DNA of 63,195 bases, filler included, from Basidioascus undulatus (Eukaryota): assembly GCA_000826855.1 (NCBI GenBank). It is 14 parts of 14 records of this genome, joined end to end, with 100 filler letters (N's around TTAATTAATTAA, not from the genome) between each part and the next. Parts side by side here need not be neighbours in the genome. Positions count along the whole stretch, not along the records: positions 48,177 to 51,103 come from JTLS01002587.1; 13 more parts are not named here. The stretch is one strand, 5' to 3'. A model generated the notes under the pieces. That model was given only the letters and a program-made list of their open reading frames with translations. It searched no databases and was not told the origin of the DNA. The position numbers and the translations under genes were made by a program. Positions 1 to 63,195 of this stretch are shown in pieces. The first letter of the stretch is position 1. Each line of letters starts with the position of its first letter.

Positions 1-31
<31 letters not shown>

Positions 32-37
32 CGACAG

Positions 38-418
38 CGCAAGAAAACATCTTCGCCCGCCTCCGCCCGCTCATGGCCCCGCACGGCGTTCTCGCGATCT
101 ACGGGCCCTTCAAAACGGACGCGGGCTTCCTCAGCGCCTCGGACGAGAAGGTGTGTCGCCTGGCCCCCCTCCCCCCTCCCAATCTTCCTATGCGCCTCTC
201 CTGACGCTGGAAAACGACCCCTTACGCAGTTTGACGCGTCCCTCCGCCAACGACGACCCGGCGGCGAGGCGTTCGGCCTCCGGAACAGGGACGAGGTCGT
301 GCGCATCGCGGAGCGCCACGGGTGGATACTCAAGGAGCGCATCGATATGCCCATGGGGAACGTGATTCTGGTGTTTGGTTTAGTGGGCGGGGAGAACGGC
401 AGCAGGGCGAAGCTGTGA
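38..418 (+). CDS. DUF938/UPF0585 (METTL26-like) SAM-methyltransferase-fold protein, 3' part (last two exons)
   Basis: Exons 38-150 and 230-418 (GT..AG intron 151-229) translate to ...GVLAIYGPFKTDAGFLSASDEK|FDASLRQRRPGGEAFGLRNRDEVVRIAERHGWILKERIDMPMGNVILVF...*. This matches the DUF938 YGPF...FDxSL...G(I/L)R...MPxNN pattern. Confidence 0.82.
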   Translation, partial: RKKTSSPASARSWPRTAFSRSTGPSKRTRASSAPRTRRCVAWPPSPLPIFLCASPDAGKRPLTQFDASLRQRRPGGEAFGLRNRDEVVRIAERHGWILKERIDMPMGNVILVFGLVGGENGSRAKL

Positions 419-2952
419 CTTTGCGTTCGAGTCGGATTGATGTGAACCCTTTCGTTAGCATGCCGATACGCTGATAGGAGAAGTTAAGCAACTTTGCAGT
501 CGATGGGAGAAAAACTTGAAGAGCGGTGAAGACTGGCAGTCTCGGATAAACATCATGGCCGTAAGAGCAGGCAGCGCAAGAAAATTTGCAGGCAAGCAAC
601 GTGCGTGGCTGGGACACAATAGGCGCGTCGAGGCTATAAACGAGGGGAGCGTGAATCAACTCAAATCAGCCCTTTGTCCATTGACCACCACCTTGAAGCC
701 TAAGGAGAGGCATCAAAGGAGCGAGTGACGACTACCTTGACGAGGGGCATCGCAGTAATGCCGTTAAACGGTTCCCGTCAGACCGACGGTCATCGTCTTC
801 CTAGACGCTCCTTTCGGAATGCCTTGGCACTTATGTAATACAGATCATGCCCGTCCAAGTTCCATTTAGGCTGCTCCCACTGTTGTCGAGTACACTGCTC
901 TTTCATTCCAGTGCCTGCATGCGGAAGGACTGTGGGCTGGCACCGTACCGCGAAAATGCAGCCAAACACAGGGACACATCTCGTCACTCGCGGGTGCTTT
1001 CACGGCATGGCAACTTCACCTGATGGCCTTTGTAACATTGGAGGTCCTCAATCTGGGATCGCTTAACAGGCAGGGAAAGAAGAAGGAAAAGTTGGAAGTC
1101 CTACAGGGTGATCCCTCGGCTGTTTTAAACCGGGGGAGCGTCGCAACGATCAATCGCGCCGTCATTTTCGTCAGCGGTGCAGTAGCCCGACCAAGCCCAC
1201 TGAAACAATTGGGGAAATATCAGAGTATTGTGGGTTGCTCCAATGTCAATCAGAAAAAAAGAACGCACGTTGATGTAGCCGCCGTCGCCCTTGCGCGTGA
1301 AGGTCCCCTCCTTGAAGAGGATGATATCATACCTGGACTCGACAGGGTCAACTGTAGGCCTTAAGGGAATAAAGCTATCGCGGTTGAAAATCACCCTTGG
1401 GACCATCCGTACGAGCTCCAGACTAGCTGTACACATTCGGAGATCAGCAACAAACCGGCTACTGCCGGCGGTTGTTGGCAACGAAGCTCGCCTCTTCATG
1501 GTCCTACAGACATCCAACTCCACCTAACACGCTTTGGCAGATGTAAACCGCTCTCGGACATTGAGTCCCTGCACTTCTGTAGGAACTTGCCCATGGCAAG
1601 CGAGTGACACTGCGCGATGGAGGACGGAAGAAGTTGCTCGGACTGCTGTTGGGAGTCGGGTCCGCGGACGTCGAGCATCATCCCCTGGTCCTCGTCGGGC
1701 AGCTGCATCGGGGCGGGGAGAGTTACGAGGTCCAAACGAGCCTGTTTATGATGGACGAAGTGGTGAGTGTGGATCTGATACTCCGCCTTAGCGACGCAGA
1801 CACGAACCAGGGGAATCAGGAGGACATTCGGGCTGGTGAACAGGGAATCAAGTAAGTCCAAGGTGTCTAGGAGTTCAGCAGAAGAAACACGTACAAGCTC
1901 TTGTTGTGGTGTCGCATGGTGTCCTGTCTCCGTAATGAGCCCCACATGGGCTAGGGTGAACGCCTTCGCCGACTGGGGACGCTGCAGGAACGGCAGACCC
2001 AGGCGGCAGTTGAGTGCCTTCTCCAGAAGCTGAACTCAAAGGTGCGGACATCCCAACGCTAAAATCGAGACTCTCAAAGAAGCGCTTCAGGCTCCGCTCG
2101 TCGCCACCGGCGTGAATCCGAATGCCGTCGACGCGCGGGAAACCCGCTGACAGCGACGAGGTCCTGCGAGCCGGCAGAACGGATGTTCGAAACATCGGTA
2201 ATAATGAGGCTGTGATCGGGGGCATTGACGGCGACTCCGAGAGACCAGCGTGAGAAGGCGAGCATAAACGCGTCCGGCATCGCAATTAAACTCTTCAAAA
2301 GCGCCTTCTGGATCGACACCGTTCCTTCCCGGGAGGATTCACCGGACTGGACGAGACGGACAGCGCCCTACGCTCTCCACTGCGCGGAACCGGACAACGA
2401 AATGCGAGAGGTAGAGGCCCAGCTGCACTTGGGGCGACGGACGAGCTGTGGTTTGCTGTCCGTTGAGTGTAAATCGAGCGTCGGGCGGAAGGCCGGTGGT
2501 TGAAACGAGGCAGTCATGTGATGCCTGGGCGAGGTGAGCGAGCGCGGCTGATGTGTGCTTCCCCTCCGTAGAAGACTGAAGATCAAGACGAAGCCCGAAG
2601 CGCCTGGGCGAAGCGAATGAGCGTGAAAGTGAAGTGAGCTGAGGCGTGACTGTCCCAAAGCCGTGTGCGAGGAAGTCGAGATCGACCGTACTTCGAGAAC
2701 TCGAGCGGGGTTGACCAGCCCGTCGGGCTCCGAGAGTGAGTGTTTTATGAGAAAGATCATTATTTCCGTTCGATCGAAACGCCCCGTGCCTAACCCACAC
2801 AGTCACCACACCCAGCCAGCCAGCCCAAACCCACTCTGCAACACCCATCCATTCCCTCCGCCCTCGCCCCCGCATCAATCCGCGAACATCACCCGTCTCC
2901 TCTCCTTCTTCCCCCCCTCCTCTCCGATCGACCGGGCCGCTGACTCGTGCGT

Positions 2953-3052
2953 NNNNNNNNNNNNNNNNNNNNNNNNNNNNNNNNNNNNNNNNNNNNTTAA
3001 TTAATTAANNNNNNNNNNNNNNNNNNNNNNNNNNNNNNNNNNNNNNNNNNNN
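2953..3052. other. Artificial contig-joining spacer (N44-TTAATTAATTAA-N44), first of 13
   Basis: Identical 100-nt spacers with a six-frame-stop linker at 2953-3052, 26816-26915, 29868-29967, 32918-33017, 35967-36066, 38973-39072, 42010-42109, 45044-45143, 48077-48176, 51104-51203, 54129-54228, 57153-57252 and 60175-60274. Confidence 0.98.
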
Positions 3053-3929
3053 GAAGTGAAAAGGGAGGGAGGGGGAGGGGAAGAACAATAGCGCACCCAG
3101 TCTTTGGCGTGTGCGATACCACGAGGCGAACGGGGCGCTCGGGGCTGCAGGCGGGGACGAGCGCGTACGCGGTGAGGATCTGGAGCGCCTTGCCGTACTC
3201 GCGCTTGGCGTGCTTCTCGAACTCCTTCCTCCGAACAGGCATGCTCGCAAACAGCTTGTGGAGCGTGAAGGTCGTTCCCCTCTGCTCTCTCCCACCCTCG
3301 TCAGCTTCCCGCTTCTCCTCCCAAGCGCGCACACAAAGCCTCGTCCAACGCACCTGCCTCGCCGCCGTCCCCCTCTCCTCCCTACACACCCCGCTCCGCT
3401 CAAACGCCAGCTTCGTTCCCCTAGGCGCATCCTCCTGCGTCGCCGTGAGGCACTCGACCTGCTCCGCGAGCGCGCAGAGCGAGGAGAGCGCCTCGCCGCG
3501 GAAGCCAAAGGTCGTGACGGAGGTGAGGTCGGCGAACGAGGAGAGCTTGGACGTGTAGTGCTTGAGCGCGAGGGAGGCATAGTTGGAGGAAGGGATGCCG
3601 GAGCCGTTGTCGTGCACTTCGAGGGTGTCGAGGCCGTGGTCTTTGAAGCGGACCTCTGCGGGGATCCTCCGACTCAGCTGCAGGACAGCTACTGGGAGAG
3701 GAAAGAAGCGCACCGATGCTAGTCGCCCCGGCATCCAAACTGTTCTCAACAAGCTCCTTGACCGCGCCTACTCCCAAGCCGCCAGTCAGACTCAGGACGC
3801 GTGGCTCGCTCGTTCGTCCCGACACGTACCCTGCAAGTCGAGCACGACCTGCCCCGACTGCAGCCGGTGCACCGAGGAGCGGTCGATAGCCTTGATGCCC
3901 CCTGGTGCGGGCGGGAGGGGTATCGCCAT
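3053..3929 (-). CDS. PMS1: MutL-family mismatch repair protein PMS1 (human PMS2 type), N-terminal ATPase part, truncated by contig end
   Basis: Spliced exons give MAIPLPPAPGGIKAIDRSSVHRLQSGQVVLDLQ|GAVKELVENSLDAGATSI|EVRFKDHGLDTLEVHDNGSG...KHYTSK...TFGFRGEALSSLCAL...GTT...LFASMPVRRKEF. GHKL motifs and the MutL signature GFRGEAL are present. Confidence 0.95.
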
Positions 3930-3963
3930 TGCTGGTGTAGATGAGGGTAGGACGCAGGAGGCA

Positions 3964-4008
3964 ACGCGAGGTCGACGCGTCTTTCCGGGCGCGCTGGAAA
4001 TGACGCGC
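3964..4008. promoter_or_regulatory. Cluster of MCB-like (ACGCG[T/A]) sites just upstream of PMS1
   Basis: ACGCGA at 3964-3969, ACGCGT at 3975-3980 and ACGCGC at about 4003. PMS1 is an MBF target in yeast, but these motifs arise easily by chance in GC-rich DNA. Confidence 0.25.
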
Positions 4009-4449
4009 CAGAAGAGGTCCAGGTCCAGGTCAAGCGTTCGAATCGGGGCGTGATGCATTCTAATTACATGTACTTGGTGTGTAACGTCATTTGCCAGTTT
4101 CAGAGTATAGATTTTGCTGTTGCTCCTTCTTCTCTCTAAAGACCGAGGAGCGTATGAGCCTGTTTGATGGATGCCTGCTGCATTCTGTCAGAGGACCGCC
4201 CGCTGCGTTGCAACACAACACGGGCGCCTGCCTCTTCCATGGCTTCTTGAAAATGCCTGCTGGTGAAAGCACGCAGATGTGCCTGTGTAGAGTCGCGATG
4301 TACGGTGCCGGCCTAGACTGCATTCCTATGGCGGTGATGCTGCCTGACACTGAACAGCACTGAACGACGAGCTCGAACCTATAGCACACAGCCTTGACCT
4401 AGCACTAGCACCTTCACCCTCTCGCTCTCGATCGCTCTATCCCCTCCCC

Positions 4450-5585
4450 ATGGCCGCCCCCGCCCAGCTCTGCTGTCTCCCCGACGAGCTTTTCACACAA
4501 ATAATGTCCTTCTCCCCACTCAGTCCGACCTCGCCCGCCTCTCGCTCGTCTCGCGCCGCATCCAAGCCCTTACCGTCCCCCACCTCTTCCGCTCCGTCAC
4601 GCTCTCCTCGCACAGTCTACCTCTTCTCCTCCGCGCGCTGCACTCTCGTCTCCCGCTCGCCGCGCACGTCCGCTCCCTCTCCGTGGACTGGACCTCCTCC
4701 TACTTCGCGCCTGCCGCAGACGCAGAGCGCACCGCGCGCGTCGTAGCGCTGCTCGGGCTTCTCCCGAACCTCGCAGTCCTCCATGCCCGATAGCCCGAAG
4801 ACCCCGTGGGCGTTCTACCGCGCTCTTGATGCACCTCCCGCGGGGCTGGGGAAGCTCAGGGAACTCACACTGTATGGGGTTATGCCACGTCCGGGTTCGG
4901 GCTCGCTCAGCTGTTGCCGTGCTTTGCGCTGCCGTCGTTGCACACGCTCGCAGTCCACGGAGTGAGCCTGGAAGAGGAGCACGTGTACTCTGATGATCAT
5001 CTCGACTTCCCCTTCGCCCTCGCCAGGCTCCCCTCCCTCTGGGGCTCCTTCCCCATCACCTCCCTCGCGCTGACCTACTCGCCCGAGCCCGAGGACCCCT
5101 TCCTCCGCACAGCGCTCCTGCGCGTCCCCAAGGCCCTAGAGTCCTTCAGCCTCACCTTTTCCCCCGCCGTGTCGGACCTCCTCGCGCTCCTCCTCGCCGG
5201 CCTCGCAGACTCGCGAGACTCCACACTAACGCACTTGGCCCTCGCCGACCTCGACGAACCGGCCGGCGACCTCAGGGACTTCACGACCCTCCGCTCCCTC
5301 ACCATTTCCCTCTCCTTCCTCACCTCCGACCCCCTCCCTCCCCGGCTCTCCACACTCCGCATCGTCCCCGTCGGCGACCTCGCCCGTGGGCTGCCCCTTC
5401 TCCTCGACGTGCTGCAGAACAAGGCCGCGCTGGCGCCGAAGCTGGAGGAGCTCGTGGTGGAGCACTCGATCATGGCGGGCGCCTAGGGGCACGCGCTGAG
5501 GGCGCTTGGGGAGGCGTGCGAGGCGGCGGGGGTGCTGCTGCGGGTCGAGGAGGGGCGCTGGGCTGAGGGAGAGAATGAAGGAAGG
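4450..5585 (+). pseudogene. F-box/LRR-like protein pseudogene
   Basis: MAAPAQLCCLPDELFTQIMSF continues as LPTQSDLARLSLVSRRIQALTVPHLFRSVTL only after a 1-nt frameshift (~4512). Further shifts at ~4783 and ~4885. LRR-like segments LPSLHTLAV, LESFSL, LTHLAL, LRSLTI. In-frame TAG at 5484-5486, after which the reading continues (GHALRALGEACEAAGVLLRV). Confidence 0.8.
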
Positions 5586-6778
5586 TGCGTTGCGTTGGTC
5601 AGGACGGCGTCCCTCGGAAAAAACTGAAAAGCAACCAACCCTGGAGTCTGGCTCGGTTCTGTACTGCGCTCACTCGCGGATCCATCCTTCCACGTACCGG
5701 CGCGTTGTGCGGATACTGTACCGTCACGCAGCAGCAGCGATGCTGCGGTGGTTGAGCTGCCGTCCGACTTGACGGACGAAGCTGGACACCAATTTAGTGC
5801 ATTCCCTGTCTGGTCCTCATACCACTTTCCGGTCCTCCGCACCCGGCCTGGCAGAAGTGGAAGCGCGTGCATCGTTCGACAGTCCCTTCAGCACGTGCAG
5901 CGCGCAGTATTCAGCCTCTTCTTCCTCTTCCTCATCTTTACCTCAACCCGACCGCCTCTCAATACCGCTGAAAGCTCTCCGTCTGACCCCCAACCACCCT
6001 CTCCCAGCGCCAGCTTCACAGCTCTCAAAGTCCGCAAATTCATCTCCTCTACGATGCAGAACACCCCTCCAGCTCCAGCGCCCTTCTCCGCACCCTGACG
6101 CCCGCCTCCGTGCAAGCCTCTCTCAGCCTTGTTCCTCGAACCCCACCGTGCCCACCTGCTTCATCACAAGCTCCTCCAGCCCCGGCGGCCTACGGCTATG
6201 GGAGACAGCCTGGCGAGCGCCGTTTCGGAGGTCAAGCCCGGGCTAGTAATCCGGCGAGGTGCGTCGGTCTATGCTTGACAATTGAGACCTTGGCAGCTTA
6301 TATACAAGACTCTTAACAGCACCGGCGATGTATCGTGAGTGATTGCCGCGATACCGCCGGCGATGCGCCCGGGATGACGAACACACTGACCACTGCTTCT
6401 CAACCTACATGGCTGTTGATAACTTTGTAACGACACTGCGAGATATAGGCTTTCTTGATAGACGACGTTATCGCCTTGCTTCCTGTGTAAACACTGCGAG
6501 TGCTTGCTTGCATACGCTGCAAGTGCCGTTCTCCCCCGTCCCTCCTCTTCTTCAGTGTGTAATCAGGGACATACTCCAGAAACCATCTACTATCGATTGA
6601 ACCTGTGGTCTTTTATGATGTCAGAGACTTGCAGTCGGGCATTCAGACGACAAGTGCACGCAGTCGCCCAGTGTGCCGCCGGCATCCCCTTGCATCCCCC
6701 GGGCTTCCAAAGTTCAACTCACGCGCCGCCATGACATGCCCCCGACAACCTCCTCTTCCATGTTTTCCGACCATCACC

Positions 6779-7830
6779 ATGTCTTCCTTGCCCACGCTAC
6801 CTGAGAGACTTAGTCGATCATGTTTGCCTTCGCAGCTGACAGCTCATCGTCACTCTCTGCTGACGCTTTCGAGTTGCATTCGATCGTCTCGCGTGCCGAA
6901 TGCACGTCCATCAACGAAACGAAGGCGGCTTTGCGGCTGGTCTCGAGAAAGTGGACGGTGCGTTTCTTCTTATAACGCTGATTAATACGTCCGAGAACTG
7001 AATGCCTGCGTGGGTTTGAACAGCTTCAAAGTCGCCCAGCCGTCTTCTGCGAGCTGCTCATCACCTCGCTCATCTCCCTGGACTGGCTCTGCGACCTGGC
7101 CGCACTTGCACCCTCGAAGGACGCGTTCCTCTCTCGCTCCGCGCCAACAAATCCATCAGGAGACCCGCTGCACTTCCTGCGCATCCTCGCTTACACGCGC
7201 GCCCTGGTCGTGTGCATCCACCCGACACCCACCCCACCGGCGGCAGCCGGTCGACCGCGTGCGCACCCTACATCTACAAGTCTCCCTCCCGCGTCGCGAA
7301 ATTCTTCGCTGAGCTCTCGCGCCTTGCCTCCGTGATCGGCCTCGGCCTGCCCATCTCCTCTCTCGGCTGGTACGCTGTGCGTTCGCGTACCGCCTATCGC
7401 GGTGATCGACCAGCTGCAGCGTCTCGCTGTGGAACTCCGACCCGCTCGACCTGCTGCAAATCCTGCGGTTTCCCCTTCCCTGCCTCACGCACCTCAGCCT
7501 AGCTGGCGTTTCCAACCTTACTCTCCGCGCCCTCAAAACTACCCTCGCGCGGTTTCCGAGCCTCACGCATCTCCGCCTCGGGGCGCTAGTCCCCCTCCCA
7601 CACCCTGCCCATCCGGCCCTGCGGCGCGTGCGCGTGCCGCGCGCGGAGGTCGTCTCGGCAGAGCTGGCGGTTGTGAACGCGTTTTTGGACAGCTTGAGCG
7701 GTGGGGTGGAGGTCCTTGAGGTGGAGAGGCTGCTGGACGACGCTGCCTGCGACGATCCGGACATCCAGAGATTCGTGCTGGATTCGGTGGAGAGGTTCCT
7801 TTGGGAAATGGGGATAGGGAGAGGCTTTAA
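6779..7830 (+). pseudogene. Degenerate unknown protein-coding region
   Basis: Protein-like segments sit in different frames (LQSRPAVFCELLITSLISLDWLCDL; KFFAELSRLASVIGLG; ELAVVNAFLDSL...DIQRFVLDSVERFLWEMG). No clean splice path and no family recognised. Confidence 0.3.
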
Positions 7831-8504
7831 AAGAGGCTGTGCTTCAGAATTTTTCGGATGCTACTGCAAAGGAACTGTTGGATTCTTAGGCCGCTTGTCT
7901 GTCGTTGTTCGTGTTTATGAGCTCGAGAAAGCGCGTTATCACTGCATATTCTCTACTCATAACTTCCGGAACTCAGTGTGGATGTCTTACAATAACCTGA
8001 GCATGGCTGGGATGTCTCGCGGCGTTATCAAGCTGCGGGCCGCCTCCCATCTCTTTCTTGAACAGCTGCCACGACCTACTACCATCTTATCGAAATCATT
8101 CAGCCACCCAGAAGAGCTACTCATCTTCCGTGTTATCACAGAAATGCCAGCTAAATCCACAAAGGATTACTGCCTCTATTACACTGAGGAGTTATGTAGT
8201 AGTTGTTCACCGACCGCGCTCTGTGGCCGCGACTTCCCTGAAAAGCTCGGGAAGCTCAAACTACAGTACAGTATCATTTCATTAGAAAGATCCGCAGAGC
8301 ATGCCCATGAGGTCGAGCGGGAAGCCACGCTATCTACGTACAATGGGACTCTTGCCAGGCGGAGTGAAAAAAAAAAAACCCCGGAGCTCGTCTACAGACT
8401 CGACATATGACGACACTGGCCTTCGATCGCTCCGCCGGGACTTAACTAACACCCCCTCCTTCTGCTCCCCATCCATCTCCTCGTCCAGCCCATCCGACGT
8501 AACG

Positions 8505-9899
8505 ATGCCAACCTACTCAACAGCACCGCCCGACCCCGAGCGCGAGCCGCTGGCGCCGGACCTGTACCCGCCGCCGCCGACGGTGTCGCGCGATAAACTA
8601 CTCCGCATGCGCATCCTCACGCCACTCTCGGTCCTGCTCTCCCTCGGGGCGAACCTCGTTTGCGCGCTTGCGATCCGGCCGGGACTGGGCGACATAAATA
8701 AGGACTACTATACCCATTTGACTCCGAGCGTGAGTCTGAGAGAAAGGAGGGGAAGCGGACTACGGGGGGAGACTGAGATGGATGACCGGCGAGTAGAACT
8801 CGATGTTGGCGATGTACTGGATTGTGCTTTATTCACGTGAGTCCAAGAGCCCTGTTATCTTTCATACCGAGTACGTTATGGGACTGAACCGGTCTGTCCG
8901 GGTGGGTAAACAGTCCACATCGGGTTCTGCTTCCTGGTGGTGGCAGGGCGGAAGGAGGAAACCAAAGTGCGTTCGCTCTTCCCATCAACCACTTCACCCT
9001 GATCTCAAACGCTTCCCCATATCATCAGGATGCCGTGGTCAACGGCGTGGGCATGCGTTTCATTATCGCGCACTGGGTGCAGGCGATCTGGGCGATCTTC
9101 TGGGTACGCTGGATCCCGTTCCGTCCTCCTTTGCCGTCCCAGCTAAACGTACTGCGGCCGGGCGGATCCAGACCGTCCGCGTCTTTTGGGGCTCCGTCGC
9201 CTGCTTGTCGCTCAACGCCCTCCTCTTGCTCACCATCTACCTCACGCTCATCAGGCACAAGCCGTCGCGCTCGCGGCCGCTCGACTACATCTTCATCCAT
9301 GCACCAGTTCGGTACGTCTTCTACTCGGCCGTGCCCCTCCTTACCGTATACCTTTTCGGATGCTCTGACTGACTGAGCTATTTCGCAGGATGTGGCTCGT
9401 TGTGCTCGTAGCGATCGACATCCAGCACGCCGTCTTCGTTGCCCTCGACTGGCTGTCGGACCGCGCGACCGGCTACCCGCATCACCAGTGGCCTGCGTTC
9501 GGTCTCATCCTCGGTCCCGCCGCACTGGGCGCAGTCTTCATCCTCCTGAACAAGGACTTCATCTGGCTCATCGCTCATCTCTGGTGCGTCCTCGCTCCTT
9601 TGCTCCCGCGCCGTTTCCCCCTTCCCCTTTCCCTGTGCTCTCTTTCGATACTGACCAAGTGCATGTCACATAGGATCGTCATAGCCGTCTTCATCCGCCG
9701 TCCGAAGCCCTTCCCCGTCATGCTCGCCTGCATCGCCTCCTTCGTCATTCTCCCAGGCGCGCTCGTCGTGCGCCTCGCTTGGGACTGGTGGAGGAGCAAC
9801 CGCCGCCAGGGGCGCATCCGCCTCGAAGAAGAGGCCCGGGAGCGTGCGGGGTATGTGGACCGCGAGGAGGAGCGGATCCGGAGGGGAGGGAGAGACTAA
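8505..9899 (+). CDS. Conserved fungal multi-pass membrane protein (DUF1774-like)
   Basis: About 7 exons with GT-AG introns: MPTYSTAPP...RILTPLSVLLSLGANLVCAL...HLTP|..MYWIVLY|..FCFLVVAGRKEETK|DAVVNGVGMRFIIAHWVQAIWAIFW|...LDYIFIHAPVR|MWLVVLVAID...GRIRLEEE...*. Several hydrophobic helices. Confidence 0.72.
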
Positions 9900-11971
9900 G
9901 GAGAGGACGCTGGAGAGGGGAAGGCGCGAAGGTGTAAAGGTTATGTGATGAGGCTGGTTTATTGATTACTTTCAATTTGTGCGTGCTTTGTTTTGAGCAC
10001 GGGCATTTTGTGGTCGGCGAGGTGGGGAAATTGCGGCAGGCCTTCGGACGACAGGCCCTGCAACAGAATCGGGGCGGAAACGAGAGTATACTTGCCGCTG
10101 CAGCTAGGATGTAGGCAGAAGTTCTGGACAGCAGGACGTGGGTCGGTTTGCCGAACAGAACAGCTTGCTTTGTCCTGCTCGACCGCGGCCGGCGCAGGGC
10201 GCTGGCTTACTGTGGTGGACAGCTCAAAGCGTTCCACTGCCTATCCACCTGACTGGTGTCTTCTCCAGATGGACCATATCGATGGCTGGAGAAGACAGAA
10301 TCGAGAAAGCTGCATCAATTGCTTGTGGAAGCGTCTCGATTCAGCGGGGTGTGTCTGGGCTTGCCATCGCCCTTCAGTGCGAAGAGGTTGTATTGACCAG
10401 TATTGACCCATAGCTCTGGAATTCGGCACCTAGCGCCGTTTACAGCTGCAACATTTAATACGGTCATAGCTTCTGGGAGCAAACCGCCAGTTGCTGGCAC
10501 GCGAAGCACCTGGGAGCCCTCACGAAGGCGACCATCATTTTCTCGGGGGCTCCACATCGACTCTTCAAGCTGCGGACGCCAGGCGTTCTGAATCCACCTC
10601 CGTGCCATCTCGGTCGATTCGCCGCGGTTCAAGCTGAACCTGTACGACTTGCTGCCGATTTCCGAGGTACCGGAAAACATGAAGCTTGGGTTTGTAGAGG
10701 CGCATCAGAAGGGTGAGCTGATGGAGTGGGGCAACGATAAAGGAACGAAGCTGACGAGTTGCACTGTGGTTCTAGCTAAGGAGGGAGGGCAGGCGGCGGG
10801 CCTTACAATTCTCGTCCTCCAACCAGCGTCGTAAAGACTACCACATGTTTGCGGTACGGCCAGACTTCCTCCAGCGCCTGTGCCGCAGGACTGGGGGGGA
10901 TGATGGCTGCGGATGAAGGTGCGGGCAGCCGACCTGCAGACTAGCTTCACATACATGCTTTCAGTTGATGTGAGTGAGGTGCGCATGTGTCCGCGGCCAC
11001 AATATTTATACAGAGACAAGTCTTTGTTCAGATATTTGACGTTTGTCTGTGAGGCTGGGCTTTTGCGTCAAGCCGACAAAGATGTTCTGATGCTCCAGAA
11101 AGAAATCCGCCAGGCATTGCTGACGTCTCACGTACACAAATATTACATCCATCCGATCAATAATTCGATGATCGAATCCTATTGGGTCTTCCCGCTCGCT
11201 CTCTTCTCCTTGAAAGCCTTGGCGGCTTGTTTTCTCGCGAGATTCCCAGCGGTGCGGATTACGATGCGGAGCTGAAGGAACTGAGAGACCGCAACTAGCA
11301 TCAGCACAAGAAGAAGCACTTTGAAAATTCCAGGAACATACAAGGCCGATGATGGCAATGCCGACAAGCGGGGCGCTGTAGAAGGCGAGGAGGAAGTTGG
11401 CCTGCTGGTCGAAGTCTGCCCGCGATCCCGCCAGTGTTCAGCTTCAATTGCTGACTCCGAGGCGAGAGTTCAATAGCGTACAGTTCTTCGAAGCTATATA
11501 CGACCAGTACTTAGCAGCCAATCGGTTGATGGGCGCAGAAAAGGTGGTCAAGAGGACTGAAACCGCCCGAAGAGATCGTCAGCATTCGGGAAAGAGTCTG
11601 GACTACCTTCTTCACTCACCCGACACAACAGCGCATGCTGTGATCGAGTTTTCGTCATTCCGATGAGTGAGGAGGTATCCCAGCATGCTGATATGGATGA
11701 TGAGCAACCCGAGAAGGAGCGGCGCGTCCGCGCGATAATCAAACTGAGAGCTGGGCGTCAGTCGCCTCCAATCAATCGGACATGGAGAACGTACATCGTG
11801 AAACCCCAACTGTGCACGTTGGCTCAAAGCATCTGCGTGCTCCAGGACGAGCTTCAGTAGGTCGTTGCTGGGAGACATGATGGCGGTACGGAGTGAATCT
11901 GCGAAGCCCCAGAAGCCGTCGCGTCCAGGCATCCAGCGCGCGAACGCTCTTGACCTTGAACGCTCAGCGCG

Positions 11972-14169
11972 ATGCACCGCCTGCTCGCTGGCGGGCTGCT
12001 CGCCCTCGCGGCGTACACTAACGCTCAAAATACGAAATTCATGTCCGAGGAGACGTTCTCGGAGTCGCTTACTATCCGACCGCTGGCCGATGGCAAGGTC
12101 GATGCCGCTTTCGAGTTCACTACACTCGTCCCTCACCTCTGTGCGCCATCTTTCGGAGCAGGGCGGTGTGCTTGGGCTAGTGAAGCTGACGCGGTGTTTC
12201 ATACACAGCTTCGCATCCGAAACTCCTTCCTTTGCCGCTCGTGCACCTTCTGCAGTCGGAGGAGATCGGCCTCGAGGAGCTGCACTTGAGCTTGGCGGCT
12301 GGGAGGTGGGACACGACCAGATGGGGCTACCCAATCATGGAGGGCGCGGGTGGGAGCGGCGCGGAGGTTTGGGCTTGGATGGCTAGCAATGAGTGAGTCC
12401 GTCTTCCCTTAGATCAGAGTTGTGAGGAAAGGGGCAGCGCTGGGGCAGGGAGCGGGCCGGAGCTGCTACTGCTCTTTCGAGCTACATCCCCATCCGTAGT
12501 CTCTCCGATTATATTGAAAGTATCCTGCACCCCGAATCACAGTACCGACACCGCCTGGACGAAGCTCACCAACTCCCTCGCCGGCCAATTCTGCGCCTCC
12601 CTCTCCGACCTCTCGCCGACCCTCACCATCTCCCCTCGATCCGTCTTCCGCCCGCACGGGCTCATCTACCCCCACTCGTCACCACTCCACGCGCAGCTTG
12701 TCTCCCAGCGCCCCTGCACCGAGAACATCACGCCGTTCATCGCGCTCCTGCCCTGCCGCTCGCGCGCCGGCCTGGCCAGGCTCCTCAACCCGCATCGCCT
12801 CTTTGATGGCGATTGGCATGGGATCCGGGTGGACGTAAGGCGGACGGAGGAGGGCGTGGAGGTTAAGCTGGCGGTGGAGGTCGTGCTTGATCCTGTTCGG
12901 GTGGGAGGAACGGGTAAACGAGGTGCGTTCCGCATGCTGCCTGAGTTGCGATGACCGCTGATCAGGAGGTCCTGGTGCAGACTACTCGCTCAACCGCCTC
13001 TTCGACCGGCCGATCGACCTCACGTGCCCGGTCGTATCGTCCTCCCAAGTTCACCTGGTCCTGCCCGAGGTTGACCCGACTAAGCCTGTCTCCTGGACGG
13101 TTCACCCTGCCGAGCGCCGGAACGCGACGGCCGAAGGTCGATGGGGTTCGGAGATCGCGTTCGACGTAGCGGACGGTACGTGACCTGCCGGGCTGTTGTT
13201 CAACAACTTCAGCTAATTTTCTAATGATGGGCGGCTACTGCAGTCGTTGGAAACAAGCTCGATCCTTCGCTGGAATGGCCTATTGAGTTCCGGTTCACCT
13301 ATCGTGCGTTGCGCTCATCCTCTTTTCTCATAGGCTCGCTCTAAAAATTCTCTTTCCCAGCGACCTCCTACCCCTCCGCGCCGCTTACCGTCACGCGGCA
13401 CCAAACGGGCGGCGCCTCGCAAGAGTCGTTCGGCCTCGACGTGGCGCTCACCAACGCGCTGGACGTCCCGCTCGAGGTGGTGTACTTCGAGAGTCTCCCG
13501 TGGCATGTGAAGGCTTGGCTGCATTCTGGGCGGGTTGAGGTGGATGGGGAAAGGCGGGGTGCGTCTCCTTCCTTTCTGCTTTTGGTCTGGTCCAGAGCAT
13601 TTGCGCTGACAAAAGCACTCGGAAGGACAGACGACCTTCTCTTATCTCTGCACCACACACCCCCGAAAGACCGCGCAACGCCCTCGCATCTCGAAGCTCG
13701 TCTCCTCCTTCCGCCGCGGACGACCGTCCACCTCTCGCACGAGTTCGCGCGCTCCTTCATTCGCTACACCGAGCACCCGCCCGACGCACACAGAGGGTTC
13801 GACCTCCCGCCGGGGATCGTCTTCCCGCGCTCTCCCCTCTTCGGACTTCCGAACCGCATCTATACCGTCCCCGGGCTCGTCGACCTCGCCACGCCCGATT
13901 TCAGCATGCCGTATAACGTCATCATCATGACGAGCACGCTTATCGCGCTGTTCTTTGGCAGCGTTTTCAACAACATGGTGCGCAGGTGGGTGAGGGTTGA
14001 CTTGAAGATGGGGAGGAGGGGAGCGGCTGCGGCGGAGATTGCCGTGGGTCCACAGGAGCGGGGCAAAGGGAAGGAGCAGGAGCGGGATAAGGTTGTTGAG
14101 CGCCGAGAGAAGCTTGATGGGGTGCAGGTAGTGGATGGGGAAGAGGCAGTGGTGAACCAGGAACGATGA
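11972..14169 (+). CDS. GPI16: GPI transamidase subunit Gpi16/PIG-T
   Basis: Signal peptide, then FSESLTIRPLADGKV, LHLSLAAGRWD, GAEVWAW, LTNSLAGQFCASL, RPCTENITPFIALLPC, LLNPHRLFDGDWH, YTEHPPDAHRGFDLP and LATPDFSMPYNVIIMTSTLIALFFGSVFN. Multi-exon and complete. Confidence 0.96.
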
Positions 14170-14453
14170 AACGAGCGTTTCTGGACATTCTGATTGCCTG
14201 CCCTTGTGTCGCGCCCGACGGGCCAAACTCTGGCGAGTTCATTAGGAAAACTGGATGGGATTACGGTCGTTTCAGACGGTCTTGAAGAACGGTAAGCGCC
14301 TTGTGCATGTGCCTGCGGTTGCTTTCCTTGTTTACCGCCCGAAGAGCTAACGAGCTGACCCTGATGTGTGCCACCCCACCTAACCTCACCTTCCCCACCC
14401 ATTTTCTCATTCATTTACTCATTGAGCTTCTTTTCGACCGGAGATCTCGCTCT

Positions 14454-15200
14454 ATGTCAAATACCTGGGAGCCGCAGACTGCGGCCCAGCGTCTGCCTTT
14501 AGGAGACGTCGACCCGTTCAGTCGGCTGTCGAATGAGAGATCGTGCAGCTCCTCATCAGCCTCGTGCCGAGCGACTCTTATTCCTAGGATCGTCATCAAA
14601 GTTAATCGACGCTTCGCAGCTTTGACGGTGAAACTGCCACTCGATCAAGGTGCACTTCAGGACTTCACGAGTACTGCTGGAAACGTTCACGGTGAGAGCA
14701 GGCTCTGCCTTTTTTTGTGGCCCGATGACAGATTTACCAATGTTTCAACGCCCACGATAGATCTTTCGACCCTTCGAATATTTCGCATTACATCACGCAC
14801 CTGAACGTCCGTATTTTTCGGCCGTTGCTGCCGGCAACGACCAGGCGATGCGCACGGTCACGCAGCACCTCAAGGATGTGACGTCCATCCTTCTCATTTG
14901 CCGCAATCTCCGCTCCGTTAATTCCGTGTTTTCAGGCGGTATCCTCTCGTCTCAGCTCGTCAACGTAGCGATTGTCGAGCTCTTTGTCGAACTGAGCACA
15001 CAGCCGCTCATCCGTCGCCTCTCCGTGAAGGACGGCACACTCAACCGCGAGATTGAGGAGAATGAAACAATCATTTCTGTAGGGCCTACACGTATGCATG
15101 AAGCGCAGTCCGTACTCTAACCGATCCTCGGAAAGTGAACGTCCGCTCGTCATGGTCGTCAGTTGGCTCCGCATCCGAACGCACACTTTGCCTGTTGAGG
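14454..15200 (+). pseudogene. F-box(-LRR) protein pseudogene
   Basis: MSNTWE...DPFSRLSNE, then a shifted-frame IVQLLISLVP, then IVIKVNRRFAAL (F-box pattern). Downstream are LRR-like ILLICRNLRSV and STQPLIRRLSV. Frameshifts and stops present. Confidence 0.55.
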
Positions 15201-17558
15201 AACCCTTGATTTTATACGTTCATCGTGTTACACGTCTCTCTCATCCAACCCTTATTTTTTGACTTGTATCCATCAGTTGAAGTCATGCGCCACGCGATGC
15301 GAGAGCTAACGTTCATTCCAGGAAACGAGCCGGATGCGCCGACCTCGTCGACTCAGCATTTGCCGCATCTCCGGCGGTCTTCCTGATACAACCCAATGAG
15401 CCCTCGGGTATCAAGCGGCACTTTCAAGGAAGGACGGTATACGGAGCTTCAAGGGAGAAGGCCCTGGCCACGATCGACTGGCGAGCTGAAACCATTGAGA
15501 AGGGAGGTGTATCCGGATATCTCGAAACTGTGGGTAAAACAAGGGGACAACAAGAGTGGGAATGTTTTTTCTACCTTACATTGCAGTAGGAAATTAACGT
15601 GATGGAATGGCACAGCGAGGACGCTCTCTATCGGTGGCTCGCTGACGGTCAGCAGTGCCGCGTATGGCGGTACAGACATGGATCGATCTGGCCTATTATC
15701 ATTGAAGGGAGCCTCAGTATGCAACAATCAATGCATGAAGCATTTGACCTTACAATGCTTTTGTTCCACTGTGCACGGGTGCAAGGCCTGCCACCCCGCA
15801 CGACCCTATTCGCCGTGTGCCGTACTTACGGTGAAAAATATGAAGCTCTTCTGCGGAATAAAAACCTAAATAAGGCGGCATTGCCCAACCTGTACCCCGC
15901 AGCACATTTACTTTCAGTTCGGGACTTGCTCAAGAACGAGAATGCGACATGGCTCTTGCTGCTCCTGCACGAAGGCTATGGGCAGTGGGCGGACGTGGTA
16001 AGTCTTTTGGGTTCCATTGGACAAAGAAGCCCTGGCCGCGGAGCTGCCCATAGGCCCGCTCTTTACATGGAGTGCAACTGAACCAGCGGTAGATTTTCTT
16101 TGCAAGGACAGATGGAGATGTGTAGTGATCCTGGTGAATTCACGAAGGCGCACTATCCCCCCTCGGAAGACAAGAGAACAGAATCACGCTCTGACATATG
16201 CCCCACGCAGCGTGGCAGGCAGCAAGGTGCCCGTTCCTTGTGAGCATGAACAAATTCAGTTGATACAGCTCTACTTTCATGCATTAATTTGATGATGGAA
16301 AATAGTTAGGACAAGTTCAGACTGAAGTCTGTAGAGACTGGGACGTGATTCATCGGCAGTGGTGAGCTCCCAATTGTTCCTCTTTGTCCCCGGGACTGCG
16401 CAAAAGTGTGGATTCTTGAGACTTCTATGCGAGCCAATATTAAGTATTGTATCCGTGCAGGGTGCTTTCTTGATGGCGCCTCAGCCACAACCATCCATTG
16501 ACCATCCCATTGCCACTAAACCATCTATGCTGCTCCGCGTCTTCTCGCCGCAGCCGCTCTCCTCGTCAAATGCGGTCCAATATCATCCACCAACGCCGCT
16601 GCGAACGCGGCCTTGTACCGCTCCTCGAAGTCCGACAACAATTCCGGCGGGGTCTCCATCTCCGGGTCCGCCAGCTGCGACCCCCACACAGTCTCATCAG
16701 CGCACCCCTTACAACCAGACTCAAGCGCGAGAAAGGAAAGACGCACGGCAGCCAGCACCTGCCACACCATATCTTTCGCCGACTCATCCACGATGCTCAT
16801 CAGCACCACCGCACCATTCACCTCGTCCTGCGTCTGCGGCTGCCACGCGGGCATCGGCAGCGGGCGGTCTCGGTTTGAGGCGTCGAGAATGTGCTCTATG
16901 GCGGACTCGTTCGCAGCGGGGATGCACGTGTTCTCGCCTGCATCGACAAAAGCATGGGCGACCCACTACTGTAGCGACGGAGCGTGAGGAAGCGTGAGGA
17001 CGGCTAAGGGTGGGAGCGGGGGGCACGGACGCTGGGTGCCCCGGGCGCAAGGCCGGGGTAGGCGTTCGAACTGTCCCCAGAGGCAGTGGGCGCTTTGGCG
17101 GGAGGCATTTCGAATAAGCTGAGGTCAAGATTAGAGCAGATGTGAGTACGTGAAGAGGAAGACGCAGCTCGCTGCTCGAATATTGCCTCCGGCTTGCCGG
17201 GTGCGAGAGTTGCTTTGTCACTTTCCTGCAGTCCATCGTAGCTTACCTCGGGCGACTTTGGGGCTGGGCGCACAAGAGGGGCAGGCGAAAGGAGCATGGT
17301 TGATAATAGATTTTTCATGACATGAATCCGCTTCATATGCAGCCGGGTTGGTCCACCTCCCACTCAATCTCCTAACGGCAGGAGCTTACGACCGTCGAGA
17401 AGCACGACAATCCCCCTTTCGGCATACACAGCCGCAAGTGACTTCAACTCCTTATAAGGCACCGGTTCGGTGTTGTAGACGGTCAGGTAGACTCGCTTCA
17501 AAGGATGAGACGTCCTCTTGGAGAAGGCGTGCAGAAACCTGAGTGTTGCGAGTCGCCT

Positions 17559-18508
17559 TCAACCCCAAAGCGGACCGTGAGCTCGGTCAGCGACGAGGGG
17601 AACGACTTTGCTAGAGCTCAATGGGCATAGTGTCCCATACATATAAACAAATAGTTTGGGTGTTGGGAGTAGGGACACCATTTCAGGCATGAATCGTTCG
17701 ACGGGGTTGAAATCACCGATGCGGCGAAACTGAGGACCATAACGCGTGAAGAACTGGCAAAGAGCGCTGAATGAGCACTCCATGGGTTCGAAATCGATTT
17801 CATTCAAAGACGGGAAATGAGAACGCGCAAGGAAGAGAGCAATCTCGTGATAGTCGGTGTGCTCCTGGCCGCGGAATTCAAGCTTGTACAAATTGGGCAA
17901 GCTGAAAGGGGTGATGCCTGCGAAGCTGAAGGAAGGCTCATGGCGTACATCGATTTCAAGATCCAGGTGGCGAAGCTTGACGAAGCTGCGCAAGGCATTG
18001 AAACTCTCCTCGACCGATTTCCGGAACCAATTGACATATATATGAGGGTCGAGCCGTTGTTCGAACCGAGAGCATTGAGCGTCAGAGGGCCGGCGTACGC
18101 GTGAAGACCAGCCGACTCAAGAAAAAGCCACGGGAGAGATAGAGCCCCGAGCACCTGCGGAAGGACGGTGCGATCGAGATCCTGGATCTTGGCTTCCGAC
18201 GGAGAAGTCACTTCCAGCTCTCGAGTGTGTCGAAAGGGTCGATGCCCGGCAAGATCGAGGAAAACGAGCAGGCGAGCGAAGATGCGAAGCCCCTCATCGC
18301 TCCCCGAGATGGACGAGGCGATAACGATAGGGTTTTGACAGGCACGGGAGGCAATAAAGAAGGCTTTTAGATTTGAATTTGTCAAGCAACGGGTACCGTG
18401 ACTTCCAGACTTACGTTCCAAGATCGACATATAAGCGCGAGGGCAACACCATCGCCGGGCGACGCCGCGATTGGCCGTGTGGCCGATTACCAGATAATAC
18501 GAGACCAT
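17559..18508 (-). pseudogene. RNI-like LRR (F-box-associated) protein pseudogene
   Basis: Overlapping ORFs 17804-18508 and 17559-17993 join by a frameshift near 17990: RHTRELEV...|FVKLRHLDLEID...FSLPNLYKLEFRG...SHFPSLNEIDF. These are LxxLxL repeats typical of basidiomycete F-box/LRR families. Confidence 0.6.
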
Positions 18509-19908
18509 CTTTCAGGGGGGAACGAGGTGTCCCAACCGATTCGGGTCCACGCCATAATTTGGGAAGTGTTAGACCTTCACGACCAGACTGTCCACGAATT
18601 AGCTTTCCCCTCATTGAAAGCAGAAGTATCTTCATATAGGGAGATATCCTATTCGCTAGACGGTTCATAGGTAAGGCACACAGCGGACATATGTCGTAAA
18701 AGCCAATGTGGGGGGCGAGCTCGCGGTGAGAACTGACCTGGTTCGAATGCTTGATCAAGCCCAGCCTTGAGTCTTCCTTTTTTCCTGACGTAGTTTCAAA
18801 AATATCTCCGGGAACGCCCTTGGTCTTGAACTTCATTTAGGATATGGGGAAACATTAACGCTGCCATGCTGATCCGACACGACCGCGAATCTGCACTTCA
18901 GTTCCCGTGGTTTCCCGTTACATACATAGTCGCCATAGAGAATATCATGTCCACCTAGAAACATTAAATGGTATACATATAATCTCAGAACGAAAACAGG
19001 ATAGCGCAGAAGCGGTAGCAGCCATGTTCGTCAAAGCAGACACGCCGCCTCAGGTGGTAACGTTGCAGGTGCGGGTGTGGCAGAGCCATCTAAGCGGCAT
19101 AGCACCCCCAAGAATACATAACAGTGGTACTTGTAGCTTACGGGTTGCACTTGAAGCCAAACGTGCCGGGCCCATTGCCGGTGTCGCATGCCGGAGTGTC
19201 GACGGCATATAGCAGAGACGTAGAGTCAGATGCGCACGCCTGTTTTTGAGGAGGAATATGCGGCTACCGATGGTTTCGACAAGGGCGAGGACAGCAAGAC
19301 AAAAGGGACATTCGGGCAGTCGGCAAGGGGGGATGCAGAGTTTGTGTTTGCTCAGCGCAGTGCTGGATAATTTGATCCTGTTGCTGAGATGCGGATACAT
19401 TGACTGATGTTTGGCATGGGGCGGAGTAACAGAGGCCTATGGGATGGACAGAGGGAGGCGTTGGGAGGAGGGCGGCGGCGGTGGACCCCCGGACCACACT
19501 CCGCACCTTTCCAAAATGGCAATCAGAGACCGTCTGGGGATCAGAGCTCTGAAAGCCAGAACAGACATTCTGCAGAGACTGGACGATGGTCACTGCAGTC
19601 GAAATCAACATAGCTCCCTCCACGCAGGATACGGGAGCCTCCGTCCTTTCATCCTACAAGGTGAACAACTGTGAAAGGCTAGCAGCTGGCGGGCTGATTA
19701 TCCAGCACCAACATGTGTAGTTTGCTATTCGGACGTTTTGTGCACCTGGCAGCCTCTGAGTCTTTCACGGAAGCGTCATGTTGCTCGCTGAGGTCCCTCG
19801 TGTTTGTAGCAGCTGTCTGCGTTAAGGCTCAACGCTCTAGCGCGTAAGGTCCTGCCCTGGCACTTTTCTCTTCCAACACCACGCCCGCATGCAACTCGAA
19901 ATGGCTGT

Positions 19909-21116
19909 TCATGTCTTCCCCAGCTGCGCCAGCGGCACCGCCTTGTGCCCACGCATAAAGATATCTCCCTGCGGGTGTCCCTCCGCCCAACACTCGCGGC
20001 AGTACAAGTCCTCATCACAGCCCTCGCCCTGACATCGTACTGCAGCGTCGGCATTGCAAATGCCTGGATGCGGAAACCCTCACATCACTCAGTTTCTGCG
20101 TTGGGAAAACGGGTGTGGGGGAAAAAGGGCGCCGTACAGCACCACTGATCTGGATCGTGGTCGAGCGCGGTGCGCCAGCCGGGGAGGTCGAAGTTCGGCG
20201 GAGGCGGCGGGATGTTCTTGGGGCGCGAAGTGGGTGGGAGGGTGGAGGGGTTCAGAGCGGCGAGACGCGCGAGCGTGGGGTCGCTGTCGAGGTCGGGCTC
20301 GCCTCCGGGCAGGGAGGAAGAAACCTGTGGAAGCGTCGCGGGAACCGTCCGAAGCTGGCTGAAGCGCGCGAGCAGGTCCCGATCTTCGCAGGCCTCGTCG
20401 GCGTCTTCTGCTGGCTTTGGAGAGGGGTTCGTGCGCTCCTCGAGCGCGACTTTGTCCTGCGCGCGGCGGACAATTGTATCCTCCTCCTCTTCGTCCGAGG
20501 CAACGGTGGAGGGAAGGTCTGGGTTGAGGGAAGAGGAGGGCGGAGGGATGAAGCGCGATGCGAGGATTTGAAGGGAGGCGGCTTCGGAGGCGATGTTGCG
20601 GGTTGGCTGCGGGGTGGGCGGTATGCATTAGGGCCTGAAAGAGGGAGATTGCAAGGGACTCGGAGGATGTGGTGACAGACTGGAGCGGTAGGAATGGATG
20701 GTGAAGGGGATGAGAGGGCGTCGGAGAGGTATCGCGCGAGCTAGTACCCCTCGCGGTCAGTCCCAAAGCTCACGTCCGCCAGCCAGACCTGAAAGCGCAC
20801 CTCATCATCATCTTCAGCACTCAGCACTCCATCGTCCCTCGCCAAACCCTTCACCTCCCGGTCCGGCTGTGAAGCCCCAGCGGTCGCACGTTCCTCGCGC
20901 TCGCGTAGCACGCTGTCCAAGAAAGCTTGGAGCTGTAGAGCCAGTCACCTGATTAAGCAACAATTATTTCAGACCACAAATTGGAAAGGAGCACACTTCA
21001 TCTTCCCCTACATCCTCCGCACCCTCATTCTCCAACGGCGGCTTCCCCAACGCCGCCAGCCGCGAGGAGAGGTCGGACCCCGGCGCTGGCGCACTGCCCG
21101 CTGCGTCTTGAGACAT
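19909..21116 (-). CDS. ANCHR/ZFYVE19-like protein with C-terminal B-box zinc finger
   Basis: Five exons: MSQDAAGSAPAPGSDLSSRLAAL...EDE|LQAFLDSVLRE...DDE|LARYLSDAL...|PTRNIASE...DHDPDQWC|CICNADAAVRCQGEGCDEDLYCRECWAEGH...GHKAVPLAQLGKT*. WCCICNxDAxxRCxxCDxDLYCxxCxxEGH is the ZFYVE19 C-terminal motif. The ORF track does not show this gene. Confidence 0.82.
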
Positions 21117-21923
21117 CAGCCTGGAGAGCAACTGGTCGGGGACGAGGAGACCCACGGTAGGTAGGGCGTATGAGTTGGGGTGGCTCGGAGTGAGGCTAGG
21201 CGCTCTTCGAGAGTCGGCATTGGTGTTCAGGACCAAGAGCCTGGCGATGGACGATCAGGCAGCGCGAGCGCCGCGAGCGGGGGAGCCTGCGAGAGACCCG
21301 GCCCGGTAGGCGGCTTGCGTGCAGCAGGCTGAAGTGGTTTGTAACGAGTTTTGTTCACCTGTTAGCCCTTACCGTCATTATTACAAGTTTTTTATGTTCA
21401 CGAAACTTGAATTATGTCAGTTGAAGAGGTGTGGATGAGTTATTGTCTCCATGCAGTCCGAAGGATGCTGACAGCCGACTGCATTCCCCGATGTCCTGAC
21501 GCTCAATATTGAGGTGTATGAGGCCTTTGTCCTGCCTTTTTAACTTGGCTTGAGTGTACAAAAGTCTGCCCCGAGAGACGGAGAGACCCCTGCCATGACG
21601 GTGATTGTTTCACGCGCATGCAGCTAGGCAGTTGAGCGTCTGTCGTGCTGTTAACCCAGTCCGCACGAAGAGTACGGAGGGTTTGTCCGAATTATATTGC
21701 CCCCTTTCCGGAGAGGTGTTTACGTTCCAGACGCTCAAAAGGCCCCGAGGGCCCCAAGTCACTCAAGCACAGCAAAGCACAGCACTGAGAGGGGTTACAA
21801 CTTTTTGACCCACCCCACATATGTCAATGGTCTGCGGGTTCGGAGGGAACAATTAATGCAAGGGGTTCCAGGCCGGCACCCCTCCAGCCCACTCTTCGAT
21901 GTCCCACAATGTATCCTCAATGC

Positions 21924-22692
21924 TCAGCTTGACGAGCCACGGACGCAGCGCCGTGCCCTGAAGACACTAGACGTTATGACGACCACCTTGACGTTCCGCG
22001 GCCGCCGCACAGCATCCAACTTGTCCGTGAAGACTTTGATCTCGTCGTTGCTTATATCGCCCGCGATACCCAAAATGATTTTGTGCAGTGAATGCGTGTA
22101 AGAGAGAAAATACGCGACTCCGTTGATCCAGTGCCTGTTGAAGAGTTGCGCTTTCCTGACGCAGTCCAGAGCGAGCAAGTGGTGAACGGTCGCCATGTAG
22201 TCGAAGCTAATCGTCGAACACGCCAGGCGGTTGAGTCCAGTGAGCGAGGACAGCATGGGCTGCTCTTGCGGATTGTACCACCACTACAACTGGTATGGGC
22301 AAACATACTCTTCGAGACAGTGTCCTGAATCCGTGAGTTGAACACCTGGAAACATCACGGGAAGCCTTCTCGGAGCAGGCATGTTTGAAAGCATGAGGCG
22401 CAGTCGGCCCTCGAGATGGCATTGACTCGCATCGAAGCGGAGCACCTGAACCTGGGCGAACAGCCTGGGCCTCGATTCGGCCGTGGTTGCGAGGAGGTTT
22501 CCGCGGGTGGTATCTCTGAGGACGATCGAGCTGTAGAGCAGGGGTGTGGCCTCGAGGTTGAAGGACCGCGAAAGGGGACAGAGCGAAGCTAAGGTGGCGG
22601 CGTCCCGGTCGTACGAGAGCGGGTGCGAGGGAGCGCCCACCTCCGCGATGATGAGGGCGGTGAACCTCGAGGGGAAGCTCTGGAAGGGGCAT
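21924..22692 (-). pseudogene. F-box(-LRR) protein pseudogene
   Basis: MPLPELPLEV, then a frameshift (~22664) to TALIIAEV...DAATLASLCPLSRSFNLEATPLLYSSIVL...FAQVQVLRF. Further shifts occur before LSSLTGLNRLACS...SLHKIIL. Confidence 0.75.
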
Positions 22693-23211
22693 GTTCGAGG
22701 GCGTTCGTTCCGAGCTCTAGATTGAAGGATGAGTGCAGTGGAGTGCAATCTGACGATCAAGAGCAGCGGGCGTGTGGTGGTGATCGTTGCCTCTGGCTAT
22801 TTGCTTGGGCAAGACAGCGAACATGAGCATCTCTAAGGACTGCTTCCCCGAATCAGCGAGTAGAACGAGGCTACTTTTTGTCACGGAGTACCAGGGCCCG
22901 CGACGTATGAATAGGACAGCGGGGTTCACTTCCACAGGCATTATGAGTCAAAGCATAGTCAAGCAATTGTATTTCTCTGAAAGAGTGCCAAGGCGTCCTT
23001 CTCAGGAGGACTGTCAGACGGGTCTGCAGCTGCATTGTGCCATGCCTTGCCGTTTATATCGCCGTGTAGTCATTACCGAGAGCAGGTTAATTCTTAAGTA
23101 CCTCATTCTGCAAGAAAGCTAAAAACAACCCCATACAATGTGAGCATAGCCCAAACATCGCCCAAACGCCCGCATGAACCAAGCATACTCTTTGCAACGT
23201 TCACATCCCAG

Positions 23212-23961
23212 TCACTGCGTCCGTTTTGCCATGACCCATACAGTCCCACCCGTCTCATCCTTCGTCTTCCTAACCCACCCCTTCTTCAGCCTGAACCCCT
23301 TCCCGTCCACCACGCCCTGCAAGATCCTCTGCTCCCCCTTCACCTCAAACCCTTCCCTCTCGTACAACTTCCTTCCCCTATCCGTGGACGTATACAGATA
23401 CGCCGTCCTCCGGCCCTTCGCCTCCTGTACAATCTCAGCCAGCCCGTCTCGCACGAGCGTTCCGCCGATCCCCTTCCCTCCATGCCCGGGTGCGACAGCA
23501 AGCATCTGGAGGAACCAGGCGTCATGTACCGGGTCGAACGGGCACGAAGCTTTTGCGAGCGCGTCGATGGGGTCCTCGTACGCCATGACAATGCGGTGGA
23601 CCCCTGGGAACCCCCAACCTAGGAAGACCCTGCCGAAGCCGGCGCGATACAGCAAGAGCGGGGAGGAGAGCCGTTTTGAGGGCGGGAGCCACAGCGCGAT
23701 GCCGACGATCTGCTCGGGAGCTGAAGAGTCGGAAGAGACGACTGCGACTCGCACTCGTCCGCCGAGGAGTTTTACCCCCCGGATGATCGAGCGGTAGAAG
23801 TGCAGGCGGGTGGTGGGTTTGGTCGGTGAAGGGAGGAGAGGAGCGGGTGTGCGGGTGGCGTTGGCGAAGTAGTGATGGTCCCAGTTGTTGAGGAAGGCGT
23901 CGTGCAGGAGCCGCGCTAGGTAGTCGTGCTCGTCAAGGGTAGCGTCGCGTATGGTGACCAT
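23212..23961 (-). CDS. GNAT-family N-acetyltransferase (249 aa, intronless)
   Basis: MVTIRDAT..., IVGIALWLPP, WFLQMLAVAPGHGGKGIGGTLV (acetyl-CoA motif A) and YLYTSTDRGRKLYEREGF (motif B). Confidence 0.92.
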   Translation of the reverse strand: MVTIRDATLDEHDYLARLLHDAFLNNWDHHYFANATRTPAPLLPSPTKPTTRLHFYRSIIRGVKLLGGRVRVAVVSSDSSAPEQIVGIALWLPPSKRLSSPLLLYRAGFGRVFLGWGFPGVHRIVMAYEDPIDALAKASCPFDPVHDAWFLQMLAVAPGHGGKGIGGTLVRDGLAEIVQEAKGRRTAYLYTSTDRGRKLYEREGFEVKGEQRILQGVVDGKGFRLKKGWVRKTKDETGGTVWVMAKRTQ

Positions 23962-25054
23962 GATGCTGGAAGGAAGAAGACTGCAAGAAAGCAGAACGAT
24001 GCGTTAGTTTCCCGGAAGTAGCGGGCGCCAGCATACCCCTGTCAAGCCACGGCGCGCTTTGTGGCGTGATTTGTACGCACGTGAGAATTCGTTGAGATCC
24101 TAAGAAATTCTGAAATTTGGGCGACAGAGAAGACTCAGAGTATGGTGATTGAGCAAGAAAGGCGATGGCAAGTCAAGCGTGGCAATTTTTGAACTCAGCG
24201 AGGACAGGAGTTGTCAGGATCGGCAGGAGAGGTGGTGTGATGAAGAAAACCGAGGCCACACGGGCAACGTCCTGCAGGCGATACTTATCTCGCACAAAAG
24301 CTGTATTGACACACTGTGGGCTGGGACTTGAACACAACATCTCGCATTGAATAGTGGTGAGTAAATCTGTACCTCCTCGTGACACTATCCTCATCGTGAG
24401 CGCCGTGAGATGGCTGCACTCCGTTTGAGACCTCAGCGGGAAGAAGGTCCAAATTATGTGCTGCAGTGGTAATTCAACATATAGGGTGTCTTGCAACTGA
24501 ATATTGCGCATCACAGGTGCAGCAAGAGCACTGAATGTTGTGAAGAGCAAGTCACTGCAGCCAGCGAGTGAGCAAGGCATCCTGCGTGTCGGCAGGATCC
24601 CCCTGCGCCGAGATAACGGCAGCGGTTGAAAGTCCACAAAGGCACATACAGGTTTAATGCCTGTTATCTGGGATCAATGGTGCCGCCTAGTACAGATAGA
24701 TGTGTTGCAAGCGAATCCAGGACTTTGACAAGCCTGGATCTCGAAGACTGGCATGGGGCCTGAAGGTGCGCTGGCTATCATGTTCAAGTCATGATCTCGT
24801 GAGTAACCAGTCTATGGCTGCATTGTCTTCTTGTAAAAAACATCATGATGGTGTCAAAAATAATGGATCGACGAAGCGAAGCAGCCCGTCAACAGCCCCG
24901 GCTATTGGGGCCTCCTTTAGCAATGTGTCCCTCACATGTACCCTTCGAAGATATTTTGAAGTGTCTAAATCAATACCCCCATCAGTAAGTTGAGTGACTG
25001 TGTGAAAATTTTCACGAGGAACTGCACAGTCGCCTTGCAGTGCGTTTTGCGAAC

Positions 25055-25064
25055 GTGACGTCAC
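25055..25064. promoter_or_regulatory. Perfect CRE/ATF palindrome GTGACGTCAC upstream of the DUF726 gene
   Basis: 10-bp palindrome ending about 80 nt before the ATG at 25146. Function is inferred only. Confidence 0.3.
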
Positions 25065-25145
25065 TTCGGCTGCCCGTGAGCTGTGCATGTGCAGCTTGCC
25101 TTCTCTTGATCTCTTGATCGCCATCTTTATCTCCACTCCCGGGCC

Positions 25146-26815
25146 ATGCCAGCAGATTTACCCGATCCCAAGCCAACAGAGTATCCGCGCGAGACAGCCT
25201 TCGCACTCGGCATTGGAGCGCGCTTCGCCTCGCTCGCGGTATCGACCCGTGCGCCCGAGGACAGGCGCGCAGGATGGAAGGAGGAGACTGAGCGGTGGGT
25301 GGAGAGGATCTGCAACGTGGTGAGTCTTGCAGTCTATGAAAAGGGGGAGCATTAAAGGCTGAGCGTAGACTTGGAACCAGCTCGACATTTCTTCAGACCA
25401 CCTCCCCTCCTCCCCCACCACCGAAACCGTCTCCGCCCTCTCCCCATCCATCCCTTCCAACCTTCACGCGCCCCTCACACGCTCCCTTCTCCTCTCGTCT
25501 CTTTCTCTTCCAACGCCCGAGGCCTCCAACGACCCCACAACCAGCCAGCCCGAGTACACTGCCCTGGCGCGAGCGTGTCTTCGCGCGCTGCTCGCCGCTC
25601 TCGGTCTCCCCGAGCAGCTGCTCCGCGACGCCGAACCACAGGCGTCCCGCGAGCTGTGGGTTGCTGCGAAGGCGGGAGAGGCTGGAGTGAGAGACGATAA
25701 GATTAAAGAGGCCAGTGGGGAGGCGGTGAAGGAGAGAAGCGAGAAGGGTAAGTGGTTGCGGTACGCGGCTACGGGTGCCGGCGTTGTTGTACGTCTTCGT
25801 CCTCTGTCCCGACGCTCTCATCATATCTTATCAGTCGTCATTGTCTAGCTCGGCGGAGTCGCAATCGGCCTGACAGGTGGTCTCGCCGCGCCAGCGCTCG
25901 CCCCGCTCCTCGGCGCCGTCCCAGCCCTCGGCTTCCTGGCAACCTCTGGCGGCGCCGTTCTGATTGGAACGGTTTTCGGAGTCACAGGAGGCGGATTGAC
26001 TGTAACCACCTGATTCAACGTGATCATCACAGCGCCCGCGTTCCTGACGATCTTTGTCATTGTCAGGGGTATCGCGTCAAGCGGCGTGTAGCGGGTGTGA
26101 GCGAGTTCGAGTTCCGCAAGCTCGGTCCGCAGCCGGAGGGCGTCGAGGACGTGCACATCGAGAAGGGCGAGGAGGGCGAGAAGAAGGAGGATGGCAGTGG
26201 GGGAAGCTTGCTGAGCAAGTTTATGAAGTTGAATGTCGGTGAGAATGTGGGAGGTGGTGGGAGCAAGAAGAAGAAGGAGGAGCTCGAGAAGGCCGTGGAC
26301 AAGGTGAAGGAGGCGCCTATGGAGGCCGTGCCGAGCTTGACGGTGCGTTCGTCACCTGCCTCAATGCCGCTTTCCAATACTGACGAGACGCGGTTGGAGT
26401 AATAGGCTACCATCTGCTCGACCGGCCTGCTACTCGAGTCGCACCGCGAGGCGGTGACGACGTGGGAGCCGCCCTTCGATACGCTCGCGCGTTCGGATGG
26501 GCGCGACAGCTGGGCGCTGCTATACGAGACTGAAGGTACGTTTTTCATTCTCATATCATTTGCAGCGCATGTGTAATTTACCACGAGGGGCACCGCAGTC
26601 ATGCGGAACGCTGGCTCGGGCATCAATTCCTGGGTCGTAAACAAGGTCCTTGGTATGGCTGGGAAGGAGGTTCTCAAGGTGCGTCTGGAATCAGTGTGTA
26701 CATCCGAGATGACAGAGCTCGGATCTGATGGAGAGCTGCCTGCAGCTGACGGCGGCGGGTGCCTTCCTTGCCGCCGTGTCGCTGCCGCTGTCCATCTATA
26801 ATACCGGCGGGCTTC
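25146..26815 (+). CDS. DUF726 / TMCO4 (Mil1-like) alpha/beta-hydrolase-family membrane protein, truncated at 3' end
   Basis: Spliced: MPADLPDP...ERICNV|...YTALARACLR...KWLRYAATGAGVV|LGGVAIGLTGGLAAPALAPLLG...FGVTGGGLT|GYRVKRRVAGVSEFEF...|ATICSTGLL...WALLYETE|..MRNAGSGI...|LTAAGAFLAAVSLP. Confidence 0.9.
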
Positions 26816-26915
26816 NNNNNNNNNNNNNNNNNNNNNNNNNNNNNNNNNNNNNNNNNNNNTTAATTAATTAANNNNNNNNNNNNNNNNNNNNNNNNNNNNN
26901 NNNNNNNNNNNNNNN

Positions 26916-27015
26916 TTGGGTGTGTTAAGGAGGTGGTCGAGGTGAGAGATGCCGAGGGGCGGGCTGGTCGAAGACGGACGTGCGGGCTCGTGGTCTGACA
27001 TCGGCGGTGTGAGCA
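26916..27015 (-). CDS. 5' start of an unidentified gene (cut by contig end)
   Basis: MLTPPMSDHEPARPSSTSPPLGISHLDHLLNTP runs into the spacer. Confidence 0.3.
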
Positions 27016-29467
27016 TCTGGGGTGCCGGTGTTGATGCTGGTATGCTGGCTATGATGATGGCGCTGAGAAAGCCGCAGGTATCCTCTCGACGACGGAGGAG
27101 TGGGTGTAGGCGGGCAGTCGTTTCGGAGCTAGGCGCTGCACCGTACTCCGCTGCCAAAATTCGGGCCGGTCCTGAAGCGACTCCGGCCAACCGCAACGGG
27201 AAGAGTCGGGATAAAAACCACGCGGCTCCTGCCGAAGGGTGCTTGCGGGAAGCCATGGGCGCCCACTTCAAGCCCACACGCCCCGCTCGCCTTGGAACAT
27301 CGTTCTTCATGCTCAAACCGAAAGCTTCTCCAAAGCATACAGAGCCATGACTCTCTGAATGATTTTTGACCGCCATCATCGCGAGGACGACAGGATTGAT
27401 GGCGAAGAAAGCAACCAGCCTCGGCCCGGGGCGTGTTAGCCGCGCGCAACAGCAAGCTGAGCAAGTGCTCCGTATTTGCCGTTCTCCTATTTGGCCGACA
27501 TTCTCGTAGATGAGCGGGCTCCGTCATAGCTCCGCGGGCACGCTGGCGGAGCACTCCCGGAATGGCAGCCCCGGAGACAACGTGTCACGCTGCCGGCGGT
27601 AGCGCGCGTGTGCGCGGCTATTCAGAAACCAGAAGGAAGACGTGGGCCCAAGTGGACCCGGAGCGTGTTGGAGCCGTTGCCCATGAAAGACGTTACAAAC
27701 ACAATGTGCATGGGCCTGTCTGCCAGTTGTAAAGGTGGACAATACACGGGACGTGGCTCGAGGACTCGTCAGACAGTCATTACTTTCAGAGAATCACAGC
27801 ATGCTTGACTGACTAAGCAAGGGATGTCGAGAGATGTGAGCTATGAGCGGTCCAGCAAGGTCCAAACTGATCGCATCCGAGAAATCTCGGTGTACTGACC
27901 ATAGCGCGGTCCATGTCGGAGTGTCAGCTCCCCTGCAATTCTAAAGTGGAGTGCTCGCTGACTGAGCAGACATCTTTGAGGCTAGCAGCACGAGCTGCCA
28001 AGTCTCTGGACTAGAGCGAAGTATTGGTCTAAGTGTCGAAGATCTTAAGGTTTTTTTTTCTTTTGCAGTACATCCGTTTGAGCTTTTGAGCTTGGGATGA
28101 ACGTGACGGATGAGGACAGCCGTGGATCATTGCCGAACTACGAAAAGCTGGAAGGAATGTGACGGAGCAGGGGACTTCCGAGGCTATACATCTTCTGATC
28201 CGAGATATACCCCCCCTGTTCAATTACCCCCTTCCAACCGATAGGTTAAATGGGCGAGGGAATCGACAACGACGGAAGGGATGCGGGGGATTGCGACCCA
28301 TGTCAGGTATTGAGGCCCCGGAACGGAAACCACCACGCCTTTCGCGCATGGCACAGCCCCTCGTGTTCTCGAAGCCTTATATATTTGTACCACAGTCGTC
28401 CTTTAATACATGTACTTGCAAGACGCCTACTCTCGTTCCCCATGTTGGTAGACAGGAAATGAAATGACGAAGAATCGCCATTGCTCAACAGCTAGAGTGT
28501 CTCCTCTTGCGGCTTGCAGAGGGTCTTCACATCCGTGCTGTAAGTGTCCACTCTCGAACTCAAATTGGGGAATGTACATTGAGCATCTGCCCTACACGAC
28601 CAGGCTAGCACTGCAATCGAGGTGCGTTTGTCGTCAAATTTTCATTCTCGTGTCAAGCGCTCACCTCACATTAACATCCCAAAGCAATATCGACCGATAC
28701 TTTTCTCCCAACCGTGCTATCGCCTTCATTTTTTTTTCCGACAATAAAGTCGCTGCGCATAATGCCGAGGTCAGACCCAGCCCTCCGGGCATCTCTCCAA
28801 ACCTCCGAAACGCCCTGGCTGACCCGACCTTCTTCCCCGAGCGCGCAACGCCGAACCTCGCCTCTCACCTGATCAGCTCATGGCAATCTTGTTTGCTTGA
28901 GTACTCTCCCACGGCGATGGAAGTTACCGAACGGACGTGCTCCGGCAGGTGAGAAACCGCGCAGGCGGCAAACATGCAGTACGTGCGGTGTCCCGCTCGG
29001 GCGCAGATGGTCATGGGGACTGTTCAAAGTTGTGCAGGAAACTGAACAGCGGTCTGGACTCTGCTACATTTTGCAAAGCAGCGAGCAGCGACATTGGACC
29101 CATCGACCGACCGACCGGCTACGGCTCGGCTGTTTAAACAGCCTATTGCTGTGTCCGAGCTCCAGCTCGGAGCGAACAATGCCACTCACAGGACTGACAC
29201 TCATTCAGTCGAGCTGTTCTATGCCAGGCCGCTTCTGAATACCCAGCCGCATGGAAATTGCCGTTTCGAGGACGCGCACGGCCGTGAAGGCAGTACAGAG
29301 CGCTGGAAAGTGCTGCTGCATAGCATTCGTAACGTAGTGGATCTTTCACTGAAAGACCACCTATTCCGGCCACCACGTCGACCCAAGAGCCCACAGACCC
29401 CACGCCCACTCATTATCCCTCCATCTCCTTCGCTCACCACCTCCCCATCATCGCCAACCCCGACAGT

Positions 29468-29810
29468 CTACAGCTCGTCCCTCCCCCGAACCTGCTCGTC
29501 CGCCTCCGCCTCCTCCGGCTCATATGCGGGCGTCTCGCCCTTTACGTCGCCCTTCTCCGCCTCCGCCTCAGGGTCGGTGTACGCCGCGCGCTTTCGGGGC
29601 TCGCCTAATTCCCCAACCCTCAATCATCAGCCACCCCACGTCCACGCGGGAACACAGAGCACGCACCGGTCGCCCCGCCCAGCAGCTCAACATCGAACAC
29701 GAGCGTCGCCCCGCCGGGGATGACCCCGCCCGCGCCGCGCGCGCCGTAGCCCAGCTCGGGGGGAATGGTCAGCTTGCGCCGCTCGCCGACGCACATCTGG
29801 GAGAGGCCGA
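29468..29810 (-). CDS. FPR2: ER-resident FKBP peptidyl-prolyl isomerase (FKBP13/Fpr2 type), last two exons
   Basis: [43 protein letters not shown]..|GEPRKRAAY...[13 protein letters not shown] signature plus a C-terminal RDEL ER-retention signal. Confidence 0.92.
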
Positions 29811-30190
29811 CTGCGGGGGTGGAGGGAGAAGCCCGTAAGCCTCAATGCGGTAGCCTTCGACGGAAGCNNNNNNNNNNNNNNNNNNNNNNNNNNNNNNNNN
29901 NNNNNNNNNNNTTAATTAATTAANNNNNNNNNNNNNNNNNNNNNNNNNNNNNNNNNNNNNNNNNNNNCTCCGTAACGCAAGCACGGATGTGGGCGTGTCT
30001 GACAGAGCTAGGGCTGTTCAATCTGATCAACAATATGCGTCTGTATGTGGTCTAAGTCTTTGGGCGATATGGTACCATGCACCTGGTCGGTCTCGTGAGT
30101 GTAGGCGCTCAAGCATGCCACCGGTTGCCGGTTGTGCTGCAGCTGCAGACGCAACGAGCGCTCCACTTCCGGCCGCCAGATGGCTGCTCA

Positions 30191-30258
30191 TTGTAGATGG
30201 AATAGACCGTGCAGTATAAACATCTTGTAGATTGAATAGACCGTGCAGTATAAACATC
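30191..30258. repeat. 34-bp tandem duplication
   Basis: TTGTAGAT(G/T)GAATAGACCGTGCAGTATAAACATC at 30191-30224 and 30225-30258, with one mismatch. Confidence 0.9.
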
Positions 30259-32365
30259 TCATTATGGGAGTCTAGGCAGGAATATCGCCAGTCGTCCCTG
30301 GGAAACAGGCTCACTCCTGACGTCGACCCGGGCACGGAGGATATGAACCTCAATTACAAGCACCGTTAGTCGGTCATTTGTTTGGTGAGTGGTTGATGGT
30401 TGACAGAAGACACAAAGAAGGGACTTATTGGAGGATTGTGCAGTAGAAACACACGGATGTGACGCCGTCCCCGCCACGAAACGCCAACTGCAATGGATGT
30501 CGGCTGGCAGCCTCCCAGACGCGAGCAAGTTTGTCTTGGTAGATGAATTCCAAGGAAAATTTAGACTATCGTATTCAGCTGGACAAGACCCAAGTGTCGC
30601 CTTCGTCGAAGAATAACGCGATTCATCACGAACCCCGCGCGGTGTGGCTGCGCTCGAAGGCTACCCTCAAGTCCGGGGGCCAAAGGGGCCAGAGAAGCAC
30701 AAAAAACAGATTGTGCATGTTGGACATTCCCACCCACAAGGGGGAGGCCGGCCGGGGATGTTTATGCCCGCGCTGATGAGCGCGTTCGGCGGGAAGCGGG
30801 GGGTAAAGGGCACCCCGCCTTGGGCGGGCGTCACCCCAGCCGGCACACCCGGGATGGGGCTGTGGCTGTGTTCGTGTATGGTATGAGTTATTTTGGTACG
30901 ATATTGGCTAATAGGGTAGGGGAAGGCCAGGGAAATGACTCACGCTGAGGAGCGGGGGATGCGGACACTGCGCTGAGCGCACAAAGACTAAAGAGGACCA
31001 GGAGTGCGCCGGTTGGGGTGGCCTGCACATTTATTGTAGTGTCAATTGCGCGAAGCTTCAGGTGGGGGATGCTCAGGCTCTCAATGGTTTCCTGTTGAGC
31101 CGCGGAGACAGTGTGCGGCGAGTCAAAGTCATGCCCGCGAACCAGGCTCCCGACTCGGGCGCGGGCAGGGTTCCGAGGGTTCCGATTGTCTAGGGGCCAT
31201 TTATGACTGCTAGAAAGATCATTTTGAAGATTCATTAGGGAATCTAACGTGGTGGAGAGGGTTCCGGACGCTGCAACAAAATGTTGAGCGTCGTTTGAAC
31301 GCAGTGTGCAGGCATGCAGTGCTTGCAACAAGGCTTTCACTAGGGGAACCATACACCATACATACCTCATAATATGTACATAAACTCTCATAAAGCCTCA
31401 TACTCCATACACATACATACCGCTTCGGGATGATTGGCCATATGAGGATGAAGCTCATAGTATGAATGGGGTTCCGGGGCTGAAGGAGAGCACTCTCTCA
31501 AGTCACTCCACATAGAGTGTTCAAGACTCTTGGATTATCAGAGAGTGGAACCCATCGATTATAGGGTCAGTTACTGTCTAGTTTAGCTGCTCTACTTGAA
31601 GGTCGCCGTCGGCAGCCTGAAGGCAGCTTGCCTTTCCAGTCCAGATCAGTCTGCTGTTGTCACAATGTACCTGATGATGAGAAGCTTTGGATTAATAGAT
31701 TGTTACGTCTTAAAATGATCTTAGAAACACCTTTGATAAGAGCTTGTTTAATGGCCATCTGCATGCTGAATGTGGCAGTAGTCTGCATTGCGCACTTGGC
31801 AGCTGCAGCAATCTTCTGGTTGCAACTGAGGTTGCTTGGTTATCTTACAAAACATTGTCTTGGTAATATAGCAGTAAATTAATACCACGCTTTTGCGACA
31901 TCTACACACTGGGCACTTTGGAGACTTGACGGAACAGAAGTCGCCCTCTGTCACCATGTCACAAGTCTTTCCCTTGCTAGTTCACACTGGCAGCCTTAGA
32001 GCCCAGAGTGTACATTACACGCAGTGTCAGTCATGATGTGATCTTACAATGCTCATCTTCAGCTTGTCAGGTGATTTGAAGAGCGTGTGCCTACTGACCT
32101 TGCTCCCTGCCCGATGATGTTTTCCTTTTTCTTCCTACCTCAGCACCCCCCACCACCCCAGACACAGAGGACTTCAGATATGAGGACTTGGTCCCTTATG
32201 CCTGGCTGATACATCTGACCAGGGTTCCAAGCTTTGGAAGGATGGGCACCTGATACACCATTCTCGGCAGGCAGAAGAAGTACAGGGGTAGACATACAAC
32301 AGCGCCAGCGAAACAATCAACCAACAACCAACCAACCAACCAACCCCCTCACCTCTTCCCCCACA

Positions 32366-32917
32366 TTAATACCACCCCTCGTCGTCGTCGTCGTCGTCGT
32401 CCCCGGGGCAGTTGCACCACCCGCACGCCTTCCACCTCCACCACTCCCAGTTCCTCAGCCTGCCAGGCCACGGCCCAAACATGACGTACTCCGCGGTCTT
32501 CCTCACCCTGCCGTCTGCCTCCCTCTCCCGGCCTCCTCCGCCCTCCCGCTCCTCCTCCTCGCGGCCTAGGGTCCCATATGACCTGCTCGGCGGCACCATG
32601 GTCGGTCTCCCCTGGGAGGCGGACCCGCGCCTGTACCCGGGGAACGAGAGCCCCCACCCCCAGTGCGGGCTCGACCCCGAGCGGAGGGACGCAGAGACGG
32701 ACGATCCCCCGGGGGAAGAGCCCCGCCGGGCGCGGACACGGGAGGAGAAGCGGACGTGCCGCGCAAGAGGGGGTAGGAGGAGGGAGGTGGAGGAGTGCGA
32801 GTGCGGCGAGGGGGGCGGGAGGTGCGGATTGGAGGGGAGGAGGGAGAGGCCGGCTTGGGAGGAGGAGGAGGAGGAGGAGGAGGGTGGCAAATGTGCAGAT
32901 GGGTGGTTTGGGACCAG
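32366..32917 (-). CDS. Basidiomycete conserved hypothetical protein, C-terminal part
   Basis: ORF with HVRFSSRVR, SYGTL and KTAEYVMFGPWPGRLRNWEWWRWK..C..DDDDDDEGWY*. The motif resembles uncharacterised basidiomycete proteins. Confidence 0.6.
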   Translation of the reverse strand: MVPNHPSAHLPPSSSSSSSSQAGLSLLPSNPHLPPPSPHSHSSTSLLLPPLARHVRFSSRVRARRGSSPGGSSVSASLRSGSSPHWGWGLSFPGYRRGSASQGRPTMVPPSRSYGTLGREEEEREGGGGREREADGRVRKTAEYVMFGPWPGRLRNWEWWRWKACGWCNCPGDDDDDDDEGWY

Positions 32918-33017
32918 NNNNNNNNNNNNNNNNNNNNNNNNNNNNNNNNNNNNNNNNNNNNTTAATTAATTAANNNNNNNNNNNNNNNNNNNNNNNNNNN
33001 NNNNNNNNNNNNNNNNN

Positions 33018-33859
33018 GGAAAAGAAAGCTCCACTCAAGCGCCATCCCGCTCTCCACCACCTCAGCCCCGCCCCATCCTCATCATTATCCCTCCCACCGC
33101 CCACCCCCGCATCCAATACTGACGCCTCCAATGCCACAACGACATCCACGTCCTTGACCGCTGCTGTTGCGCGGGCCATCGCAGCGGGCTTGGCTGCGTT
33201 CTTCCAGGTGCGTTCTCCGCCCTCCTACTGAGTTGGATATTTGGTGCTCAGATGATCGGTGGTCAGCGCCCTGTGCGGCTGTTCAGACCCAGCAAAGTCT
33301 CGACGTACAACACTCTCTCCCGTCTCGCTGCCCTCGAGGGCCAGCGCCTCTCCTTCCCCTTCCTCCGCCTCCTCTTCCAGCGTGACGGCTGGTCAGTCGT
33401 CACCCGGCATCTCCTGCCTCCGATACTTCTGAACTCAGTGATCGGATTTGCGTGTGTCCCTTTTCCGTCCCCTATCTCTTTCCCGCCGCTGAATGACAGC
33501 CCCCACGCAGCCTGTTCGGTGTATACACAACCACCACCTCCCTCCTCCTCCGCTCCTCTCTCCCCTCATCCGCATCCCTCCCTTCCGACCCCTTTTCCGA
33601 TGCAGACGATGATTATGAGCCCCCCGTGGACTCTGAAAAGTCCGGCCCGCTCGTCCCACCCTGGACTGTCCCCCTTCTCTCGGGCGCAGCAGCAGGCGCA
33701 ACGTCTTCCATCCTCTCCGCGCCCTTAGACGTCTTCACTCTCCCCTCCACCTCCACCTCTTCTTCCTCTTCATCACCAACCTCCTCTTCTCCGCGCCCCT
33801 CGCCCACCCCACAAGCTCCTCGACCCCGCCCTCGCCCACAACATCCTCGACCGCCCTGA
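33018..33859 (+). CDS. C365.16-like mitochondrial carrier-related protein, apparently 3'-truncated
   Basis: TSLTAAVARAIAAGLAAFF|..RPVRLFRPSKVS...RHLLPPILLNSVIGF|SLFGVYT...LLSGAAAGATSSILSAPLD, then low-complexity sequence to the stop at 33859. Confidence 0.7.
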
Positions 33860-34070
33860 TCGCGTCCCACGGCGCAACGTCCGTGCGCGCTGCGTGCTGC
33901 GCCAGGCCGGCGGCGGACTCGGCGAGGCGGGCGAGGTACGCCTCGAGGAGGGCGGTGAGCGCGTGCGACGCCGACGCGGAGGAGCGCGTGAAGCCTGTGC
34001 TGGACAGCTGGCGGAGGACGGAGAGGTGGAGGAGCGCGTGCGCGGTGGAGGGGGGGGAGGTGGCGTCCAT
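33735..34070 (-). CDS. Bromodomain-associated (BTP) histone-fold protein, TAF3/TAF8-like, short or truncated
   Basis: HALLHLSVLRQLSSTGFTRSSASASHALTALLEAYLARLAESAAGLAQHAARTDVAPWDAIRAVEDV fits the Bromo_TP histone-fold pattern. Confidence 0.8.
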   Translation of the reverse strand: MDATSPPSTAHALLHLSVLRQLSSTGFTRSSASASHALTALLEAYLARLAESAAGLAQHAARTDVAPWDAIRAVEDVVGEGGVEELVGWARGAEKRRLVMKRKKRWRWRGE

Positions 34071-34305
34071 TGCCGGGCGGGGGAGGTAAGAGATGCGAGA
34101 GGGAGGCGACGAGGACGGTGAGGAGCGAGGTCGGGACGCGCGAGGGCCAGGACGTGACCGCTGAGAGGAGAGCGAGCCCTTCGAGCGCCAAACTGCCCCG
34201 TCCTCGGTGACACCCTATGCAATGTCGTGCGTTCAATTCGCATCAACGTCCATGCATTTAAAGAAATTTTTACAGCTCCCTCTTCAATTTATGAACTGTA
34301 AGGTT

Positions 34306-34552
34306 AAGCATAGCCAGGAATCTGCCCCTTTGAGTCTTGCTCCTCTGCACCCAGCGTCCAAACGACAACGTCCAGCTGTCTCAGCTGTTTCAGCTGTCTC
34401 GTCTGTCGCATCTTGAAAGTGTTCGAACTGTCATCTGGCAGGCTCTTCCTAGGGAGGTGAACCTTTGAGCGGGGCAGCGTCTCCGGCAGGCATGGCTGCG
34501 ATGCGTGTTTTCATGGGGCAGCTGTTCAGGGGCAACGACATGACTAATGCTT
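34306..34552. mobile_element. Possible degenerate MITE
   Basis: Imperfect inverted ends AAGCATAGCCAGGAATCTGCCCCT and AGGGGCAACGACATGACTAATGCTT, with internal CAGCTG and GGGGCA motifs. Confidence 0.35.
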
Positions 34553-35655
34553 GTACGTTGCTACTTGTATAAGATCCCTCAAGGTCTCGATAAAATTCCG
34601 CCGTGGAAGATCAACGCTTTGAGGCTAGATTTCGACGAGCCTGCAGCCGTGAAGAACTGCCGCTCAAAAAGCCGCACTCACGATCCGCTCGCGGCCTTAG
34701 GCCCACCCATACACACGTGCAATTCCCAAAAGCAACACATGAAAGGCCAAGTTCAACAGATGAAGGCTACAAAACGCCAGCCTCAGCAGGAGGCGACGCG
34801 GGGTTTGGCACATTCCAGAGCCAGCACCCGCATCCGCAGCGCAACCGACTCACTCGCCTGTACTCGCCACTACTCTTTCGTCCTTCCCACATCTCTACCT
34901 CTCACATCACTGGTACCTCCCCTCAAGTATTAGCTCTACGGAGATCCCTCTAACACGTGCCATCGCGCCCTACGCTCTACGGAGCTGCCTTTGCCTCAGA
35001 GTCGCCTTCCATCGGGTCGACACAAGCTCGTTCAAGGCGCCCACGACGCTTGAAATTCATTTACGATTTCCACACATTGCCGCTTCCGCGCCGACTGCCT
35101 CTCTTTTCTCCTCATAGCTGGGGCTCTGTCTTAACGTATATTTACGCGGTGTCTCAATAGCAATCCTTAACCGCTTGTACTCATGCTCCCTCCGTCAGGC
35201 TTCCCATGCTTCCCATCCGCCCGCCGAGCATACGGAGCTCACCCACTTGCAAAGCTCTACGGAGCGTCGTCATTCCTCACGCCCTGCTCGCCCGGGCATT
35301 GTTCTTCATGACAGCGAGTGGACCTGCTTCGGAGGGTTTGAATTCTCAGTGGGATATGCGTTTCTGGAACAGAACTGCGCAGCCTGTCGTGGGGCTTGCG
35401 ACAGGCAACGGTTCTCACAAGGCCTCAGGCTGTCTCGTCACGAACCACCTTCTTGCCATTTCCGAGCGCGACGAACGAGGAAGCGCGAACGAGTTGGACG
35501 CTCTGAGAGTAAGAAATCTAGACACCTCCTCGCTGCGGGCTGCTTTTGCCAGTCGCTCAAAGCGCAATCCGGAGTATCGGCACTAGGATAGTCAGTCTCG
35601 CGTCGGACCGCATCGCACACCCAGCCAACACACATCACGTCCCTGCCCACTCACT

Positions 35656-35966
35656 CTATTTCCCCTCTCGCTTGTCCTTCCCACCCTCCTCCTTTCCCTC
35701 CTCCACACACCGCCCACACCCGCACTCGAACCCCCACTCCCCCAACCTTTCCCTCCTCTCCCTTACGCCCAAGCACGGATCCACATAGCTAACGCACAGC
35801 TCCTCGCCCGGGGCAACATCCCGCTTCGCGACGAGCGTGATCGTCCAGTCGGGGGGCACGCCGGGCTTGTTTGAGGTCATGATGTGGCGGACGGAGAGGT
35901 TCGGACTGCAAGAGTGGTTGAGATGGGAATGGAGGGCGTGGACGCCGCCGCGGGACTCTGCGTCTT
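35656..35966 (-). CDS. SMYD/Set5-like SET-domain lysine methyltransferase, C-terminal exon
   Basis: GGVHALHSHLNHSCSPNLSVRH...ITLVAKRDVAPGEELCVSYVDP...RRERLGEWGFECGCGRC*. Contains NHSC, GEELxxSY and post-SET CxCxxC motifs. Confidence 0.93.
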
Positions 35967-37392
35967 NNNNNNNNNNNNNNNNNNNNNNNNNNNNNNNNNN
36001 NNNNNNNNNNTTAATTAATTAANNNNNNNNNNNNNNNNNNNNNNNNNNNNNNNNNNNNNNNNNNNNGGGCGGCGGGGGGGGGGGGGGCGGGGGTTCTATT
36101 GGGTATTGGGTGGCATTGGGTGGAGGATAGGGGAAGGGCGCACGTCGTCGAATGCGCACTGGCCGTTAGGACCAGGGCGGCGAGCAGGCTGAGGCTGCGG
36201 ATGAGGTGAATGATGAGATTGAGACTAGGCGTGCAGGATCCCGCTTACTCTTCCCTCTAAACTTTATAGTAAATGTCTGTTTCACGGTCCCAGGCAGAAA
36301 GTCATCCCGAATGAGCACGGAGCGGTGCCCGGCGGACAGTGGTCGCAGCGTGTGCGGATCGTGAGTTTGCTCGGCGAAAGATCCGCAATCCTGCAAGGCC
36401 ATCCAAACCGCGTGGAATGGCGCTTATCGTGCAGTCTACTCTAGAAAAGTACAGAACAGGCAAGGTGGAAGCGCCGGAGCTGCCCAGCACAGCGATGCCG
36501 CCTGCGTGCTGCAGGCCGTGGCATACCCTCGAGCACGGAACGGGTCTGGAACGGGTTCGAACCGCGATGGCTGTTCGGGCACGGTCAACGCGAAACATCG
36601 AACATCCATCACATCCATCAGTTTGTCGTGATGCGGACGTGTGTGCGTGCGCTTGGCGATCGTTCCATTTGGGCGAGCCAGCAAATTTTCGGACATCCAT
36701 CCATCGTTGGCAGTGTGGCGGGAAGGTTAACCTGCCGGTGAGGCACGTTGTCGACCGTGACGGTGACGGATTCTCAATTCCAAAGTGGTCCATAGGAAGA
36801 ATTGAGCCGTGAGCTTTCGAAACCGCGGCAGACATCGAACTCTGCGGAGGGTGTGGCAGCAGCAGCTGCGCATGCCCAGACTTGACGCGGACCCACCTGC
36901 GAAGCTGCAACCGCCTGGATTCTTTGATGTTGAAAATGCCATGCGCTGAGTCGCATGCGAAAGGCAGACGCACGACTCTTCCGAAAGCGTCAAGTGCCTC
37001 CATCAGACCTTCGCACGATCGTCGGTACGGTGCAAATCTCAAGAAGCGAGAGTATGCAGTGGGCTCATCCGGCATAAAATCGCGAAAAGTCTTCTAAGAT
37101 CAAAGCCCTGCGGTGCCTCAGCACGACTGACCATCAGCGAGCCAGCGAGCGAGCCGCCCGCGCCGACAGTACGTCAGCCAGGCACATGCCGTTCCCCCGC
37201 AAACAGAGCTCGCATTCCAAAATGCAGATACGTTTATAAAGCTTCCATGCGCAGAAAAGGGTGAAAAGTAAGAAAACTGTGGTATAAGCGCTGCGAGTCG
37301 GAGGAGTGTCGGGTCGTAGGGGTTAGAGAGGGAACGGATGAAAGGGGTGAGGGAAGCGGGGGCGTAAGAGGAAAAGGGTTGGCGCGCGCTGC

Positions 37393-38821
37393 TCAGTTGT
37401 AGAACTTGCGCGCCGGGTTGGGGCCGAAGAGGTCATGCCTGATTTCGGGCAGGGACTGTGCGTGCACCAATTGCATTCCTTCATCAGCTCTCACTCTCTC
37501 TCTCTCTCTCTCTCTCTCTCGCGGTCGGAAAAGAGGGTATGGGGGCAGAAGAAGAAAGAGGGGAGAAGGGACAAAGGGCACGCGCACCTTCTCCTCAAGC
37601 AGACTCAGCCGCTCGTCCAGCGTGTTGTTGATCGTCACGCGCCCGCCGAGCGCGCGGAGGACGACACCGCCGTTCCTGTTCGGCCCCACGTCTTTCCGAT
37701 CAGTATCTCGTTCCTCCCCGCACTTTCTTGCTTCCCTGCGTCCTGCCTTCCGTCTTCCCCCAACCCAGCTGGTCCCATCCCCTTCCCATCTTCCGCATCG
37801 CCCCCCCAGCCTCCTAGCCTTCGAACTCAGGACCCGAGACCAACGACAGAGGAACGGGCGGGGGAGAAAGGCGCCAGAGGAGGGCTTGAGAAGAAGGGCG
37901 GCAGAGAAGCGCTCGGGAAAAGGGCCGGAGCCAAAGCAGGCGAGGTGTGGAAATGAAGAAGGAAACCGAACGCACCCCTCGTCCCCCCCCTCCGCCTGCA
38001 CATCAATCTTGACCTCCCTGCCGCTGAGGTCCTTGTACCGCGCGGCAGCCTTGTCCGCCGCGCCGCGCGCGACGGACGCGTCCTTCTTGCGCACTTCGAC
38101 CACGGCGGTGGGCTCCATGAGCTGGAGGAGGCACTGTGTGCGTGTCCACTCATGTCAGCATTGCTCCTGCTTCCTTTCTGGATCCGGGCCGGAGGGGAAA
38201 GGAAGGAGAGAGAAGGAGAGGGATTGGTTGGGAAACAGGTGGAACGGCGGGAAGGGGAAAGAGCAGAGGTGAGGGGATGAGAGGAAAGGCCAGGGCAGGG
38301 GAATGGTATGGGGACGGGAGAAGTGAAAGCGGGGGGGGTACGAGGAGGATCAAGGCGAGAGCGCACCTGCAGGATCAGATTCTCAAGCAGCCCGCCATAG
38401 TCGGCCGACTTGCTCGACAGGTTCGCGACGCCCTTGCGCGCCGCATCAAACAGGTCGGCAAGGCGCTCCTCGCGCGCGGCGAGCACCTTCAGGCGGGCCT
38501 TGTTGGTTTGGGTGGATTGGGCGCTGGAGACGACCACGAACGGATCAGTTCCAGCTTGATCACCTTAGAGCCGAGAGAAAGAACAATGGGACAGAGGGAG
38601 GGGGGACGGGGGACGGGGATGGAGAGAGGAGAGAGGGAAGGGGCAGAGGGATGAGGGAGGGAGAGGGAGGAACAGGGAGACGAGGGGAGAGGGAGAGGGG
38701 GAAGGTGCGAGCGAGGGAAGGAAGGATTGAGAACGGACATCTTCTGCGCGACAATAGCCTGCTTCTTCCTCTTCTCAAACGCAGCCTCGATGTTGATGCT
38801 CTCCTGGCGGACGATCTTGGC
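37393..38821 (-). CDS. VMA4: V-type H+-ATPase V1 subunit E (5' exons missing)
   Basis: AKIVRQESINIE...AQK|..QSTQTNKARLKVLAAREE...LILQ|CLLQLMEP...|GGVVL...RVTINNTLDERL...|SLPEIRHDLFGPNPARKFYN*. Confidence 0.96.
37494..37520. repeat. (CT)n microsatellite in the last VMA4 intron
   Basis: About 13 CT units. Confidence 0.9.
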
Positions 38822-39072
38822 CTGCGGGCGTGCGTGGGGATCAAGCACTCAGCGTTCCGTTCCCTGCCTCCCAGCCTCACAAGCGAACAGCGCCCGGGGA
38901 ATCGGGGAGCGCGATGGAGGTGGGAATATGGGGTATGGGATGGAGGAGTACTAGGTTGGAGTGGGAAATGGGNNNNNNNNNNNNNNNNNNNNNNNNNNNN
39001 NNNNNNNNNNNNNNNNTTAATTAATTAANNNNNNNNNNNNNNNNNNNNNNNNNNNNNNNNNNNNNNNNNNNN

Positions 39073-39894
39073 AAGAAAGACAAGGGAAAGGAGGAGAAGA
39101 GAGAGGCTAAAGGGGAAGGTTGACTGAAGGGTGGGAGAGAAAGAGGGAGAGGGAGAAGGAGAGGGAGGGAAGGGCGAAGAGAGGGGAGAAGTGGAAGGCT
39201 TGAGGCGAGGTGGGCTTGAGGGACGGACTGAAATTGAGGGATTCGGGGGTACTGGAGTTGAGGGGCGTATAGGCGGTTATCAGGTGGATGCGGTGGTTGG
39301 TAATTCAAAGAGACATTGTCCCTCAGTCAGGTCAAGGATGAGCTCAAGACGTTGGCGACGTGAAAGCAAGTCACGCACTCGGGTATCGCCTCTTCCTCAT
39401 CCTCGTCCTTCACCATGGCCTCCTGATTCAGCACCTCAAACGGACTCGCACCACCCTCACCCGCCATCGCGTCCTCCTCCTCCCGCACCTCCTCGTCCAT
39501 CCCAAGCACCTGCCCTCCCTCCTCATCCTCGCACCAGCTCAACGCATCCCACCCCCGCGCGGATCTCGTCCCAGAAGGCATCCAGGACGAGGCACTGCCT
39601 CCCGCCCACCACACGCGGAGCTCGATCAGGCCGCTCAGGGCTGGGAAGAGCGCGACGAGGCGGGTTATGAATTGCTGCGGTGGGAATTGGATTAAGGATG
39701 AATTGGGAGTGGGAAGGGGAAAGGGGAGAGAGATATGGGAAGGGGGAGAGAAGTACGGGTATGGTGAGCCGCCCGAGTTGCGCGTGGGTGACGCCGATGA
39801 GCGCGGAGGAGGGGTCGGCGGAGGAGGAGGGACGAGACGCGTTTGCGCTTGAGGGCGGTGGGGGCGTGGTTCTGGATGGGGTGTGGGAGGACAC
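39073..39894 (-). CDS. Hypothetical protein (spliced, start uncertain, runs to contig end)
   Basis: SSHTPSR...LIGVTHAQLGRLTIP|QFITRLVALFPALSGLIELRVWWAGG...EAIPE|DNVSLNYQPPHP. Introns are canonical but no family is recognised. Confidence 0.5.
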
Positions 39895-40115
39895 TGGGTG
39901 GGGTATATTGTGAGGGTGCGGTGGGTATGAGTATGAGTGAGTGGGAGATGATGGTGGTCCGGAGGCAAGAGGCGAGCGAGGGTTGCGGTCGAGAGAAGAC
40001 CGGCCGTCTTCTTACTGCCGTCATTTCTCTCGAGGTCAGCTTGTTCTTGTTCTTCACCGTCTTCCATCTCGCCTCGAACTCTGCCCTGTCCAATCCTAGG
40101 TCTACAGCAAGCAAT

Positions 40116-40798
40116 ATGTCCACCGCACCCCCCGCGCCCATCGTCCCGCGCCCGCTCTTCGGAGGCGCAATCGTGATGCCCCTCCCGGCAGACTTTATCG
40201 ACGCATCGTGCGTGTGGACTACCCGGGCGCTAAAGCCGCAGGAGAGCGTGCTGACTTGCGGGATGGGTGATGGGCGATGGAAGGGATCTCCGCCAGGTAC
40301 CGGACACGCAGGAGGTGTTCCTCGAGCCTCAGGGCGAGATCAGCGCCATCGTCGAGATCCTCCAGCCTGTCGAGCCTGAAGACCCAGCCCAAGCAGCGCA
40401 GTCCGTCCACTAGCTCTCTCTTCCCCCCATTTTCTTGCCCACTCCTCATACCCACATCATTGCTCCACAGATTCCACTTTGACTCCCTTGCGCACGACAA
40501 CTCCGCGCTCTCCTCCTCCCTCCTCTCCCCGCCGAGCCAGCCCTACCCTACGCAGAACCCCCCCCCGACGACGCTCGCGGGCACGCAGAAGGTGACCAAG
40601 TTCAACGCGGCGGAGCCCGACGACGTGCGGATCTACCTCTCGCTGTGGCGCGTGCCGCGCAAGGCGGACGTCGTGCTCAGCGTCAACGTGCCGGTCCGCC
40701 GGGGCGAGCGGGGGGAGGCGGAGGTGCGCAGGGCGGAGGAGGTCTGGAGGACGGCGACGGAGGGGTTTAAGATCCTGGATTTCGGGCTGTTTGCGTAG
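40116..40798 (+). CDS. MOG1: Ran guanine nucleotide release factor Mog1
   Basis: RPLFGGAIVMPLPADFIDAS|DLRQVPDTQEVF...IVEILQPV|..FHFDSLAHDN...GTQKVTKFN...DVVLSVNVP...FKILDFGLFA*. Complete, 3 exons. Confidence 0.95.
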
Positions 40799-41027
40799 CC
40801 TGATGGTGATGCTTGAAATCATTATTTCTGGTGTAGCTGTTGAGATCTGTCTGTGTCTCCTGCGTCTTTCTGCGCGCTCTCAGTTGCATCCGGCCCACGC
40901 GCAATGACGCGTGCCCTGAGCGCGAGGCAGCGCAGCCAGCTCAGCCTCAACGTCGACCCCTGCCTCCTCCCTGCCTCCTTCCCCCGTCTTCCCCTTGCCT
41001 ACATCCCCCCTCTCCCCCCCATTCGCG

Positions 41028-42009
41028 ATGTCCAGCATCCCCGGCATCCCCAACAGCGGCGTGCACAGTCTCGCGACCGTCCTCAAGCGGCTCGAAGCCG
41101 CCACCGCCCGGCTCGAAGACATTGCGCTCGCACAAGCAAACGCCAGCGCCGTGCACCGCGCCGCGCCGGACCTCGCGCCGCACGTTCCTTCCGCCACTCC
41201 CCCCCCTGCGGCGCCCGCTGCCGCCGCGCCCCTGGAGGAGGACGAGCTGCCCCTGAGCATCAAGGCGTACGACAAGTGGCTCGCGGGGCCGGTGGGCGAG
41301 TACGTGCGCCTGTCGGGCGAGGTCGGCCACCCGTTCGTCGAGCAGCAGGCGCAGACCGTCTTCGAGCTCTTCACCCAGACCCGCGACGTCCTTCTCCGCG
41401 CCGGCGCGTGCGTCAAGCCCGCCGCGCAGACCGAGTTCCAGGACGCCCTCGCCCCGCTCGTGGCTCTCCTCAGACAGGTCGGCGACGCAGCCGCGAACAA
41501 GGAGGTCGGCGGCGAGATCGTCAACCACCTCAAGGCTGTTGCGGAGGGTATCGGCGCAGCGGGGTGGATCACCGTCGTGCGCTTCCCTCTTGCCTTCTTT
41601 GTGCGACACAGGCTGATGGATCGGGCGAGGGCGACAGGAGCCCAAGCCCGGCCCCTTCATCGGCGAGATGAAGGACGCCGCTCAGTTCTACGCAAACAGG
41701 GTGATCAAGGACTTTCGGGACAAGTGTGTCGTGCTCTCCCACCCTCTACCCGCGCCGCCTCGTGGTGCTGATGATGGATTCCAGGGACAACAAGCAGGTC
41801 GACTGGGCCAAGAGCTTCTCGACGCTCCTCGCCGAGCTGCAGAAGTACGTGATGGCGCACCACACGACCGGGCTGGCATGGAACGCGAAGGTTCGTCCCT
41901 CTCCCCGTCAATCACCCATCCCCACCCTTCCTTTCCTCACCCCCTCCCCCTTTTTTCGCTCGCTGCGACTGACCGGGAATCCCCTGGCAGCGGCGCGCTC
42001 GCCGGCGAT
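41028..42009 (+). CDS. SRV2: Adenylyl cyclase-associated protein CAP/Srv2, N-terminal half (truncated)
   Basis: LATVLKRLEAATARLED (RLE motif), NHLKAVAEGIGAAGWI, PGPFIGEMKDAAQFYANRVIKDF, YVMAHHTTGLAWN. Confidence 0.96.
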
Positions 42010-42109
42010 NNNNNNNNNNNNNNNNNNNNNNNNNNNNNNNNNNNNNNNNNNNNTTAATTAATTAANNNNNNNNNNNNNNNNNNNNNNNNNNNNNNNNNNN
42101 NNNNNNNNN

Positions 42110-42265
42110 ATCTATCTGAAGAGGTTGTGGTTGGAAGAGAACGGGGAGGGGGTGGTTAATTCTCGGAGGGGATTGGGGAGGGAGAGAAGGAAAGCGTGCG
42201 AACCTGAGGGTGCGGGATTGCGATCGAGGAGCGGAGCGGGCGAGGGTCTGGCGAAGGGAGAACAT
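42110..42265 (-). CDS. First exon of a probable mitochondrial protein (truncated)
   Basis: MFSLRQTLARSAPRSQSRTL resembles a mitochondrial presequence and is followed by a GTTCGC donor. Divergent from GPC1. Confidence 0.45.
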
Positions 42266-42577
42266 GGCAAGGTATGGCGTGTTTGAACCGGTCGAGAGCT
42301 CTGCTCGTGCTGCTTTGTTAGGTGTGTTGTCTGATCGTTATGGTGGTGAAAGTGCAAGAGAAAGAGAGAAGACGCGAGCGGGCCTTGATGGAGCGCAGGG
42401 GAAAGACGTCATCTTGGTGGCCTTGACTGACGTTGACGTCGAGCACGTTGCCGTTTGGCGCGTGAAAGTGATAAGTCCAAGCTCGTTGCACTCTTTTCTT
42501 GTTCCCTCCTTCTCCTCTTTGTTCCGTACCACGACCATCACGACCTCCTCGACCGGTAACGAATACACACGAATCCA

Positions 42578-45019
42578 ATGACAACCCCCTCCGAATCCCC
42601 CAGCACGTCCACGCCCGCCTCGCCCAAGCCCGCGCGGCCCACGCTCGGTCGCAAGCTGTCCGACTGGAGCGGGCGCTCAGACGACGACTCGCCGTTAGAA
42701 TGGGTGCCCTCCGCATTCACGCTCATCGACGGTACGTCTCCCCACCCTCACTTCCCCATCTCCCCCTCACAAACCCGCATCTCCCCCCATAGTCATCGAC
42801 ACCTTCGTCGACAGCCGCCTCGACCTCTTCGAGCGCCGCCTGCGCGCGACGTCCGATAAGCTGCGATTGCGCGCCTCCAGCGTAAAGACCCGCGCAGCGG
42901 AGGCGCTCTCGGGCGGGATTGCGGTCGAGTGGGACGGCCCTGTGCGCGCGCGCGAGGTGTACGAGAGGGAGGTCGCGAAGTACAAGCTCAAGGTGCGTTC
43001 GGATGGGGAACACGTGGGGTGGGAATGCTGAGCTGGAGAGTCTGCCTCCTCCTCTCACAGGTATCCACGCGGGTGCAGCGCTTGGCCCAGAAATGGAGGG
43101 ACGCGACGGTGGTGCGGACGAGGGACAAGCTCAGCTTCTGCTTTGGGTGCGTCGCGCTCGCCGTCGTCTTCTGGAGACTTCCTTGCCAGGCATGCTCATC
43201 ACTGGCAGGGTGCAGCGTGTTCAATGTCCTCCTCTCCGCACTCCTCTACGGGAACGCCCCAGAATGGGTGCACATCGCGTACACCGCCCAAGCGCTCTAC
43301 TTCCTCCCAGTGTGCGTCCTTCCCTCCATCCACCCTTCCCTTCCCCTTAGTCTCAGCGCCAACCTCCTGACATATACTGCCCCCACAGCCGAATCTACAC
43401 CTACCGACGCAAAAGCTACCACTACTTTCTCTTCGACATGTGAGCCAGCATCCTCTCCACAAACTACCCCTTGTCCGGCGACTGAATCTTGACCTGTTCG
43501 CGCAGGTGCTACTACGCGACGCTCCTCAACCTCGCGTACATCTGGCTCTTCCCCGCGAGCCAGACGGTATTCATCGCCGCATACTGCATGACCATGGGTG
43601 CGCATTCCTCTCCTTCCCGTCATCGCTTACTGCACATGTGACCTACTCATCCTTGCGGCCAAAGGTCCCCTCGCATGGGCCGTCGCGACCTGGCGCAACA
43701 GGTAGGCCCCGGCCCACTCCCCCAAAAGGAACGGGACTAACGCCCCTGGGAACAGCCTGGTGTTCCACTCCCTCGACAAAGTCACCTCCCTCTTCATCCA
43801 CATCTACCCGCCGCTCGTCTTCCACGTGATCGTGCACGACTTCCCGGGGCGCGAGACGCGCTTCCCTGCCCTCACCGCTATGCCGCGCCTCGAGCCGGTC
43901 AAGGCGCTGCTGTATACGTCTGTCATCTGTGCGTGGGCCGCCTTGGGTGCGAGGGGAGGGGAGGGGGAGGATGCTGACTAGGGACGGAGGGCAGATCTGA
44001 TTTGGCAAGGTCAGGACGGGCGCTTGTCTTTGGGGGAAGAAGATGGGGTGGAGGGCTGACGGGGTTGAGTGCGGCGTGCAGGACTGTATTGGCGTGTGGG
44101 TACTTTCTACAGAGTATGGCATTCCCCTTGGCACTGACAGAGCCTCGTCTCGCAGTTCATCCTCGTCGGCCGCCGCGACAAGATCGGCGAAGGCGAGGGG
44201 AAGCGCACCACCTCCTTCTCCTAGTCCGTCCCGGTCCATTTCCTCATTCCTCAACTGCACACTTACCTTCCGTGATCCGTGATCGGCGCTCCATGCTCAG
44301 CCTCGTGAACGACAAGCGCGGCGCGATTGGGCGCGCGCTCGAGTACTTCAAGCCGCGGAACCGCGAATGGGTGTTCATGCTCGCGCAGTTTTGTGCGTCC
44401 CATCCCCTAAAGCCCTTCTGCGCTCCCCTGTGGGTTTCCGCTTGCTGATAGGTGGTGGAGGTGGGGCAGTGTACACGATCTTCACGATGCTCCCCGCAGT
44501 CTTCTTCTTCTACAATAGCTCGCGCGCGAGCGGCGCGTTTCTGCTGTTCATCTTTGGGGTGTCGACGTGGAGTATGTCTGGTTTTTGCGAAGCGGTTTCG
44601 CGGTGGCGCGGGTGCTGATGGTTTTGCTGCGGTTTGCAGACGGCGCTTGCTATTGTGAGTCTTAACAGACGCGACTTTCAATCTGCTGTGTGCTGATCAA
44701 CATCTGACTCTCCACCAGACGTCGAGGTCTTCGGCCGTCGGCACGTCTCCTCCTTTCCTTCCCCTCTTCCCACGCACCAATGCTCACCCCCGCTCCCTCT
44801 CGCAGGTTCGAGCGCGAGCTCGAGTCGCTCCGCAAAGAGCTGGAAGCAGCGACGTCCTCTCCGACGCCTGCGCCCACGCCGACACCCGCTGCCGTCGATG
44901 CGGATGTGGACGAGATGGATATTGCGAAGGACGAGGGCGACCATGGAGAGGCGATTCCGGAGCCGGAGCCGATGTCTATGCCTGAGGCGGTGAGAGATGA
45001 GGATAGGAAGAGGCGATAA
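42578..45019 (+). CDS. GPC1: Glycerophosphocholine acyltransferase (DUF2838), about 16 exons
   Basis: [95 protein letters not shown]. Confidence 0.94.
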
Positions 45020-45386
45020 TACGGGGTGCGGGTGCGAGAGGAANNNNNNNNNNNNNNNNNNNNNNNNNNNNNNNNNNNNNNNNNNNNTTAATTAATTAAN
45101 NNNNNNNNNNNNNNNNNNNNNNNNNNNNNNNNNNNNNNNNNNNCTTCCTGGGGGGGGAGGTGGTGGTGAGGAAGGGGGGGGGCAGGAGGAGCAGGAGGAC
45201 AAAAGAACAAAGGAGACTGGGAGACAGGACGCGGTGCGGGGGGCGGATGCGAATCACGCTCGGGCGCGGGCGCAGCGGTACTGTACTCTGGGGCATAGAC
45301 CGCTCTCTGCCCCCGATTCTGCCGCCGAGTCGCCACTCTCAAGCGACTGACACCCACCGCCGTTGCACCGCGTCGCATCTCAAGAC

Positions 45387-45474
45387 CAAGACCGAGATGA
45401 GCGACCTCGCGATCGGGACGCTCACGCTGCTCTGCTTGCTCGGCGCGGTCCTCATCGTCGACTGGCTGTCCTGA
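45387..45474 (+). CDS. Possible terminal exon encoding a C-terminal transmembrane helix
   Basis: TKTEMSDLAIGTLTLLCLLGAVLIVDWLS*, preceded by a CTGAC branch-like site. The upstream part cannot be resolved. Confidence 0.3.
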
Positions 45475-45731
45475 GCGCTCCTCCCCGGCCCATCTCGCCT
45501 CTGCAACATTCCGATACACGAACGAAGACGATCTACATGCCTGCTTCCTTCTCTTCCCAATCCACCCCATCTCCATCCCCACTCCCCACACCTCCATTCC
45601 GAGCTCGCATCTTTCGCCTGCACTCACACCAGCACACGTACGTCCACGCACCCAAACCATCTCTCTAACACTCCATGCATCTCACCCCCTCACCGCTCTC
45701 TCCTACAGCGCCTCACACCTCACCGCACACC

Positions 45732-46607
45732 TCACCGCAAAGCCCTCAGCAGCCCCCCAGCGCGCGTGAGGACGTGTGCGACGCGCGCGAGAGGGGAGGG
45801 TATCACGGCGGGAGTGGGGTGGGCGGGGGGCGGGCAGGCGTAGCTGTTTGTATTTCGTCCGGGGGTGGAGGAGGGAAATGAAGTGGTTTGTGGAGCGTTT
45901 GCGTGTGTGGGATAGACGGAGAAAGGAAGAAAGGAAAATGGGTGAGAGGGGTGCGGATGGGGATAAGGGAAGAAGACGCACGTAGCGTAGCCGCGGCGCT
46001 CGATCTTGTTCAGTTTGCGGGCAGTCTTGGCGTTCGTCTTTGTCCTATCAGCGCACCGTCCATCCCATCAGCACCGTCCATCCCATCAGCACCATCCCTC
46101 ACCCTCCTCGCAAAGCAGCAGGCAGGAAAAGAGAACCCAGGAAAGGAGTGTACCTCTGACCGCGCACCGGCAGCCCCATCGCGTGCCTCCTCCCCCTGTA
46201 ACTCCCAATACTCCGCATATGCTCAATGTTCCCGCGCACCTCGCGGCGCAAGTCGCTCTCGATCTTGAGCCCGGCGAGGGGGTGGCCCTCGCGCAGCGCG
46301 GGCGGGGCAGAGAGGAACGACGAGAGCGCGGTGACCTGCGCTTCGGACAACTCGGAGACGCGCAACCGGTCGTGCAGCGAGAGGTGCGCGCACAGACGCG
46401 CGGCGATGGCGGGGCCGATGCCGTAGAAGCGGGTGAGGGCGATCTGCGCGGGAAGGTGGGGGTGAGGACGGGGAGGAGAGCAGGGGAGGGGGGGGACGGA
46501 CCTTGACTTGCTTAGTGTCGGGGAGGTGGACGCCGAGGAGATGCACTATAGTGTGCGAGGGTTAGTATGAAGCGACTTTGGAAACTAGGAAATGCACTGT
46601 GCGCACT
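45732..46607 (-). CDS. SWS2: Mitochondrial ribosomal protein uS13m
   Basis: A|TG split start. MHLLGVHLPDTKQVK|IALTRFYGIG...IESDLRREVRGNIEHMRSIGSYRGRRHAMGLPVRGQ..|TNAKTARKLN...|...LLRALR*. The S13 signature YRGxRHxxGLPVRGQxTxTNA is present. Confidence 0.93.
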
Positions 46608-46793
46608 TGTAGATGAAGGGTGGGCGAGTAGAGAATGGACGAGAAGCGAGGAGCGCAAGAGCGTCTTCCCTCTTCGGCGCGCTCAAACGCCGCCCTCGCC
46701 CTCGGCCTTCCGCCTTCCCCCATTGCCATCTGCACCTCTTCGCCTCCTTCCTCCCTTCGCTAACCAACCACTAATCCATTCCATCCACTCATC

Positions 46794-48076
46794 ATGGTCC
46801 CCACCGCGCGCTGCACTCGCCAAGGCTGCACCGCGACCTTCGACCCGTCGACCCCACGCTCGGGGGACGAATGCACGTTTCATCCGGGTGCACCCGTGCG
46901 TTCCCTCCTCTCCTCCTTTCCAAAAGAGGGAGGAGGGGGAAGGCTGACGATGAAGAGGAAGGACGTGCGGAGCAGGTCTTCCACGAGGGCCTCAAGAGCT
47001 GGAGCTGCTGCAAGGACCTGCCGGGCCACAAGCCCGTCCCAGACTTTGACGAGTTCATGAAGATCCCGGTGCGTCTCCCTTTCCCCTCCCCCCATCCCCT
47101 CTCTTCCCTGGGACTGAAGTGCGGGACCACCCAAACAGGGCTGTTCGAACGGCGAGCACACCCTCTCCGCCTCGCCCGCCTCGCCCGCGCCCTCCCCCTC
47201 CCAATCCACCACCCACTCCGCCGCCGACGCCGCCCCCCAGACATTCTCGTCCGTGCCCGTGTTCAACCCCCCCGCCCGCGCAGCCGCCTCCCCCGCCGTG
47301 CGCGCGGCGTCCCCCGCCCCGGCGAAGGAGCCTGCTGCAGTAGTAGAGGACAACGATGACCTCGCGAGGGAGGTGCCCGTGGGCACGCGCTGCCGCAGGC
47401 GCGGGTGCGGGAAGGTTTGGGAGGGCGGGGAGAGGAAGGAGAGGGAGGAGGAGGGGTGCAACTGGCACCCTGGTCCGCCCGTCTTTCATGAGGGAAGCCA
47501 GGGGTACGCGTGCTGCAGACCTCGGTGAGCCTCTCCCTCCCCATCCCACCCGGCCTTCTTGCTTTCCCTTGACCGAATAAACTGACATGACAACCCCCGC
47601 GAAGCACGCTCCACTTCGACGACTTCCTCGCCATCCCCGGGTGCCGCCCCGCAAAGCGGCACCTCTTCTTCGAGCCGCAGGCTCAGGCAGGAGAGGCCGC
47701 GACGCACGTCCCCGCCCGCGTGGACTGGTACCAGACGCCGCGGACCGTGATTGTCTCGGTTTTTGCCAAGGGCGCGCAGGAGCGAGAGGGGGCGGTGGTT
47801 TTTGGGGAGAAGGAGGTGCGCTGGCTTTCCATTTCTCCTTCCGACTTCTTCTTCCCCCCTCCCTGGGCACCCTTTCAGACCAGAATGGAGTTGGAATGGG
47901 ACTTATGTGAGGGGATGTAATGCGGGGGACGCAACAGGTCAAGCTGGACCTGGACTTGCCGGAGGGGAAGAAGCATGTCCGGACCCTCCCGCTCAGCGCG
48001 GAGATCAAGCCCGCCGAGTCGTCTGCCAAGTTCTGAAGACTGCGAGGCGGTATGAAGGAGGGACTGGTGGAGAAGG
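46794..48076 (+). CDS. CHORD-CHORD-CS Hsp90 co-chaperone (CHP-1/Morgana type), 3' end truncated
   Basis: CTRQGC...CTFHPGAP|VFHEGLKSWSCC...FDEFMKIP|GC...CRRRGC...CNWHPGPPVFHEGSQGYACC|..FDDFLAIPGC...RVDWYQTPRTVIVSVFAK (CS domain). Confidence 0.94.
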
Positions 48077-48176
48077 NNNNNNNNNNNNNNNNNNNNNNNN
48101 NNNNNNNNNNNNNNNNNNNNTTAATTAATTAANNNNNNNNNNNNNNNNNNNNNNNNNNNNNNNNNNNNNNNNNNNN

Positions 48177-48247
48177 AGTCAGATACTCTACCATTGAGCC
48201 AGCCGGCCTTGACCGACGCAGGGATCGAACCTGCAACCCCCTGATCT
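48177..48247 (-). tRNA. tRNA (probably Trp-CCA) with halves in permuted order: 3' half (48247/48245-48210), 1-nt spacer (48209), 5' half (48208-48177, cut by contig end at position 33)
   Basis: The minus strand reads AGA-TCAGG-GGGTT-GCAGG-TTCGATC-CCTGC-GTCGGTC-A, then A, then GGCCGGC-TG-GCTC-AATGGTA-GAGT-A-TCTGA-CT. Acceptor (GGCCGGC/GTCGGTC), D, anticodon (TCTGA/TCAGG) and T stems all pair. The TCTGACT..AGATCAG context and A73 resemble eukaryotic tRNA-Trp. The anticodon after the 5' half is not visible. Confidence 0.85.
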
Positions 48248-48499
48248 CGACTACCAACTGGGTAACTCCAGCGGTACAAAGAGGGCAAAGTTGATTTTAC
48301 ATATCCTAATCAATGCAAGAGGCCACAGTAATACTGTAGCTTCAAAGGACCAGAGGATCAAATCAAAGAAGCGCAGGCTGGTAAGCGGCAGCGGGTAGGC
48401 CATTGACTTGTATGTCACGGATGATGGAAATGGCATGGAGCAGTGATTTGCATGGAAGGCCGGACATCTACAACACGCCTCCAACAGGCTAGGTCCCGG

Positions 48500-48880
48500 C
48501 TCAACACAGGTCAACAAGAGAACCCTTCGAGACCGCTTGAACGATATCGGCGTGGTTGTCGATGATCTTGCTTAAGAACTGGTCGCCATTCACTCCATGC
48601 ACTGTTGGCAAGCATTCTCGTGACATTGAAAGCCCGGATGACTCACCTTGTCCGTGAATTCGCCGCTGTACCACGGAGTAAGACCCAGAGCCATCAACGA
48701 GGGCCTCGGGGGGTGCACGAGAGTGGATGAGCGTCCTTCTTCGGCAATGTAGCGCTCGACATCCGCCATGTGGCGTGCGATCTCCTCAACGAAGTCTTCA
48801 TCGCGAATGGCGATCACGTACCGTCCGGGTTCGAACGGGCGAGGGGCTTGAACATCCACGCGAGATTTGTCCGTGATGGC
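48500..48880 (-). pseudogene. Unidentified protein-like relic
   Basis: FEPGRYVIAIRDEDFVEEIARHMADVERYI...LGLTPWYSGEFTDK is followed by a GTGAGT donor. The downstream frame is inconsistent. Confidence 0.3.
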
Positions 48881-49252
48881 ACGAGGTGCGTGTGGAATGG
48901 GGTGAGGTGTGATGAGGGGAGGTCTTGGATGACAGAGGGGGGTTCGGGGGTGACGAAGCGCCTGAGTGGGAATCGGGACAAGAAGCGTGAAAGCATGCGG
49001 AGCAACCTCAGAGCTGCTGTGGATGAGGGGAGGGCAAAAGGTGGGACCACGTCTCGAGCTGCGCACTGGCGCTCAGTCATTATACCTGCGTACTTGCTGT
49101 GGGCGTGATGGCCACTTGTACGACGTGATTCAAGGCGGCTTTGGAGGCATGCAAGGCCTGCTGGTAGTCCTGACGAAAACGGTTGCGCTCGCGCCGTCTG
49201 AGCTTTCAGCAAGGTGGATCCTCAGTTACCTAGTCGTAAGTTGCCAGCCTCA

Positions 49253-49764
49253 CTATCTGGCTGGCGTTTGCTCCCTATACCCATCTTGAAAGTTAAAAGT
49301 TTTTCGACCGTGCTCTAGCTCGTGGAGATTCAGCTTTCCCATAGCCGAAAGAAGGCGCCTGGTAACTGTGATGTCACGTTCGAAACCCCGCCGATGCTGC
49401 GAGCTGCAGAAAAAGCCGCATTGCAAAGCCAACCGCCGAAGGGTCGGATGTGTAGCCACAGAACGTCGGAGAGAACGTCTTCGGCATACACAAGTCCTCC
49501 GGTCACGATATGAAACATCGCAAGTGATTCGAGGTAACGGAAGTGGAACGTCGACTTTTGGAGAGCCCGCAGTTGGGGGTAGGTGCGGATGAAACGAGTG
49601 CGATTTAGGTGGGGCGCAACAAGTTCAGAGACACCGCGCGAGACCGAGCGAAGGGTAACGTTCATTTCGCGGTCCCATGCGGATCCATACCCAAGCAGGT
49701 TTGAAGGCACTGCGATAAAGTTGATAATGCGGGCGACAACGTCGAAAGGAACGGGGACAGGCAT
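49253..49764 (-). pseudogene. F-box(-LRR) protein pseudogene
   Basis: MPVPVPFDVVARIINFI...TLRSVSRGVSELVAPHLNRTRFI...YLESLAM, then a frameshift (~49460) to ATHPTLRRLALQ, then stops. Confidence 0.6.
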
Positions 49765-50699
49765 TGCCGGAATGAGCGTGGACGACTGTGTTATTGGCCT
49801 TCGAAAGTAGTAGGGTTTGAAACAAACAGAACCTGGATGTGGGTGAAGTTGCGGAGGGGAAAGAAAGATGCACAAACCTCAGAGGTGGAAGGCCAGCCCG
49901 GATGAGGAGGCCGATGTGCAGCGGGCATGTGACATGAAGTGCGGAATCAGAACAGAGCACGGTTCCAAGTAGGTTCACCGTAGGCGTCAAAGACGCGCGA
50001 GAGAGCGGCTGGTTCAACCTGAGATTGGGTGAAACAACAGAACACAGTGCGCACCGCACACTGCACGAGAGAGCATTGGTCGCTGGGGGGGAGAGCATCG
50101 TTGGCTGTCTTACAATGAGCATAGCCAGCGTCACATTTTGACTCTGTGAACTTTTCCATTGGCCGATTGAAGAGTGGCGGGACCAGATTGCAGCGGCGTC
50201 AACTGGCGCATGCAAACGGACTGGAGCGCGGGATCAAGGGAATGTTTGTTCCCTTCTCGTTCCCCCCTCTTCGTGAAAATACAAGATGTGAATCGATTTT
50301 AACTACAAATTGGTGTACTCCTCGAAGTCAATGGTCTGAGAGACCCCCATCGATATGAGCAAGGTAACTGAAGTAAGACATGTTCCTTGGCTGTAATCCA
50401 GGACAAGGCGGTGATGTGCGACTGCTTTTTAGTTCATTCCGACGGCATGTCCCCTGGATACTAATGAACACACCAGATTGGCGGGTAACTTATTGACGTG
50501 TCCAACCGGGCAAGGAAAGAAGCAGCTCAAAGGAGCAGAGAAGGAATCGCAGAAAAGCGCGGGGAGAGTGGCGAGGAACCTGTAAGTCTGATCCTTCCAG
50601 CCTGTTTGATAAAAGGACTCACAAAAAAACCCCAATTTACCAGACGGAATGTTTTGGTAGAATCTTTTCGAAAGATCGCGCGTTCTTCAGGCACGAGTA

Positions 50700-50990
50700 G
50701 GAATGCTTCGTGCTTGGTGTGCTGGACGAAGGCTTGGCTGTCCCCCCTGGTACGTCTGCTTTGCCTTGCTGAGGGAACATGGCATCCCAAACACTATGTT
50801 TTCTGTAGCTTGTTATCATATGTAGCTACTCAAAGCAGGAATCCTGCGCTATCAGCTGCATTCTGGAATGCTGAACAGATGTCAGTGTCAAAGTCGAAGA
50901 TGGCACCCTTCTTGAGGAGGCGAGTGTGGGGAAGGATGGTGTGCGAGTACCCTTACGCGGCGGTAGAAGTTTGCAAAGCCAAGGAAGGTG
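50700..50990 (-). mobile_element. Degenerate Ty3/gypsy pol fragment (RT-RNase H connection)
   Basis: FLGFANFYRR (50958-50986), then a frameshift to LTRLLKKGAIFDFD (~50890-50927). The gypsy pattern is FLGFxNFYRRFI...LTxLLKKxxxFxW. Stops follow downstream. Confidence 0.75.
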
Positions 50991-51203
50991 TCATGAATAC
51001 CCTCCCTCCCTTCACCAAGGACATCTACACCCTTTGTCACCTTCCTTTGTCCTATCGTCCTCATGTCCACCTCCTTGCCTTCCTTTGTCCTATTGTCCTC
51101 CTGNNNNNNNNNNNNNNNNNNNNNNNNNNNNNNNNNNNNNNNNNNNNTTAATTAATTAANNNNNNNNNNNNNNNNNNNNNNNNNNNNNNNNNNNNNNNNN
51201 NNN

Positions 51204-51690
51204 GTGGCTCTCCCATCCCTCCTCGGTGGCACCAGCTACCCTTTATTTGTGGCCTCGTCTACACCTTCTTCGTACGTTTGGCCCTCTACCTTCCTTCCGT
51301 GGCTCAGTCTACCCATTTTGTGTGGCTCGGTCCGCGCGATTCTTCCGTGGATTTATAACCCCCCTTCTTTCGTGGGCCAGTCCACCCATTCTTTCGTCAC
51401 TACGCACCGTTCTTCGTGACTTTCGCCTACACCTTCTTTCGTGGCTCTGCTTACCTTTTTGTGGGCCTTTCTTGGTGGCTCAGACCGCCCGTTCCTGTGT
51501 TGCTACACCAACCGTACTTGACTGGCTCTACCCATAATTCCTTCCTTAGTGAAGTTAACCACCCTCTTCGCGGCAATGCCCATAACTTCGTGGCTTGTTC
51601 TACCCTCTTTTGGGTTCAGTCCATCCCTTCTTCGTGGCCATACCTTTTTCATGACTTTCAAAAGACCTACACATTCTTGGTCGTTCTGCT
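51204..51690. repeat. Degenerate ~22-24 bp minisatellite (about 20 copies)
   Basis: Recurring TTCGTGGC...CTAC(A/C)CNTTC units, e.g. TTCCGTGGCTCAGTCTACCCATT, TTTCGTGGGCCAGTCCACCCATT and CTTCGTGGCTTGTTCTACCCTCT. Confidence 0.7.
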
Positions 51691-53952
51691 CACTCCAGGT
51701 CACCTCACGCTCATCTACGTTTCCCCGACTATGTGCTTCTCAAATCACTACCTCGACAGTTTCTCTCATCTCCACCCGAAGGTCCTTTGCGGCTCGTGCT
51801 GAAGCCGCACTTTGCAGTGGTGCAGCCGATCTCATTGAGCTTGGAGAGCCACACAGTATCTCCACGATCTTATGTCCAGTATATGCAACGTCCGTCTAGA
51901 GGCTTGTCCAAGCGTAGACGTCAAGAAGTACAAGAAACGGCCTTGACTTCGGAATCCCAAATCTTGCATCAGTGCTCAGACTGCAGTGTCCCTTGCTTGA
52001 GGCGCACATATGGGCGGCCTATTTGTGATGAACAGAGTCTAAGTAAATTTGCATACTTCACAAGAGACTGGAATACTGCTGCTGGAAAGTCGGCCAGTCG
52101 ATGACAGATTGTTGAACGCAAGAATTCTGTATCCGGTTGAAGTCTATGGCAGTGCCGAAGCAGAATCACATCCCAACACCAGTTGCTGTCCCGTCTTCGA
52201 GACAACTACGAATGTTACTTGGAGTCTTTTGAGTCTATGAGCGATTTCTGGGCGAACTTCTGCGAACTTCTGCCCTTTGAAGACCGCTTATGCTGTAGTC
52301 TCGTCGTCGTTCGTAGAGCGGCAACAAATCTATTTGGAATAAAAAACCACAAGATATTTCTTCTCTGACCACAACCTGAAGCATATGCTGCGTCTACTCG
52401 CATTGTATTCCATCGGTGGTCTGTCTATTCACTTCATTTCATTACGCGCTTACTTTACTGAACTAAAAGTTCGGAAGTGCAAATGCTCTGTTCTCTGGGC
52501 GCACCAACCTACCTCCGCTCGTGTTGGCTTCACAACATTCGTGTTCGTTCTCTGGGAGAGCTGTCCACTTTCCTTCTGCAACGCACACAGCACCCTGTAT
52601 CATTGACTGACGGGCCTTTGGAAGAATCAATGGAATGTATAGTACAGAATATTATCCTACAGTTGCACATTCTGCCGCACGCGTCCTGGTCATCCTGGAG
52701 GCAATGTCGTGAATCCTTCGTTAAGCATCACAGACTGCGAGTGTAATGCGTAGTTTGTTTGTGACCGCCTGTAATTATTTTACAGTCCTTAGAATCCTCA
52801 GGAGAGCAATCTGGAGCGGACAGCCGAAGGCGCGACAATTGAGCTTAGGCGAGAAGAGCAAATCAGAGGTGAAGGCCGGTGTGGACGAGGAGGTCAGCGG
52901 ACGGAAAGACGCACGGTTATATGTCCAATATGAGATGCTTTGTTGTGGTAAACCAAAATGAAGGCTCCGGTTGGAGATACTGAGAGGATGGAGAGGGGAA
53001 AGTGTTGATTCAGCGTGCGGAGATGAGAGAGACGAGACGGCGGTCAACACTGTATTGCGGAGTGCAGTCCCACATGGCCAGACCATCACTGTACCAGGGA
53101 CCTTGGCACCGATTGCCAGATTCAACTGTAGTTCGAACTCCAACAGTCCAGTCTGTATACAAAGTTTCGGCGATACTCTGCAACAAAGAGGAGTACAACG
53201 TGCGCAACGTGCAAGTGATCTACAAGCTGTCAAACTACTGACATCTGTTCCTTGGATGGGTCGCCGTCAAAGTTGGATAAACCCTAATATTGACTACTGT
53301 ACATCCGCAACCTTTTGATTGATCGACAGGCACGACGGGCCGCTGTCGTGCACTGTTGCGCTTGTTTTGTTTTCCTCAAAATTGCTGCTTCAGACGTAGT
53401 ACTCCTCCGAGCGGCTCATACCATCTCTTTATCTACAAGCCTTTAGAAGACCTTGTGTGTGTGCAGTCACCGGCCCGTTTCCAATGCGTGGGGCGCTTGG
53501 AAAGCTCAGGCGGCAGTCGATGCGACCAGCGGTGGAGCTTGCTGAGCACGGACCGCACGCTGAGGGACGAGTATCTCAACTGACAGGGGACGTTTCAAGC
53601 TGGCCAGGCGGTACTCTCCAGAGCTTTGAGATTTTAAACCGAGTCTTCTACGTCCATATAAAGTGCTCAGACCGACCGGAAAGCGAACGAAAAGAAACAA
53701 GCTTGAAGCGTGCAAAACGAGCCAGGGTTCAAAGCAGACTGACAGCGCGAGCCAGCCCAGCCAGAGCGGCCAAGGGCAAGCGCGTGCATCGCGGTCGCCT
53801 CTCCCTCCTCCTGCCCTCATCCCCTCCTCCATTATTGTTCCCAGTTCGGTCCCCTCCGCACCCTTACTTTCTCTTGGCCGGTCCTTTACATATTCTTGCT
53901 CGACAGACAGATCCTCCTCGACGCCTCCCCCGCTCCAGTCGCCCAGAGTCGA

Positions 53953-54128
53953 ATGAGCAACCCAATCACCTCCGTCGAGGAGCCGCCCTCGGCCCTCGCC
54001 GACCTCGTCACCCAGGTCTCGCCCAACGCCCCCATGGGCGGTCCGGCCCGCCCCGCACGACCAAAGAAGGTCACCAGCGGGCCGGCTAAGAAGGTCAAGA
54101 AGAAGAAGGACGAGGACGCCGGCGCGGA
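53953..54128 (+). CDS. 5' start of an unidentified, probably nuclear, protein (truncated)
   Basis: MSNPITSVEEPPSALADLVTQVSPNAPMGGPARPARPKKVTSGPAKKVKKKKDEDAGA, with GC3-rich codons and an NLS-like lysine cluster. Confidence 0.55.
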
Positions 54129-54280
54129 NNNNNNNNNNNNNNNNNNNNNNNNNNNNNNNNNNNNNNNNNNNNTTAATTAATTAANNNNNNNNNNNNNNNN
54201 NNNNNNNNNNNNNNNNNNNNNNNNNNNNGTCCATAGTCCGTCCTCCTTCTCCCCCTTTCTCACCCCCCTCCCGACCACAG

Positions 54281-54514
54281 TCCCACGCCCTCCCCGAAAT
54301 CTACGAGTCCTTCATGCACGCGCCTCTCAAATCGGTGGAGCACTTCCGTTTCAGCGCGACGTACGCGGGGCATGCCGACTGCCCGTTCGCGCCCGCGCTG
54401 TGGTCGGACGTCACGCTCACCGGGGACTTCATCCGCATCGTCCGGTTGGACGAGGAAGACGCGCGGGGGAATCGGATGGTGGTTGTGTACACACCGAAGG
54501 GGGGGAAGACGTAA
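54281..54514 (+). CDS. Terminal exon of a conserved hypothetical protein
   Basis: CAG acceptor at 54278-54280, then SHALPEIYESFMHAPLKSVEHFRFSATYAGHADCPFAPALWSDVTLTGDFIRIVRLDEEDARGNRMVVVYTPKGGKT*. Strong host-like codon bias. Confidence 0.65.
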   Translation, partial: SHALPEIYESFMHAPLKSVEHFRFSATYAGHADCPFAPALWSDVTLTGDFIRIVRLDEEDARGNRMVVVYTPKGGKT

Positions 54515-54739
54515 TGCGTGCAATTGTGCATGGGGTGTGTTGGAGGGGTGTGGTTGTGTTCCGCGATGCGCATGCTGGGAAGGGGATTGTTGATGATGCA
54601 CTGGCTTATCGGGGTTATATAGTCCCGGTTCTGAAGCGCTGCGGCCTGAACGCACTGGATTCTTGGGACTATCGATGCCCTTCGTTCCGTTTTCCGACGT
54701 GCAGCTCAACCGCAACTCTATCTGTGGGCTCATGCCTCT

Positions 54740-55090
54740 GTCATTCCTGAGCTCGCATATCACCTCTTCATTCCCGCAGTTAGGTCCTTCACTTGCGCTC
54801 CTCGCTTCTTCGGCAGTCCACCGGTGCGTCTGCAGCTGTTCCACGTTCCTCTTGCTCAGTTGTTCCGGGCCAGTTCCGGCAGTTCACGGTCCACCATCGC
54901 AGTTGTAAGACAGCACTTTTTTTCAGTTGACCTCAGTACCACCACCTGAGGTGCAGATCTCAGTCCTTCGTTGGTCAATCCAATCCCCAGTCCACCAGTC
55001 GCTCATCCAGCCCAAGTGATCACTCCTTTCACTCCTTGATCAGTCCTCGGCCGGCCGCTCGCTGTATGAGTTCCTTCAGTCACCCATATC
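54740..55090 (-). mobile_element. Possible retrotransposon gag relic (decayed zinc knuckle)
   Basis: Around 54865-54915 the minus strand reads SYNCDGGP*TA/RNWP, resembling a mutated CYNCxxxGHxARxCP knuckle. The strand is purine-rich. Confidence 0.3.
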
Positions 55091-56958
55091 TCACTTACTC
55101 CTTGGTTGATGATACGTGCCTGGAAACCCTTTGAGGTCTATCCATGCGCATGGCTTCTTGACCGAGTTCGTACAGCGCGGCTTCCGTTCCGGCCTTAAGA
55201 GGACCCTCCGTCCAACTCCGTCATGCACGAAAATAGAAACAGGCAGCTCGTTCTCCACAAGAGCAAAGCCGTCCACCGCACGGCGCACACTGTCAATTCC
55301 AACTAACCCACAACCTACCTGTCCCGTTGAACCGCCGTGCATTACAAACGCGGCGGCAGGAGCTTGCCTAATAAGGACTACAGTAGATATTAGGCTTGCA
55401 TGAGTCTTGTAAAGCCTTACAAGGCGCATCTTACGGCTGCTTGTTCATGATAAGACGCATGGTTCCTAGCAATGCGTCCGCAAGACTGTCAAGTGTTGTA
55501 TTAAACCTGGTAGTTTTTGGTAATGCCTGAAAACTTCGCTGAACGAGTAACAGATTTCTTGTAAGGTTCTATCAGGCAGTGCTCAAGGCAGCAGCAATCA
55601 ACCTCCAAGGACTCAGCTGGAGACTGTTCGACTTTCACATGTTCCAACTGCTCTTCCAATGGTGTTTTCAAGATAAGTTACAAGGGCAGTACTTGATTCG
55701 TTGCTGGCAGGCTTATCCAAGCCGGCCAGGGAGCCGCGAGAGGCTCACATTGTAGTCTGTGTTCCCCTGAAATCTCCATCTTGATGGCCTGCAACATACT
55801 GAAATCAGTAACAAGTATATTGAGGATTTGCCAATCACAGCTTCTGAGGCCATCTCTGGCGCAGCTGGTGCGTTGGCGCGGCGCTCTGTTGGCTGGGGTT
55901 GGGATTGCGTGCGCTGCCGAGGTGGCGGGACTGGTCGTCTGCGGGTGCGGCTCACTGTTTCGCTGCAGAGGTTCACACCGTTGAGAAGAGATGGACAGGA
56001 GATGTGGAGACGGGCCGAGACATAGGGAATGCTGATGGGGATGCGGGACAGCACACTGGACGCGGTATTGGTGTGCGTACGTACAGTCTTTCTCAGTCTT
56101 TCTGGCGAGGTAAAGGAAGGCTGCCTGGCTAAAACTTGTGCTAACAGTGGATCTGCGTTACCACTTATGGAGCTATCAGGGTTGTTTGTGATGGTGAGTA
56201 CGTGCTTTTCGTGTCGCCCGCCCCCTTCATTCCACGCCTTCCTCCGCCTTCCGCTTCCTACCTCCATCCCTCCTGTCAACTACACTCTAATGACGCAAGT
56301 TTCCAGCTCTTGTTATGGTTAGATGGAGTGTTCGCCAAGCACCAGCTGTATATTTGGCGGCTCCCCGTCATGTCATGCATGCATATGTGTCCTCTGCTGC
56401 TTTGTGTGCATTCAAAGAACGTTTCAGCACCCCATGGCACGGCCTGTATCGGTATTTCAAGGGTTGTGAGCCTGGAGGATTGACCATTTATCATGCCTTA
56501 CCGTGCGGTTATCGGTTGCTTATTACGCTCTTGCAAGCCTGCAACACAAGTTGCTGTGCTTATAAAAGCGGTATATGCACATAATTACATTTCTTGTTTG
56601 ACTTACAAGGTATCTTGTGAAGGCCTCATAACGCGGTCCATCAGTCTTCCGATGTGCATTATAAGAGCCTGACACCGCGAGCGGAAAGCCTGACTGCCCC
56701 GTAATAGGGAGAGCTTACTTCCTTTATAATACCTTATAGGGGGTCTTTTGATCTAATGGCGCTGACAGTCCTGACACTGACTAGTAGTGCCTTATAACCC
56801 GGCTTGCAGTTTTCCCCGATGAGGTCCAGCTTCTCAGTCCGCAAACTTGCTGCACACGACTGCGGTTCAGCCAACGCTAGTGACGGGAACACAGAGCACA
56901 ACACATCCGCTTCCAATCAAATCATATCAAACCACAATGGCATCTCCCACCCGCCCGC

Positions 56959-57152
56959 TCACCGCGGTCTCTTCAGCGCCTCGAACCTCTTCTGGAGCGC
57001 ATCAAACGCGTCCGTCTCCCTCTCCTTCTCCCCCGCCGTCTTCCCTCCCGTGCCCGCTCCCGCTCCCGCTCCCCCTGCCCCACCCCCGGCAGCCCCAGGC
57101 GCCACCGTACCCCCCAGCTTCTTCGCTGCCGTCTCGGGCGGGGCGGGGACTG
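56959..57152 (-). CDS. C-terminus of an ESCRT-III-associated protein with a MIM1 motif, most like IST1
   Basis: ...EKERETDAFDALQKRFEALKRPR* matches the IST1-type DxLxxRFExLK terminal motif, after a P/G/A-rich linker. Confidence 0.7.
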
Positions 57153-57714
57153 NNNNNNNNNNNNNNNNNNNNNNNNNNNNNNNNNNNNNNNNNNNNTTAA
57201 TTAATTAANNNNNNNNNNNNNNNNNNNNNNNNNNNNNNNNNNNNNNNNNNNNGCGTCTCGATCATCTCGCTGTACCTGAACCAGGCCGCCTCGTCGCGGG
57301 ACCCGCCCATCGAGCACTCCATTCTCCATATCGTCCGCGAGATCTCGCTCTCTACTTCTTGCCCGAGAACGCGTTCTTTGCCGGCAACCCCGGCAGCGAG
57401 GGCAACGCTGGATACCAGAAGTTGTGAAGCATAGACGGAATGGCTGTCGTATGGCACGGGACGAACTTGACTGTTTCCGCTGCTTATGAAACACATTTGT
57501 TCTTCAGCCGACCAAGCTCTCTGTTGTGGAGGGTAAAGGAATTGCGGCCCACCTTGCAGCCGACCTCGAACATTTCGCGGCACGTCCGAGGCATGTTCTT
57601 GTACACTGAAGAACCGACCATCTTAGCACGGCCAGAGTTCAATAGAACTGTCGATACAGACAGCTTTGCGACAACTTGAACACGAGCAGTCAGCGGACGC
57701 TCACTGAGGCGGAC

Positions 57715-59480
57715 ATGAGCAATCAGCGCCTGAACAAGAAGCAGGCAAGCCGACCACCGGCGCTGCAGCCGCATGGGCATGGGCCGATATATGTTGAGTG
57801 GGAACCAGGATATCCGGCAAGTCACCATCACCACTGTAGAAGAAGGGACGTTTTTGGAAACTGAGGCACTATGCTGCGCTCAGGACAACCCCTTCAATTG
57901 GAGCAAGTTCAGGCACGTCTTTACCAACTAGCTGGGACTGGTGTGATGACCTGACGCGTTAAGCTTTTTTGCGCAGAAAATGCGCCGTGTCATTGTCTTG
58001 CGTATCCGTCACCATCCTTACCTCTGTCAACGCGACGAGCTACTCGCCCACTATCGGCGAACTCATGGAGACCTTTGATGTGTCTCGTGAGGTCGCCCAA
58101 GTGGGGGTCACATTGGTAAGTCACACCGGCGCATCATACTCTGAAAATGTGTACTGAGGTGGTTTAACCAGTTTTTGACGCGAATCGCGTTTTTCCCGCT
58201 GGTGCTTGCACCCCTGTCGGAGTCTGTAAGACAATTAGCTTTCGCATTGCCTTTTGTCGTAGATAAAGAACGTTGATAGGACCTACAGCTGGGTAGAAAA
58301 TCCGGTTATTTACTTACGTCTACTCTGTGAATATTCATGAGGCTGCGTCGTACAACCGCCCCGCTGATCTCGCATCGCAGCAATATGCTCTTCTTCCTTC
58401 CTCAAGCGCTCGCGCCTGACATTACTGCCATCATTATTGCTCGTTTCTTCCACGGAAGGTCTTCATAAATAGGAAATTCGATAGTGGGCGGTACGGTGCG
58501 TCCTCGTCTGATTTTGGTATGCCTCAGTAGACCATCTGAACGCGGCAGCCTCTTCAGATCGCGGACGTGTTTGATGCGTCTGTAAGGGGTTTTTCCAGTG
58601 CGTTGAGTTATTTATGTGTGTCATAACTCTCGCAAGCGTTGACCCCCGGCGTGCTCAAAGTGGCTATCTATGGTGGTGCGTACGCGAGCCGATTCTGACG
58701 CGAGCCGAATCGGAGCCTGAAGAGTCTGCCTCAGTCTTGGCTATGGGAGGCCAAGGGTTGGGCCCGATGTGGGGGGGATACTGCGAAATGCGGCTTGGAA
58801 TTAGATGTTTTTTTTATCAACGTAAGTACCCGTTTTTCGGTCTACTGCTCGTTGACGTGCTTCACCCAATACGCAGCTCATCCTCAACGGCGTCTCTCTA
58901 CTCCTCAACATTGCCATCCTCCGAGAGACCCGAGGGAGTGTTTTTCCTCTCACGTCGAGCACGTAAACTCACCAAGGAGACAGGCATCGAACATGGGGCG
59001 CGTGCGGACGAAGAGCGAGGCGACATTTGGACTCTCCTCACTCGGTCGATCTCGAGGCCACTACCTGAAGACTGAACCCATCGTCCTCGCCCTTTCCCTG
59101 TTTATCAGCTTCATGTGCGGGGTCTTATTCCTGTGAGTAGTCTTGTGTCTCCTCTTTACTGCCACTGAAACCATTTCTCTGCAGCTTGGTCTCGTCCGTT
59201 CCGGACGTCTTTGAAACCGGTATGTGCCTCTTCTCTTTCTTTTATACCTCTGTCTGATACCCTCTATGCAGAGCGTGGCTTCAACATTGGGCAGTCTGAG
59301 GAAGTCCTCGCCGCCATATTGATTGGACCACTTTTCGGCCTCATCGTCAGAGTTGTCATGCCTCTGAAATCACGAACGTGAGCTCACCCTCCTTCACGAT
59401 ACGTCGTATTCAGGCACATCGGATTGAGCTGCGGATGCGCATGCAGGTCCGCCGCCCGCAACTTTCTTGCTGGAGGTACG
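57715..59480 (+). pseudogene. MFS drug:H+ antiporter (DHA1 family) pseudogene
   Basis: YVEWE..|DNPFNWS|...LMETFDVSREVAQVGVTL|..PLVLAPLSES|LGRK|..IIARFFHG (in-frame stop)..IVGGT|IADVF..RG|GLGPMWGGY...ETRG (frameshift) LSRRARKL...RPL/EPIVLALSLFISFMCGVLFL|...AARNFLAG. Introns are retained and the late TM region is largely missing. Confidence 0.85.
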
Positions 59481-60306
59481 CTCGGCTGCAATCTGCAGCG
59501 ATTTCCATCGCTTGACAAGCTGGGGTCGCACAGTCTTCACTCTCTTCTCAAAGCAGATCCGCCAAACCACTTTCCTACAACGGCGCGTGTCGGTGAATAT
59601 TTGTTTTCGGGGATTCCGAAACTGAAGTTCGAGTTTTCAGATCGAGCTTTTCTTGGCTCCCACACCTTCGCAGTTGCTGGGTGACTGGAACTGTCCACAG
59701 CACTCTGGCAGCTCTACCACAGGATGCACGCAAACCGCTAGATTGCTGAAGATGGAGGCAATGTGAAGGTGTAGGGTGATTAGAGGCTAATATTTGTCAT
59801 GGGATTATATAATATGTCTATTGCGACGACGCTTTTCGTCTGTTTCGCATTTACAGGGGGTAGGTAATTTGCACTCTGTTGAGCACGGTCATACAATGGA
59901 AACCGAAGCACTACACAGTTTATATGGCTCCATGCGTGGATATGTTCAAATCAAAAGGGTGCTGCGCCGAAAATCTGTGCTCCTCTGAAAATCTGATAGC
60001 TGCCATCCACCGTTCGGTCCAAGCTCAAGAGGTTGTCTGCTGCCTTGTTCGGTTTGTGCTTTCCCAGATTTCCCTCACCCCCTCTCCCCAGGAGGTGGAT
60101 TCCCATCAGGAGGTGGATGGAGGTGTTCCCCATCCACCTCCTTCCCTCTTCCTGCACAGACCAGACATAAAAAANNNNNNNNNNNNNNNNNNNNNNNNNN
60201 NNNNNNNNNNNNNNNNNNTTAATTAATTAANNNNNNNNNNNNNNNNNNNNNNNNNNNNNNNNNNNNNNNNNNNNTGTGATGGAGATGGATGATGGTGAGC
60301 GGGGCG

Positions 60307-60316
60307 GTTTATATAT
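60307..60316 (-). promoter_or_regulatory. TATA box (TATATAAA on minus strand) of a gene lying beyond the contig end
   Basis: The plus strand has TTTATATA about 30 nt from the contig start, followed on the minus strand by C/A-rich 5'UTR-like sequence. Confidence 0.35.
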
Positions 60317-63195
60317 GGCTCAGAGGAGAACCACAACAGCGGATGGGTCGGCGGGAGGCAGGAGCAGGCTGAAAGCTATTGGAAAGGTGAGGATACATCA
60401 GGGTAGCAATCCACAGGATGGCGGATGGCGGAAGGCGGATGGTCAGTCTACTAGCTCACAAACAACAGTGTTTCAAAACACGAGAGGCGGCACACAGGCG
60501 CACGGTGTTCGAAAGGCTCCTCAAGGTCAAAAAGCATACAATATGTGAACCTCTTATTTAACTGTAGTAACGTGCAGGTCGAGGAAATGTCCCCAATATC
60601 TCGCTGAACCGTATAGATGCGGATTATACCGGTTTACAGCTTGTCACGGGGCTGCTTCTGCAACCCCCGGTCGCTCGACCCATACCAACACCCCCCTCTT
60701 CGCCATTGCGCGTCCAGCACTCGAAAGTGTGTGAAATAATTCCTCCCTGAGAAGAGAGCACACAAAATAGAAGCTGGTGCTGAAGAACTCCGGCAGTTGC
60801 GGAGGATGACAAGTGTCACCGCTAGAGCTGTTGTCCTGCTGAAATCAATGCCTCTGTGTGGCATCTGCCTGAAGCTGCGCGGCAGTTTCTCGTGACTTGT
60901 GGCCTGGCATCAGAACCATGGCAGGTGCTACAGATCGCACAACATCGATCATGGCTTGTTTCCAACATCCTACGGATTTCGCAGCAACCTGAAGGAGAGA
61001 GAACCACAGCAGGTCCAAAGTCGCCTTCCGCCTGTAAGCAAAAGACAGGCTGTCTTTCCGATTTATCAAAAACATAAAGATAGCGCCTGGTGCGTCTGGC
61101 TATACTGTGTGAAGGAGGCGCATGTTGGGAATTAAAAGTTGTCTGCTGTGTTTTGGCTCAGGAAGTTAGGGTTTAGGAAGTCAAACTTGGTGGGGGCTGG
61201 CACAGGTCGCAGAGAATATGAGGATTCACGCGAGGGAGCAATTGCGCTCGTCATGGATGGAGTCCAAATTTTCAACCGCAAGGCTTTACCTGCTAACCGC
61301 TCTTCTGCAATTTGTTGCTTCCATCCAAAGTTGTTGCTTTCACCCAAAGTTCATACCTACGATGAACATGCAACATGTCACTGCTCCGTTTCAAGGCTCA
61401 ATACCCACAAAGGGCAGGATGTCTTGTCAGGTTATTTCATAAAAAGGGGGAGCAAAAGAGAATATCAAACGCGACTCATGGTTGGTTGCCTTTACACATT
61501 TGCATCTCTACGGAAAGCCAGCCCATTGGGTCTGCCGTGTGCCAGCCATGATGCACATACTGCCTTTGCACCCTACTTTTAATTATGGCGTACCATTTGA
61601 GGCGACTTGGTAAAATATGGATAAGTGTAACGAATCGAGCGAAGGCAAGGCAGACCGGCAGCAGGGATTACCGAGCAGACGAAACGGAGGGGGCAAAAGC
61701 CGATGGTATAGGAGCAACAGCTTAGGACAGGCGGAAAAAAGGCACCAGAGCTGTTTTGAATGGGGACGTTAAGTGCGGCTTCATGTAAATTGAGAGTGCG
61801 ATGATATGGTTGTGAACATGTCATTAGGCTGTACTTAATCGGTATGGTTCGAGTGGGTGTACTTTAGCGACTCAAAGCCACCCTGACGTTCTCAGTTGCT
61901 CTGTTTCAAATGTAGACATGTACCATGCAGAATGCAGTCAATTGCCCCAAGACGGCTTGGTCATGTTGCAGCCCGTTGTCGATACCAACTCCCTAGTAGA
62001 CAATCCTCCTTTGGCGACTCGGGGTGGTTGTTGGTGTTCGCCTGAATTCACCCTATAGCAAGCTGCTACCCTAGCTTTTACTACCGGCGTATACTCGTGC
62101 ACCCACCTAATAGGCAAGGTTAGGCGTTAAGAGCTCTGCTAGGCGAGGAGATCAGTATGAGTTCAAATGAGCGCAGGGAATTGCTGTGGTGTCGACGTCA
62201 CGCAGACGGAGGAAACAGCCCCAGACGGGACGGTGAGACGGCAAACGCGGAGGACAAGAGAAATCATGTCGAATGAATGTATGGATGTTGACCAAGCCTC
62301 AGGCGTGTTTTATCATGTCCATCAAGTGGCAAGTCGTGGTTGTGGTATAGTGCGTAAAGTCGGTGGGGTAAGAGCGCGAAATGAAGCCATATATGAGAGT
62401 GAGAAACGAAGAACCACCGTAAAGACAAGGGGGCGGAAGGAGGAAGAGACATACATGCACATGCGGTAGAGTAAAAGCTAAGCGGATTGCGATGAGAGTA
62501 TGAGAGTTGAGAGTAGTGCGCGGGCAGCGGCCGCCTGTGCCGTGGGAAAAGATGAGGGTGATGTCGGGCAGGGAATCGACGTGGAAGAGAACAGGGAAGG
62601 CGAAGCGCAGTAGGGTAGATGAGCGACATGACAAGATGGACGTTACGTCATCGTCGATGCACGCTGGACCTTGATCTCATCCCAGTCCTCCTCCCCAACT
62701 CCCCACCGTTCCCACCATTCAACATCCCGCTCACGTTCCTTGTCGCAAGCTCGAGCGCGGTCGCATCGCTCGGGCTCTGTTGCCTGCTCAGCTGCTCGCC
62801 TAAGCCCAATTCCTTCTTCCCGGCCCCACGCAGCGTCGCGAAGAGGCCGTGTCCCGCAATCACACCCACGATACTCAAGCGGCACAGTCTCCTCAAGCAA
62901 GAACCACGCGTCCTCCGTCCTCGGGTCCGCCGGATCACCAGGCTGCTTCATTCTTGGGTTCTTGGGTGATATTTGGTGTGAGGGCCTGAACTGGACCTGT
63001 AATCCCCGTTCCTTATCGCATCCTCCACCTCTCATCAGCCTCCGTTCCTTTCCTCTCTCTTCCCTCCCCCTCTTCTCCTCTTCCTTCTCCTGCCCCTGCC
63101 ACCATCCCTTCTTGCGGGAACTCGCGCTTCATGCTCTGGCGCTCGAAGCGGCTTCACCTCAGGCATGGTTCAGTCTTCGTGTGCTTGAGAGCCGC

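Follow-up and report, generated by a model that had tools for sequence, protein, structure and literature searches.

Circularly permuted tRNA genes carry the 3' half of a tRNA upstream of the 5' half on one strand, and have been described in Cyanidioschyzon merolae, prasinophyte algae, the Bigelowiella nucleomorph and Thermofilum pendens (PMC3978253; this and the other articles are cited here from extracts). Tandem duplication is the standard model for their origin, and both DNA duplication and reverse transcription are discussed as sources in the same review. Among fungi, tRNA-derived SINEs such as Mg-SINE and AfuSINE2 are known in filamentous species (PMC5063351), and tRNA-5S genes in Yarrowia (PMC2566860). 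Helenus TRIMs, described in Pucciniales and some Agaricomycetes and not in Ascomycota, feature a tRNA-like sequence multiplied by a mobile element (PMC10886601). The bacterial Y RNA YrlA (Rfam RF02553) includes a permuted tRNA-like domain.

A locus found at the end of a contig of Basidioascus undulatus shares features with all of them. As in permuted tRNA genes, the two halves lie in swapped order on one strand, the break would fall between positions 37 and 38, as in the commonest green-algal type, and the intervening sequence is very short, as in T. pendens tRNA-Tyr, where it measures 1 nt (PMC3978253). Permuted tRNA genes occur as one gene per tRNA, whereas the locus described here is present in tens of variant copies, features no CCA beside the 1-nt spacer, belongs to a fungal lineage, and is known from its halves and their junction, up to position 33. 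With Mg-SINE and AfuSINE2 it shares a dispersed, multi-copy state, and an A-like box followed by a B box in the upstream unit (unit 1); it differs from these elements, as extracted from PMC5063351, in that neither a body nor a tail nor a target-site duplication was seen, one base separates it from a second tRNA 5' half, and conservation is much lower in the 5' part than in the core. The Yarrowia tRNA-5S genes (PMC2566860) are likewise made by two Pol III-type units set head to tail with a very short spacer, but here unit 1 is no valid tRNA, and copy number is high. YrlA has the same order of T arm, acceptor-like stem and D arm; in contrast, the match found here is below the gathering score of 69, the host is eukaryotic, and there is no Ro60 context. 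The YrlA match reflects the swapped order of the arms only, and denotes no Y RNA.

Two types of LTR-related sequences were considered and discarded. The tRNA-like sequences of Helenus TRIMs are in normal order and reside inside LTRs (PMC10886601, extract); here the order differs, and no LTR, primer-binding site or polypurine tract was seen. A primer-binding site of an LTR element was rejected because no CCA complement adjoins the complement of the tRNA 3' end. The locus is best read as the terminal part of a single copy of a tRNA-Trp-derived repeat that is dispersed, multi-copy, and made by two head-to-tail tRNA-like units one base apart, a reading to which we assign a probability of about 0.58.

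Organization of the locus

The window, i.e. the whole stretch of 63195 nt that was analyzed, is made of 14 unplaced contigs, chained by a linker, N44-TTAATTAATTAA-N44, which occurs 13 times in identical form. All the contigs but two measure ~2.9 kb, and these 12 are ordered from the largest to the smallest. Many contig ends in the window consist of homopolymer or purine-rich runs, and features that seem to cross 2953-3052, 26816-26915 and the other linkers are artificial. The tRNA-like feature corresponds to the final 69 bases of the contig spanning 48177-51103 (2927 nt, 53% G+C). In minus-strand order, this contig features unique sequence, a leader ending in TTGGTAG TCGAG, the 3' half, one A, the 5' half, and the contig end. 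Features are listed in Table 1. The first-pass annotation had placed a contig break at position 33, and the break is indeed there, but what follows is the artificial linker between two unplaced contigs. The stop at position 33 is thus a contig end plus an artificial join, and marks no biological boundary, nor does it carry information on the anticodon. A contig end at 48177 is the product expected from an assembler entering a repeat from a unique flank.

Table 1. Coordinates of the features at the contig end
Feature	Position	Strand	Basis and remarks
Artificial linker N44-TTAATTAATTAA-N44	48077..48176	.	unites two unrelated contigs; 1 of 13 identical
tRNA-Trp-like 5' half, positions 1-33: acceptor 5' strand, D arm with A box, anticodon-stem 5' strand, C32, U33	48177..48208	-	cut by the contig end; Rfam tRNA model and stem check
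One A separating A73 from G1 (spacer or intervening base)	48209	-	sequence; spanned by a 56-nt read-derived contig
tRNA-Trp-like 3' half, positions 38-73: anticodon-stem 3' strand, variable loop, T arm with B box, acceptor 3' strand, A73	48210..48245	-	sequence and stem pairing
Conserved leader (T)GGTAGTCGAG	48246..48256	-	directly upstream of the 3' half; common to nearly all copies
Putative degenerate 67-nt tRNA-like unit 1	48210..48276	-	called by ARAGORN at -ps80 only

The order of the two halves, and the single base between them, are as first annotated. The 5' half measures 32 nt, position 17 being absent. The halves complete each other's stems, as had been claimed: 7/7 pairs form across them in the acceptor stem (2 are G-U) and 5/5 in the anticodon stem (1 is G-U), and pairing is complete also in the D stem within the 5' half (4/4) and in the T stem within the 3' half (5/5). 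The chance of finding the 12 inter-half pairs at fixed positions is, by our own arithmetic, ~0.375^12, or ~8e-6. The halves were put in normal order by a script, and positions 34-37, which lie beyond the contig end, were filled by four N. The rearranged sequence adopted a cloverleaf-like fold in ViennaRNA, with the T stem extended into the variable region, and was called as a 72-nt tRNA by ARAGORN. In the whole window as it stands no tRNA was called by ARAGORN at default settings, and no family was matched in Rfam at gathering scores. In permissive Rfam searches of the contig 48177-51103, positions 1-32 of the tRNA model matched the 5' half (17.8 bits; gathering score 29), and YrlA matched 48177-48264 on the minus strand (31 bits; gathering score 69; E 4.6e-4). 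No further copy of either half, and no other tRNA-like copy, was found elsewhere in the window. The anticodon being outside the window, the tRNA is presumed to be a tRNA-Trp by comparison with the tRNA-Trp sequences of yeast and human.

Two negative statements of the first-pass annotation were borne out: there is no oligo-T after A73, and no intact 5' half ahead of the 3' half, since the 40-100 nt upstream, when aligned to the 5' half, score at chance. Of the 73 nt that it assigned to one period (48249-48177), the four bases 48249-48246 are part of the leader rather than of the tRNA.

With a 3' half upstream of a 5' half on the same strand, and the acceptor ends joined by a short intervening sequence, the locus has the organization of a permuted tRNA gene, and the order of the halves and all the stems would suit a family of working circularly permuted tRNA-Trp(CCA) genes broken at 37/38. 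The transcript of such a gene would include leader, 3' half, A, 5' half and trailer; leader and trailer would be removed by the tRNA splicing endonuclease, a ligase would close a 73-nt circle, RNase P and a 3' nuclease would open the acceptor end, and CCA would be added. An intervening sequence of 1 nt and the 37/38 type are both on record (PMC3978253, extract). We regard such a gene family as quite unlikely. Anticodon, trailer and terminator lie beyond the contig end and, as CCA is not encoded, the acceptor hairpin would close on a 2-nt loop, which may be awkward for RNase P. The first-pass annotation knew of no permuted tRNA in fungi, and no fungal case is reported in the extracts of the literature on permuted tRNA genes.

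The junction in sequencing reads

Three sequencing runs, none of them listed as RNA, were found to contain the stretch, and were analyzed. X1 and X2 are DNA runs from two studies (2014 and 2025); all sampled words were present in both, and the assembly may have been built from them. The third run, X3, shares its sample with X2, and is labelled "DNA?". X3 covers only parts of the gene next to the locus, and exhibits there two joints with CT..AC ends, which correspond to GT..AG on the minus strand; X3 is therefore taken as RNA-derived. Contigs derived from the reads were aligned to 48177-49400, giving 90 rows for 87 records, 24 of the 90 being listed, with loose ends of 30 letters; matches of only 30 nt may be missing from this alignment.

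A read-derived contig of 56 nt spans the junction (48184-48239) with 0 differences, at a depth of 175.4 in X1 and 472.7 in X2. The unique contig of the locus has a depth of 18.8 and 51.1, respectively, and stops at 48229, 30 bases into the shared sequence. The exact junction is therefore found at ~9 times the single-copy depth in either run. A junction variant with one difference reaches a depth of 298.3 in X1 (~16 copies) and 650 in X2 (~13 copies), and the 3' half-A-5' half junction is accordingly present in both runs at ~22-25 copies or more per genome. One X3 contig also spans it. Read-derived contigs across GGTCA-A-GGCCGG, the lack of which the first-pass annotation had taken as fatal to its own proposal, are thus found in two DNA runs from two studies.

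The junction is real, and not an assembly error, because contigs derived from the reads of X1 and X2 span it with 0 differences. A chimeric contig end, with no real junction, might be suspected from the position of the feature at the very end of a small unplaced contig, and from the arrest of the unique read-derived contig at 48229, so that the last 52 bases of this copy are those of the original assembler. Contigs crossing the junction in X1 and X2, and the X3 contig as well, reduce the probability of such an artefact almost to nil.

Copies, flanks and leader

Summed depth over the tRNA-like part ranges from 1814 to 2965 in X1 and from 5515 to 6627 in X2, which corresponds to ~100-150 copies. 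In both runs the bin of the 3' half is deeper than that of the 5' half (2965 vs 1814 in X1; 6627 vs 5515 in X2). Contigs leave the reference at 48240-48260 to enter different flanks (11 listed in X1, 10 in X2), and the copies, being multiple and differently flanked, are therefore dispersed. Among these loose ends, one per run is at 48240, and the remainder at 48252-48260. Single-copy variants differ from the reference at 5/72, 4/57, 2/40 and 3/43 positions, and contig ends fall at stem positions 12, 24, 27, 43 and 65. A repeat with young and old members would suit these data better than a family of tRNA genes, because copy number is high, variants carry 2-5 differences each, and contigs end at variable stem positions. 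Yeast has six tRNA-Trp genes (PMC4090602, extract). Tens of copies with stem variants are far above the need for a tRNA-Trp family, and weigh against working permuted genes.

A further reading bears on the deeper coverage of the 3' half. Two 3' halves for each 5' half would be expected if the downstream unit (unit 2) were a complete working tRNA-Trp gene, preceded by a conserved cis element or a co-transcribed pseudo-tRNA, and duplicated with it as a block; the dimeric Pol III unit would be split by RNase Z and RNase P. In favor of this reading, the 5' half has no flaw as far as the contig end. Tandem Pol III genes, tRNA-tRNA pairs included, are found in yeasts. A family of tRNA-Trp genes would not reach so high a copy number, and this lowers the standing of an ordinary unit 2, which we retain as a tentative alternative of rather low probability. 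Tandem or dicistronic Pol III genes are documented in yeasts also by the tRNA-5S genes (PMC2566860, extract).

The course of the contigs around the two halves bears on all these readings. In none of the 21 listed departing contigs (11 of 12 in X1, 10/10 in X2) does another sequence take the place of A and the 5' half behind the 3' half; all 21 leave the reference upstream of the 3' half, and none has the 5' half preceded otherwise. The row count indicates that no DNA-run contig maps in two pieces, the 3 surplus rows being all from X3. Long single-copy contigs carrying the junction and the 5' half (4220, 3014 and 18542 nt) hence have no second 3' half at a likeness of at least 90%. A complete unit 2 requires two-piece contigs. 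Moreover, single-copy contigs run 3-4 kb past the 5' half unbroken, and an identical 3' half would probably break them at k = 31. The same data speak against a repeat of two units, both because no two-piece DNA contig was found and the long contigs lack a second 3' half, and because all the listed contigs depart upstream of the 3' half; a permuted gene, which has no second 3' half behind its 5' half, would fit them at least as well.

A ten-base leader is common to nearly all the copies. The pentanucleotide TTGGT (48258-48254), which extends two bases beyond the leader span, can pair with ATCAG of the 3' half, as in the hairpin drawn by ARAGORN; in this fold the leader pairs with the 3' half. 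Contigs that are ~97% alike over the 3' half diverge a few bases upstream, and conservation drops sharply at the leader. A pseudogene decaying uniformly would behave differently, and this is a point against the repeat; a real and recurrent junction with a conserved 10-nt leader and sharply diverging flanks would be in keeping with permuted genes. Eukaryotic tRNA splicing endonucleases use an anticodon-intron pair, and the G at -3 of the 3' half could form such a pair with C32. The anticodon-intron pair is named in PMC4090602 (extract). The hypothesis that the leader is the remnant of an intron pairing with the anticodon loop was discarded, as only one other copy besides this one has CTGGAG upstream.

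When compared by eye, several copies resemble one another in their 30-nt upstream flanks, in which a CACC(A/G)C block recurs together with a GTAAGC-like one. This resemblance, which extends to the locus analyzed here, suggests that the copies descend from one composite ancestor.

Sequences from the locus were searched for also in other data sets. In the metagenome scan the 27-nt junction gave 0 matches. A 24-nt word from the variable loop and T arm was found at at least 120 loci, none of the 120 listed having this acceptor end or the junction; the loci inspected are normal-order tRNAs (with Arg-, Trp- and Asn-like anticodon loops, as judged by eye) or tRNA-like contexts. A 22-mer from the junction and a 23-mer from the 5' half had 0 matches in prokaryote genome contigs and viral contigs. 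Protein searches for spurious ORFs across other copies, meant to read past position 33, gave nothing, and the exhaustive protein search returned 2 matches, both to unrelated repeat proteins.

The upstream unit and the X3 closed path

At the relaxed threshold only (-ps80), ARAGORN predicts that a degenerate tRNA-like unit precedes the junction, at 48276-48210; at -ps90, -ps95 and default settings this unit is not called. In the predicted fold, unit 1 features an acceptor stem with 5/7 pairs, a weak D arm, an intact T arm, and an anticodon-like loop, AGTCGAG, with G at position 33; the hairpin TTGGT-AGTCGAG-ATCAG takes the place of the anticodon arm. The leader is the sum of GGTAG, the end of a D loop, and TCGAG, which is alike at 4/5 bases to the expected positions 33-37 of tRNA-Trp. 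When the upstream 40-100 nt were aligned locally to the 5' half, 1393-1561 of 2000 shuffles equalled the score, and only TGGTAG is common to the two sequences. The composition of the leader, and the folding of unit 1 as a degenerate tRNA, favor the repeat; the upstream stretch is however not significantly similar to the 5' half, and the call of unit 1 at the loosest ARAGORN setting is a point on the opposite side.

An AT-rich patch, TATGTAAAAT, is found at 48294-48303 (minus strand). It precedes the 3' half by ~50 nt and the putative start of unit 1 by ~20 nt, at the place expected for a TATA-like upstream element of Pol III. The patch would be in keeping with a permuted gene.

Six X3 contigs were analyzed. 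One of 93 nt corresponds to a closed path of 63 nt plus 30 (k = 31), its first and last 30 bases mapping to one place. On the reference the path covers 48188-48250, and includes positions 1-22 of the 5' half, TCGAG, the 3' half and A, positions 23-32 being absent; it amounts to the 73-nt tRNA-plus-one unit minus 10 nt. The path is found in X3 only, as the DNA runs have no two-piece contig, and could come from a tandem in the genome, from a small circular RNA, or from a template switch at the repeated TGGTAG. A tandem of 73-nt units in register was discarded, as the match in register is poor upstream of TCGAG, and a 10-nt deletion fits better. The 63-nt path is the only closed one among the 6 X3 contigs, in which neither a 73-nt path nor a 37/38 joint was found; these contigs represent one run, and small RNAs are poorly sampled in it. 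A further X3 contig, the only one to cross the contig end, carries the junction and ends 4 nt beyond, exactly after position 37. An arrest at this position would be in keeping with a permuted gene broken at 37/38; against such a gene, the sole closed path of X3 measures 63 nt, lacks positions 23-37, and no 37/38 joint is present in the 6 contigs.

The first-pass annotation had left the choice between a permuted Pol III gene and a head-to-tail duplication or concatemer. The latter fits better with the ~22-25 copies, the stem variants, the upstream unit and the 63-nt path, and the former less so.

A probable dispersed repeat derived from tRNA-Trp

In the repeat, unit 1 (48276-48210) would have a decayed 5' part, and a short hairpin replacing the full anticodon arm, but would have kept a near-perfect tRNA-Trp 3' half. 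Unit 2 would start at 48208, its intact 5' half being interrupted at position 33 because the assembler failed on the repeat. The permuted look would arise where unit 1 ends in its 3' half and unit 2 opens with its 5' half, and the swapped halves would yield no working tRNA. The pair may go back to intron-less tRNA-Trp units (72 nt + 1) concatenated head to tail, either through duplication of DNA or through a circularised or concatemeric RNA that was reverse-transcribed. Unit 1 would have lost positions 23-32 at a later stage, and the composite may have spread as one unit, in a SINE-like fashion. In unit 1 the leader, which is A-box-like, is followed by the B box, an order that would suit RNA polymerase III. 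The tRNA-like core may be kept alike among copies by recent spread or by gene conversion; intergenic conversion among tRNA gene copies is documented (PMC4090602, extract), and could operate on the core of the repeat.

The contig break is not biological, the junction is found in reads at ~9 plus 13-16 times the single-copy depth, and the copies are dispersed; these data, along with the 63-nt path of X3, argue for the repeat. Points against it come, besides those given above, from the SINE hallmarks: no tail, target-site duplication or body was seen, the 3' end of the element being beyond the contig.

Neighbouring genes

A gene is found next to the tRNA-like element at 48433-48977 on the minus strand. 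X3 contigs feature in it the two GT..AG joints, at 48579-48646 (68 nt) and 48704-48820 (117 nt); the latter is retained in another X3 contig. The 160 nt between this gene and the element are not covered by X3. No family was found in a Pfam search of 5 ORFs of the contig 48177-51103. The 23.8-kb contig of the window carries at 13345-14169 (plus strand) an exon of Gpi16/PIG-T, and at 23212-24003 (minus strand) a GNAT acetyltransferase (Pfam PF13508, E 1.1e-7). The protein clusters matched by the Gpi16 ORF are 100% Eukaryota, most commonly Ascomycota, which supports a host that is eukaryotic and probably an ascomycete, and the assignment of the host to fungi in the first-pass annotation is plausible.

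Significance

There is a small probability that the genome belongs to a fungus with a family of permuted tRNA-Trp genes. With their break at 37/38 and one intervening base, these genes would be transcribed from what is left of an upstream duplicate, would mature through a circular RNA, and would perhaps be the sole source of tRNA-Trp in the cell. If so, no case of a permuted tRNA would precede this one outside algae and archaea, and the organism would be one with a standard TFIIIC-type Pol III system. If the halves are used, permuted tRNA genes would extend to fungi, an origin by recent tandem duplication would have been caught in the act, and a genetically tractable system for the processing of circular pre-tRNAs would be at hand. 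If the locus is a copy of the dispersed repeat, as we favor, contig ends inside tRNA-derived repeats can mimic permuted genes, and the genome would host an unusual fungal repeat, the conserved core of which is a tRNA 3' half set one base ahead of a 5' half.
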